A DNA stretch of 63,239 nt, filler included, from Hyphochytrium catenoides (lineage: Eukaryota > Protista > Hyphochytriomycota), in the NCBI GenBank assembly GCA_900088475.1. It is 6 parts of 6 records of this genome, joined end to end, with 100 filler letters (N's around TTAATTAATTAA, not from the genome) between each part and the next. Parts side by side here need not be neighbours in the genome. Positions count along the whole stretch, not along the records: positions 1 to 31,225 come from FLMG01001895.1; 5 more parts are not named here. One strand, written 5' to 3'. Of the stretch, positions 1-63,239 are shown piece after piece; position 1 is the first letter of the stretch; each line of letters starts with the position of its first letter. Position numbers and translations under genes: made by a program. The notes beneath the pieces are model-generated. The model did no database searches. It worked only from the letters and a program-made list of their open reading frames with translations, and had not been told where the DNA came from.

Positions 1-64
1 GTTGCATGCAATTTGCATGCAAGTATGCGACTTATGATAAATTGCATGCAATTTCGAAACCCTG
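1..64. mobile_element. Possible terminus of a DNA transposon (hAT-like), with subterminal palindromic TTGCATGCAA repeats
   Basis: The reverse complement begins CAGGGTTTCGAAATTGCATGCAA, and TTGCATGCAA occurs three times in ~50 nt. The other end is not in the window. Confidence 0.3.
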
Positions 65-3000
65 CTTCCTAGTCACAATCATGTGAAATTTCCTCGAGTC
101 CGGAAATCAAATACGAAACAACTTCTTGATTCATTTAAACTAGTTTTTTTTGGTGTTAGCCTGTCCGGTAATATGACGGTGGTCGATAATTGGTGGACGT
201 ACCCTTACTACAGAGCTTGATACGACGGAGTAATTCATTCTTCTTCAGATTTATTTGTAAATTCATCCTTTTGTTCAAATCAAATAATTACCGAAATGGG
301 AATTGCGAACATATCCAAATCAATTTCGCCACCGCCAGGCCAAATCGGAAAACGGTCAAGCCGAATTCCGTTCCAATAAATAGCACCAGGGAAGAAGAGG
401 AGGAGGTAGCCCCGAACAAGAAAGCTAAGAAGAAGAAGAATGAGGAGAAGAGTAGTGGTGAAGATGGATCTGCGCCGCTGCGGCGCCCGTCAGAGCAGCA
501 GCAGTATTAGCTCTATTATCATCACATCGAAATATCCGCGCCTGATTGAAGCCTTCTTCATCATTCAAATAGTATAAAAGCCATCTTCTCCTGCTGCTGC
601 TAGCTTATTTGTTCTACCACCCGCCCGCGTAACGGCTTGCTTTGCTTTGCATCAGTAGTCTGGTGGTGGCTGTTCTATATATTAGACAGAGACCGCCTGT
701 TCTTCTATTGTTTGGGTGGGCTTTATTATGGCGCTCCTTTGTGAGAGATAACTGCGTCTGAGCAGATCGTCATAGCCGGAGGAGTAGAGGTCCATCTTCT
801 TTTTGTGCTGCCGAACCAAGCAAAAATCCTCGCTCCTCCGCCTTCTCCGTCTCTTCTCGCAACCGGGGGCTCCTAATAATAACAAACTGCAGGTGACTCA
901 TTTTCTTTCTTAATTCCTTTATCGGACGAATGATAATAATGAAGAACGAGAAGAGTCATCTCGTCACCGGATGAAGACGAGAACTGTTGCTGGCTGGTGG
1001 TACTACTACTACTTGTGGGTTCCGATGCGGATAAAGAAATGCACCTTGATGACAGGAAGAAAGAAAGAGCGATTAGCGCGGGAAGGCAGGAGAGAAGGGG
1101 CGAGCGGCTTGCTCCTCACAACTTAACCCAAAGACGTAGCCGAACAGAATAGGAGAAGGGAGGAGATAATAATAGTTGTCCTAAGTAAAAGATGGCTGCT
1201 TGTTGGAACTGACCTTCTTTTTTGGCTCTTCTTTCTCCTCTCTGGCAGGTTTGAACTAAGAAGAAGAAGAAGGGTAGCATCAACAACTTCATCTTAGTAG
1301 CATGACCAAGCCTGGTCTTCTCCTCTCTCTACTAGGAAGTCTTCTCAGGAACTCAGCAACAATGGCTCTTTGTTGTCTTGCGGCACAATTTCATGTCATT
1401 TGCCATCTCCCTTACCCCTCTCTCCTTCCTCCCTTCTTCTTCCGGGAAACCATCATTGAAAAAGGAGGTATAATCATATCATCTTCCAGAATCTACTACG
1501 CGTTGGCCACTCACTATAAAGATCAAGAAGAGGGAAGCGCAAAGACTAACAATCGAAAATGGAACGCACAAGAAGAAGGTAGTGGCCTCCACCACCAGCG
1601 CCCCATTTAATTCGCTATGACATGGCCCTCGTAAATAACGGCTTTTGCTCTTCTTGTAGAGTACTTTTTGGTCTCCGTGCTCCTCTTCTTGTTCAAGACC
1701 AATAGAACCCCCTTTATTTTTTGCCTATCAGGGCTTGCGTGATGTTATTCTTCCTACCGGACCACTAATAACAAAGTTGCAATATTCCCCTTTGTAGGGC
1801 GCACCGATGATGATGAAGAAGAAAGTGGACAACCTGACGACGACAAGAACTACTACAGCAGGCCTGTTTTCTTCCGTGGTGGTCAGGCTGCTCGCTCCTC
1901 TCGAACCATATTCACATCTTCTCATCCTTTGATAGTTCAGATAAGTACTGCTGGATTGCCCTCGGCAGTGTCTCCGGAGGAGAGAACATTCAACCATAAT
2001 GAGCAGAAGAAGGAGGAGACGATGGTGGTTCCATTTGCAGAAGAAGAGGAAGAAGCCCAGTCCTCACCAACCAAAGACAACAATAATGCAACCACCACCT
2101 TCTTCTCTTTTCCTCTTCGATGCTCTCTTCAAATCTGTTGGATGCCCGCACGTCCCTCTTCTACATTCTCTGAGCATGATAGCTACGACTCCTCCTACCG
2201 ACCGAGGAAGAAAAAGCAACCACAACAAGAAGAAGAAAAAAAGCTGAAAGAGGATGAACATGGCCTCCTAGTCTACCAGCAGCACCAAATGGTAGGGAGA
2301 CGCATCAATTTATCCTCTCAACAATCTCTATCAGCTTTCATGAAGAAACTAGCTCTGTGCTGAATACATTTGACTTTCTTTGCCTTCTTCATTTTTGTTG
2401 TTGATAGTTATAGTCAAATCTTTGTTCCATTTTGTTTTCTCCTTTGTCTTCTTCTTTTTTCCTCCTTGTTCTAAGTGGTTCACAGCAGAGGAGTACTAGC
2501 TCCCTCTGACCTGTTGCTTGATCTCATATATTCTCTATTATCAGCGTGTGGGGACACTCCGTGTATGCACGCACTAACGTTGCTCTCTTCTCTCTTCTGT
2601 GTCACTAAGCCTCCTTCCTATTTCGCCTCACTCTTGTTGTTCGTTTTTTTTGCCTCATTATTATCCCTTGTTTTACTATCCTTCTCACTCTCTTCTCTTC
2701 TTGTCTGACGACCAACATTTCTTCGTGCATCTCTTTAGAAAATCTATGAGTGGAATATTATCGATGGCCTACATGGTGGACAAAGCTATAGTCTGAGGCT
2801 CGACCGCTGTCTTTGTCTAGAGCCACCAGAAAGAAATCCTCAGAATGTTCACAACAAGAAACAGAAGAAGAAGGATAAAGGAGAAGAGGAGGAAAAGGAA
2901 GAGAAGAGAACGGTTACCAAGGAGAAGGGCGAAGAGATGAAGTCGATTGACATCGATGAGGTAGTCGTCAATACCTTTCTCTCCGAGCAGCGGCTTCTTC

Positions 3001-6000
3001 TTTATCATCATTTACCGGCCTTCTTCTCCATTTGAACTCCAGAGAAGAGGAGCATCAAAGCATGCTTTCTGGCGATCAAAGACAGTCTTTTTCTCTGTAC
3101 CCGCACACGGCGTAGGACACAGCGATGGGAGGCCTTCCATCGGTAAGAGGAGGAAGTGGTCGAATTCGCTGGAATCCTCTTTTTGTTGTCCCACTACCCT
3201 CCTTGACCTTTCCCCTTAATTTTCTTTATTCTTTGCCTCTCTTCTCCTTTCTTCCTTCCCGGTCTCTCTCGTTGTGGCCTTGCTGAGGAGAAGGGGACAG
3301 ATTGCGTTGCTTTGATGGGGGCAAAGGAAGTCCTACTGATCGTACGGGTCACCAGCAACAACGGGGAGATGGAAGTACTTTCTCCTTCTCACTTTTTCGG
3401 TCTTCTTGTTGGCAGTCTTGTTTCCCTCATCGATCGCCTGTCTCTCTGTTCTTCCAAATCTGCTCCTCTGTCAAACCGTTGTCTTACCGCTTGGCTACGT
3501 CTAACTGATCATTGTCAGTGACGCTCCGGCTGAAAAAGGAGAAGCGTCCTTATGCCGCAGAAGGAGAAAATGGGCGAGCTCCTTCTCCTCTCTCTTCGTC
3601 ATCCGTGATGTCCATCTCAAGACTCTGCCATAGTACTGAGGATGGGCGTCACAACGGCAATGTTCCAGAGCAATCAAAGGAGAGGGCATGGGAGCCAGAA
3701 AATGGATCGCTGGTCGAGTAAGAGAGCTGATGACCTACTACCTTTCTCTCGCTTCGCGTTGTCATTGCTACATTTGTTTCCTTTCTTCCGTCTTCACTCT
3801 ACCTCATTTACTCCTCCTCTATGTTGGCTCCTCATCGTTGTCTTGCTTTCCATATTGTTCTTCATGAGGAGAAAGAATATCTCGTCAGACCTGCGGCGTA
3901 GCTTTCTTACTGTCTTCCTCTCTCCTCTCTCCTCATGGCGCGTTGCTGTTGCCCCCATACATCCTTTTCTTCTCCTCCTGTATGTCTTGGACGCTCTTTT
4001 ATGCGGCTTACGTACCCTTTCTCCAATCAGATGGATGCTTCAAAAGACACGGACCGAGAGAACAAGAGCAAGCTTTCTTTCCCTCTTCGTCCTCGCTTAT
4101 CTTCTTTTGCTTCTTCTCTCTCCACCTCCTCTAGGCCTCTTCCTTGTTGCGCCTCTTCTTCTTCTTTCCTCCACCGCAACTGCTCTACCATTCCGTTCTG
4201 GGCTCGTTGACCCTCGCCCGAAAGCCTCTGAAGAACGGAAGGAGAAAAGACAAAAGTTCTTCAACAGAGCGGATAAGATGGCCGCTTCTCCCCATGCAAC
4301 CATCTCTCAGACAAGAATGAGGGAAGAAGAAGAAGAGAAACCTGGTAGCAGGAAGAGAAGGGGAAGAAAGCCATCGTCTTCCAAGGTCTACCCTTACTAC
4401 TCCTCTGAAGAGGCAAAGTCATCCTTATCCTCCGCCGCCATTCCGCCTAAGATTGCGAAGATCAGAAAGGAAATGAAGTTAGAAACGGAAGCAACCCTTG
4501 CCTCTCAACCTGCGTGGGACGCGTCAGAAGATTCAAAGCCATCCACCGTAGAAGATGATGATGACAGTACTGAGAACAGTAAGGCCCATCTCCCTCTTCG
4601 TCATGTTTTCTCTTTTATCCGTTCTTTCTCTCTCCCGTAGTAGCGTCTTGGTGCGACGGTCGCCACCTCACTGGGTTGTCTCTTCTCCTTCTTCTCCAAC
4701 TCACTCCGTTCGTGAAATCGTTATCTTTGTTATCTTCTAGAGTTTCCTTCTTCTTTCGTCTTCCTCCTCCTATCCACTTCTCCATTTTTTCATCACTTCT
4801 CCTTCTTCCTCTCCTTGTATCATCACTCATTGAAGTGAACACTAGTATTGGTGAAGAAAAAGAGGCAACTGCCAGGAGACAGAGAGAAGTGCTTCAGATG
4901 GCGAAAGAGAAGGGAGAAGAAGATGAAGCAAATGAAGAGGAAGAAGGTGACCAGATAGAAGAAGAAAGAAGGATAATAGCCGCAGCAAGAAGAGGAAGAA
5001 GGGTTCAACTAGAAAAGAGGAGGAGAGCAGTTCCCTTTCCTATGATGAGGAGGTAAGCAGCCAGAGCAAAAGAGTAGTAGAAGATGAAAAAAGAGATATG
5101 GAGAATGCAGAGAAGGGAAGAAGTAGGAAAGGAAAGACAGACCAAGAGTTGAAAATACTGCATAGACGAAAGGAGAGAATGATAATAAGGGGAACAACAG
5201 AGCAAGTCTGACATAGTTTGATGATGAAGGAGCGAGATACTGTCGGAGAAATCTCTCTTATTCTGCCTCATCTTCTCTCTCTCTTTGTCTCATTCACTCT
5301 TCTCTCTCTCTTCTTACTGTGCTTAGGTTGTTAGCTTTCTTTATCCTTCTCTTCTCTTTTCAGTTCTTCTGGACCTGACAGGATGCGCCACTCGGGCTAG
5401 GTTGTTACCAAGATTTGCAAAGTGCAAGCCTTCAGTACGTAATGTTGGAGGATGCAGAAGAAAAGAAAGAGACGACGAAGATACATGTCGCCTCGCTCCT
5501 TCTTCTCTCTCCGCAGAGGAGGCCGTTGCGCTTTATGATCTCCTACGTTCGAAGTTAAGCTTCAGAAGAAGAGTAGAGGGCACTAGGACGCTCCCAGCTT
5601 ACGACGAGAAGAAGCTAGAAGAAGAGGAGAGAGATGACGAAAGACTTCAGGAAGAAGAAGAAGAAGAAGCAGGACAAGACTGTGAGCCTTATCTTCTTCC
5701 CTTCGTCCTATCTCCTTTCATCAAATATGCCGTTGTTCCTCTCTCTTCTCCGCACCTCGCTACTCCCTCCTCTCCTTCTCCGTCTACGATAACTGTCTAT
5801 CGGTAGTTTTCTTCTAGGTATGATGGGTTTGCCTCCTTTGTTTTTTCTCTCTAAACACTTCTGATGCTTGTTGCTTATTAACGAAGGTAATATTAAGAGA
5901 GAAAGCACGAGGACAGACGAAAGAAGGATGGAAAGAAGGACAACAATAGCATCTTCGTCCGCGTTTGATCAACCGAAGAGAGAACGCCCCTCCATTGCGT

Positions 6001-6460
6001 GTGAGGAGCTCTCGGCCCTCTTTAAAAGGTAACGTTCTTCATACTACTTCTGTTTTTCTCAATAATTAACCCCGTCCTCTCCTGATTCTTCTTCTAGACC
6101 TCGTTCTCTCTGTCTTCTTACTTCTTTTCTTCTTTGTCTACTTCCTATCCCTCACTTCTTAACTCCTCCTCCCTGTTCATATTTTGTCTGCAGTGTCGCT
6201 CTCCTCGTTATTCCCTCTTTTGGCTTTTGTTTCGCTTCATTTTTCTATTGCTGGCCTTGGTGTTCGAATCCTTGCATCTTGTCCTCAATTCGATAGCTGA
6301 GCAGAAATGGGAAGAAGGAGACAGAAGAAGAACTAAGATCTCACCGCAAAATGAGACTTGGTAACAAGCTGTTTTCTCAGATCCGTGCACTTCTATATCT
6401 TGTTGACATTTACTATTACCGTTCTGTCTGTTCGACCGTCATCTTCCTTCACTTTCTCTC

Positions 6461-6550
6461 GTGTCTACGCGTTGTCCTCTCTCTTCTCAAAGTTCTGCTA
6501 AGAAAGTGTCTACGCGTTGTCCTCTCTCTTCTCAAAGTTCTGCTAAGAAA
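6461..6550. repeat. Perfect 45-bp tandem duplication
   Basis: gtgtctacgcgttgtcctctctcttctcaaagttctgctaagaaa appears at 6461-6505 and again at 6506-6550. Confidence 0.9.
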
Positions 6551-7470
6551 GTACCTCTTCCAATAGTCTCCATAGCCTTCTAGCGCGTGGTCTGACTTCT
6601 CTTTTGTATGGTGGGCTAACCTCCTCCCAATGTGTCCTTTCCTTCTCTACCTTCCTCTTTCCATTTTTCCACAAAATAAATGCACCAGCGCCGGACGTCG
6701 AGGAGGAGAAAGTTTACTGGCAGAGACCAAGTGAAGAAGAACTGCGTCTTCAACGAGACCGACGGAAAGTGAACGATAGCAGCAGCTCTACTCACTCAGG
6801 CACAACCTCTCAACCGAGAAAAGAAGAAGATCAAAAGAAAGTCGAAGTTGAAGAAGAAGAAGAGCTCAGTCTCCCAACAGCAATTCTTATGGGGACTGTC
6901 AAAAGTACGTTCCGTTTCGCTTAGGGAGATGTTATTATGGACCCTTAACAGAGAGGGAGGAAGAAACATAATAGAGGAGAAAACCGTCAGGAAAAGCAAG
7001 AGAAAAAGAGGAGAGAAAGAGAAGGGGCCGCCGGAGAAAAGGAGAGATTGCGGTGGTGCGAGCAAGAAACAAAGGAACATCGGACAGAGAGAAGGGGAAA
7101 TGGTTCTAGCTTCGCTATGGTCCTCTTCTTTCTTATCGATCCTCCTTCTCCTCCCGTCCCTAGTGACACAGCATAATCTCACCTTTCTCTCTTCTTCTAC
7201 ACTTTCTCTCTTTCCCCTTCGCGCTCTTTCCTTCCCTATCTCCTCCTCATTTTCTCGCTTGTCATCAATCCTCTAATCGATTTCTTCTGTCTCTTGGGTA
7301 CTCCCTTATCAGGCCAAGAAGAGGAGGAACAGCAATGGAGAACATTCTTTGACAATGTGATCTATGGCAAGGGACTGGCGTAGGCGGTCGATGGCTGAAG
7401 AAGACAAGTCAGGAAAGTCGGCGGGAAGAGATGAAATACAGAGAAAGAGAGAAAGACAAGAGTGAACAAT

Positions 7471-7528
<58 letters not shown>

Positions 7529-8326
7529 GGATAAAGAGACAACAGGACACAGACCACCTAGTCGGGTCCCATCGACAGAAGAAAGAGCAATCCGGTTTTT
7601 CCCTTCCTTCTTCTTTTGTTTGTGCTCTTCTTTAGATCAATACGAGCTCCACCTCTGATGCCGCGAACGTTGTCTCCTTCTCCTTTCCCTCATTTTCTTT
7701 TATCAAAGATCTAGGATCGCTCCCTTTGGTTCTTGCACTTCTCTCCTTTGAAGTATCTCTTTTATCCTCATCCTCCTCGCCTTATTATCTTCTCCATTTC
7801 GAGTCTTCGTTTCCCTGCTTCCTCTTACACTCATCATCAGGCAGGCCCTCTCTCATGTCTTGTCCTCCACACCACCACACCCCTGTCTCTCTCTCTCTTT
7901 CTGTCTCCCTCTCTTGTGGTCTCTCTTCTTTCTCTCCTCTCTCTCTTTCTTCTCTCTCTCCTCTGTCTCGCTCTCCTATAAAAAAATGGTTCTTGCCTTC
8001 TCCTTTGACATGATGCTCTTTCTCTCCCACTTCTGTCCTTCTCCTTATTCTCTCTGTTGCTTGTATGGCCGTGTAGCCCCAGCTCTCGTTATTTTTCCTT
8101 ATTTCCCTTCCACAATGACATCTTCTCCTTTCTCTCTCCAAGGAGTAGATTGTTTCTATAGTACTGCAGCGTCAGGTGTTTGGCTTGTGTTAGCATTCTA
8201 GACTTATTACCAGGGAGCGTTTAGGAAAAGGGTGGTAATAAGAGAAAGAGGGAGAAGAGAGAGAGGAGAGAGAGAGACGATAGGAGAGAGAGAAGAAAGA
8301 GAGAGAAGAAAGGAGAGAGAAACGAA

Positions 8327-8378
<52 letters not shown>

Positions 8379-11300
8379 GCCTGGGAAAGACCAGGCTGGC
8401 AACAAAAAGAAAAGCATTCCAGCAGCCAAAAGAGACCTTGCCGCTTTCCAAAATGATGCGCTAGCTAGGCCTCTACGATGGGAGAGAAATCTCCGAAATC
8501 AGAGACAGACCCTGGGAGGATACATACCGTAGGAAGAAGAAAGACATGGAAAGAGAAAAGGGAAAGAGAGAGAGAGAGACACAGAGATGCAGACGGCCGT
8601 ACGAAGGCCAGAGCCAACTTTGCGAGAAAGACAATGACAAAATAACCCCAAACAAGTTGGAAGCCCACCGAAATAGTTCGCACGCAGGCTATACGCTTAT
8701 CTTCTCCCTTCTCTCTCTCCTCCCGTCTTTATTATCCAAACGTTACCCTTCCGCAGGTAGGAGCAACACCGAGGAGAAGAAATGTCTCTGAGAGAGAGAA
8801 GTTCCGTACAAGAGAAGAGTGATTTTGGCTTTTATATAAAATTGTGAAAAGCAGGTGGAGCAAACCAGGAAGAAGAAAGAGTGGGAGGGATCGATGCATT
8901 ATAATGGCGCCGACGGGCAAGAGATAAAGAGGCAGTACAGGCGTCGGAAAGATACATGTGCCAGAAATTCCGTGCAGGTAGGTGCAAAAAAAGGATCAAG
9001 AAGTCAACAACCTCAAGGCTTTTGTTTCTCAAGAGGGTTTTTTGTCTCGGATGTGCAGACGCAAATGAGGTGCAAAAGATGATGAGGAGAGAAGGAAGGA
9101 GTCGTGTGAATGGAGCTACGCTTCAGTCAGCTATGGTGGGACTCCCACATTCCTGGTACGATGGGGCATGCAGCAACTGACACTGCCATTTCCTCCATCC
9201 TTTCTTCTCTCTCCCGATCCTTGCCCTTTCCATCTTGAAGAGGTAAGAGAGACCGCTAAGAAGACGTATACTGGCGCCTCTCTGCTCATCCGTGATAGAT
9301 GGACGCCATGACATCCCAGAGTTCTACCTCTGTGCTGGCGCTCTTTTTCTGAGAGAATCTGCTCCCACTCCTTCTCCTCTGCAAAACAAGAGCGATAAAT
9401 TTGAAGAGGGATGTGCTCACCCTGACAAAGAAAGAGGAAGCGGGCAAGTCTAGAAATTTCCTCTTCTGATAAGGAAACGGAGAGAAAGGGAGGTGGAAGA
9501 AGACGAGAACGAAGTGATCGTTTGTAGATGTGCTGCTGAGTGGAAGTGCGGGCTGGTGGGTTTGGACCAATGAGAGGCAGGAAAAAGAGAGGCAACCTCT
9601 TCAAACAGCTCTTCAAACACATCCCCAATACCTGTAAATGACCCGTACGTGAACACTCACATTCCGGGGTATTACGTAGGTGTCATGCGATGGAGAAGCA
9701 GATTCAGTCCCCTGTCAGGTGTAAAGACAAAAGATAGACTTTCTTTGCACTGTGGGCACTAGACCACTTTTTGCGAGCCATGCCGAACAAGCTAAATGGC
9801 ACTTTCAATAGCGTCCACCCCTCTTCTCTCTCCTTTGGCAGCGTGTCTTATCGAGTATTATTGTCAAGGAGGAAAGAGAGCAGGACCTTAGTAGTATTCT
9901 AGTGGTTCCGTTTGGACCAACTGAGAAAGCGAAGCGTCACGAGTTTAGAGAAGCAGAGGGAGCATCACACGCTAGACGTGAGGCGGACGGAATTTTGGCT
10001 CTGCAGCCTCGACACTGACTCCCTTTTTTCTGTAGAACTACTACCACACAAAACGGCCTCCAAGCACCAAAGCAGCCAAAGCATCTAGGCTCCTTGCAGA
10101 AACTCTTCCTTCTCCTCCTTACCTTCCCGTCACTGTCCAGCTCCAAAAGCACAAGTGAGCCATTTGTCCGCCATTGAGAAATCGATTCGATCCTGTAACT
10201 TATTGCACAAGTAAAATAATGGCACAAGAACAGGACAGCGAAGCCTGATCCTCTAGCCGGTTAAGCTGGGAGGGAGCACTCAGACAAATTTCAGCTCTGT
10301 CCTGATAGGCATCTGCTTTCCAGCAGTAAGAAGATAGTCAGTCGGCAGGAACTACCTGCCTAGAATCAGATGAGACAAGTCTGAAGAGACTTTGAGGGTC
10401 TTGAGGCCCACGATTGCTATAGATTTACTGTCAGCCAGCTACCGTTTTATGGTAGAGGTACAAGGGCGTGTACTGTACCGCTACTACGCTTTCTTATCCT
10501 AGTCCTATGATGAGATGAAATCGAAGCTCGAGAGATGCTTGCAGTCATAACTCTAACTATATCTACTACTAAGTACCACTACGATGTATATAATGCATAC
10601 CTGCTGTTTACTATGGCATTGTAGGTGCACCAGCTGGGTGCCAGATCTACTACTGTTAAAAAAGCAGTAAAACGGTATCGTACCACGACAAGAGCTGGAC
10701 TGGTTGTATTGCAAAGTAAAAAGTACTGCTTGGAGAGCTTTCATTAGACACCTTGTCGGGGTCTTTCCACTGTTGAGAGTACTGAAATTTTAAATGTTCA
10801 CTTATTGAGAGATCAGAATTATTGGGAAGCAATGGAGTTGTGTCTTCTTAATCATCGTGAAACTTTGTCGAATAAATGTATGAGCATTTCAATTCACGAG
10901 AAAGGAGAATGTCACTTTATTATGACCTATTATAAAACATGTCCAGGCCCTCGTCCTCCTAAAGAACGACTACTATAGTTCTATTAGATGTCCTAAGTCT
11001 TTGCTGTAAAACGGTAGTAGAATAGGCAAAGACTGGGATTCTCTCTGGAGGAGCATTTATTTAGCAAGGAAACAGGAAATGACTTCTAACTGTAGACCTA
11101 GCGAGAGGATCTGAGAATTATACGAGTGGCAGCTGCCAATGGCCTTGCCTTAAGTTATCACAGACGCCGGTCTCACCTCACATCAGTCTTACTCTAATTA
11201 GACAAGTCGGACTTCGACTCTTCTTCACTATGTTCACCACCTCTCTTTCTCTCTCTCTCTCTCTCTCTCTGTCTGTTCTTTTCACTCACTCGGTACCTAT

Positions 11301-12231
11301 AGCTTTCTGCTCTCTACTTTCTCTTGTCTCTCTCTGTATTTTCTTTTCTTTATAACAGGCTTCCCCTTACGGTTCGCTTCATTAGTACGCCTTTCCCGTC
11401 TTTGAGCTCATCCTTGGGCAGGGCACCTAATAGTTCTACCTTTTGGGTGATGTTGTCTCACTTCTGCTACTAGTGTTAGCCTCAAAATTCCTTGCTCTGG
11501 TCTTTCTTTGCTCGTGCCATTGAAGTTTCACAGCCCTTATGACCCCTCTGTCTCTATGCGCGGTCCTTATGTCTCGTCTCCGTTGTGTTCGACCCTGTTC
11601 ACCTTGAACCCTGAACTCTATGCACATAAACACGCTCAGAGAATCTTATTACCTCCTTCTGGCTACCTCCAAAAATGCACTCAAATTATTTGTGAGCAGA
11701 AGTTGTCTCTTTCTCCAGCTCCTGCCGGCTTTAGACTATCCCATCGAAGGGAGAGAAGAGAAGGAACAACAAAGAGAAAGCGAGGGAGGGTCATCCATGC
11801 ACCTGAAACTGCGACAGATATCTGCTGTTTTGGTGCATCAAAAATTTTCCTCCTCTATCTTTATACCTCTTTGTCACGTTTCCTTTCAGGCCTGCAATTC
11901 GCTCTCTTTCGTTCATGCCTTGGAACTTCCCCTGTCTGTCATCTCTACTCCGAGACATTTGCAATGCTCGCAGCAAGGTATACCTACTAGAGGAGAAGAA
12001 AGGGAGAGGATTGGAGTGGCAGCACTCTTTCTTCCAGGCCTGTTTCAGTCTTTCCTGGTCTAGCGCATCCCGCTTTCCTTCTTATCTCTCTCCTGCTGCT
12101 GGAGCTTCTCAGACATTCATTTTCAAAACGGAAGAGCCCGGTGCAGCACCAGTTACCGGCGCGGTGGTGATTCTGCTCCCAATCTGTCTCGATACCAACA
12201 TACGGGTCATCCCTTCGTCAACATACTAACC

Positions 12232-14496
12232 ATGAGGGCCGCTCTTTCCCTCTTTGCTTTGATTCTTCTTTACTCTTCAGCTCCCTCGACACCAATCGTC
12301 TCGGCACAACTGACCGTGGACAATTTTCCTAAGGGAAAAGCCAATGGCTTTTATATGACTACTCCCCCACAGGCAGTCCTCACTGGTGATGCCTGCAAGC
12401 AGTATAAAGTTCCCACCGCAGCAGGATGGCAGGAGATTGCTGCCAAGATCAAGTCCTTTCTTGAGCTCAAGGATTTGAAGTCGGGTCCCCAGCAAATTGA
12501 TGCCAGGCGCTTTGCTGCCATCTTCATCCGCGCCGCCTTCCATGACGCAGGCACCAGAGGCCCGAAATCTCTTATCCCGCCGCCCTTGAACGCCACTTCA
12601 TCGCCCACTCCTCAGAGCAGCAGCACCACCCCGGAAACTCGACCTACAGAAGCTGTTCCCACGCCCTCCCCAACTGAACCTGCCACCACCGCGCCACCAA
12701 GTGAGTCCGCGCCAACTCCATCACCAAGTGAGCCTGCCACCACTGCGCCACCAAGTGAGTCCGCCCCAACTCCATCACCAACTGAACCTGCCACCACTGC
12801 GCCACCAAGTGAGTCCGCCCCAACTCCATCACCAAGTGACGTGAGCTCTGGCTCCGGAGAGGCTGAGTCCAGAACAGCACAAGGACACGCTCTAAGTTTG
12901 GGGACTCGATCGGTTAACATATCTCCAGCCTCCGAAGAAATTCTGCAAGTTGACGGATCTTCCGCCCCTTCTCCGACTCCAGCTTCTTCAGCAGAGACGG
13001 CGCCAGCTACCTCCTCTCCAACGCCCGCAGCCGCCGAAGTCGAGCCCTTGGCCACTCCTCTTCCAACTCCAGCAGCTACACCTGGTGAGACGGCACCTGA
13101 TACCTCCTCTCCAACGCCAGCAGCTACTCCTGCGGAGACGGCACCTGATACCTCCTCTCCAACGCCAGCAGCTACTCCGGCGGAGACGGCACCTGATACC
13201 TCCTCTCCAACGCCAGCAGCTACTCCGGCGGAGACGGCGCCTGATACCTCCTCTCCAACGCCAGCAGCTACTCCGGCGGAGACGGCGCCTGATGCCTCCT
13301 CTCCAACGCCAGCAGGTGCAGAAGAGGAGCCCTTGGTAGCCCCTTCTCCAACACCAGCAGCTACCCTAGAGGAGACCGCTTCCGAAACCATCATCACTTC
13401 AGAATCTCAGTCTGGCGCTGCAGGTCTTACTCTTTCTTCCTCTGCCAATAACGGTGTCGACCAGGAGCTAGGGTCCGTCAGTGGAGACGCCCCGATCAGT
13501 GTCGAGGAAGGCCAGAGCACAATCACGACCCGAAGGGCACTGAGGTCGGAAAGAAGACTTGGAGTCCGAGCTCTTCAGTCACAAGCGTCTGACCCTACAC
13601 CTGTCCCCTCGCTCTCTGCTACCACGACGACCTCTAGTCCTACGCCTGTTCCACTAAGCACTGCCTCACAACCTACCCCGGCTTCCCTTGGAAGTGCATC
13701 CAATCCTACGCCAGCGCCTACACCATCTACCTTGTCGAGCGCGACCGCCCTGGTAGGGGGAGCAGACGGCTCTCTAGTGTTCTCTCCAGAGGAAGCAGCC
13801 TTCCTCGGCAATGAAATGCCGTTTCCCTTCGTTCCTTACGTTCGCGGGGCTTTGATCGACATCGTGGAGGAGTTTGGCATCTCCTGGGCGGATGCTATTG
13901 CAGTCGCAGGCGCAGTGGCGTCGAACTTCTTCAACAAAGACAATCCTAAGAGTTTCCAACTCGATGTCGGCCGTTGCGATAACCCTGCCACCAATCCTGC
14001 CTTTGCTCTCCCCTTACCATGGTCTTCCCTTACCGAGCTTATAGGCTACTTCAGGAGCGTGGGACTCGGCATACGTGAGGGCGCTGCCTTGTTGGGCTCC
14101 CACGTCCTGATGAAGGACAATGGCAGAGCTGGACCGGACAACTTCAGGACGGCTCCCGAAGGAGAAGCTGGTCCTCAGATGTACAAATGGACGAACAAGT
14201 ACTATACGGACGGGATGGCGGGCACCATGACGCTCTCCGGCCAGTTTTTGGAGACGAAGGTGGAATGGACGGCGTCGGACAAGTGGCATTACACGCCCAA
14301 CGATGCGTTGGTCTCTTACGCCATGACGAGGAAGACGCCTGAACCGGATGCCCAGAATTGGGCGGTGTCGATGAGGTTCTTCGCGATGGATCCTCAGGGT
14401 TGGATCAACGTTTACTTCAACGCCTATCGCAGGATGACCAACATTGGCGCGCGCTATCTGCCAGGAAAGCGGACGCTTATCTCGATATCAGCATAA
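12232..14496 (+). CDS. Secreted non-animal heme peroxidase (peroxidase-catalase superfamily) with an internal Pro/Ser/Thr-rich mucin-like insertion
   Basis: Single 754-aa ORF with a hydrophobic signal peptide (MRAALSLFALILLYSSA). Motifs in order: distal FIRAAFHDAGT, GGADGS, GISWADAIAVAGAVA, VGRCD, proximal His in ALLGSHVL, WTNKYY, TPNDAL, AYRRMTNIG. Confidence 0.88.
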   Translation: MRAALSLFALILLYSSAPSTPIVSAQLTVDNFPKGKANGFYMTTPPQAVLTGDACKQYKVPTAAGWQEIAAKIKSFLELKDLKSGPQQIDARRFAAIFIRAAFHDAGTRGPKSLIPPPLNATSSPTPQSSSTTPETRPTEAVPTPSPTEPATTAPPSESAPTPSPSEPATTAPPSESAPTPSPTEPATTAPPSESAPTPSPSDVSSGSGEAESRTAQGHALSLGTRSVNISPASEEILQVDGSSAPSPTPASSAETAPATSSPTPAAAEVEPLATPLPTPAATPGETAPDTSSPTPAATPAETAPDTSSPTPAATPAETAPDTSSPTPAATPAETAPDTSSPTPAATPAETAPDASSPTPAGAEEEPLVAPSPTPAATLEETASETIITSESQSGAAGLTLSSSANNGVDQELGSVSGDAPISVEEGQSTITTRRALRSERRLGVRALQSQASDPTPVPSLSATTTTSSPTPVPLSTASQPTPASLGSASNPTPAPTPSTLSSATALVGGADGSLVFSPEEAAFLGNEMPFPFVPYVRGALIDIVEEFGISWADAIAVAGAVASNFFNKDNPKSFQLDVGRCDNPATNPAFALPLPWSSLTELIGYFRSVGLGIREGAALLGSHVLMKDNGRAGPDNFRTAPEGEAGPQMYKWTNKYYTDGMAGTMTLSGQFLETKVEWTASDKWHYTPNDALVSYAMTRKTPEPDAQNWAVSMRFFAMDPQGWINVYFNAYRRMTNIGARYLPGKRTLISISA
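12655..12838 (+). repeat. Coding tandem repeat, 54-nt (18-aa) unit PTPSP(T/S)EPATTAPPSESA, ~3.3 copies
   Basis: Repeated actgaacctgccaccactgcgccaccaagtgagtccgcccc units, in frame. Confidence 0.9.
13060..13316 (+). repeat. Coding tandem repeat, 48-nt (16-aa) unit TPAETAPDTSSPTPAA, ~5 copies
   Basis: Repeated gagacggcacctgatacctcctctccaacgccagcagctactcc units, in frame. Confidence 0.9.
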
Positions 14497-14606
14497 TAAC
14501 CACCGACCCGGTCCACCCGCATGAGGAGAGGAGAGAAAGGCTTGCTTGAGAGTAGTAAACAAAGCTTCTTCCGCGAGAAGCTCTCTCTCTCTCTCTCTCT
14601 CTGTCT

Positions 14607-14640
<34 letters not shown>

Positions 14641-14980
14641 GTCTTCTCTCTCTCTCTTCTTTTCAAGGCCGTCTGCTTCCTTCTCTTCCTTTTTTTTTTC
14701 TTTACTGTTTTATTCATTTTTTATCTCAGCTACCACCCAAGAAAGAGGGGGATTGAACACTGTAAAACTTGCCCTAGCTTTTTATAAGGTATAGTTTAAT
14801 TCTTTTATTACAATCAATAACGTTTTTTGTAGAACATTTTATAAATTAATGTGGACTGCCCTTGTCCCCCTCTCTCTCTTCCTCGTACGGCAGAGAGAGC
14901 AGAGAGAGAGAGAGAGTGAAAGACAGAGATCCTTCCAAAGCTTTCGTCTGACTGTTGTGGGCTGCGGAGAGAGAGAGGAG

Positions 14981-15192
14981 ATATAGCTATTCTCTCTCTC
15001 TCTTGGTGATCTTACTTTCTCTCCATTGCGTTCAAGGAAAGAAAGAGAGACGAAGGACATGCAATAGCTATTCTCTCTCTCTCTCCCTTGCTGATCTTAG
15101 TTTCTCTCCATTGCGTTCAAAGAAAGAAAGAGAGACGAAAGGACATGCAATAGCTATTCTCTCTCTTTCTCTCTTGGTGATCTTAGTTTCTC
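14981..15192. repeat. ~85-bp tandem repeat, ~2.5 copies, between the convergent peroxidase and CPS 3' ends
   Basis: Repeated atagctattctctctct...gatctta..ttctctccattgcgttcaa..gaaagagagacgaa.ggacatgca. Confidence 0.8.
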
Positions 15193-15348
15193 GACGAAAG
15201 AGAATTTGGAAAATAAAGTCTCCTTTTATTGTCAACGACTCGCCTTGGCCTCCCCGAATGTCTTTCTTTGTCTATCTGTTAAGAGAATGAGGGACAAACG
15301 GAACATCCGGAGAGAAAGAGAGAAGAAGAGGAAAGGAAGACGAGGTGC

Positions 15349-15936
15349 TCAATGGAACTCATTAGCGCTGGTCCATGCTTCCTTCGCGCGATCTTCCTTA
15401 TCATAGTAGTCAAAGAGATTGTCCGCATCCAGCGCCGGCATATCTAGAGAGAGAGAGAGAGAAAGAGAGCGGACAACCTTTAGTCAACGCGCTAGATGAG
15501 AAAGAAGAAAGTAGAAAAAGACCCAGCGCCTGCATATCTAGAGAGTGGAGATGGGGGACGTCAACAGAGGAGAGAGAAAGTAGAAAAAGAGGGCAAGCCG
15601 ACCCCACAATCGAGGACGGAAAATGTTCGCAGAGTCGACTGCAGACGATTGAGTGAGACCAGAAATAGAGCTAGAGAGAGAGAGAGAGATCGGCACAGGC
15701 TCATATGGAGTAGTTCTAATGTTTGAAGAGAGAGATTAACAGACGCGACCAGATCTAGATAGTGAGACAGAGAAAAGAAAGAAAGAAAGAGAAAATCCTT
15801 TTCTTACCCTTGCTCCTCTGTGCTGCAATGGATTCTACGAAGAGCTTGACGAGACTGATGTTGGTCAGAAGAGGAATGTTGAAGTCCGCGGCAGCACGAC
15901 GGATGAGATAGTTGTTCTCCAACTGCTGGCTCTCCT

Positions 15937-15986
<50 letters not shown>

Positions 15987-16142
15987 GGTGAAGAAGAGAA
16001 GGGTGAGATTATTGGCCCTAAGTAAAACATAGGAAGAGCAATAGATAGGAACCGCAGAAAAAAGAACATGGCTCTGGAGCCTCACAGTGTAAAAGGGAAA
16101 GGGAGGGCAGAGAGTGGACGAGGGGAGACAGAGCGGCTTCTT

Positions 16143-16188
<46 letters not shown>

Positions 16189-16733
16189 GCCGTCCCACCT
16201 GGTTAGGGAGGTTAATGACGAGTTCAATCTTCTTTTCCTGAATCAATGACACCGCATTTGGCGCTCCTCCGTCCTCTCCCTTCTCCGCATCGAGAGGGAA
16301 AGAGACGAGCGTGGAAGGCACGTCATACTGAGAGAGAAACTCATGTGTCTTCTTCGTGGCATAGAGAGAGTATCCCAGCTCCACCAGCTTGTGAGCTGCG
16401 TGTACGAAGTCAGCAGAGAATTTCTCCTGCATGGAGAGAAGAATGTTCTGCTTCGGGATGCGGAAGTTGGCAGAAAGCATGGCTTTGAGAAAGGCTTCGT
16501 GCTTGTCCTATTGGCGAGGCGAGGGAGAGAGAAAGAGAGAGAGAAAGAGGAAGAAAGAAAGGTTAGCATAGAAGTAGCAAGGTGAAGTGAGCCTTACAAA
16601 TTGCAAAGACAGCAGAATAAAGTGCAGTGGGGAGCAGACGATAGGAGAGGCAAGCCCAGGAGCGAAAAGTAGGAAAGAAGGTAAAAATATGAAGGGAAAC
16701 CAAAAACGGGAAAGAGACCTTTCAAATAAAAGG

Positions 16734-16777
<44 letters not shown>

Positions 16778-19700
16778 GCCGTAGAGATTGATCCACCTTT
16801 CCAAAGCATGCGACCTCTCCCGTACTGGCCATCTCCACGCCCAGCATCGGGTCCGCTCCTCGCAGTCTCATATAAGAAAACATCGGGGCTTTCACGCCTA
16901 CATAATTGACAGGCCGACGAGAAGAAGAGAGAGATGGGAGATTGTCTCTCCCTGTGTCTTCTCCTACCATCGCCTTGGTTGCCGCCTCTATAAAGTCAGC
17001 ACCCACGGTCTTGGAGACGAAAGGAAAGGACCGAGAGGCGCGAAGGTTTGTCTCGATAATGAGAACATCCGCGCCTTTCGCGAGGAACTGAGCGTTGAAA
17101 GGGCCCGTGATGTTCAGCGCTTTCGCTACCTTCGCGGCTGGGGAAGGGGGAAGAGAAAGAGAGAGGACAAAAGTGAGGAATTCCGCAAAGTGTTGGCCGG
17201 AGCTGCTCTTTTGTTTTCTCTTTTCCTCCCAGACTCTCTCTCCCATCTTCGCCTTCGTCTAAGAAGATATACTGGCCCACTATGGAAAACTTTGAGCACA
17301 AGCAAAGCTCTTTGTCTCTCACTCTCTCTCTTGTTCTCTCCTCTTACCAGCCTTCTTGATATGGTGTTCATAGTAAGAAGACGTGTCCTGCACAGGGAGA
17401 ACGAGCGTGGCGTCTCCTGAGTGGACGCCTGCATTCTCTACGTGCTCGCTGATGGCATGAGCAATGATCTCTCCGTTCAGTGCCACGGCGTCCAGCTCAA
17501 TCTCTCGCGCACCGTCAATGAACTTGGAGATAACCACGGGATGGTCGCCTGACACCTAGTAGGAAAAAAGAAAGAGAGAAAGAGAGAGAAAGCGTAGGGA
17601 AAGAGAGCAAAGAAAAGATGTCCGTGAGAAGGCCAAGATAATGGATGCCGAAGACAGTAGAATGTCGAGGAGGTCAAGATCGTGCTCAATAATGAGAGCC
17701 TCTTTGCTCAGGACGAGTAGAAAGGAGAACGGAGATAATGGGAAAGAGCCAAAAGACATAGAGAGCACGAAGATGTGGAACTTGTCGTCTTACCTCTCCA
17801 GCCTCAACCAAGAAAGAGGCAAGCTTTTCCTTGTCATAGACCACGTTCATCGCCGCGCCACTGAGGACATACGACGGCCTCACAAGGACAGGGAAGCCCA
17901 CAGAAGAGGCAAACTCTTCTGCCTCTTTCAGGCTTGTCAGCTCCCTCCACGCGGGCTGCTTGACCCCGATCTGGTCCATTAACTTAGAGAACTTTTGACG
18001 GTCTTCCGCCGTGTCAATGGACGTGGGAGACGTGCCCAGAATCCTCACGCCTGCGCGATGAAGAGGCAGAGCCAGGTTGTTTGGAATCTGACCGCCCACC
18101 GAGACGACGACGCCCTTGACGCCTTCTCTGTCGTAGATGTCCAGGACGCGCTCGCGTGAGAGTTCTTCGAAATAAAGCTGGTCACATTCATCATAGTCCG
18201 TGCTGACCGTCTCGGGGTTATAGTTGGCCATGACAGTCCTGAATCCTAGCTTCCTAAGCGTTCGGATGCAAGATACGGCGCACCAGTCAAACTCCACGGA
18301 GGAGCCGATGCGATAGGCGCCAGAGCCGAGGACCATCACGCCGTTCTCTTCTCCTTCCATCGTAGGGACGTCATCCTCGCTAGAGAGAGAGAGACAGAGA
18401 GAGAGAGAAGAGAGAAAGTGAGAGAGAGAGAAAGATTAGTGCTAGAGTCAGTGACAGATGGTATCGGAAGAGAACTAGTGCAGGAAGGAAGGAGAGCCTT
18501 GAAGACCCACTTTGAGGAGAAGAGACAGAAACTAAGAGAGAAGAGAGGGAAATAGAGGCGGAAGAATAGAGGGGGGAAGAGGTAGGGAGACAAGAGAGAA
18601 GTAACAGAAAGAGAAGGACGAGAGAGAGAGAGAAAAGAAAGAGAGAGACTGACCTTCCGTGGTACGTGGCATACAGATAGTTCGTCTGTGCAGGATACTC
18701 GGCGGCCAGAGTGTCGATCTGCTTGACCTTAGGGAAGAGGCCAAGACTTTTTCTCTTCTCTCGCACATCGTCCTCTCCCACACCCAGTCTCTCCGCGATC
18801 TGGAGGTCAGAGAAGCCGAGCTGCTTGGCCCTTAGAAGGATCTCAGGGGAGAGACTAGAGAGAGAATAGTTGGCAAGGTTCACGTCAAAGTCCGCGATAG
18901 CCTGTGCAATTCCACGGAGAGAGAGAGAGAGATGGATTAGGCTGACGAAAACGTCACCAATCTAGGGTTATGCTACAGAAGACATGACGAGAGAAGATAG
19001 GAAGGAGAAATGCTAGCGGAGAACAGACACCAGGGACCCTGGACCTCAGAGGGGAAGGAATACACATAGGTTGTGTGAGAGAGAGGAGAGAGAAAGAGAG
19101 AGGAGAGAGAGGCAGATTCGTGATCGCAAAAAGAGAAGAAATGGCGATTGGTCCTACAAAGAAAGGCAATAATCAAGGGAAGAGATAGTGAGGAAGAGAG
19201 AGACTCTGACAAGAAGAAGGGACCCAGGAGAGAGAGAGAGAGAGAGAACAAGAGAAAGAGTTTACCTGGAGTCTGTCGAGGAACCAAGTGTCAATCTTCG
19301 TAATGTCGTGCATCTCATCCACGGAGACAGCGCCTGACTTTAGAGCGTGCGCGATCGCATAGATCCGCTTGTCATTCGGGACACGAAGGGAGCGCTCCAG
19401 ACCAGCAGCGTCCTCGCCCCAGAAGCTCCTCTTCCTGAAAAGAGAGAGAGAGAGAAAGAAAGGAGAACGATAGATAAGAGAAGCGAATTGAGCACGTCTT
19501 CCCTCCTGCCACTGACTATCAATCTCTTCTTTCTCCCACTCTCTCTTTCTCTCACTCTCTCTTCCCTCTCGTCCGCTTCTCTTCACTCCACATTCACGCT
19601 TAGGCGCCATTTTAAAAAAATTCTCTTCCTCGTCTTCTCTTTCTCTCTCTCACCTCGGCTCGAAGCCCTTGATGGCTGGGTCCACCATCCTAAGCGCCTT

Positions 19701-22137
19701 CTGCATTACTTCCTCGAAGGTCCTGCCGATGGCCATCACCTCGCCCACACTCTTCATCGCACTGCCAATCTCCGTGCTTGCATTCTCAAACTTGCTGTTA
19801 GAGAGAGAGGGACAGGTGAGAAAGAGGAGAGAGAGACAGATGGGAAAAGGAGAGAGAGAGCGACAGAAGAGAAAGAAGAGAGAGAGAGGGAGGTGACAGA
19901 CCATTCCCAACAGGAAGAACGAACAAGGAAAGGGAAAGAAGAGAGTTCGTGCCGGAGAGAGAGAGAGAGAGAGAAGAAGATGGGGAGAGGACAGAGGGCA
20001 GTCACCTGAGGTCCCATCTTGGGATCTTGGCCACGACATAGTCAAGGGAAGGCTCAAAGCAGGCGGTGGTCACCTTCGTGACAGAGTTACGCAGCTCTGG
20101 CAGCGTCTTTCCCAAGGCAAGCTTGGCAGCCACAAAGGCAAGAGGATAACCTTTAGGAGAGAGAGAGAGAGAGAGAAGACAGGGTTATAAAGGCATCATG
20201 TTGAAAGGAGAACACGAAGGAAAAAAGAGAGACAGAGAGAGAGAGAGAAACCATAGGGGTGCGTCTAGGTAATAAAGAAAGCACCATCGTCAGCGAAACA
20301 GAAACAACTGAGTAAGGCAAGCTAGAGTCGAGAAACACAAAGAAAGAAAGAAAGAGAGAGAGACGGAGAGAGAGAGAAAGGACTGTCCCAAAAGACTGAC
20401 GCTGTCTCCGTAATGCAAAGAGAGATACAAAGAAAATTGATTGAGAGATAAGGAAAGCAAGCGTCAAATGTCCTTGGCTTCTCTCTCTTTCTTCCCCTTT
20501 CGAGCCTCTCCCTCTCTCTTCTTACCTGTCGCCTTGGACGCCAGCGCTGAGGACCTAGAGAGCCTGGCATTGACTTCAATAATGCAATAATCTTCAGAAT
20601 GCGGATCCAGCGCGTACTGGATGTTACACTCTCCGACAATGCCCAGATGCCTGACAACGGACAGCGCAGTCTGTCTGAGCATGTGATACTCTTTGTTGGA
20701 CAGCGTCTGCGATGGCGCAATGACAATGGAGTCGCCTGTGTGCACGCCCAGCGGGTCAAAGTTCTCCATGTTGCAGACAGTGATGCAGTTATTCTGCGCA
20801 TCCCGGACAACCTCGTACTCGACCTCTTTCCAGCCTTTCAAGCTCTTCTCAACCAGAATCTGCGGAGAGACTGCGAAGGCCTTCTTTGCCATAGAGATGA
20901 GGTGCTCGCGGTCTTCGCAGATACCAGAGCCTAGGCCTCCGAGGGCAAAGGCAGAGCGTATCATGCAGGGATAACCGATTTTGTCGGCGGCATCGAGCGC
21001 GTCTTCTAAGGTGTTGACAGCGATGGAAGGCGCCAGTTTCTCGTTGATTTCCATGAGTTTCTGTGCGAAGATGTCGCGATCTTCTGTGGCTTCCACGACG
21101 GAGATTGGGGTACCAAGGACCTGGGGGAAAGGGCGAGAGTGGAAAGGAGAGAAAGCAAAACATTAGAGAGAGAGACACACACACAGAAAGGGAGAGAGAG
21201 AGTAATCGGCGTAAGCACATAGGATAGGAGAAGGGGAGAGAGGGAGAGGATATTGTGACAGACAGAGGGATGGAAAGACATCAAAAAGAAGGAAGAAGGA
21301 GATAGGGACAGAAAGAGAGAGAAACGGAGCGGAAGGGAAAGTCCATCCACCGACCTGAACTCCATATTTCTCAAAGACTCCTGAGTGCTCCAACTCCACG
21401 CCACAGTTCAGCGCTGTCTGGCCGCCCATGGAGATGACAATGCCATCCGGACGCTCTCTTGCAATAACGTGCTGAAGAAAAGAGAAGGTACGGTGGCGAA
21501 AGAGAGAGTATTACATTGACTGAGCGACTAGTTGTTGCAAGGTGAGGGGGTAAATCATACATAAGGGAGAGAAGAACAAGCTAGAGCAAGAGAGAGAGAG
21601 ACGACAAGAAAACATTTAAGAGTGAGAATCCAGAAAAAGAGAAAGACGAGAAGAAAGAGGCATTCGAAATTGAGGAAAGAGAGAGAGAAAGAGAGAGAGA
21701 AGAGAGAGAGGGAAGAGAGAGAGAACATAGCGGAAGCTGTCCTACCTCGACAAACTCCTTGTTAACCGGTAAATAGTAGACATTATCCGCCTGAGCCGGA
21801 CTACCTTTCTCTACATTCGTCTGCACCGACGCTATATTCGGGTTGATCAGCACCACCTCCAGGCCTTCCTCCTTCAGCGCCTTGATGGCCTGCGAGCCAG
21901 AGTAGTCGAACTCTCCTGCTTGGCCGATAGACAGACCACCAGAGCCAAGAACAAGGACTTTGGAGACTTTGGGCTTGTTAAATTCGGTCCTTTTGAAGCT
22001 GCTAATCGCGGTTTTCTGTTTCTTTTTGGCGGCATCCACGAAAATATCGAAGAGAAATTCGGTATCCGTGGGCCCTCCCATGTGCTCTGGGTGGAACTGC
22101 GCAGTGAAGAAAGGCTTGGACTTATGGATGATTCCTA

Positions 22138-22212
<75 letters not shown>

Positions 22213-23170
22213 AGGCATGTGAGAGAGGAGAAGGAAGAATAGATCAGAGGGATAAAGAAAGTAGAGGAGAGAGCAGGAAAATATGCATATCAGGACTCCC
22301 TACCCAAAAAATAGGAGAGACGGACAACGGAACGACAGACAGAACAGTGAGAGAGAGAGACATAGAAGAGAAAGAGGACTCCCACTAAGAGAGAGTAAAC
22401 ACAATCAACAAAGATCAACACTTTCTTTACTAGCTCCTTGTCTCTCCCGGCTTCTAAACCCCAAGCCACCTCTTCTTCTCCGCCGTGTCTCTCTCTCTCT
22501 CTGTCCGTCTCTCTCGTCTGTTCTCTCTCTCTCTCTCTCATGAATTTCTGTGGCCTATCTCTTACCTTCATTAGTAAAGTCATTGCCATTGACAAAAAGC
22601 TCTTGCCAGTCTTCCGGCAGCTTCTTCCCATCGAGTGCATAGCCATGGTTCTGGCTGGTAATATAGCACTGATCTGTTAGAACATTAACCACCGGCTGAT
22701 TGTGACCGCGATTGCCAAACTTGAGCTTGTACGTGTCCGCGCCGACGGCTCGTCCAATCAGTTGATTGCCCAGGCAGATACCGAAGACAGGCTTTAGCTT
22801 GTCTCCCTCTGCGGCGAGGACTCTCTTGATGTTATCTACGGTCTCAGAGCAGAGCGCAGGGTCGCCTGGGCCGTTAGAGATGAAGACGCCATCGTACCAG
22901 CCAACGTCCTGGATGATGGGATAGTTCCAAGGGACGACTTTGACCTGATAGAGGAAAAAAGAGAGAGATTAGCGAGTTAGTCAGGCGTGCAGAGAGAGAA
23001 GAAGGTTAGAGATGAGCGCTAGAGTGGAACAAGAAAGAGGATAACTGGAAAGAGATCTGCAGCGGCAGAGAGAAAAGGATTAAATAATGCGCGGGAATGC
23101 TTACCCGCTATTAGAATCGTAACAGACAGAGGCAGAACCAAGAGAGAAAGAGAGAGGAGAAACAGATGAA

Positions 23171-23205
<35 letters not shown>

Positions 23206-23986
23206 CGGTACCTCAGCTCCCCTGTCAACCAGGCCTCTGATCATGTTATACTTCATCCCGCAATCCACAGCCAAGATCTTCACAGGGTTGCCCTTTCCAT
23301 AAAACTTCACTTCCTTCGTGGACACTTCCTCGACCAAATGGCGCTTGTTCGGGTCCGAAAGAGAAGGAGTCTCTCCGTCTTCCACGAGGATACGGCCCAA
23401 CATCGCGCCTCTGTCTCGAATTTTCTTCGTGATAAGCCGTGTGTCAATGCCTGAGATGCCAGGAACGCCTTCATGCTGAAGCCATTCCGAGAGAGACATC
23501 TTGGCATTCCAGTGACTATAGTGGGCGGAATAGTCTGAGACACAAAGAGAGAGAGAGACTCTGGTTAGAATGGTGCACGATGAGTCAATAGGATGAAGGC
23601 GTGTGGTTGAAAGGAGATGGAAGATGAGGAATCACACCTCATAGCACAACTTTCTCTCTCTCTCTCTTCCTCCAATCGGCCACATAAGGTTCTGTCTCTT
23701 TCTATCATTCTCTCGCGCTAGAAAAGACGCTCTTTCTGGCCCCTACTCTCCTCACTCTTCTCTCTCTCTCTCTCTCTCTTACCCTGGCAGATGACTCCAG
23801 CCGCATGGATACGATTGGACTCCAGGTACTTGTTCAGTCCATACGCGTCCTTGGCATGAATGTCCGGCACGCCATAGTTCCCAATCATAGGGAAAGTGAG
23901 GTTTAGGATCTGCCCTTGGAATGACGGATCTGTCAAACTTTCAGGATAGCCAACCATAGCGGTCGTGAAGACAACCTACAGAGAGG

Positions 23987-24032
<46 letters not shown>

Positions 24033-24515
24033 AAGAGAGGAGGGAAAGGATGCAGATATGGGAAGAGAAGGGATAAACCGGAGAAATAGAGGAAATAGAG
24101 TTAGTTCGCCTTTTTATCTCTTCCCGACCACTCTTGATATCTCTCTCTCTCGCTCTCTTCCGCCGTAATCCTCTTTATCTAAGCAAGGAAAGATACTCAT
24201 TGCAGGAGATCGAAGGACAGGAAAGAGTAAAAGGGAAGAAGCTATGATTGGCTATTCTCGCTGATCTCTCTCTCTGTGTCAGTTCCCGCCCCACATAGAA
24301 AATCTTTCTCTCACCTCGCCAGAGGTTGATCTGTCCGCGCCAAAGGAAAGTCCTTCCAGCTTCGTGCCATCCTCAAGCTCCAGAACAGCCCTCTTGGTGA
24401 ACTTTGGAGCCTTCGTACGGTCAACGAAAGTGGAAAAGAGATTCTGGCACACGGCCGTTGGGGACTTTGGACGCCCCAGAGAGGACGGGGAGACGATCTT
24501 TCGAAGCTTCAACAT
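15349..24515 (-). CDS. CPS1: Fused carbamoyl-phosphate synthetase (glutaminase + synthetase + MGS-like domain), urea-cycle/arginine type (CPS I/III-like), with a probable mitochondrial presequence; ~17 exons
   Basis: Start [19 protein letters not shown] (basic, Ser-rich presequence). Small-subunit motifs: [52 protein letters not shown]. Large-subunit motifs: [117 protein letters not shown]. Allosteric domain [15 protein letters not shown]. Last exon 15349-15443 ends [10 protein letters not shown]. Introns are GT-AG. No DHOase or ATCase follows, so this is not CAD. Confidence 0.95.
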
Positions 24516-24641
24516 CTCTAACAATATCGAATATTGGTGGAGTGTTTTGCAATACAATAAACTCTGTCTGCAGAAATCTGGAAATCCGCCAAAATATATA
24601 TGAAGATTTCCTCAGATCACCAGATGAAGATTATTGCGTCT

Positions 24642-24761
24642 TCACAAGATGGTCCAGGCGAGGGTGTCGAAGTAGTCGTGCGAGACTCTGAGAAAGTATC
24701 GACCGTCACTCTTCGACCGGTAGATAGCTGGCTGAAAAATCGAGACAGACTCGAAGATCAT
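24642..24761 (-). promoter_or_regulatory. Candidate regulatory uORF (39 aa) in the CPS leader, arginine-attenuator-peptide-like
   Basis: ATG at 24761 gives MIFESVSIFQPAIYRSKSDGRYFLRVSHDYFDTLAWTIL*. The stop lies 126 nt before the CPS ATG at 24515, and there is no other ATG between 24761 and 24515. Confidence 0.5.
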
Positions 24762-25277
24762 CCAGCTCAGAAGAGAAGAAAGAGTGCAAGAGAGAGCTTT
24801 TCCGTGCACCAGACCTCTTGTCCTGCTCTTTCCCCTGCTGTTCAAGGGAAGGCCGAAGAGAGAGAGGCCACAAAAGATGAAAGGATCCGTCTACTCACAA
24901 ATAGCACACGCAACGCACCCAGAGACAGATCCGGACGCAAAGAGAGAGAGAGATCCGCGAGGGGAGAGAGAGAGAGATCTCTAGATCTTACTCGGTCTAG
25001 TCGAGTCCAGGAGTGACGCAGCTCGCTCCTCCACTGGGATGAAATGGAAAGTGAAGCAGAAGAGGAAAAGACCCGCCTTGCAGGAGTTGCCTGCTTCTGA
25101 TTCTTCTGATGAAGTGCTCTCTCTCTCTCTCTCTCTCTCTCTCGCTCCTCATACACACAAACAGGTCAACATTAATTCTTGGTGGGAGAGTGAGAGAGAG
25201 AGAGAGTGAGAGAGGGAGTGAGAGAGAGAGAGAGAAAGAGAGAGCGGGGAGAGAGAGAGAGAGAGGAAGAGAGGGAG

Positions 25278-25330
<53 letters not shown>

Positions 25331-26513
25331 CACGTGTCTGCCTCTACGTTACGGTAGCCCTGTAGATCGCTCCTCTGTCTCTTCATGAAAGGAAATCTCC
25401 GAAGCAGAGCCTCTCTCTCTCTGTCTCTCTTTCATCACTCTTCCTCGTAGTATTCCCATCTCGTCTCAGAATCTCCTGAGTTTGTATGTAGTTAATATGG
25501 TCTCTGTCTTTCCTTTTCCATATCTCACTTCCCCCTCTGTCTCTTCTTGAAGAACAGTGGGGTATTTTGTTCTGACTCTTTTACCTTCCTAACTGTGTCT
25601 CTTCATACTCTGTCTCGCTCCTCCTCTCCTTCCTGTCTAATTCTTCCTAATCAAAAACAGTAGCGCTGGTACAATTCTCATGTCACCTGACCTTAAGGGT
25701 TGTGAGTGTGATGATTACGCTGGTTGATTTAGTGGGTTTGATAGAGATAATATAGTTCTATTGCAAAGTAGTAACGCTTGTGTTTGGAGTATCCAAGCTG
25801 TGGGTTTGGCAGGGCTTTGTGTTAGCTTATCTGCTGTAATAGTTGAACCTCTGTCTTTCTAAGGGCTGTCCAGAGTATTACTACTCAGGAGTACTATGGT
25901 TAGCACTGGTCTTGTTGATTTTGGTTGTATTACTACTACATAGGGGGCCGACCGCCATTGTCTGACCGCAAGAAAAAGATCGAGGTCAGCTGGGGCAGAA
26001 TGGATGATGTTGCTGTTTGTTAGACAGATACGCGTACGTGTACGTAAGTACTGTTCGAGGCTACACCCTCTAGTAGTTGATTCAGAATAACATTAAACTT
26101 TATTACTGTAAAGGAGGTTATGCCGGTGTTGGCCGGGACACGTATCAAGGATAAATGCCTCAAGTTTAGGGGTGGGCTTGACACACAAAGATTACGGCCA
26201 AAACCGACTCTTTGGCCTTTTATTTGCTAACAAGGGAAGTCCACTCTCCATTACTGTTCTACACGTGAGTAGAACGACCAAGTACTGTATATGCATTCAT
26301 CGTCGCACAACTACTACGCACATCGAGCTCTCTTCATCATATCTGATTCTTTGTGGGTTTGTCGAGAGATAAAAATGAGTCTTTTTATTTACAGGGGACA
26401 GTGAAGACAGAGTGGGTGTTGATTAATCACTGTGTGATAACCAGTAGGATGTGTTAGAAATTCTGGCGGATGGTCTTCCACAGTTCAAGTTTCAGCTTCT
26501 TCACATCTGCATC

Positions 26514-26570
<57 letters not shown>

Positions 26571-26672
26571 TCTTTTCTCTCTCTCTTTTCTCTCTCTTTT
26601 CTCTCTCTCTTTTCTCTCTCTTTTCTCTCTCTCACTCACTCTCTTTCTCTCTCTCTCCGTCTTTCACTCACA

Positions 26673-26704
<32 letters not shown>

Positions 26705-27172
26705 TTGGTTCTCTGTTGTTTCTCTATGAGAGTTGTTGACTCATCACCTGGTCTGACTCTGTTTGCTGTGTCTCCCTTCTGCTCTCTGCTCCGTCTTTTC
26801 TCCATCGCTCGCTGGTCCAGGTGGCGTCTCTCTCTCGCTCTCTCTCTCTCGCTCTCNNNNNNNNNNNNNNNNNNNNNNNNNNNNNNNNNNNNNNNNNNNN
26901 NNNNNNNNNNNNNNNNNNNNNNNNNNNNNNNNNNNNNNNNNNNNNNNNNNCATTCGCTCTTGAGCGCTCTCTCTTCTCCACATGCTCTCTCTCTCAATCA
27001 CTGCTCAAGAAAAACGCTCTTTTTCCGATTTTCCAGAGTCTCAACAGTGGCCTGCGACAGGAATCTGCGCCGCCCCTTTTGGGCAGCCGCCTGATAGACC
27101 TGAGCAAGGATCCGCAGAAGAGGAAAGGGAAAGCACGAGGAGAGCGGGAATAGCCCTCGGTTTGAGCGCTGC

Positions 27173-27206
<34 letters not shown>

Positions 27207-27245
27207 AAAGACGTCGAACTTCTCTTCTGGTAGGTAGAAGGAGCC

Positions 27246-29420
27246 ATGCTGCGTCACTCTCTCCGCGTCCTCTCCTCGAAGAGACAATTCTCCCCGTCTC
27301 TCTTCTCTCCCTCAACTTGCTCTTTGTCTCTCTCTTCTCTTTCCTCTCAACAACACTTCCGTTCTGCTTCTTCTTCTTCTTCCACTGCCGAGCACAAGCG
27401 CGTCATCACACAGCTCTTGCGGTCTTTGGGCTCCAAAGAAGACATCGATGAGTATCTGAAGCACTTCGGCACGCCAGGAGTGAAGCGCACCGCGGTGATC
27501 AAAGTTGGCGGCGAGATCCTCCTCAATGAGCTTGAAGTCTTTGCTAAATCTCTGACATTTCTGAAGCTCGCGGGTCTCTTCCCTGTCGTTATACATGGGG
27601 CGGGCCCTCAGATGAACGATGCGCTCGCGAAGGCCAATGTAGAGCCCACATACCTTGGCGGCATGCGCGTGACGGATGAATCTACTCTGACTGTCGCCAG
27701 AGATGTCTTCCAGAAGGCGAACTTGGTGCTTGTCAAGGCGCTCGAAGACATTGGCACGCCGGCGCGGCCGATCATCACCGGCGTCTTCGAGTCAGAGATG
27801 AAAGACTATCATAAGCTTGGCTTCGTGGGAGAGATTCAGCGCGTCAATGCGCGACAGATCCAGGCGTCCATCGACCAAGGCTACATCCCTATCATCACGT
27901 CTCTGGGAGAGAGTAAGACCGGGCAAGTTCTTAACATTAACGCAGACGTAGCGGCACGAGAGCTGGCCATAGAGCTCCAGCCTCACAAGACGATCTTCAT
28001 CAATGCCAAAGGAGGCTGGATTGACGATGACGGGACCAAGCTTAAGGAGATACGGATGACGAGAGACTTTGAACGAATGGCTAACAGAGACTATACCGGC
28101 CGACAAGGCACGCTATTGAAGCTGAAGGAGATCAAACTTCTTTTAGATCACTTGCCGCGCTCGTCTTCCGTTGCCTTGACCTCTGCGTCACAACTTCATC
28201 GGGAGATTCTGAGTAACAGCAGCAGTGGCACGATCTGTGTGCACGGTGGAGAGCATCATAAAGACTCTCATCTCTGGGTAGAAGGAGAAGAGGAAAGAGA
28301 AGGAGGAGAGAAGAAGATCAAGGTCGGGCTTTTGGGCGCAAGAGGCTTTGTAGGACGTGAGGTCATCCGCTTGATTGGACAGCATCCACACCTTACGCTG
28401 CACTGTGCTAGCTCTCGTGCCCTCGTGGGACAGAAAGTGCTGAATATTGCGCTTGCCGAGCCGGTTAATCCTCATACAGAGGAGCCTGTCTCCAAGCCTG
28501 CCGAGGCCCGTCTTCCCCTTCACATCGATCCGGACCTAGAGTTCACGAACATTGAGGTATCGGACATCGAAGCTTCAAGAATAGCTGCGGATGTGGACGT
28601 GTGGATCCTTGCTCTGCCCAACGGTCTCAGCCATCGGTACGTCGGGCCCATTCGGGAGGCGGCAGCGCGGCTCAGGCGCGGGAAGAAGAGCAGGAGCCCC
28701 GTTCTCATCGACCTTTCGGCAGATTATCGCTTTGATGATGCTGGAGAGTGGACCTATGGCCTTCCAGAGGCTCCTGGGGCAAGAGAGAAGATCCGAGGGA
28801 GCACTCTGATCTCCAACCCAGGCTGTTATGCTTCTGGAGCTCAGTTCGGCCTTCTTCCACTTATCCATAGCTCCAACCCTAAGATCCAGCTCAATCGCTC
28901 TCTCCTGCCACATGTCTTTGGCGTCTCGGGCTATAGTGGCGCGGGAACGGGGCTCTCGGAGAAGAATAACCCTGCCGTTCTCAAGGATAACCTTCTTCCT
29001 TACTCTCTGGTGAATCACCTGCATGAGAGAGAGATCTCTCGCCATCTGGGCACTCCGGTGGCCTTCATGCCGCACGTAGCGCCTTACTTTCAAGGGATTT
29101 CTCTGACGTTATCTGCACAGCTAGTCTCTTCGGCCTCTCCTGAGCTCACCGCAGAGGAGCTGCGTGATCTGTATGCAGAGTTCTATGAGAACGAGCCTCT
29201 TATCAACGTGAAGGAGGGCATTCCTTACGTAAGAGACAACGCAGGGAAGCATCACGTATCTCTTGGCGGCTTTTTCTATGATAATGCGCGGCATCGGGTC
29301 ACTCTGGTTTCCACCATTGACAACCTGCTCAAGGGCGCCGCCACGCAAGCGATCCAAAATATCAACATTGCCCTGGATCTGCCTGAGTACGATGGAATTA
29401 TTAGGAAGCAGAACCAGTAG
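27246..29420 (+). CDS. ARG5,6: Bifunctional N-acetylglutamate kinase / N-acetyl-gamma-glutamyl-phosphate reductase (Arg5,6-like ArgB-ArgC fusion), probable mitochondrial presequence, intronless
   Basis: Presequence MLRHSLRVLSSKRQF. NAGK motifs: EYLKHF, VIKVGG, VIHGAGPQ, GMRVTD, LNINAD, TLLKLKEIK. NAGPR motifs: KVGLLGARGFVG, IDLSADYRFD, SNPGCYA (catalytic Cys), GVSGYSGAG, HLHEREI, DNLLKGAATQA. Confidence 0.96.
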   Translation: MLRHSLRVLSSKRQFSPSLFSPSTCSLSLSSLSSQQHFRSASSSSSTAEHKRVITQLLRSLGSKEDIDEYLKHFGTPGVKRTAVIKVGGEILLNELEVFAKSLTFLKLAGLFPVVIHGAGPQMNDALAKANVEPTYLGGMRVTDESTLTVARDVFQKANLVLVKALEDIGTPARPIITGVFESEMKDYHKLGFVGEIQRVNARQIQASIDQGYIPIITSLGESKTGQVLNINADVAARELAIELQPHKTIFINAKGGWIDDDGTKLKEIRMTRDFERMANRDYTGRQGTLLKLKEIKLLLDHLPRSSSVALTSASQLHREILSNSSSGTICVHGGEHHKDSHLWVEGEEEREGGEKKIKVGLLGARGFVGREVIRLIGQHPHLTLHCASSRALVGQKVLNIALAEPVNPHTEEPVSKPAEARLPLHIDPDLEFTNIEVSDIEASRIAADVDVWILALPNGLSHRYVGPIREAAARLRRGKKSRSPVLIDLSADYRFDDAGEWTYGLPEAPGAREKIRGSTLISNPGCYASGAQFGLLPLIHSSNPKIQLNRSLLPHVFGVSGYSGAGTGLSEKNNPAVLKDNLLPYSLVNHLHEREISRHLGTPVAFMPHVAPYFQGISLTLSAQLVSSASPELTAEELRDLYAEFYENEPLINVKEGIPYVRDNAGKHHVSLGGFFYDNARHRVTLVSTIDNLLKGAATQAIQNINIALDLPEYDGIIRKQNQ

Positions 29421-29527
29421 GGACCACATTCTGCGGCATCGGAAGACCTCTAGTCCTTGTCTTACTTCTAAGAAAATGTATGTGGAGTTGGTTTCCTCTC
29501 AATAGCTTTAAGCTGTACATAAAAAGT

Positions 29528-29577
<50 letters not shown>

Positions 29578-30625
29578 CTGAGAGGCACAGTATAGAAAGG
29601 GAGACGAGAGCAAGCCAAGAGTTTGCCAGGAAGTGAATGTGGACGGGGAAAGAGGTACAGGAAACCCAACGGAAGAGAGAGAGAGAGAAGAGAGAGAGAG
29701 AAATTGCAAATGAGGGCCAAGAAAGGACTAGCGAAGGGGTCAGAGCGGAGATGGGCACCTCAAAGAGCAGTGATAGACAACAGAGAGTGATAAGCGAGTC
29801 GATAAAGAGAGAAACAGAGACACGTTGACTAAGATTAAAGAGAGAAAAGGCAGCTTTGTGCTCTAATGCTTGCTTTTCCATCTTCTGAAGCTGCTCTAGA
29901 GGTATAGCAGCTTTGTCAGCGTTAAGAACAAGATCCGTGATCTTTGGCTCAACTATTTCTCTGACCCTAAACTACCAAGGAAGCATCAGGGTCACGGCTA
30001 ACCTCCTTTTCTTTGATAGATTTAAGGTCTCTACTGACACTCGCCGTGCGTGTGCAGCATGCCGCTTGGCTGGCTATGGCTGCAATGACCTCCACAGATT
30101 CTTAGGCTGATACATGGAAGAGTTGCTTCATCCACAACAGCTGTGTGTCTCTGCTGCCACCCAGACGACGTGCTCCTAGTCCTCGTCGGCCAGCGGTGAC
30201 TACCTTATGATACCTAGAGTAGACCGGGCTGATGGTGGCGGCCGCAAATGGCAAGCGAAAGGAGGAGAGAGGGCCGAACGGTGACTCCAAAGAAGAACAA
30301 GGAAGAAGAATAATAGGTGACATCCGTGCAAGCAACTAGTCGTCGTAGTGGTGTTGGCTCTCCTTCTTCTTCAACCCACAGAGCAGCCCCATATCATCAT
30401 CACCATCATCTTCAATAATGCTGCCACTAGCACCAGCAGGTTAGCAGGCACACCGAACGTGTTCATAGCTAACTATCTATGAGAAAAATCCCTCCTTCTT
30501 GCCACTGCTTCCGCCTGCGTCTTCATCCCTTCTGGTCAGGAATGCTGGCAAAGGTTGGATTATGGAACAATACGTCCATGAGGTTCCAGGTTGGTCAAAC
30601 GAACGTTCGCTTCTTCTTCTCCTGT

Positions 30626-30900
30626 CCTCTCGCATCCGTCTTTGTTCATTGTTTCCTTGCCATTTGTTCTCGCATCCGTCTTTGTTCATTGTTTCCTTGC
30701 GGTAACAGCAGCAGCGGTAACAGCAGCGGCGGTAACAGCAGCAGCGGTAACAGCAGCAGCCGTAACAGCAGCAGCGTGGTGGGACAGCAGCAGCGTGGGA
30801 CAGCAGCAGCGGTAACAGCAGCAGCGTGGTGGGACAGCAGCAGCGTGGGACAGCAGTAGCGTGGGACAGCAGCAGCGGTAACAGCAGCAGCGTGTGACAG
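30626..30900. repeat. Composite minisatellite: a ~33-bp direct repeat followed by a CAG-based 15-19-bp array
   Basis: tctcgcatccgtctttgttcattgtttccttgc x2, then cagcagcagcggtaa and cagcagcagcgtggga units. Confidence 0.85.
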
Positions 30901-31225
30901 CTGGTTGTCCTACCTCCTGTCTCCGACTTTTTTCTGGCTCTTATCCTCGCTGTTGTCCCGTCTTCTGGCTGCTGTCTCTTCCTCGATAATCCATGGTCAG
31001 GAGGAGAGCACGACTGATGACTCTGCTGGTTCTGCTGCTGTTGGCGCTTCTTCAATGAGGAAGGAGAAAGGTTCGGAAGCTCGTAAGCCATAGATAATGT
31101 TCCTTGGTTCCACAGCTGGACGTCTCAGGATTGTCGAGGGGACATAGAGACAGACCTTTGCCAGGAATAAAATGACTGGCTTAGTAGCCGTAGGGAAGGT
31201 CCCATTGTAAGTGCAGGGGCCGGGG

Positions 31226-31325
31226 NNNNNNNNNNNNNNNNNNNNNNNNNNNNNNNNNNNNNNNNNNNNTTAATTAATTAANNNNNNNNNNNNNNNNNNN
31301 NNNNNNNNNNNNNNNNNNNNNNNNN
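31226..31325. other. Artificial contig-joining spacer
   Basis: N44-TTAATTAATTAA-N44; the 12-mer has stops in all six frames. Confidence 0.97.
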
Positions 31326-31326
31326 A

Positions 31327-31509
31327 GGAGGAGGACTACTGAAGTCACAGATCTCGGCAATGACTGATGTCTTTGATAGACAAGTGGTACTCAAAGCGCC
31401 AAACCTGACAGGGTCAAGATATAGCGCAGCCCAGCTGAAGTCACTTAGCAATCTACCAGGAAAGCAGGATGACATGGCAATTTGCGTATGCCACATAGAC
31501 ACCAACTAG
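31327..31509 (+). CDS. 3' end of a 5'-truncated gene, possibly a PP2C/PTC7-type phosphatase
   Basis: Open frame from the contig edge ending PGKQDDMAICVCHIDTN*, which resembles the PTC7 terminal motif GGKxDDITVVV. Confidence 0.35.
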   Translation, partial: GGGLLKSQISAMTDVFDRQVVLKAPNLTGSRYSAAQLKSLSNLPGKQDDMAICVCHIDTN

Positions 31510-32469
31510 AGGTTCCCCCTTTCACACACCTCTGAGCTCACTTTGTGTCGCCTAAGGCTGTAAAGCAGAGATGCGTGAGGTTAAAGATTTCGATCAGCAA
31601 GCGGAACACAACGTTTATTGCGCTGAGATTCTGAGAATCAGACCAAGACTCAGCAAAACACTGACTTTATTTATTGAAATGTGGCATTAGCTGCAAAGAG
31701 GACAAGCGGTTCACATTCTACCTTCCTTATCTTATAAAAAAGAAAGAAGCGCTGACTGTACCAGCATCCCTTTATTACCAAGGAAAGCCATCTAACTGCC
31801 GCGATGTCATAAGCTCCTTGCGCCAATGAGCTCTCTCATTGGCCTAGCGCCTTCCTTGGTCATAAGAAGACTATGGATTAGACGCAATCTCCTGTAATAA
31901 TCTCTGGAGCTGAGGAGACTTATACCACTATCAGAGAGGTCACATCAGGTTTAGTAGGCCCATACTGACAGCCATAAGCGCCACTCTTTGCAATGCACCC
32001 CCCAATCTCTTTTCTCTTCCTGAGCTTCACATTATTGAAGATCGGGAAGACTGGTTTGAAGATCAATACAAAGTCTTATGATGTCTGACACTTCTCGAAC
32101 CAGGTGATACGAAAGCTGCGCCGACTTAATAAAGGCGCTCTGCAGTTTCCGTCCACCTACCTCTCCATTGTCCCACATAAAGACATAGAACCTCTACTCC
32201 TCGACATGCCGCTTCCTCAAGAAGATCCGTATTCAGAGACTAGAAGCAGCGCCTCAGATCTCTGGAATGAAGCTCTTGCAGGACCATCCATCGACCCGCG
32301 AACGCATCAGAATGACGTTTGGCGCGAACCGGGTGGGTGGGCCTTTTAAAACATTATGATTCCTAGGGTTTATACCTGGGGGCGGATGGGTATTGTTGTG
32401 AGAGTGTCGTAGGGAGTGAGCATGTGACATACTTACGGAAAGAAAGAGAGAGAGGAAGAGAGAGAGCGA

Positions 32470-32509
<40 letters not shown>

Positions 32510-33098
32510 GAGAAACGTGAGAAAGGATGGTCCTTCATTGAAGTCGTCATCTTCTCCTATGCCTGATCGTCTGCTGTCGCCAACAGATTCTTTTGCTTGT
32601 GCCTTGAAGAGAGACACTTGTCAGCTTCCTTCCTCTGCAGCAGACCCTAAAGAGCTCCAGATCGCTTCCTTCTACTTCGTCTGTCCTGATTCCTACGGCT
32701 CCTTCCTAGGGGTAGACAGTGGAGACAGACAGGGGATTGACGAGGAAGACAGACTGACCGTCTGTGCGAGATGGAAGAGCCTACCACTGGGCGTAGATCT
32801 CTTCGCTTGAGGCGCCGGTGCCAGCTGGTGAGGGATCGGAAGAGATGTCTCTGCTGCTGAAGCTCCTTCTTCCTATCTTTGAAGCTTCTTGTCGTCCTCT
32901 TGCAGTGTCTTCGTCGAGGCCTCTACCCGCTTTAGTGTCTTCACAAGCTGATCTGCTGCCCATCTCTGCCCTTTTCTCTTTCTCTTTGACTGGTCGAGGC
33001 AGTCACCCATGCAGCTTGAATCTCTTTGTCTCTTTCTCTCAACATACATTATTCTAGTCTCTTCGTCTTCTTCTTGTCACGCTGACTGTATGTGACAG

Positions 33099-36000
33099 TG
33101 CGGCACTGGAAACACCGTCCAATGGTACGAGTGGCTTCCAGAAGGAGAAGAGGGAGAAGGGAAAGGCGAGCAGGTGTGCGACCGGTGCTATGAGAAGGTC
33201 AGAGAGAGTAAGGCTTCGGCGCCCAGACAGGTGAGTAGACGACTGTCTCGTCCCTGCTCTATAACGTTTGGCTGCTTTGTACTTCTCCTGCGTTGCATAT
33301 CCAACATCCAGTACCTCTCACCGCCTTTCCTTTGGCCTTTGGCCCGCTTAGGCAGCTGAGACAAGCCGGACCGGCAACGTCAGCAAAGGAAGAGCCCCCG
33401 GAAAGAAAAGGAAGATCGATGCTGTGGCCAGCTCATCCCCAGCAGAGTCAGAAGCAGAGGTGGAAGAGGACGGTACAGGAAGTAGAGAAAGAAGAAGTGC
33501 TGATCCACCTTCACGAAGCGGACGACAGGATGAAGTGGACACAACGGGAGGGGAGAGGAGCACCAGGACGCAAGAGAGCCAAGAGGATCGACGAGCAGCT
33601 AACCTTAGGGCAAGGGTAAGGGTGCTCGCACTTTTTGTTTTACTTGTCTACGATTACTTGTTTTCATGCTTGTCTCTTTGCCTTCTCTCTCTTGCTCTCT
33701 CTCTCCTTACTCTTCTTTAGCTTCCTCCTCGTGCTCCCTCTCTCTCTGTCTCTTCCTTTCTCCTCTTAGCTTCCTCGTCCGTGTAGACAAGATCTGCCCT
33801 CTTTCTATAGTGGCCCGATGGATGTCACGTGAATGTATTGCTTCCTTGTGAACGCATTTTCTCTTCTGCAGTTTTGTCTGATTGCTCCACGCTCTGAGCT
33901 CTGGCATGCCCGCACTATCGACCTTGCTCTTTTTGACTGAATTGCACTGTGTCAGGCTGCCCGCTTTGCTCGCGGTTATACCTCAGGTATAGCTCCGCAA
34001 GAACAGAGACGAGGTCGACGAGGTTTTGCAGCAGCTGCGGACGCCGCTGCGGCGACCCCGGCAGGAGGGGTGAGGGAGGAAGAGGAGAGAGAGGAATGGC
34101 CAGGACCCTTTTCGACAGCGATTGGGCTGGTCAAGAGGAGACAAGCCGCGATATCTGCCAGACTTGTAAGTGGCCTGACTCGACTACATCTAGTGTCCTT
34201 CCACCTTATCCGCTAACCTCTCTAACCCTGCTGCCTTCACGTGTCGTTTTGAATTGGTCAAGGCTAAGCTGGCAGAAAGTGCATCTAAAGCTGAGGTGGC
34301 GGTCTGGGTTCCAAGAGAGCGGCCCGCCAATGCATTACATGTCCAGGCCGTTGATGTTCCTCGACTGTTTGACAAGTGCCTTGAGGTTTGCTGCTCCGTC
34401 TAAGAGGGGAGATTAGTGGCTGCTTATTATGTCTGAAGAACCCTCTTTGCCATCTGCCTTCCTTGTCTCATGGCGCTCTTTTTCTATTCGTTTCGGTGTT
34501 TGACGTTTGACGTGTGTCCTCGGCCCTTTGTAGCTTCTCGCCAAAAACATTGAATGCGTTGAGTCATTCGGATGTATATCTGGAGATGCACGGACAAAGA
34601 TTGTGACGGCTTTGTGCCGCTTCCACCGCCTCAGCTCCGACGGTAAAGCAGGGCATGATGCGGTGCGGCTCTGACGTCGAGCAGAAAGGAGAGAGCCACT
34701 TGAGGAATAAGAGATTAGAGAGAGGGACAGAGGGACCGGCAGGGAGTTAAATGGAGAGACAGAGGAAGACAGCGCAAGAGAGAAGGATGACGGGGAGGAG
34801 CAGAGGAGCAGCTTCATTGGGTCGATTTATAGATCTCTTTCCTTGTAGTTCTTCCTGTGGTGACTGAGTATGGAGTGTCGGAGCTGACAATCCCCGACTG
34901 CTCAAACGTTGAAGAACATGCCCTGGCTGCTGCCCTAAGTACGTTCTTCTCCACTGACGACTTCTGTCTTCTTTCTGACTCTTCTGCTACTCATCTCAGC
35001 GCTGGCTTCATTGTTAGTGCACAAGCTCCTCTTTTCGCTGTCTTTGTCCTACTTGGGGTGTCTCGCTAGCGCTTAAAAAGCCTGTGCCCATCTTGTCTAG
35101 CTCGATGCAGTGAGTCAGATGACCAAAGGGAGCGGCTGCGTGAGCTTCGTCTAGGACTATGCGGACGCTGCTTTAGCGACAAAGCGGTAGCCGCGCTCAG
35201 GTAGGCTTTCCGCCTTTCTTTTAGCATCCAATGCGTTGGTTGAACGTGACACTACCTCTCCAGCCTACCTCTTCCGTGCTCTTTTGTCCCACACATCGGC
35301 CTTTCCATCTCGTTCGAGCTAATCTTCTCCTCGCACTCTCGAATAGGCATTCTCCATCTCTTCGCATCATCACATTGAGCGGCTGCTACCGTCTCTCCGC
35401 CAAGGGCTTCCACAACCTGCTGTCTTTAGCGCCAAATGTGGAGATCTTGGAGATCAGCAGCAACAACCGCCTCAATGCCGAGTCCATACTTGACATCGCC
35501 AAGGTACGTCAATACATAGCATTGTTGCTACAGATCTCGCGTGGTATTTTGCACATTCTCTTTAGCTATGCTCTGTCCACAGCCGCTTGGCTCACGCTTG
35601 CTTGCTCCCACAGCACGTCTTAGCACTATATTTTGTCCTCACTATCTGGAGCTGCTCTCTCTTTTTATGATGCATAGTTGACCCCTACCCTTCTCAGCTA
35701 CCGAATCTCCGGCATCTCGCGATTGAAGACTGTCCCCAGCTGGGAGACGAGGAATTGCGACCTTTGAGTGACCTGACGTTGGAGCATCTCTCGCTGGTTG
35801 GGGCGACCAAGGTAGGGACAGGATTGCAGCGAGGTACTGAATCGAAAGAAAGGAGGAGAATGGCTAACTCGATTGCTCTACAGATCACTGACCAGCTGGT
35901 TGAGAGTCTCGATTTCAGTGCGCTGAAGTCTCTACATCTAGCCAGGTTAGTGCCTCTTCCTGGCATGCCGTTAACTCTTCCGGGTTTGTGGTGCCGTCCC

Positions 36001-37288
36001 TAAGATTAGTAATTCGGGCTCTTCAAAATGCTCATTATCCTTCTAATTTGCTGCTCTGCAGGTGTCCGGAGCTGACGGACGCCGCTGTCTCGTTTGCTCT
36101 CGAAGCTGCGAACCAGCTTTCCGAGCTTGATGTGCAAGACTTGCATAACCTCTCAGATCAAGCGTTTGAAGTGGTAAGGTAGTCAAGCTTGGGAAATGTC
36201 ATTGTCTTACGTGTGGCTCGCGGCCAATGCTCTCTCCCTTTTTTCAGCCTCTCTTCCGTATCTCCCTCGCTCGCTTTCCTTTCCCCACACCTTCTCGTTC
36301 TCTCCGTATGTCTCTCCCCATCTCTTTACGCCACTCTTCCTCTCTCATGCCCTCTCCCTCTCTCATCATTATTTGTCAGGAGCTCCTTGTACCTGCATGC
36401 GCTTCCACTAAACCTTTATTTGCCATGTTATGCAGTTGGAGAACCGCAGCATCCCCCTTCGCCGAGTGCTACTATCTCGCTGTTTCAAGCTCTCAGATGC
36501 CACGCTCTCCCTCTTGGCTCAAGCAGCCAATGACGTCCTTGAGGATATCTCCATTGCAGGTTTAGTGGTAAGAACCTGCACAAGGCTGCGGTCTAGTTGA
36601 GAAAGACGTAGGTGAAGGGAGGAGCGTCAAAGGAGTGAGGTCCATGGACTCTGGTGGCTTCTCTACTGCTGAAGGTCGCAGGCTGTCTGAGCTAGTGCTG
36701 TGAGGTGCATCTCTATCTCATATGCCTGACTTCCTCTCTTTGCATTGCCTTACCAACTGACGTTGCATGCAGAACGTTACCGACTTGGGCCTCCTTGAGC
36801 TTTCACGGCATTGCGTCAAGTCCTTAAGAAAGTTGGACGCCTCCTTCTGCAGAGGACTCACTGACCAAGGCCTAGGCCAGCTGACAGACAACTGTCAGAA
36901 TCTCAGAGAACTATCAATTTGGGGCAACAACCAGGTCATGCTCCTCCCTAGCTCTATCGTTACGTATGGCTGGCTGCCTCTTTACTCCTTAACGACCTTC
37001 CGCGCGTCCACCATCCGCTCTTGCTGTTCCCTTCTGCGCCTGCTCTGTCGTACTTGGACCTGCGGTTATAGATGCTTGTTTCTTAACCCTCTTTCTTCAC
37101 GCTTGCTTTGTGGTGCGCTACGAGGTGTTTATTGTCTCATCTCCCGCTCGCTCTCTTGCGCTGGCCCTTCTGATTAGTCCCTCGTCTGTGCCTGCCCACT
37201 TCGCTATCCCCAGATCTCCAAGACCTTCGTGCACGGACATAGAATAGATGATCTGAAGATCTTTGGGCGAAAGGGACTGAACTTCTAG
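33099..37288 (+). CDS. RAD7: RAD7-like leucine-rich-repeat protein (nucleotide excision repair / Elongin-C adaptor), multi-exon; 5' end not resolved
   Basis: Spliced exons give AARFARG, EWPGPFSTAIGLVKRR (plant RAD7-like motif), VPRLFDKCLE|LLAKNIECVESFG, ELTIPDCS, LRELRLGLCGRCFSD. LRRs include LRIITLSGCYRLS and LRKLDASFCRGLTDQGLGQLTDNCQNLRELSIWGNNQ. The terminal exon is ISKTFVHGHRIDDLKIFGRKGLNF*. Confidence 0.8.
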
Positions 37289-37544
37289 GTCTCTTTGCTT
37301 TCATTTTCTAAGAGACACAGAGAGCGCAGGAGAGATGTTGCCCGAAGGCAAAGAAGTGAGGAGTCGGGGGCAGACGCTGAGCTTCTATGCTAAGTGTCCG
37401 TCCAGACTCTGGACGCTAATAAATTATAACGAAGAGGAGCGCTTACGCTTGGCGAGAGCTTATGAGACTTTTTCGCTCTCTGCTGGTGAAGATCAGACAT
37501 GGCCATGAAGGGAGAGGAAGAGCACCAAGAGACCTCTAATTTAT

Positions 37545-38816
37545 CTACTTCTGCTGGGACACGCTTGACCGTGAGGAGCGGGTCCGAGTGGCGATTCCTC
37601 CTCCGTCCTGCTCTGTCAACAGTGAGGCGCTGCGTGTTCTTCTTGAGGAAGTGGACGACGTAGGAGAGGGAGATGGAGATGGCTTCGCCCTTGTCCGTCT
37701 AGCCCTAGACGAGGGTGACGTAAAACCATCCTCTTTCTCTCCTGTCGTAGCATCTTCTTGTCCTTCTTTTGGATCTGGTTCACTATCACTCTTTCGTGGC
37801 GTCCTCTTCTTTGCTCCTAGCCTAATGTCTGGCTGCTGCTTCCGTTCTCTCTTCTGTCCTATTTGCTGAGTTTGTTTCGTCTTCTCTTCCTGCTTCGCCT
37901 CTTGCTTTCCTTCGGTCACGGTCTCTCTTCTCTTCCCATCAATCTTTACAGCAGTAAGATCCGCTCTGTTTCCGTTCGGCGCATAACCGTCTTCCTTCCT
38001 CTTCTTTCCATGAGCTGAGGTATCTACTCTTTTATCTTCCTTTGTCGTGTCCTGCTTTTTACTAGTTCTTTGACGCTTTGACGGGCTTGGAGCTGGCTCT
38101 TCCGCGGACTCCACCTCAGGATGAGATGGAGAAAGGCCTGATATTGGAAGATTCGGCTCTAACGTTGGCTTTGTTCTCTGTGTAGCCTCATTTGTGCCCT
38201 TTCCTTCTTCCTCTCTTGAAAGTGCTTCCCTTTGTTTCTTCTTGGTGTTAGCAGGACTGGAACTATCTGGCACCTTGTGACTCGCAGGGCCGTCTGCCGT
38301 GAGAGTTCTTCCTGAGGCAGCATTGCTCTCTCTTCCTTGTCGTCCTTCCTCTTTCGCGACCATGGCGGCTTGTCTGCCTGTCATTCCGGCCACGACTACC
38401 TTCGTACTTGGCGCTGTCGCATCCTCCGCACCTTTGTCAGCAGGACGTAGGGTCAGTTTGCCCTCCGTCCCGTCTGCCAGGCTGACTCCACTTCCGTCTG
38501 ACTTTGTTTGTCCCCCGCGCGGCCTCTTACTCTCTGTCAAAGGCAACGCGGGCTGTTTGACTTCCTCAGTTCCCTTCAGTCGCTGACTATCTAGCTTCTC
38601 TCCAGCACTGTTTGAACGATGTTGCGGTGGACCCTCTCTTTCAGCACTTTGGGCCGCCGCTACGACTTTGTCCTGGGATTTAAGCTCACTTTCTCGTTGC
38701 TCCTCTCCGCCCTTGGAACCAGCAGCCTGGCTCTCATATACCCGCGGTATTGTCTTATCTTCTTTTTCCGCTTGCTGGCCTAGCCTGGGACTAGAGTTGC
38801 CTAAAGCGAGTGTCAT
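37545..38816 (-). CDS. Long disordered K/E/S/R-rich coding segment, probably the terminal exon of the HDAC gene
   Basis: 423-codon open frame on the same strand, downstream of the HDAC exons. Intervening exon-like segments lie at ~39.1-40.7 kb. No domain recognised. Confidence 0.55.
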   Translation of the reverse strand: MTLALGNSSPRLGQQAEKEDKTIPRVYESQAAGSKGGEEQRESELKSQDKVVAAAQSAEREGPPQHRSNSAGEKLDSQRLKGTEEVKQPALPLTESKRPRGGQTKSDGSGVSLADGTEGKLTLRPADKGAEDATAPSTKVVVAGMTGRQAAMVAKEEGRQGRESNAASGRTLTADGPASHKVPDSSSPANTKKKQREALSREEEGKGTNEATQRTKPTLEPNLPISGLSPSHPEVESAEEPAPSPSKRQRTSKKQDTTKEDKRVDTSAHGKKRKEDGYAPNGNRADLTAVKIDGKRRETVTEGKQEAKQEEKTKQTQQIGQKRERKQQPDIRLGAKKRTPRKSDSEPDPKEGQEDATTGEKEDGFTSPSSRARRTRAKPSPSPSPTSSTSSRRTRSASLLTEQDGGGIATRTRSSRSSVSQQK

Positions 38817-40827
38817 GTTACCCAGACTGCCTTCAGAGAGCCTGAATGAAGGTCATTAACAGCGTAAGCGGACGAGAGCATCAGAGGCATGCACACTGAA
38901 GGGCAGAGTTGTGGGCTGCAGGAGGTTAAAATGAAGAAGTGGAGAAAGAGAGAGAAATAGAGCGGGAGAGTGCGAGACAGCGAGAGAGAGAGGGAGAGAG
39001 GAAGGAGGAGAAGTGAGACAGAGCGAGAGGGGCAAGAGACAGATGATACAATGGAAGCAGATGTAATAGTGGCCATGACTGTTAGCAGAATAGACAAGAC
39101 CGAACAAACTTCATACCTTGGGCTGAGAGCACTCTCGCCTAACACCCAGTTGGCTGCAAAGTGTGCCAGAGGGGATATCGACAGATGTTCTGCTCCTCCG
39201 CTGCAGTCAGCTGAATCCAGCAGCGGTAGAGAAGGTATGTTGGGACGAAAGGCGTCAGACAGCTCCAAGTCAAGGCCATGACCTGGACTGTCCATGGAAA
39301 AGCTGTGTCGCGGGGTTTGAAGTTCCTCATCCAGAGCCCGTCCTGTTGCTGCTTCATGGCTACTCGAAGAATCGGCTGGCTTCTTATTCACTATATTTGA
39401 GACGAGGCATACTTAGCGACGAACCTACGAAAGAGAGAGAGGGAGATGTGGAGAGAAAAAGGCGAGAGGAAGAGTAGGAAGGCTTGATAACCTGGCTCAT
39501 TGCTAAGGCCCAAAGCTGCTCCTGGTACAATCAACCGCGAGCTTCCCGCTGCATCAGTGCCAGTGGAGACTAATGTCGCACTGTGTTGGTCTTGGTGCTG
39601 TTCATTTGCTCCTGTTTGGTGAGGAGGGCTAGCAGATCTCTGGATCCGGCTTCCATCTCCGCCCTAGATGTGTGTGTGAGAGAGAGAGGTCACGAATATG
39701 TGGGAAATGAGCTAAACGATCCTCACAGTTCAAAGATGTCCCCAATCCATCTCAGTTAATGACGTGCGCCTTTATTCTTCTGTCATTTTTCTCTGTGTAA
39801 GCGCTAACTTTACCATCAGCAACCCTTTAAAGAAGTGCTAGGCCGGTCTACCAGCCGCTTCGTCCGCTGTGCTTTCATCCTGGAAAACTACCCCTTCCTT
39901 GTCCACGTGAAGTAAGACCTACCCCTTTGTTGCTCGTGTTGCTTCTTTTGCCCCGTCTCCTTGAGTCCGGGTCACCTCTTCTTTCTCTTCCCGCCCACCA
40001 TCGCCAGACTAGAAACTGCTTGCGGCCTGACCATAGCCGTCCTCGGCGTAATCTGACGTCCCATCACACAATAGTTGAAGGAGAGGAGCACCTGTTAGCA
40101 CCACTACAGCGTTCCATCCAGGTACGAAGGGAAAAGTTGAGGGTCCCAAAGGGAAGAGCGGACGAGAGTCCTCAGAGGGTTGCCATACACCATCAGGAGT
40201 GGGCAATGATTGAGAAAACAATGAAGTCAATAAAGTCAGAATTTCTACCTGCTCTTCGTGGGAGCCTTCCGTTGTGGCTCTGACTCTCCCTGCTGAGCCG
40301 CGGCTCTTGGGCTTCCGCATTGAGTGGCGGCATCCGCTCGAAGCTGGACTTGGACCCTCCGGCGCGGCGGAGGTCCGGAGGACGAGACGCCGCTGGAGTC
40401 CTTCACTTCAGCTGGCGAAGAGATGAATAGCTAAGCAGGGCAACATGGGACCAAGGATAGGGCAGCCACCATAAATAGACGAGAGACTAACAGTGACGGG
40501 ACAAATGGATCAAATCTAGTTGTAACAGTGCAAAGTTCTGCTCATTGACAGCAGAGATAGCACGACGAATGAGTTGGGAGAGTCGAGGCTCATGCATTAT
40601 AGCGATGCAATGGAGATGAACTCAGCATCTCACCTCCTCGACCACTATCAATCTGCGCTGGAAGGGGGACGGATGAGGTAGATGGGCCGGAGAGGGAATG
40701 ACTGCTGTACGAGTACGGACGAGGTGGATGAACCTAGGACCGTCAATGAAAAAGATAAGAGAGATCAGCACATTGGGGGCTAGATGGCAAAAGGATACGT
40801 CCTTATAAAGAAGCACCTTCGATACCT

Positions 40828-43252
40828 ACCTTGAGGCAGTCCCAGTAAGGTGCCAGAAGCCTCTGAGAGAGGGAAACAGTCGCTAGAGCTGACTGTGCCG
40901 GTGGCGCCGCGCCCATAGGCGGAACAGGATCCCCAAGCAGCACACGCACGACGGCCTCGGCAGAGATGGATATAGAACGTAGATTATACCCGCCCTATGA
41001 ACAATATTAATCACAACGTCATTAGCCAGTGAAAGTAATAAGAGGCATAAAGCTGAGACAGCACAGCTCCAAGGTCCCCAGCAGACAACTTAATAAATGG
41101 CAGATTCGTCCAGGACCAGCACGAGGAATGACAGAAAATTGCCAGGACAATACAGAGCAGATGAGGAACTGGCGGGTAATTGACTGATAAGAATGGAAGC
41201 TTCCCGGAGTTAAAAACTGGCGATAGGACGACGTGTTATAGGACGAGAACGTTGACTAGAAGAACGGGCGGCTGAACGGACTCGCGCTTCCCTACCTCTA
41301 GTGCTACCACCAGCCGCCCGCCTGCCAAAGTCATAAGCTGTTGAGTCATGTACGCATAACCTGCAGGGGAAACCTGGAGACAGCCATCAAACACATACGT
41401 GAGCGGTCCGTGAATTGTAGGGAAGACAGTCAGGGTAGGAGGGCGGGTGACTGCCAGGAGTGGAAAGAAGGCAGGAATATCAAGAGAAAAGTCTACCCCT
41501 CGAATAGCACTTTATCAAGGAAAGCACACTAGAAGAAAGTCACCACCAGAGTTGGCGTCCAGGAGCTGATGAGCGATAGAACGTGAAAATGCCATTATCA
41601 GGAGCCGTACTCTACCTTGCACCCCCCCAGAGGGTCGCCTTCCGCAGAGTCAAAGCCCGCAGAAACTATGACAAGCTGCGGATTGAACTGCGCGAAGATA
41701 GGCATCAGGAGATGGGAGAAGGCACTGACATATTCAGCGTCTCCCATACCTGAGCGGGCGATAAAAGATGAGCGATGCAGCGGAAGGAAGGAGGCGGAAA
41801 AGCATTCGTTAGCTCTAAAACGGAAGGATTAAACGGCAACCACGACACTCCAGTCCTCGATTTACCTCCATGAGGCCAGGCGACGTTTACGTTGAACCCG
41901 GCTCCATCCTGTTTCCCAATGGAGTATGGACTACCGGTGCCAGGATAGAATTCTCCCCTAGGAGCATCACCCGTAAGGTTAAGGCCCGACATGAAGGCAA
42001 TCAAGCAAAAGAGAGCAAGAGAGACACTCACTGCGAGCAGAGAAACGCAGGAAGAGATAGAGAACGTACATAAAAGAGAGAGCAGATAGGGAAGAAAAAG
42101 GGAAGCAGCGACATCAAGAATAAGAAGGGCGATAAAGGTGGAGAGAGAGCGATCCACTCAACGTGGGAGAAAGCAAGGGTAAAGAAGGTAGTGGGCGTGA
42201 CGTCCTTTCTCACCTATCAAATCTATGAAGAGAGCAGTACATAACGGATGCGTCATCTTCAAAGATGTGCTCTGTGCCATTCCCGTGGTGAACGTCCCAG
42301 TCCACGATGAGAATGCGGTCGATCTATGGAAGACGGTTTAATTCTATAGCCCCAGGTGGAAAGGGAACGGACGGGAAGGGTACGAGTTGCAGGTAAGAAG
42401 ACCAAAGAGAGAGAGAGACAATATTGTCCTCCCTTGCAGTCGAGCCCACAAAAAATAGAGATTGCTTTTCTCACCCCTAACTGCTCTCGAGCCACTTTTG
42501 CCGCTACAGCTACATTATTGTACATGCAAAAGCCCATCGCTTGATCAGCTTCTGCGTGGTGTCCTGGCGGACGGATGATGGCAAAGGCATTTCTGGCCTC
42601 ACCAAGTAACACTCTAATGTGACGGCGCGCGATGTGAGAGTACGGAGGCAGAGATGGGAAGATTTGAGAGCAAGAGCTGGAAATAAAAGAGTTGATGGAG
42701 AAGGAGTCGTGAAACAGGAGAGCTAGAAAGACATCAATAGCACATGGAGTGGGTCACAAGAGTGCCAAAAAGCGATGGATTCCCGTCTATCTCTTCCATA
42801 AATCTCTCCAGAAGGTCACACTCGGTTCAAAGAGAGGGAGCTCAATAGAAGTGGGGAGGATGGTCTCAAGTTAAAGCAAGGAACGTACCTCTTTACTAGG
42901 TCTATCAGGATCCCGCAGGACAGGTTCGCTGCCAGCTTACTGTCTTTGCAGGAGTACGTGTCTCCATTGATATGGAAGTGCTCCTGCTGCCAGGCAAGCT
43001 CAAGGAAGTCCAGATGCGCAGATGTGTGGCAGGTCAGCAGCTCCTGGCGCTTCACCTCTCGTGACTCCGTCTGCAGCAAGAGGATAAGCAAAGTTTATTA
43101 GGAGAAGGGAGAAATAGAGTTTAGAAGAAAGCTAGCTTACCCGGCAACATCTCGCTACAATGCCAGCGTCGTTTAGCTGCCTAAAGATCGCAGCTACGAA
43201 ATGGAAGGGAGAAACAGAAAGTCAATGCAAGATTCACACAGAGCGTTTAAAC

Positions 43253-43286
<34 letters not shown>

Positions 43287-44330
43287 AGAGGGAGAAAGAG
43301 AGATGAAGAGGGAGAAGGAGAGAGAGAGAAGAAGAGGGAGAGAGAGAGAGGAAGAGGGAGAGAGAGAGAAAGAGGGAGAGAGAGAGAAAGAGAGAGAGAG
43401 AGGAGTACGAATCAGCCTTCAGCAGAGTGACACTCTCGTGCAGCTTAGGTGCTTACCGATTCTGTCGGGTCTCTCAGGATGTATCTCGAAAATATTCCGC
43501 GGCTCTATCTCTCGATGTCTCATCATCCGCTCGTCATAGCCTAGCAGTGTGCGCTGTATGGCATGTCAGTAAGGCCCCCAGGTAGAGCTTACATAGCTTA
43601 TAGCCACGCTCGGCTTTTTGTCTCCCCAATCTCTTGTCTCTCTCTCTCTCTCTCTCTCTCTCTTCCCTCTTTTTCCTGTTGCTGTTACTAGGGCCACATC
43701 CTGTTCTCCCTAACCCGGTATCCTCTCCTCTTTCTATCCACTTCTAGTGACTCTAAAAGGCCTTCCCTCCGTCCCCTTTGCATTCTGTCTTCTCCCAAGA
43801 CTCACATGGAGCACTGGGGAGGGTGCCTTGGCCAGCACCAAGCCCATCTCCTCCTGTAGAGTTCCACAAGAGCGACAGCGAGAGTTATTTTTCCTGTTGA
43901 GGACAGTGCAGCATCTGCAGTTCCAGCAGCCTAGCGCGCTGTACACGCTCCTCATAGACGTGTGAGGGACGCCGCGAGAGAGCATGAACTCGTAGACGTT
44001 GTGCGGATCACTGAGAAGGTCAAAGGCGTCGTCTTCATCTTCCTCGTCTTCACCTTCTTCTTCACCTTCGCCTGACAATTCGTTACCCTCCGAACTGGCA
44101 GTTAACGGACCGAGGCCTACATGGTCTGGTGACCGAGCCATAGGAGACGAAGGGGAGGTAGGGGCACTGCTCTCTGATGCTATCGACATGTTACGCGGGA
44201 TCACTAGCTCCTGGGCTTCACTGGAGGCAGCGTCGTCTGACAACTCTACCGAGAGGTTTGTGGCGAGAGGTGGGCTTATCCCACCAGGACTTGGAGGCAA
44301 AGGGCCATCAGGAGCAGGTTTGGCGCTCAT
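40828..44330 (-). CDS. Class II histone deacetylase with an N-terminal RanBP2-type zinc finger (HDA15-like architecture), multi-exon; C-terminus probably extends to 37545
   Basis: ATG at 44330 (MSAKPAP). Zinc finger [25 protein letters not shown] motifs across GT-AG introns: [78 protein letters not shown]|GGYNL. Confidence 0.93.
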
Positions 44331-47222
44331 TTTGAGAGTCACCGTTCGTGTGCCCGCTCTAACCAGGCTCAGGCTTACAAGCAACCATCATTGAAGAGGA
44401 AAGTCATTCCTGAAGCCGCGGCTATCTAGCCACAGGAGTCAGAACAGGGTCAGTTGGCGTATCGGGTGGAGCGTTTTTCCGAAACGTTAAAGCTGCAGGC
44501 TTTCTTCCACGAGGTTAGAGTGAAGAACCGTGAAGCTTCATGCAGATCTCCAATACATAGTCCTAAGATAGCTCTTCGTCATTCAGAGTCTTCATCCAGA
44601 CCCATCATAAGAAGCCTGAGAAGCTTCATGCAGATGAGTTCCAGACTTTCGGTTCTCAACCAGAAATCTGCAGATAGTAAAACAGAGATTTTTATCGCCT
44701 AATATTATCTTAGAAATTGCGCTCATCAGAACATTCAAAATAGGACTTTTACCCTTGTAAGTCCCACCCTGGATATAGGACTTGAGAAATCTACTTAAAA
44801 TCTCGACATCCAGGCTTATATCTAGGCTCTTGGAATACAAGTATGTCAAGTCTCAAGACTTGCGGTCTGATAAGTACTTATACAAATTGGCTTTGTCATT
44901 TTACAGTGGAAAGCTAACTAGAGATAGTCGCATTAAGCTTTTTGTGCTGAACGTGGCTAGGGCTAGAATCTTGACAACCCCTTTGGCTGTTTAGAGCTAA
45001 TATTACCCTCAGGTTCATGCGTTTTTATAACCTGCTATTGACGTAAAGCATGACAGCACATCATTGACAAAGCTCACCTGAATGCAACTTATTTGTAATC
45101 CCTCTCTCTGCGTTCTGTATGGCGAATCTTTATCCATCTCTTCCTCTTTCCTTTATTCTTGTTCACTATAGCTCGCTCGTATCTCTTACACGTGGCCTTC
45201 GACTTTTCTTGATATTTCTTCATCATCATCATCATTTACTCTTCTTAGACAGTAAGGCATCGCCCGGTCCGTCTCCTTCGTCCTCCTATCATCATCATGA
45301 CGACAATCATTGCTTTTGAATGTGAATGTTGTCTTCATCATTAAACTTTATAGCAACATCATCCAAGAAGACAGCCCAACCCATCATAATGATGTTAATG
45401 CCTACCAATAATAGCAGGAGGAGGGGGACAAGCAGTAGTAGCAGGAGGAGGACTAGAACAGGAAAGGAATATTCAAGAAGCGACTTCTTTCTTCGTTAAT
45501 AGATGGATTATCTTTTACAAATAATCAATGCCAGCTAGCACTAAGGAGAGAAAGTCTTTCGTCGTCGTCTATCAACAACACGTCCCAATAAATCAAGAAG
45601 CCGCTCTCATAGAAGAAGAAGGAAGGAACAACNNNNNNNNNNNNNNNNNNNNNNNNNNNNNNNNNNNNNNNNNNNNNNNNNNNNNNNNNNNNNNNNNNNN
45701 NNCACGACATACGGTATGGGGGCATTCGCCCTAGTAGTGCTGGCATTCTTCATTAAATTATTCCCCTTTCTCTCCTCGGTGAAGAGGCTGAGCCCACTGT
45801 AGATGATGGTACCGCCTGCTGCCGGCTAGTCTTTAACGCTTGCATCGGTGATGTTAGAGATTCTTGATGATGACAGCAAAGCAACTGCTGTGACTCTACG
45901 GACAAGCTAGTGATACCGTCGACGGGCCTGCAATCGCCTTGCTGCTATGATCAACAAGGATGCACAGACCTAGTACATATAGAAGCACTTTCATCGTAAT
46001 TCTGAGAAAGTGTGAGCCACCGGGTTTACCTAAGTCTTCGCTTCGGCTGGCCAGGCCTCAGCAGCTCCGACAAAGCTTCGCAGCAGAGGAGACCTCTAAG
46101 GCGATTCTAAGGACTCTTCCCTCCGATCGAATTTTATTGACTGATTGGCATTGTTAGCAAGCAGAAGCAACCGATCTTCTCAGGGAGGAGGAGCAGAGAA
46201 CGAAAAAGGGAGAGAAGAAGGGATAGAATAGGAAATGAGTGCAGCCCCCTCCTTCATAGTAAGCCCTACGCTGATAGCCAACCGTTGACCCAGGAGACTC
46301 GGACTACCCATCCTCGTCGGCTAGTTCCTCTAAAAGAAGGCCAGCGCCTTCTCCTATCCACCTCCTGGCCCCAGTGCTAGCTCCGGATCGTCAAAGAAGC
46401 ACGCGACGTGCTGAACGGACTCCTTTATCACGAGATGCTTTAGTCTGTAAACTAATGAAAGAAGAGGACCGGCCAAGTGTGAGCGTATCCACATTACGCA
46501 GGTAATGGAAGGAAAATCTGGCGTTGACAGGCCGCATAGCGGGCCCGATTCTTCTCTCCTCCACATTAGTGTCAACTCATCGCAACTCAAGCAACGATTT
46601 GAAGAAGAAGACGAGAAGGTCAAAACCAAAGACGTGACGTTCTTCTAGATTGAAGAAGTTACTCCTCGGCACCCAACTTGCGTTGATTAGGGAAAGGCAC
46701 TGGATTTCTTCTAGAAGACATGGATGATGGGATACTAGAGACAAAGAAGGACACTTCTCAGGAACGAGAAGGTAAGAAGAGGTGGCGGAGGCTGACAGCA
46801 GCAACGCAGGCAAGCAGGCGACGGCGCTGCATCAAGCGCAAGAAGGATGCTTGCCCTCTCCGAAGGAGGACACGCCATTCTCTCTCTTTCAGTATCTTTC
46901 GTAGTTTTTTGTAACGGACACTCCTCAGAGGTTGTGTGGGGGTAAAGGGGAGGGTCAGATTGTCCAGGGGGAGCTGTGGGGGACTTATTTTGAGGGAGGT
47001 CTGCCAAGCTGAGAGATAGAGAGGAGAGACGAGACAGAGTGAGACAGAGACGATTGACATATTGAGATTTAGGAGGACGAGAGATGAGAGACAGACAGAC
47101 AGACGCAAGATGGAAGACAGAGCGCGCCAGGAAAGAGCTTTGCGCTTCAGTGATTATGTAGGAGAGGACAGCTCTCTGCTTTTTCTCCTTCTCTCTCTCT
47201 CTCTCTCTCTCTCTCGCTCTCG

Positions 47223-47269
<47 letters not shown>

Positions 47270-48008
47270 TTTCTTTCTCTCTCTCCCTCTCTCCCTCTTG
47301 GTAAGTGTGTTACAGCTCATCCATTGCGATTGACAGGCGAGACTTGTCGCTCTTCTCCTTGTTGCGTGCGTGGGAGTCCTCCCTGTTTCTCTTCCTTGCC
47401 AAGAGTCAACCGTCCTGCTTGTCCATCTTCTTTGCTCTCTCCGTCCTGCTCGTCCATCTTCTTTGCTATCTCTCCTTCTCTCTAGTTGCCGCAGACTTCT
47501 GTCCCCCTTCTCTGGCCCTCAGTATTGATGTTCCCTCTTGCCGCTCCCCCAACTCTTCACTCCGTCTGTTGTTCGCTTGCTTCCTATTTCGCTCTCTCTC
47601 TCCCTCTTCTCTCTCTCTCTCTCTCCCTCTCGCGTTCGCTCTCTTGCTCTCTCTCCCGTCGCTCTTTCCCTACCTCTCTCCCGTGGCTCTCTCGCTCTCT
47701 TTTCATGTCATTACCTAGGCATCCCGAACCTATGGCCGAAGAGAAAGAAGGATAAGGTAGTGCAGAGACCGAAAGGCTGTTTCCTTTTCTCTCTTCCATT
47801 ATAATGGTATCTCTTTCTCTAGAGAAGCAGTGTACTTGCTGAGAGAGACAACATCTTCTCTTTCTGTCTCTTCTCTCCTCCTTTCTTCTCTTAGCGTGGG
47901 CTCTTCGTCTCTCATTCAGCGATTCGGTTGTATGTGATGGCCCTTGACAATAGAGGAGGATGTTGGAGAGGACAAGAGGATGAAGATGATGATGGAGACG
48001 AAGATCTG

Positions 48009-48108
48009 NNNNNNNNNNNNNNNNNNNNNNNNNNNNNNNNNNNNNNNNNNNNTTAATTAATTAANNNNNNNNNNNNNNNNNNNNNNNNNNNNNNNNNNNN
48101 NNNNNNNN
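48009..48108. other. Artificial contig-joining spacer
   Basis: N44-TTAATTAATTAA-N44. Confidence 0.97.
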
Positions 48109-48581
48109 AACTTCTGTACCCAAGTGAGATATCTCAGGCGCCTTACCCTGGACCAAATCTCCGGCACTACTTTTATTGACCACTTTTAGAAAGAACTATT
48201 ACTGATTCTATTTGGTAGTAATATAGTCTATAAAAAAAATGTCACAGTAAAATGAATAACAACAAACGGATCTGGTTCTTTCTTCTTGTCCTCCTTCCTG
48301 TTCTCTCCTTCCCCTTCCTGCTCCTTCTTCTGTTAGTTCTACTTCTTATTTGATACCTAGTAATAGCATAAAGACAATTTTCCAGGATAAGAAACAATAA
48401 AAGATGTCCTTCTACAAAAAAAGCAATAGATTCTACAGTTACTGTGAGAACGGAAGTGACTGTTCTGTGCTGAGGTAATAATAGCCCCACTACCAGGGAT
48501 TCTTATACTCTCTTTGACTACTTGACTACTGCCTGCATTATTAGTGTTTTGTCCGCAGCGCTCGAGTCTTCTCTGGTCGAC

Positions 48582-49014
48582 GAGGAATTCTCAAATGTAA
48601 TACTTGTACCGTTTTTGAAAAGTTTTGCTGAACCAAGTACCAATTTACTTTTCAGTACTCGTACTGGTCGGCCTTGATGAATGCAGAGTTTCCTCTTTTA
48701 TAAAAGCATCAGCGCACTAGGAATTGCCCGTTGTACAAACAGACAGAGACTATTCTTGTGCTAGGAAGAGTTTGGGATGGAATATTTTCGAGGCAGTTCC
48801 GGCCAAGTTTGGATATGTCATACATAGCCTCTAGCATTTGCCGGCTATTGTGGAACATCGGCATATCCTCAGGAAAGTCGAAAAGTGCTTTTAGGAAAAC
48901 TTTATGAATTTCCGTTTATACTTGAAAGATTCATTCAATCAGTACTGGAAATAACAATTTGGTACTTGGTCCAGCAAACATTTTCAAAATCGGTATTAGA
49001 TTTGAGAATTCCTC
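48582..49014. mobile_element. Non-autonomous Mutator-like element (MITE), 433 bp
   Basis: Imperfect ~75-bp TIRs starting GAGGAATTCTCAAAT, with shared blocks TTTTGAAAA, TTTGCTG.ACCAAGTACCAA and CAGTACT. Flanked by a perfect 9-bp direct repeat CTGGTCGAC at 48573-48581 and 49015-49023. Confidence 0.85.
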
Positions 49015-52000
49015 CTGGTCGACGATGATCCTCTCTTCCTCCCGTCAATCAGGTCCGAGGAGGAGGAAGCTCCAGAGCAGCGGATCAGGGGTGCTGCTCG
49101 CTGGCGCTCCGTCCCTGGCGACAGCATATTTATTATAGAGGCAGAAAAATGGGTCAGTAGTTCTATAGGTGATCTACTGCACAAGCGACGCAACTACTTA
49201 ACGCTACCTGTACACGGCCAGGCCACGACGCACCACAGATGGCGAGGGTGACAGAAGTCGAGAGTCTGCGAGGTTGTGTGTACGGTAGCAGTGACTTCGT
49301 GAACGCAGCCACCATTCTTATTCTGGGAAGTACTACCATTATTATGAGTGCGTTGTGATCTGATGGTGTGCGCTACACGGCAGGACAGACATGCGTAGAA
49401 CTAGTTCTATGTGTCGGCAGCAGGCCCACTCTCAGTGGCCGAGGTCAGCTGATGGCTTTTCTCGACTGTGCGTCTCCATGATCGACGTTTATCCTAGGGC
49501 TGTATGTTCCGCTAAGCGTCCTCAACGGTCGAGCCAACACAGAGGAACGAGGATAAGAGTCTCAATCTATCTTATCCCCTGTCATACCTTTCTCCTATGT
49601 GTATAAGAATTCCGGTAGTTCGTTCATGTTCCTGTCGACTGGCCCCACAAGAGTACAGCCACTTGTACACTGTTTATGCAACATCGATCCTTTCTGCTCT
49701 CCCCAGCCGCGGCGGGAAGTAGGTTCCTCCGTCTCGTAGTACAGTAGAGGATAGAACTTCGTTCTCTCCTGGTGGTGAAGGATTGACTGTATAAAGAGTG
49801 CGATAGCTACCGCTTCCTTTGTGTATATACGCTCCAGATAAACGCCTGTCTCAGTAACGTTGCCTTCCAGAAGCCACAGGGGGCTGCTGCATCACCTTCC
49901 CTGCTCGTGATGACCTTAATTGTGAATGTGGGAAGTGCCACAAGGCCGAAGCGTCGTCAACCCATCAGTTTTGCTACATTTTATTTCCCCTCTGCCAACG
50001 CCAATGTCCCGTTATAAGAGCCAACGATGTGGCGCCTCGATGACGAGCATCTTCTTCTATGTTCCGATCTGGTGGTGATGAGGCGCTGTTCGCTGGCTTC
50101 TTCTTCAATGATGTCCAAGAGGCAAGGGTTTCATTCCTTCCGGTTCTTGGAAGTTCTATTGTTTCTCCACAACTACTACGTGCCCTTGCTCTCCGAAATT
50201 CTTCTGAGTTGCCTTGCATTTGCTTATAAAGTGCACCAGACGAGCGTGAGGCTGACGAGGCAGGAAGCCAGACTTTTTTTCCATAAAAGGAGGAGAAGCA
50301 GGATCTTCCTAAGGTGCTTGCTGAAGTGGCCGGCTCCTTTAGACGGTAGTTAGTAGGTGACTCTCCTTCCTTCTTTTATTAGCCGATGATAGCTCTACGA
50401 AGTAGCCCCTATCGAGCAACAGCTTTGAACTTGTGCTTTCAAATGAAGAACAAAGCGTGCTGCTGCTTCCAAAGTTTTGGAGCCCCTTCCTGGAGATGGT
50501 GCTTGCTGATGAGGTATGGCCGGCGGTGAAGCATTATAAATAAGTCCCCTACCTGCTGTTGTTTGGAGTGAAGTCAAAGGCATCGCATCTTCTCCTGTCG
50601 CCGTTGAAGTGGATGAAGAGGAGCAAGTAGATCTAGTAGCAGGTCCTTATGTCATCAGGTCTTAAGAAAGTGAGCTTCTTGTGGGTCTCTGTTGCCAGTT
50701 GGTACACGTCAGCAGCTTTTTAGAAAGAGAACGTCCGTGGTATAACTTTCAGCGCTTTTTACATGGTCTTTCCTTCATCTTCTTTTATAACCGTAGAGTA
50801 GAGCGACCAGTAGCCCAGGTTATGGCGACTAGACGGCTTGATCATGAAGAGACAGCTCCACAGCTCTGCTCCCAGTGGTGACTTCCACGAACAGGGTTTT
50901 AGTTTCTGTCTTTCATCCCGGACATTTCGTGCCTGCCTCTTGCGGACCCTTCTTCTTTGGATGACGTTTGGACATCATCATCCCTCAATCAGTGCTTCCG
51001 GTTGTTCTCCTGTGCAGACCGAGAGAGACGGCTGTCGTAGCCTCACCGCCGTAACGGCATCATCAATCATCATACTTCCGCAGCATGCTCTTATCGTGGT
51101 TGTTCGAAAGGGGTTCGTCTCTGTCTAGAGAGAGAGACTCTCCATTACTTTCTAGGTCACTTCCAGATACATCTTTATCTCTTTAATGGATACACTGCGT
51201 TCGGACGACTAACCTTCAAGTTCGCTTTGTAACGACAGAAGGTCGTCAAGGTCAATCATCATGACTTTGTAAGCTCGCTGTCGGATATTTCGCTTAGACT
51301 TTGTTACTCTGTCTTGGGGACTGGAGGACGCTAACCATAGTGGCTTCGTTCACATCGTTGGTAGGTCGCTTGTGCAACTCATTGAATCCTTTTCCACATG
51401 CCCATTGCCGGTGGTGAGGCTTTACTTTGAGGTGATGAGCCATTCATGGCGTTAGAGTCTCTTGTTGCCTCACTATCACGGTGGCAATTTATGAGCAGCA
51501 GAACGTCCGTCAGATCTTCAAGGCGCCTATCTCATCCAGACGAACTATCTTTGTCGCTTCTTCTGCTTACAGTTAAGGGCTTCGTTCCTCTTTGTATTGT
51601 ATCAGATGTGAATCTTCCTTCGTCCTACTACCTGATGGTCAAGTGGAGAGTCACTGCTTTTAACTCTTTGCTGGTTCCTCGTTTCCTTCTTCTTTTCTTG
51701 CCGCTTCCTGTTCTTCTCTTTGCCTCTCTTCCAGCTTGTCCTTCTGTAGTACTGTAAGCTATCTCTGCTACGGCAATCATGGATAAATATACTTTCTGAT
51801 GACCAGAAAGAGTCAAAGACCTTGCTCATGCTGTTATTCTTTCTCTTCTTTCTCATCGGTTCTCTCTTCTCCGATTCTCTTTCACTTCTTTTCTTACTCT
51901 CTTCCCCTTCGATCAGACATACAGGTAGCAATCGTCGGTCTTGCACCATCATTAGATTCTCTCCGATCTAGTTCTCCTGACAGCCTATCCTCGACTCTCT

Positions 52001-52539
52001 TCGTCGTCATCATTCTCTTTCCTGTCCTCTTCCACTTTGTATCACGTCTTTCTAAAGCTTGCCTTTCTATGCTAGAGTTCTTTCTTTTGCCTTCTTTCCT
52101 CTTCTTTTCTGCATCGGCCCTTGTTGCTGCTGCTGCCTCCTTTCCTGCGCCTGTGGCAAATCTTTGAACAAAGGCTCATCATTGTCATTGGTCCTCACTT
52201 TACACCGCAGACAAACAAGCTCTACTCTATCCTTTTTTTCTGTTCGAAGCAGCCATCGTCACCACCTGTGGGATATGTCATGCTATCAACGCCATGGCTC
52301 TCTCATTCTCTGCTACCGTCCTTGCTCCTCCCTATCACTCATCTCTTCCTTCCGTAGCGAGCAATCTACCAACCAAGTGTGACAGTCATTGTAAGGAGGA
52401 GATGGATGAAGGACGGAGAACGAGCAACGTCTAGCACCGTCAGCCGCCCTTCTGCGCCTCAAAAGAAGGACAAACGATGAGCGTACATCATGGACTTCTT
52501 CTTCTTCTTGGTGGTTTTTTATACTTGAAGGAGGTAACT

Positions 52540-54664
52540 CTAGTTTCTCCTATTGTTGCCTGGACCATCGTAAGAATAAAATGAGGATCCACCGCTAGGA
52601 GGATTACCTCTTATTGATGGCCCGTCACCATTAGATGTCCTAGCCAATCTTGGTGGAACTATTGAGCTGCTACCTCTAGCTGCCGCCGGTTGCAGGCGCT
52701 CTAACTCTGCTATGTTAGTCCCACTACTGCTCTGCGTCAGCCTAGGAGCAACTCCAGCAGGTCCTCCTGCTCGATACGTGGACGCTGAGCGCATAGCTTC
52801 GTGCACTGCAACATTATCGGGGCTATCCCTCGCAGCTGATAAGGTTGGCAAGTGAGTAGATGGTGGAGGATAGCTCTGCGAAGGGTAAAAGTATGTTCCA
52901 GAAGGGTAACTCTTGGCTGCTTGGCGAGGAGGAGTTTCTCTTGCAGTGAACGACGTCTCTCCCACNNNNNNNNNNNNNNNNNNNNNAGTCATCTAGATGT
53001 CGTGCCCTCTTCCTTGACATGGACGGTACCTCTGCGTCTACCACGGCCACATTAGTCCGCTCAGAGGATTGCTCTGCAACTGTTGCATGGTTGCGAAAGG
53101 GTGCAGAGGTTGGTGGCGATGATGCTGTGACAGGGGAATAATAGCTTGATCTTCGTGCTGGAGAAACCTCCACGTATCGCCTTTCTGATGGGTCAAGGAG
53201 CCTTTGATACATATCTGTCCGGTACCGTTCATGACCAACTGGAAGGACAGGAAGCTCCTTATCCGCGCTAACAGGAGGTAAGTCTGATCGATAGCTTCGT
53301 CCCACGTCTCTCGGAGGTTCACTGCTTGCCCTCATAGCTCTGGGAACTGCCAACAAACCAACAAGGTCACAATAAGTGCGCTGATAACTAAAAGGATTGT
53401 ATGTAGGCGATGCGCTTCGCACCGTTATCATAAGCCACAGATGGGCCAGTGGTAGGACCATACGCCATATCAGCCTCCAGCAAGGGCCGTACACCTTTTA
53501 AGGTCATCATAGCTTGCTCGTACAAGCCACTAAGAGTCCGCTTCTCTGCCGGAGTAAACCTCCCAATAGATTCATAAAGGAAGCTGCAGACATAGTCCAG
53601 TTGCGACGAGGTGGCACTAAGATACTTCTGCATATGGCGACACCTGGACATCGGAGCGGGAGGGAGATCAGCCGCCGAAGGCAGGTGTAAGGACAGTATG
53701 GCTCACCTATCTTCGAGAATGTGCATTCTCTTCTCCATATCGTACATAGTGGCATAGTGATGAGTGGCGCTCTCCCCAGTACCGCCGGAAAGGCTCACTG
53801 CGATGTTCGCTTGAGCCTGCGCCCTCATATTGGTCTTACGGAGAATGGTCTTCATGAGCTCCTTATTATGACGGACAAAGCGCTCGTGTCGAAACTCCCA
53901 GCGACCGCGGATGTCTCGATCTTCACTGGCCTCTTTATCCTCACTGCCTCCTGATGGTGCACCTCCAAGTCCGCCTGTCACTAGCTTCTTGATAGCAGCC
54001 TGTCTGACCTTATGGAAGCCGTAGAAGTTCAACTGACGAACAAAGGATGTGAATCTGCTGTGCCGAAAAAAGCGTGGGATCACCTCCTGAATGAAAGCGA
54101 GAGCAGCGGGCCTAGGTTAAGCCTCACGGATGGAAGCACTAGGCAGTATGCAGCCTAACTTACCGCGGAGAATCTCTGCGGATCATGTACGACGAAAGAC
54201 TTCCCATCCGCGCTCCACTCTGCGACATCCGCAGGTGAAGACTCTATCATCTCCCAGGTCTTTTCAAGAAATGAGAGCTTTCCTCCGGCATGATTGGAGC
54301 CCTCCTCCTGAACCTCAAACCGCCTGTTGTCTGGCTCTGAAGACTCCTCTTTCCTCTCTGCAGCCATTGTTGAGCTGCCCTCCATTGCAAGAGCACGTCC
54401 CTAAGGGTCCCATTGTTATTTACCCTGCATCATAACCTTGCTCCGTAGATTCTTATGGATTGCAGTCAGGCCGCTTACCTTGCCGTCAGGGTACGGAGCG
54501 TCCTTTACCGTTGTCTTGCCGTCTGCAAGGCGTGTCCTCTTAGGGGAGCACTCGTCGATTGAGGCTCTGTTCGTATCAGAGCTAAGCTCATCACTTTCGC
54601 CCCTCATATCGTTGACCGTGGGCCTGTGTGAAGCCTCAACATCTGCCGAAGGCGAAGGCAGCAA
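52540..54664 (-). CDS. Heat-shock-factor-type transcription factor, multi-exon; start uncertain; small N gap at 52966-52986
   Basis: HSF DNA-binding domain SFLEKTWEMIESSPADVAEWSADGKSFVVHDPQRFSA|EVIPRFFRHSRFTSFVRQLNFYGFHKV...WEFRHERFVRHNKELMKTILRK, followed by a helical segment and a disordered tail. Confidence 0.9.
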
Positions 54665-56869
54665 GATCGAGCTCTCTTCGCTTACTTACCGTTAGGGAGC
54701 CCCACGGTAAGCTCTGACCTCACGCCTAAGGTTCAAAGCAGTTGTATCCAGATGAGCCACAAAAAGAGATCACGACTACGGCCAGCTTGAAGGGGAAAAA
54801 AAGCTTGTTCTGTCGTAGGATCGTTCAAAAAGAACCAAGCTCTATGCTGCGAAGCCAACAAGTGGCGGTGAAGAAGAAAGACAGGATAACAATGTTTGAG
54901 CACCACGTCTGTAGGTGAGCTCAAGGACGACTATGGCGAAAGAGACGCAAGAGACACAGGCAAAAGAGTAAATAAGAGTTGGCACGCTAGCTAGGGAGCG
55001 CGTGGATGAAAGAAGAGCGCTAGACGTGAGGCAAAAAGGCTGCAGTCGCAAGAGAAGGGAAGCCAAAGAGACCGAGAGGATCTGACAGTAGAGCCAACCG
55101 TTGACGTCTGAAGCAGTTAAGACAGAGGGATAAGCACTCACTGAGGCAAAAGCTTTAGAGAGATAAAGGAGAATCGTCAATAGAATGGAAAGATGAAGAA
55201 GAACAGCGGTAGGCACCTTACCAGGTCGTTGAGGCTCTGTTATTATCATGCAAAAGACTCCATCAGAGAGCGGGAAAGATAGGGAAAGAAAGCACGCAAT
55301 GAGCCGTTAGGACGAGGCCGAAGCCGAGAGGAAAATGAAGGTGCCTGTCGTCCACAAAGCTCGACGTCAAAAAGAGAGAGAGGATGGGCGCGAGTCGACA
55401 GAGGACGAAGACCAAAAGAGCAAGGCCAATTGCTTTTGGTGACAGACTAGTTATCCGATGATGACATCCAAGAGCATTGAGAGCGTTCAACGAGAGAGAG
55501 AGTGTGTGTGAGAGTAAGAGAGAGAGAGTAAAAGAGAGAGAGAGAGGAGAAAGGAATAATGGAAGAGAGAGAGGAAGGAATAGGGAGATCCCTCAGGGAC
55601 AGCCCGGGTTGCACGATGGAGCTCAACGTAGTGGTGAACGTGGTGGACTGATAGCAGACCACAAGGAGAGAGGGGGGAAATTGTTGATCTGAGCGAACAA
55701 GATTGAGATCGAACGAACAGCGCTAGCAGAGGAGAAGAGAGGGAGGCCAAGATTGGTCGACTTGACAGCCGTTGCCTCTTTGTCCCCAGCCCTGGACGTT
55801 TGGTGGTAGACCTCGGGTTGCTGACGAGAGAGAGAGAGAGAGAGAAGGAAATAGAGAGAGAGAGAGAGAGACAAAAGTAGAAGCGAATGATCAGAAACAG
55901 AGCGGAGAAGAAGGTGGGGAAGCAATGGGGCGCGGCCCCATTTTTCTTGTTCCTGCTCGCTTTTTTTCTTTGTCTCTCTCCTCCTAATTCCCTTGCTTGG
56001 GCCACCAGGAGAGGACTCGTCCTTCTTCAGCGTTGATCAAGGAGAGAGAAGACAGCAGACAGAGAAAATGAGAGACAGAGAGAGAGAGGCCCTCACCGAT
56101 TGTCCAGCAGGCCTATTCGTGGCTGCTGAAGCTCTGACAGACGATTGATGAGGAAGACGAAGAAGAGATAAAGAAGAGACAAAGAGGAGCCGCTGGTGGC
56201 TGCTGTGACAGAAGTGCGGCCAGTAAAGCGGGTTCTGCGACTTGGCAGGGTTTTAAGTTTCCTCTTCTCCTGAGCAAGAGGAAGACTACTTTCCGTCTTC
56301 CTGGTTATCCTTCCTCCCCGCACGATCGGCAGAAGAGCGACCCAGACAACGAAGAAAAGAGAAAGAGAAAGAGAAGAGAGAAAGAGAGAGAGAGAGAGAG
56401 ACAGAGAGAGAAAGAGAAGAGAGAAAGAGAGAGGGAGAGANNNNNNNNNNNNNNNNNNNNNNNNNNNNNNNNNNNNNNNNNNNNNNNNNNNNNNNNNNNN
56501 GAGAGAGGATCCCAAGACCAGCCACAAGTTCTTCCTCACAACCAGCTCAACCTAGTAGTACACTTATGCGTTGTGCCTCCAAGGGCGAGAGAGAGAGGAA
56601 AGAGAATCTTGGCTGACCTTCTCCTAGTCCCTCGTCTCTCACCTGTTTCCTATCCTCAAGAAAGAGTGCTCTGAGAATGGAAAGGAGACAAAGAAGAGGG
56701 AGGGGGGGAAAGAGAGAGAAGAGAAAAGAAACCATAAACATCTCTCTCTCTTTCTCTTCCCTTTTCTCTTCCCTTTTACCCCTTTCCATCCGGCATTTCG
56801 TCGGTCCAACGCTGCACTTCCTCTCACTTCCTAAACTGCCCCGACTTGAGCCGTCTCACCCCACAATGG

Positions 56870-56910
<41 letters not shown>

Positions 56911-57643
56911 CATGACTAACAGGATAATGCTACGGAAAACATAAATGTGACTATAAAGTTTCTCTCCTTCTCTCTCTCTTTCTCGCACTCTCTTTCTTCT
57001 TTTAGGGATAATAAATGTTAGTATCACGCCTCCTTCATTTCCTCTCACTCTGTCTTTGTCAAGGAAGTTTTCTTTTTTTTCTTTCTAATGAGAATCTATT
57101 CTGTTTAGGTTAGGCCAATCGAGGCGTCATATAACTCCATACACAATACAGTGGGAGAGACAGGGAATAAATAACCTTGGATAACGCGGTGTTTCTCTAT
57201 AAAAGTCAACCGCCTATCAGGCCATGCTAGAACTACCACTGTAGTAAGGGGTTCGGTTCGTCCTGTAGGAGAAGAACGCCATTCTTTCATCACCTGAACC
57301 TCTTCCTCATTGACGAAGTGGCAAAGTGCCTTCAGCATAATAAACAAAGTTGGAGGAAATGCAAGGAATACATAAATTTGTTCTAATTGTAGGGAACATT
57401 TATCCTCATTATTGTTCACAGGAAACTGAATGAAATGGCTTGCTTTTGTCTATTTCAAAACCAGTTCTGAAAAAATAATCGGTTTGTGATATAATTCCCT
57501 GTCAAGAACAGGCAATCAGTCTGAAAAAAATAGACAAGAGAAGGTTGGAAATCGGTACCAAATAATTCCTAGTGGATCTGCAATTCACTAATAAAGAGAA
57601 GGTCCAAAGGCAAAAAACAAAGTCGATAATAAGGCGCAGGACG

Positions 57644-57743
57644 NNNNNNNNNNNNNNNNNNNNNNNNNNNNNNNNNNNNNNNNNNNNTTAATTAATTAAN
57701 NNNNNNNNNNNNNNNNNNNNNNNNNNNNNNNNNNNNNNNNNNN
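57644..57743. other. Artificial contig-joining spacer
   Basis: N44-TTAATTAATTAA-N44. Confidence 0.97.
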
Positions 57744-57744
57744 C

Positions 57745-58281
57745 ATTGGTAGTGTGAGGAGGATGAAGTATGGCGTCGTGGGAAACACCGTCAACCTCAC
57801 TGGAAGGATCGAATCTTCAACCACGGGCAACCAGATTCTCATCTCCGAGGCCTGTCTGCTTGAGGCAGGAGGGCCCGACATGGTCCTCACTCGCGGTTGC
57901 TTCTCAATAGAGCCCAAGGGAGGTAAGGGAACGATGGTTATCATGGATGTGAAAGGCGTGGCTACCGGAACGGACGAGCTCCTGTTGGCAGGTGCCCAGG
58001 ACGATGAAGAACTATCCGACCCCATTCGGATAACTTTTTCAGTGGTGTTACTTGGGAGAGAGCAGTCCTATGAAGGGGAGATCCGTAAGGTCTCGAACCG
58101 AGGGGCTGTGCTCTATTCTGAGCAGTATGTGGCGCCCATGAGCCACGTTCGTGTGCATGACTTCAAGCACAGTGGAAAGGAAGAAGTGCACGGGAAGGTC
58201 ATTCAACACACAGATGCTGTGGAGAAGGGACTATTCTATCTGCGCTTTGACACGTTGGTAGACAAAGCCCAGTTTTTATAG
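57745..58281 (+). CDS. C-terminal part of a class III adenylate/guanylate cyclase with a PilZ-like beta-barrel tail (5'-truncated)
   Basis: IGSVRRMKYGVVGNTVNLTGRIES..QILISE, with the catalytic N-x3-R intact, then IEPKG. The tail reads YEGEIRKVSNRGA...VHGKVI...LRFDT. Confidence 0.85.
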   Translation: MGSVRRMKYGVVGNTVNLTGRIESSTTGNQILISEACLLEAGGPDMVLTRGCFSIEPKGGKGTMVIMDVKGVATGTDELLLAGAQDDEELSDPIRITFSVVLLGREQSYEGEIRKVSNRGAVLYSEQYVAPMSHVRVHDFKHSGKEEVHGKVIQHTDAVEKGLFYLRFDTLVDKAQFL

Positions 58282-58593
58282 TGCGAAGCTGGGTCTTCCC
58301 TACGTTCTCCTGCTCAATCTGTTCAGCCCTGCTATGATCTGGCGTCCACAGAAAGCTTATCACTTCGATAAACATCCAGAAGGTGCCGAGGGAGATAGGC
58401 TTTACCACGGCATTCTGTACATCTTATATATTACAATTTGCGGGGGAGACACTTCTAGTTCCTAGTCAGCAGTGCAAAGCTGGGAGTGGTGCTACATTTC
58501 GCTGTGTACTGGACTGGCTGACTTCATTTTGAGACATAAGCCGCCATTAGCTTCGTCATTTCAGTTGTCTGGTCATGTCCCTGCACCCCTCGA

Positions 58594-59657
58594 CTACGGA
58601 GTTCTCGTCCATTGATAAGTGCCATTTATAATGATCCCCAGGATTTGTGCGGATGTCAGTGTTACTAAGGCGTAGCGGTAAGCATTCCAGACTTCAGCTT
58701 TGCTAGAGAAGAGCCTCAGTTCGTTTACAAAGGTAGATACAGTTGAAAGTGAGCCAGCGAAGCCCTGTGACGAGTGAGGTCAGCGAATTGCCCCCAAGCG
58801 TGCACCCAAAGGAAAGATGAAGAGTAAGGAGATAAATATCGGAAAGGTTAAAAGGAATGGATATAGAGCGTCCTCAAGTGGGATCTTGAATAGCACATCA
58901 CACACATTGAAAGAGAGGGACACAGAGAGAGGAACAGAGAAAGAGTGAGACAGCAGCGGAAAGCTAATGCGAAGGCCCCAACAGAATGGGAAGAGCGAAA
59001 TGACCAAAGTGAAAAGCTGGAGACGATGTCAGAAGATAACGAGTAAGGGATAGGAGAGTGACGCTGAAAGGGAGACAAGATACGGTAGGGGAAGACTTAC
59101 GGTGGTTAGCGCCACGGTCCACATGTTAGCTTCCCACCCGCCAAAGGCGAGGGAAACATGGACAAGCGAGCTAATCAGAAAGCCCAGCATATTGGCGATG
59201 AAGGTGAATAAAGGAAAGGACGGGATGCGGCTGTTATACTGAGCTAGCCACCAGCGCAGCAGAGCTCCTGGCGGACCCCAGGCTGTTGCCAGCCAATACT
59301 GCCTTCTATTGTGTTTAGCATCAGTGAAGGCGAGAATCCAGAGAGAAAGGGACAAACCTCCCAGGAGAAGAAGCTTGATCCAAAGTGCCGCATGTCTTCT
59401 CTGTGTCTTGCGATGTGAGCTCTCGTATGGGGCAAAAGTCTCCTCTAGCTCGGCAGTTCTAGCTCCAAGCACATCCACGAGGTCTAAGAGGACAGAGTGA
59501 AAAGACTTGCCGGCTACGGTGGCAGAAGAGGAAGTTGGAGCAATGTCTCCTGTCTTGCTAAGGCCGTCAAGTGCCTCCTTAGCGTCTGCCTGTAGCTAAC
59601 AGAGTCAAGGGAAGGCTGCGTAAGTCACAAATGGACGTGGAAGAGGAGAAAGCGAAC

Positions 59658-59721
<64 letters not shown>

Positions 59722-59983
59722 GCTGCTGCCAGAAAAGTGCGAGAAAAAAAGTCGGAGAGGCGTGAAGACATTGCTAACAGCGCTACCTTCTCAGCTTTGG
59801 AAGCTATCAGACTGATCTCCGCGACAGGATCCGAAGGCTGGTGTACAAGCCCCAGATGCACGACTAGAGTCCCGCAGTGCGCTCCCAGGGTCAGACAAGA
59901 CAGGAACACCAGTAGCTGTGTAGCCTATTTGCATGGAAACCCATGTCGGCATGATCAGCAGGCTTGAACGGTTTGTGCCAACC
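58594..59983 (-). CDS. FEX: Fluoride export channel of the FEX/CrcB family, multi-exon, 5'-truncated
   Basis: GPPGALLRWWLA, FPLFTFIANMLG, then after an intron GFAGSLSTVSTFVNE, and YRYALVTL...QWTRTP*. Confidence 0.88.
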
Positions 59984-60083
59984 NNNNNNNNNNNNNNNNN
60001 NNNNNNNNNNNNNNNNNNNNNNNNNNNTTAATTAATTAANNNNNNNNNNNNNNNNNNNNNNNNNNNNNNNNNNNNNNNNNNNN
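59984..60083. other. Artificial contig-joining spacer
   Basis: N44-TTAATTAATTAA-N44. Confidence 0.97.
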
Positions 60084-60121
<38 letters not shown>

Positions 60122-60445
60122 GAGACAGGGAAGATGCACTTCAAGATGCAAACGGTACACCTGCCGCATCCTTTCGATCAGTCTGGTAACCGACATCAGA
60201 CATCAAAGTGCGACCATTATTCGAGACGATAACACACTTCTCTCATTTATTCCTGAGAAATACGGACAAGATATTAAACCAATTATGTACAGCACTAAAC
60301 ATATGAGTACAGCAACAACGAACTGCATGCCAATACTTCTGGCAATCTGGAGTCTCTGTCAGAGTCTGCAGATGAAGATTCTCAATGCAGATTTCCCTGC
60401 TCAGCAGGATTTAAAACAGTTGGATGTAAGCAATAAAGAAGAATT

Positions 60446-61437
60446 TCACCAGGCAATGGGCTGAGGAATGTAGCGGCTGATGAGGGTCTCGTACTCCGGC
60501 CAGAGCTCGTCAATGGTGGCTGCACTGAGAGGGTTGAGAGACGAGCCCAGGGAATAGTCTCTAAATAGCTGCGCCCAGTAGCGAAGGTCCATATCCTCCA
60601 TCGTCAGCAAGTGCTCTGCAAATAAAGAGCGATGAGCTATGCAGAGGGAGAGAGGGGGAGCCGAGAGAGAGATGGAATAGTTTGATGGTGATTGATGGAG
60701 GAAGGAGTGCGCGAGAGTTGGCATGCGAAAGGTCTTGGCTCTTACCGTAGACATTGGATGACAGCAGGACTCCACAGTGCCGATAGCGAATCATAGCTAG
60801 AGCTTCTTTCGGGAGATAGCTCTTAGCCTTGAGGAGAACGTGGTAAAGGTACTCGTCAGGAGTAAACGGCATGAGGACATTCTCCAAGCCGCAGTTAGCT
60901 GAGTACATTCCCAGCTGGGAATTATACCGCAGATCTTCGGCATCTGGATTCAGTTTGTTCACTTCCGAACGCGGAAGCTCATCCGGCAACCGGCAGCCAA
61001 CTATCCAGCTCTCGCCATTTTGAATCCATTGTTCTCCACAATCCAGCTTGTGCCCTGCCTTCATCTCCTGATGCAACCTGTGCAGAAGAATCTGCCCAAG
61101 CCCTGCCACCAATGCAGTCAACTGGCGGGAAGTAACGAGGTTTTGAGAAGTGTCGATGAAGGAAAGAGTTGGTTAGACGACGCTCATACACTATTCGAAG
61201 AGATCATGCACTGTTACCTGCATCCAATCTGGATGGCCATCCAGACGTATCTTCTCTGCTAGAGCTAAACTTTTCCCAGCTAACACTGGATTTCCTGCTC
61301 TAATTCGTCTCCACGCCTGACTGATAGTTAGCTCCAAATCCGGACGGTCCAAGTATTTTGACCGCATCCGCTGCACAAAGTCAACTGTTTGAAACTTCCG
61401 CATGATTCGCAGGTGCAGATCCTCCAGAGTACTGGCA
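60446..61437 (-). CDS. Myo-inositol oxygenase (MIOX) family homolog lacking its metal ligands; 3 exons visible, 5'-truncated
   Basis: QTVDFV, AEKIR..HPDWMQ|L, QW..GESWIVGC, NPDAEDLRYNSQLGMYSANCGLENVLM, DEYLYHVL, LPKEALAMIRY, LWPEYETLISRYIPQPIAW*. Two GT-AG introns at ~61122-61218 and ~60617-60745. Confidence 0.85.
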
Positions 61438-61537
61438 NNNNNNNNNNNNNNNNNNNNNNNNNNNNNNNNNNNNNNNNNNNNTTAATTAATTAANNNNNNN
61501 NNNNNNNNNNNNNNNNNNNNNNNNNNNNNNNNNNNNN
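61438..61537. other. Artificial contig-joining spacer
   Basis: N44-TTAATTAATTAA-N44. Confidence 0.97.
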
Positions 61538-61538
61538 C

Positions 61539-61572
<34 letters not shown>

Positions 61573-61779
61573 CCTTTTTTCTCACTCTCTCTCCTCTTCT
61601 GTGTGGGGCTCCCACCACAGCCGTCGCATTACGCCTTCCCAGGCGCTCTTTTCTCTGATTTCCTGCACGTAGAGGCTTCTTGAAAGCGAAACAGCTGTTC
61701 TCTTCCACTAACTTTCGTCTTGTTCTCTCTCTCATTTCATGGGACCTCCTCCTCCATCTCTCTTTCTCTTGTTTCTCTC

Positions 61780-62033
61780 TCCTTTTCTCGTCTCTGTCTG
61801 TCTCTGCCTCCCTCTCGTCATCTTTCTTCGAGAGGACTTACCTTTAGATCCTTGGGCCGGTCCTTGACACTCTGACCTAGCGCCAGAGGAGCGACGCCCA
61901 GCTTCTGGAGCTCTTTCAGCTCTCTCTCCTTTTGTTCTTTCTAAGCAGCACAATCAACAGTTCAATTTCTACAGGGCAGAGAGGCGGCTCAAGCAAGAGA
62001 GAGACACAGAACGAGGGAAGAGGGGGAGAAAGA

Positions 62034-62064
<31 letters not shown>

Positions 62065-62753
62065 CACGCGGCGCACTAATAAGAGACAGAGGGCGCGCAA
62101 GACATAAAACAGCGACTCCGATAGAGATGATGAAAGGACTTTAGAGATTGCGAGAGGTACACTTGGAGCAGTAGTACGTAGATGGAGAGAGAGGGAGACG
62201 TGAGGAAGAGGAAGACGGGCAGAGAGAGTGCTGAGAGGAGAGTAGTCGGAGAGAGGGCCGGGGAAGGGGACCGGGCNNNNNNNNNNNNNNNNNNNNNNNN
62301 NNNNNNNNNNNNNNNNNNNNNNNAGAGAGAGAGAAAGAGCAGTATAATCAGACCTCGTACTCGGCATTTCCCCCAGTGGCCTTCTCAAAGTCTTCAAAGA
62401 GGTTGATGTGCCCCGAGACAGAGCTTCCAACGGTCACAGAGGCAGAGGGGGAAGTGGAAGGAGGAAGGAGAGACGAAGCCGAAGGAGAGGAAAGAGCAGG
62501 GGCGATCTCAGCTGAAGTGAACTCAACTTCTGCTCTTTTTGCCTTTGACCTGTCAGGACAGAAGAGAAGAGAGAGAAAAGAGAGAGAGACACAGAGAGAA
62601 AGAGAGACACACACAGAGAGAGAGAGAGAGAATAAGAGAGGGGGAAACGGAAAGAAGGTGAGAGAGGGATTATGGTTATTGCCAGCAGACAGCTTTTTCC
62701 CTGACTCTCCAGGCAGCAAAGGAGAGGCGGAACGAAGATGAAAAAGTTAAAGG

Positions 62754-62793
<40 letters not shown>

Positions 62794-62954
62794 AACCCGA
62801 GACAGCCCACTTACCTCTCTCTTAGGATGGCAAGGCGGACCTCTCCTTCCGCCTGTTCCTCCTTTTGTTTCCTCTTGATCTTTTCTTCAGCATGCAGCCG
62901 CTCATCGCGCTTCACTCTCTCGATGTTATCGCGCTTCCAGACGTGCCACGTCTT
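61780..62954 (-). CDS. LENG1 / Cir_N-domain splicing-associated protein, fragmentary and multi-exon
   Basis: KTWHVWKRDNIERVKRDE...EVRLAILRER, and a downstream exon with GHINLFEDFE..GNAEYE. Interrupted by N gaps. Confidence 0.7.
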
Positions 62955-63239
62955 NNNNNNNNNNNNNNNNNNNNNNNNNNNNNNNNNNCTGTGCTCAAAT
63001 GGTTTACCTTTCAGACTGCGCACAGAATGACTGAGCGATGGCGTGATGAGAGATAGGGCCATGCAGGCAACGCAGCTGCTGTCATGCCTTTGAAGACGTT
63101 GAGGACAGGAGGAAAAGATGAAAAGATGACAGAGCGAAGAGAGGGAGGGAAAGAAGGGAGAAGAAAGGGGAGGGGATGGGAGTAAGGAGTACGAAAAGGA
63201 AAGAAAAGAGAGAGATGAGAAGGGGGGAGAGAGAGAGAG

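What the first reader, a model, noticed from the sequence alone, without database searches (positions are those of the whole stretch)
24642..24761. Arginine-attenuator-like uORF in front of a non-fungal, fused urea-cycle-type CPS
Seen: the only ATG in the ~250 nt upstream of the CPS start opens a 39-codon ORF ending ...RVSHDYFDTLAWTIL*, 126 nt before the CPS ATG. Known: fungal arginine-specific CPS small-subunit mRNAs (Neurospora arg-2, yeast CPA1) carry the arginine attenuator peptide (N. crassa MNGRPSVFTSQDYLSDHLWRALNA). It stalls ribosomes in high arginine, and D12 and W19 are critical. An ungapped alignment gives identities at S10, D12, Y13, W19 and L22, with the motif close to the stop codon as in fungi. 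T9, Q11, D16 and H17 are not conserved, although an Asp sits at position 15. Inference: a divergent or convergent metabolite-sensing arrest peptide may control a fused CPS in a protist. The match is short and the transcription start is unknown, so chance cannot be excluded.
Basis: partly seen in the sequence, partly recalled or inferred. Interest (0 to 1): 0.88.

Follow-up and report, generated by a model that had tools for sequence, protein, structure and literature searches.

The report
AAP-like uORF before protist CPS
A 39-codon upstream reading frame before an arginine-pathway carbamoyl-phosphate synthetase gene of an oomycete-like protist weakly resembles the fungal arginine attenuator peptide, but it fails the family test and is absent from eight related genomes, so it is most likely a chance look-alike that only an experiment could rescue.

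Summary
On the minus strand, a 39-codon ORF (24761..24642) is the only ATG in 636 nt upstream of the CPS start at 24515, and it ends 126 nt before that start. The CPS is a fused, glutamine-dependent enzyme with a presequence-like N-terminus. It lies head-to-head with an ARG5,6-type gene, and this pairing is conserved in oomycetes.

The attenuator reading is weak:
- BLASTP against N. crassa AAP gives 7/21 identities, E=0.004 for one comparison (about 1 in 300 random small ORFs).
- The Pfam AAP model (PF08252) scores the real AAP at 56 bits but does not match this peptide.
- Only 4 of 12 core residues are kept, and the S-D-H part is lost.
- None of eight oomycete CPS leaders has such a uORF.
- No RNA data exist, so the transcription start is unknown.

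Some minor signals point the other way. Codon usage is in the top ~1% of noncoding windows, the single SNP between isolates is synonymous, and the leader is poor in ATGs.

Verdict: chance resemblance is most likely (~0.55). A lineage-specific AAP-like arrest peptide remains possible (~0.15) and can be tested in vitro.

The parts
24642..24761 (-). 39-codon upstream ORF including its TGA stop. The ATG has a weak context (T at -3, A at +4).
   Evidence: Translation. Sole upstream ATG within 636 nt. Start context read.
24654..24683 (-). AAP-like core S-H-D-Y-F-D-T-L-A-W (uORF residues 27-36). D29 and W36 align with AAP D12 and W19.
   Evidence: BLASTP alignment, score statistics. The Pfam PF08252 model does not match.
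24660..24660 (-). G>A difference in a second isolate (run X2). It is synonymous in the uORF (Leu34, CTC>CTT).
24516..24641 (-). 126-nt AT-rich spacer (32-38% GC) between the uORF stop and the CPS ATG. It holds a TATATAT run and two AATCTTCAT copies, so it could be the core promoter rather than leader.
   Evidence: Sequence, GC profile. The promoter role is inferred only.
24315..24515 (-). CPS exon 1 (67 codons). It has a presequence-like N-terminus and a GTGAG donor at 24314.
   Evidence: The N-terminus aligns with oomycete CPS N-termini.
15352..24515 (-). Fused GATase-CPS gene with at least 17 coding blocks. It keeps the GATase cysteine (GICLGNQ) and has no DHOase or ATCase part.
   Evidence: Pfam and NCBIfam hits, tblastn against the L001 CPS, motif check.
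27246..29420 (+). ARG5,6-type ORF (acetylglutamate kinase fused to N-acetyl-gamma-glutamyl-phosphate reductase), transcribed divergently from the CPS.
   Evidence: The head-to-head pairing is conserved in L001-L004 and L006-L008.

Best explanation
The ORF is a lineage-specific short reading frame upstream of a mitochondrial-type, glutamine-dependent CPS gene, and its likeness to the fungal arginine attenuator peptide is coincidental. It is not a member of the AAP family. If the transcript starts upstream of 24761, it would act as an ordinary weak-context uORF. Most scanning ribosomes would skip its AUG (T at -3). Those that translate it could resume scanning across the 126-nt spacer. Either way CPS translation would be dampened only mildly, without sensing arginine. 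If the transcript starts in the AT-rich spacer, the ORF is not in the mRNA at all. Shown: the ORF, its context, the level of similarity, the failed family match and the absence from relatives. Inferred: its behaviour in translation and the position of the transcription start.
For: The Pfam AAP model PF08252 scores N. crassa AAP at 56 bits (cut-off 18.5) but gives no match to the uORF at E<=10. A PDB sequence search that includes the AAP chain 2XL1 does not return it for the uORF. Only 4 of the 12 core residues T9-R20 are identical, and Q11, S15, D16, H17, L18 and R20 are replaced. The similarity is at a level seen in about 0.1-0.7% of random small ORFs, and four other ORFs among 703 score within 2 points. 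No AAP-like or D-[YFW]-x4-6-W uORF lies in the CPS leaders of eight oomycete loci with the orthologous gene. Six of the seven leaders checked carry an initiator-like element at -10 to -116, which implies short leaders. The peptide has no homologue in the 5.8-billion-protein word search and no meaningful atlas neighbour.
Against: The context is exactly the one where an arginine sensor would be expected. The two tunnel-contacting residues of AAP, Asp-12 and Trp-19 (PMC3299997, PMC7038982), are both present with the same spacing. Codon usage of the ORF lies in the top ~1% of stop-free 39-codon noncoding windows, and the synonymous component alone in the top ~4%. The cumulative coding score has its minimum at the uATG and rises 9 bits to the stop. 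The only SNP in the ORF between two isolates is synonymous, like all 7 SNPs in the CPS exons. The 636-nt upstream stretch is ATG-poor on the sense strand only.
Confidence: 0.55

Rival explanations
1. The uORF is a real arginine-responsive arrest peptide that works like the fungal AAP. As a nascent chain, D29 and W36 would contact the exit tunnel. High arginine would then stall the ribosome at the uORF stop, block scanning to the CPS AUG and possibly trigger NMD. It would be either convergent or a relic that crown oomycetes lost when their leaders shortened.
For: BLASTP E=0.004 over 21 ungapped residues, with D, Y and W in register. The gene is an arginine-pathway CPS paired with ARG5,6. It is the sole uATG, and its weak context would allow leaky scanning. 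Codon usage is coding-like and the one SNP is synonymous. AAP acts on heterologous plant ribosomes, so the tunnel target is universal (PMC7038982).
Against: The family HMM does not match. Half of the near-invariant fungal core, including S-D-H, is missing. D and W sit two residues closer to the stop than in AAP. The uORF is absent from all eight oomycete orthologous leaders. There is no transcript evidence.
Confidence: 0.15
2. The ORF is translated and under some constraint, but through a mechanism unrelated to AAP. It could be a different regulatory peptide, or a sequence-independent uORF kept for dosage control of CPS.
For: Codon-usage score in the top ~1% of noncoding windows, with its boundaries coinciding with the ATG and the stop. 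The one SNP is synonymous. The leader is depleted of ATGs.
Against: Each signal is weak (P about 0.01-0.25) and was found after the fact. The training set is only 2,244 codons. There is no conservation anywhere.
Confidence: 0.15
3. The ORF belongs to another transcript structure. It could be an exon that starts at the pyrimidine-tract plus AG just upstream of the ATG (about 24766), or it could lie next to a 5'-UTR intron. In either case the uORF as drawn would not exist in the mature mRNA.
For: A CT-rich tract followed by AG lies directly before the ATG, and a GTGAGT lies at about 24893-24888. The coding-like signal begins at that point.
Against: No other coding-like segment exists in the 2.7-kb intergenic region. 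No in-phase good donor lies inside the ORF (my reading of the sequence). CT-rich tracts are common throughout this locus. The putative 128-nt intron is shorter than the 210-430-nt gaps between coding blocks of the CPS gene.
Confidence: 0.05

Closest known systems
Fungal arginine attenuator peptide (N. crassa arg-2 uORF, S. cerevisiae CPA1 uORF; Pfam PF08252 Leader_CPA1; PDB 2XL1)
   Same: A single short uORF with a weak start context in front of an arginine-pathway CPS. Asp and Trp are six residues apart near the C-terminus, matching AAP Asp-12 and Trp-19, which contact the tunnel (PMC3299997).
   Different: It is 39 rather than 24-25 residues long, and only 4/12 core residues are kept. There is no match to the family model. 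D and W lie two residues closer to the stop. The downstream gene is a fused GATase-CPS, not a separate small subunit. The host is not a fungus, and the peptide is not conserved in related genomes.
Conserved-peptide uORFs that stall ribosomes in response to metabolites (plant AdoMetDC S-uORF, mammalian AMD1 MAGDIS, hCMV gp48 uORF2)
   Same: The proposed logic is the same: a nascent uORF peptide senses a pathway product and blocks access to the main ORF (PMC7038982).
   Different: Those uORFs are defined by peptide conservation across species or by experiment. Neither exists here.
Mitochondrial glutamine-dependent fused CPS (CPS III type) of oomycetes
   Same: The domain order is the same, the GATase cysteine is kept, the N-terminus is presequence-like, and identity to oomycete orthologues runs from 57% to 88% across the aligned coding blocks. 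The head-to-head partner ARG5,6 is also shared.
   Different: The window's gene has at least 16 introns, whereas the oomycete orthologues in L001 and L006-L008 are called as single uninterrupted genes. The oomycete leaders carry an initiator-like element that the window lacks.

Membership tests
Fungal AAP (Pfam PF08252 Leader_CPA1) | Matches the curated family profile at or above its gathering score | tested here: not met
   N. crassa AAP scores 56 bits (cut-off 18.5). The uORF and its C-terminal 23 residues give no match at E<=10.
Fungal AAP (Pfam PF08252 Leader_CPA1) | Conserved core T-S/C-Q-D-Y-L/I-S-D-H-L/I-W-R/K (the yeast sequence is from my memory; the N. crassa one is verified by PDB 2XL1) | tested here: not met
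   4/12 residues are identical (S, D, Y, W). Q11, S15, D16, H17, L18 and R20 are replaced.
Fungal AAP (Pfam PF08252 Leader_CPA1) | Asp-12 and Trp-19 equivalents with the same spacing | tested here: met
   D29 and W36 are in ungapped register. Their role is described in PMC3299997 and PMC7038982.
Fungal AAP (Pfam PF08252 Leader_CPA1) | Peptide conserved in orthologous CPS leaders | tested here: not met
   It is absent from eight oomycete loci, L001-L008. No closer relative was found.
Fungal AAP (Pfam PF08252 Leader_CPA1) | Lies in the 5' leader of the mRNA of an arginine-specific CPS | tested here: inconclusive
   The arginine-type CPS context is supported. No RNA run was listed and the transcription start is unknown.
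Fungal AAP (Pfam PF08252 Leader_CPA1) | Arginine-dependent ribosome stalling, abolished by an Asp-to-Asn change | not testable with these tools
   This needs cell-free translation or ribosome profiling.
Conserved-peptide uORF (generic) | Amino-acid conservation across species with purifying selection | tested here: inconclusive
   There is no conservation at long distance. Within the species there is only one SNP, and it is synonymous.
Fused glutamine-dependent CPS of the arginine/urea-cycle type (main ORF) | GATase with catalytic Cys, two ATP-grasp halves, no DHOase/ATCase, presequence-like N-terminus | tested here: met
   Pfam and NCBIfam hits, collinear tblastn to a 1,511-aa orthologue, and the GICLGNQ motif with 8 K/R against 1 D/E in the first 40 residues. 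Mitochondrial import itself is inferred.

The most novel reading that the evidence does not exclude
A stramenopile (oomycete-like) protist controls its mitochondrial fused CPS with a nascent-peptide arginine sensor that uses the same Asp...Trp tunnel contacts as the fungal AAP. This sensor would have arisen independently, or would have been inherited from an ancestor and lost in crown oomycetes. It would be the first AAP-type attenuator outside fungi and the first on a fused CPS.
Probability: 0.15. Interest if true: 0.8.

Novelty: not a real feature. Interest (0 to 1): 0.35.

Why it matters
AAP is the textbook eukaryotic example of a nascent peptide that senses a small molecule inside the ribosome tunnel, and it is known only from fungi. 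A working relative with just a third of the core conserved would show which contacts are truly needed. It would also show that this solution can arise more than once. As the evidence stands, the resemblance is most likely accidental. The practical value of this report is to say that one inexpensive in vitro test would settle the question. It also records that CPS and ARG5,6 form a conserved head-to-head pair in oomycete-type genomes.

Tried and rejected
- **RNA evidence:** no RNA run was listed. Only DNA runs and three tiny unrelated runs were found. Laid reads gave no transcript ends or splice joints.
- **Closer relatives:** the word-index search with the uORF peptide found nothing. An exact-product look-up found nothing. 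A metagenome scan with ARG5,6 found nothing. The representative search with a CPS exon gave only distant clusters.
- **Lineage identification:** the search with the peroxidase-domain ORF gave no hit, and Pfam on flanking ORFs gave none.
- **Rfam on the intergenic region:** only sub-threshold miRNA hits on a (CT)n/(GA)n hairpin.
- **Antisense ORF 24600-25016 (138 aa):** no Pfam family and a negative coding score, so it was rejected as a gene.
- **A second AAP-like uORF before ARG5,6:** the 83-aa ORF contains D-F-x5-W but has no BLASTP similarity to AAP or to the CPS uORF, so it was rejected as support.
- **An alternative first exon giving a presequence-less CPS:** rejected, because no good in-phase donor lies inside the ORF (sequence).
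- **Atlas feature search:** no meaningful neighbour.
- **AAP papers:** the primary papers on AAP sequence requirements (Spevak 2010, Hood 2007, Fang 2004, Wei 2012) are not held. Statements about the fungal consensus beyond N. crassa therefore rest on my memory and on the Pfam model.

Full report
**1. What is there**

The feature lies on the minus strand. An ATG at 24761 opens 39 sense codons that end with ...RVSHDYFDTLAWTIL and a TGA at 24644-24642. The next ATG downstream is at 24515. It opens an exon of 67 codons that ends at a GTGAG donor. This is the only sense-strand ATG in the 636 nt upstream of 24515. Dinucleotide-preserving shuffles expect 6.8, and the antisense strand has 7. Because I set the boundary at the next ATG, the fair significance is nearer 0.02 than the nominal 0.004.

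**2. The gene behind it**

Pfam and NCBIfam place CPS small-chain, pre-ATP-grasp and ATP-grasp domains on minus-strand ORFs from about 23500 down to 16700. A tblastn with a 1,511-residue orthologue (from L001) lays 17 collinear coding blocks from 24425 to 15352, at 57-88% identity.

- The GATase nucleophile motif GICLGNQ is intact.
- The first 40 residues have 8 K/R, 1 D/E and 9 S/T, which looks like a mitochondrial presequence.
- No DHOase or ATCase part follows.

On the other strand, 2.7 kb away, a 724-residue ORF (27246-29420) fuses acetylglutamate kinase to N-acetyl-gamma-glutamyl-phosphate reductase, the ARG5,6 architecture. Its best relatives are oomycete proteins at 52-58% identity.

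The head-to-head CPS/ARG5,6 arrangement recurs in several places:
- four Logan contigs, L001-L004;
- Pythium oligandrum, Phytophthora cinnamomi and Albugo candida;
- Saprolegnia parasitica, where the two genes are close but not divergent.

**3. How good is the match to AAP**

The quoted N. crassa sequence is identical to PDB 2XL1 chain A. BLASTP aligns uORF residues 19-39 with AAP residues 2-22 without gaps. It finds 7/21 identities (G3, R4, S10, D12, Y13, W19, L22), 15.8 bits and E=0.004 for that single comparison.

My simulations agree:
- Identity counts are unremarkable: 4/12 in the core P=0.12, and 5/14 P=0.034.
- The BLOSUM score is reached by 0.1-0.3% of random 39-mers.
- D-Y-x5-W is found in 0.05% of random 39-mers.

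Among 703 natural ATG ORFs of 25-60 codons from the window and eight loci, this one ranks first with score 30, but four others score 28-29. Asp-12 and Trp-19 are the AAP residues reported near the tunnel nucleotides A751 and U2609, and D12N abolishes stalling (PMC3299997, PMC7038982). Both are present here with the same spacing, although two residues closer to the stop.

**4. The formal family test fails**

Pfam holds a model of this family, PF08252 Leader_CPA1. It scores N. crassa AAP at 56 bits against a cut-off of 18.5. It reports nothing for the uORF or for its C-terminal 23 residues, even at E<=10. A sequence search of the PDB, which includes the AAP chain, does not return it for the uORF. 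Of the twelve core residues T9-R20, only four are kept. The S-D-H-L stretch before the tryptophan, which N. crassa and (from my memory) yeast share, reads D-T-L-A here.

**5. Conservation**

I extracted the CPS leaders of eight oomycete loci. I listed every ATG uORF and searched all three frames for D-[YFW]-x4-6-W.

- None has an AAP-like uORF. The only motif hits are unrelated stretches far upstream.
- Six of the seven leaders checked carry an initiator-like element (TCAYTYY followed by CAAC or a close variant in most) at -10 to -116. This implies short leaders with no room for such a uORF.
- In Albugo the whole intergenic space is 350 bp.

The uORF peptide has no relative in the 5.8-billion-protein word search. 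It has no exact gene call on record and no meaningful atlas neighbour. A metagenome scan with ARG5,6 found no closer relative. The caveat is that every available relative is distant and has a compact, intron-less version of the locus.

**6. Is it in the mRNA?**

This is unknown. No RNA run was listed, and the runs that hold the locus are DNA. The laid contigs give no transcript information. The 126-nt spacer is distinctly AT-rich (32-38% GC against about 50% around it). It contains a TATATAT run and two copies of AATCTTCAT. It could be the core promoter, which would leave the ORF outside the transcript, but that is only an inference.

**7. Signals in favour of a real, translated ORF**

I trained a codon log-odds score on 2,244 codons of the CPS blocks and ARG5,6, against local noncoding trinucleotides.

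- The score gives the uORF +0.24 bits per codon. Exons average +0.49 and noncoding windows average -0.33.
- Only 0.9% of stop-free 39-codon noncoding windows reach the uORF's value.
- The synonymous-codon part alone is in the top 4%.
- Along the frame, the cumulative score falls to its minimum exactly at the ATG, rises 9 bits to the stop, and then falls again.

A second isolate (run X2) differs from the window at 7 sites in the CPS exons, all synonymous. It differs at one site in the uORF, also synonymous (CTC to CTT, Leu34). Each of these signals is weak and was found after the fact. They all point the same way, and they keep a functional reading alive.

**8. Weighing the readings**

Under chance, the similarity has a probability of about 0.003, and the independent part of the codon signal about 0.04. 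Under a true AAP-type mechanism one would expect a much better match, because the fungal core is tightly conserved. The observed low score is therefore only mildly more likely under that hypothesis. A different kind of arrest peptide would not predict the resemblance at all. The prior for an AAP-type sensor in a lineage whose sampled relatives all lack it is small.

My estimates are:
- chance resemblance, with at most generic uORF behaviour: about 0.55;
- an AAP-like arginine sensor: about 0.15;
- another kind of translated or constrained uORF: about 0.15;
- a different transcript structure: about 0.05.

**9. Comparison with the known and verdict**

In position and logic, the ORF looks like AAP. 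It is not a member of the AAP family by the tests available: the profile match, the core motif and conservation all fail, and only the Asp/Trp spacing is met. If it did work, it would be a new variant of a known kind and of real interest to the field. On present evidence, the attenuator is most likely not a real feature. Mapping the 5' end and running one cell-free arginine toeprint with the D29N and W36A controls would decide the question.

Noticed in passing
window 15352-29420; L001-L004, L006-L008: The fused CPS and the ARG5,6-type gene sit head-to-head in the window and in seven oomycete loci, with intergenic distances from 350 bp (Albugo) to 3.9 kb (Phytophthora cinnamomi). In Saprolegnia they are neighbours but not divergent. 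One literature search found no description of this pair.
   Followed up: partly
window 26982-27233 (+): An 83-codon ORF lies in the ARG5,6 leader, in frame with ARG5,6, and stops 13 nt before its ATG. It is the only ATG in the 264 nt upstream. It contains S-D-F-P-E-S-Q-Q-W (D-F-x5-W) near its N-terminus. It has no BLASTP similarity to AAP or to the CPS uORF.
   Followed up: yes
window 25112-25223: A (CT)n run, a short loop and a (GA)n run form a long hairpin. It draws many sub-threshold miRNA-family hits in Rfam. These are most likely low-complexity artefacts.
   Followed up: partly
window 26857-26950: A run of N (an assembly gap) lies inside the CPS/ARG5,6 intergenic region, so its true length is uncertain.
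   Followed up: no
window 15352-24515 versus L001, L006-L008: The window's CPS is split into at least 17 coding blocks, with gaps of about 210-430 nt between them. The oomycete orthologues in L001 and L006-L008 are called as single uninterrupted genes of 1,511-1,514 codons. The window's organism is therefore an intron-rich outlier relative to sampled oomycetes.
   Followed up: partly
L001-L004, L006, L008, 10-116 nt upstream of the CPS ATG: Six oomycete CPS leaders carry an initiator-like element TCAYTYY, followed by CAAC or a close variant in most, resembling the oomycete Inr/FPR core promoter as I recall it. The window and Phytophthora cinnamomi lack an exact match.
   Followed up: partly
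window 12232-14496 (+): A 754-codon ORF has a peroxidase domain only in its C-terminal third. It has no homologue at E<=1e-5 in the word-index protein search.
   Followed up: partly
window 22500-27500, run X2: A second DNA sample of the same species label differs by scattered SNPs. All 7 in CPS exons are synonymous third-position changes, and one in ARG5,6 changes Phe15 to Leu in the presequence-like region.
   Followed up: yes
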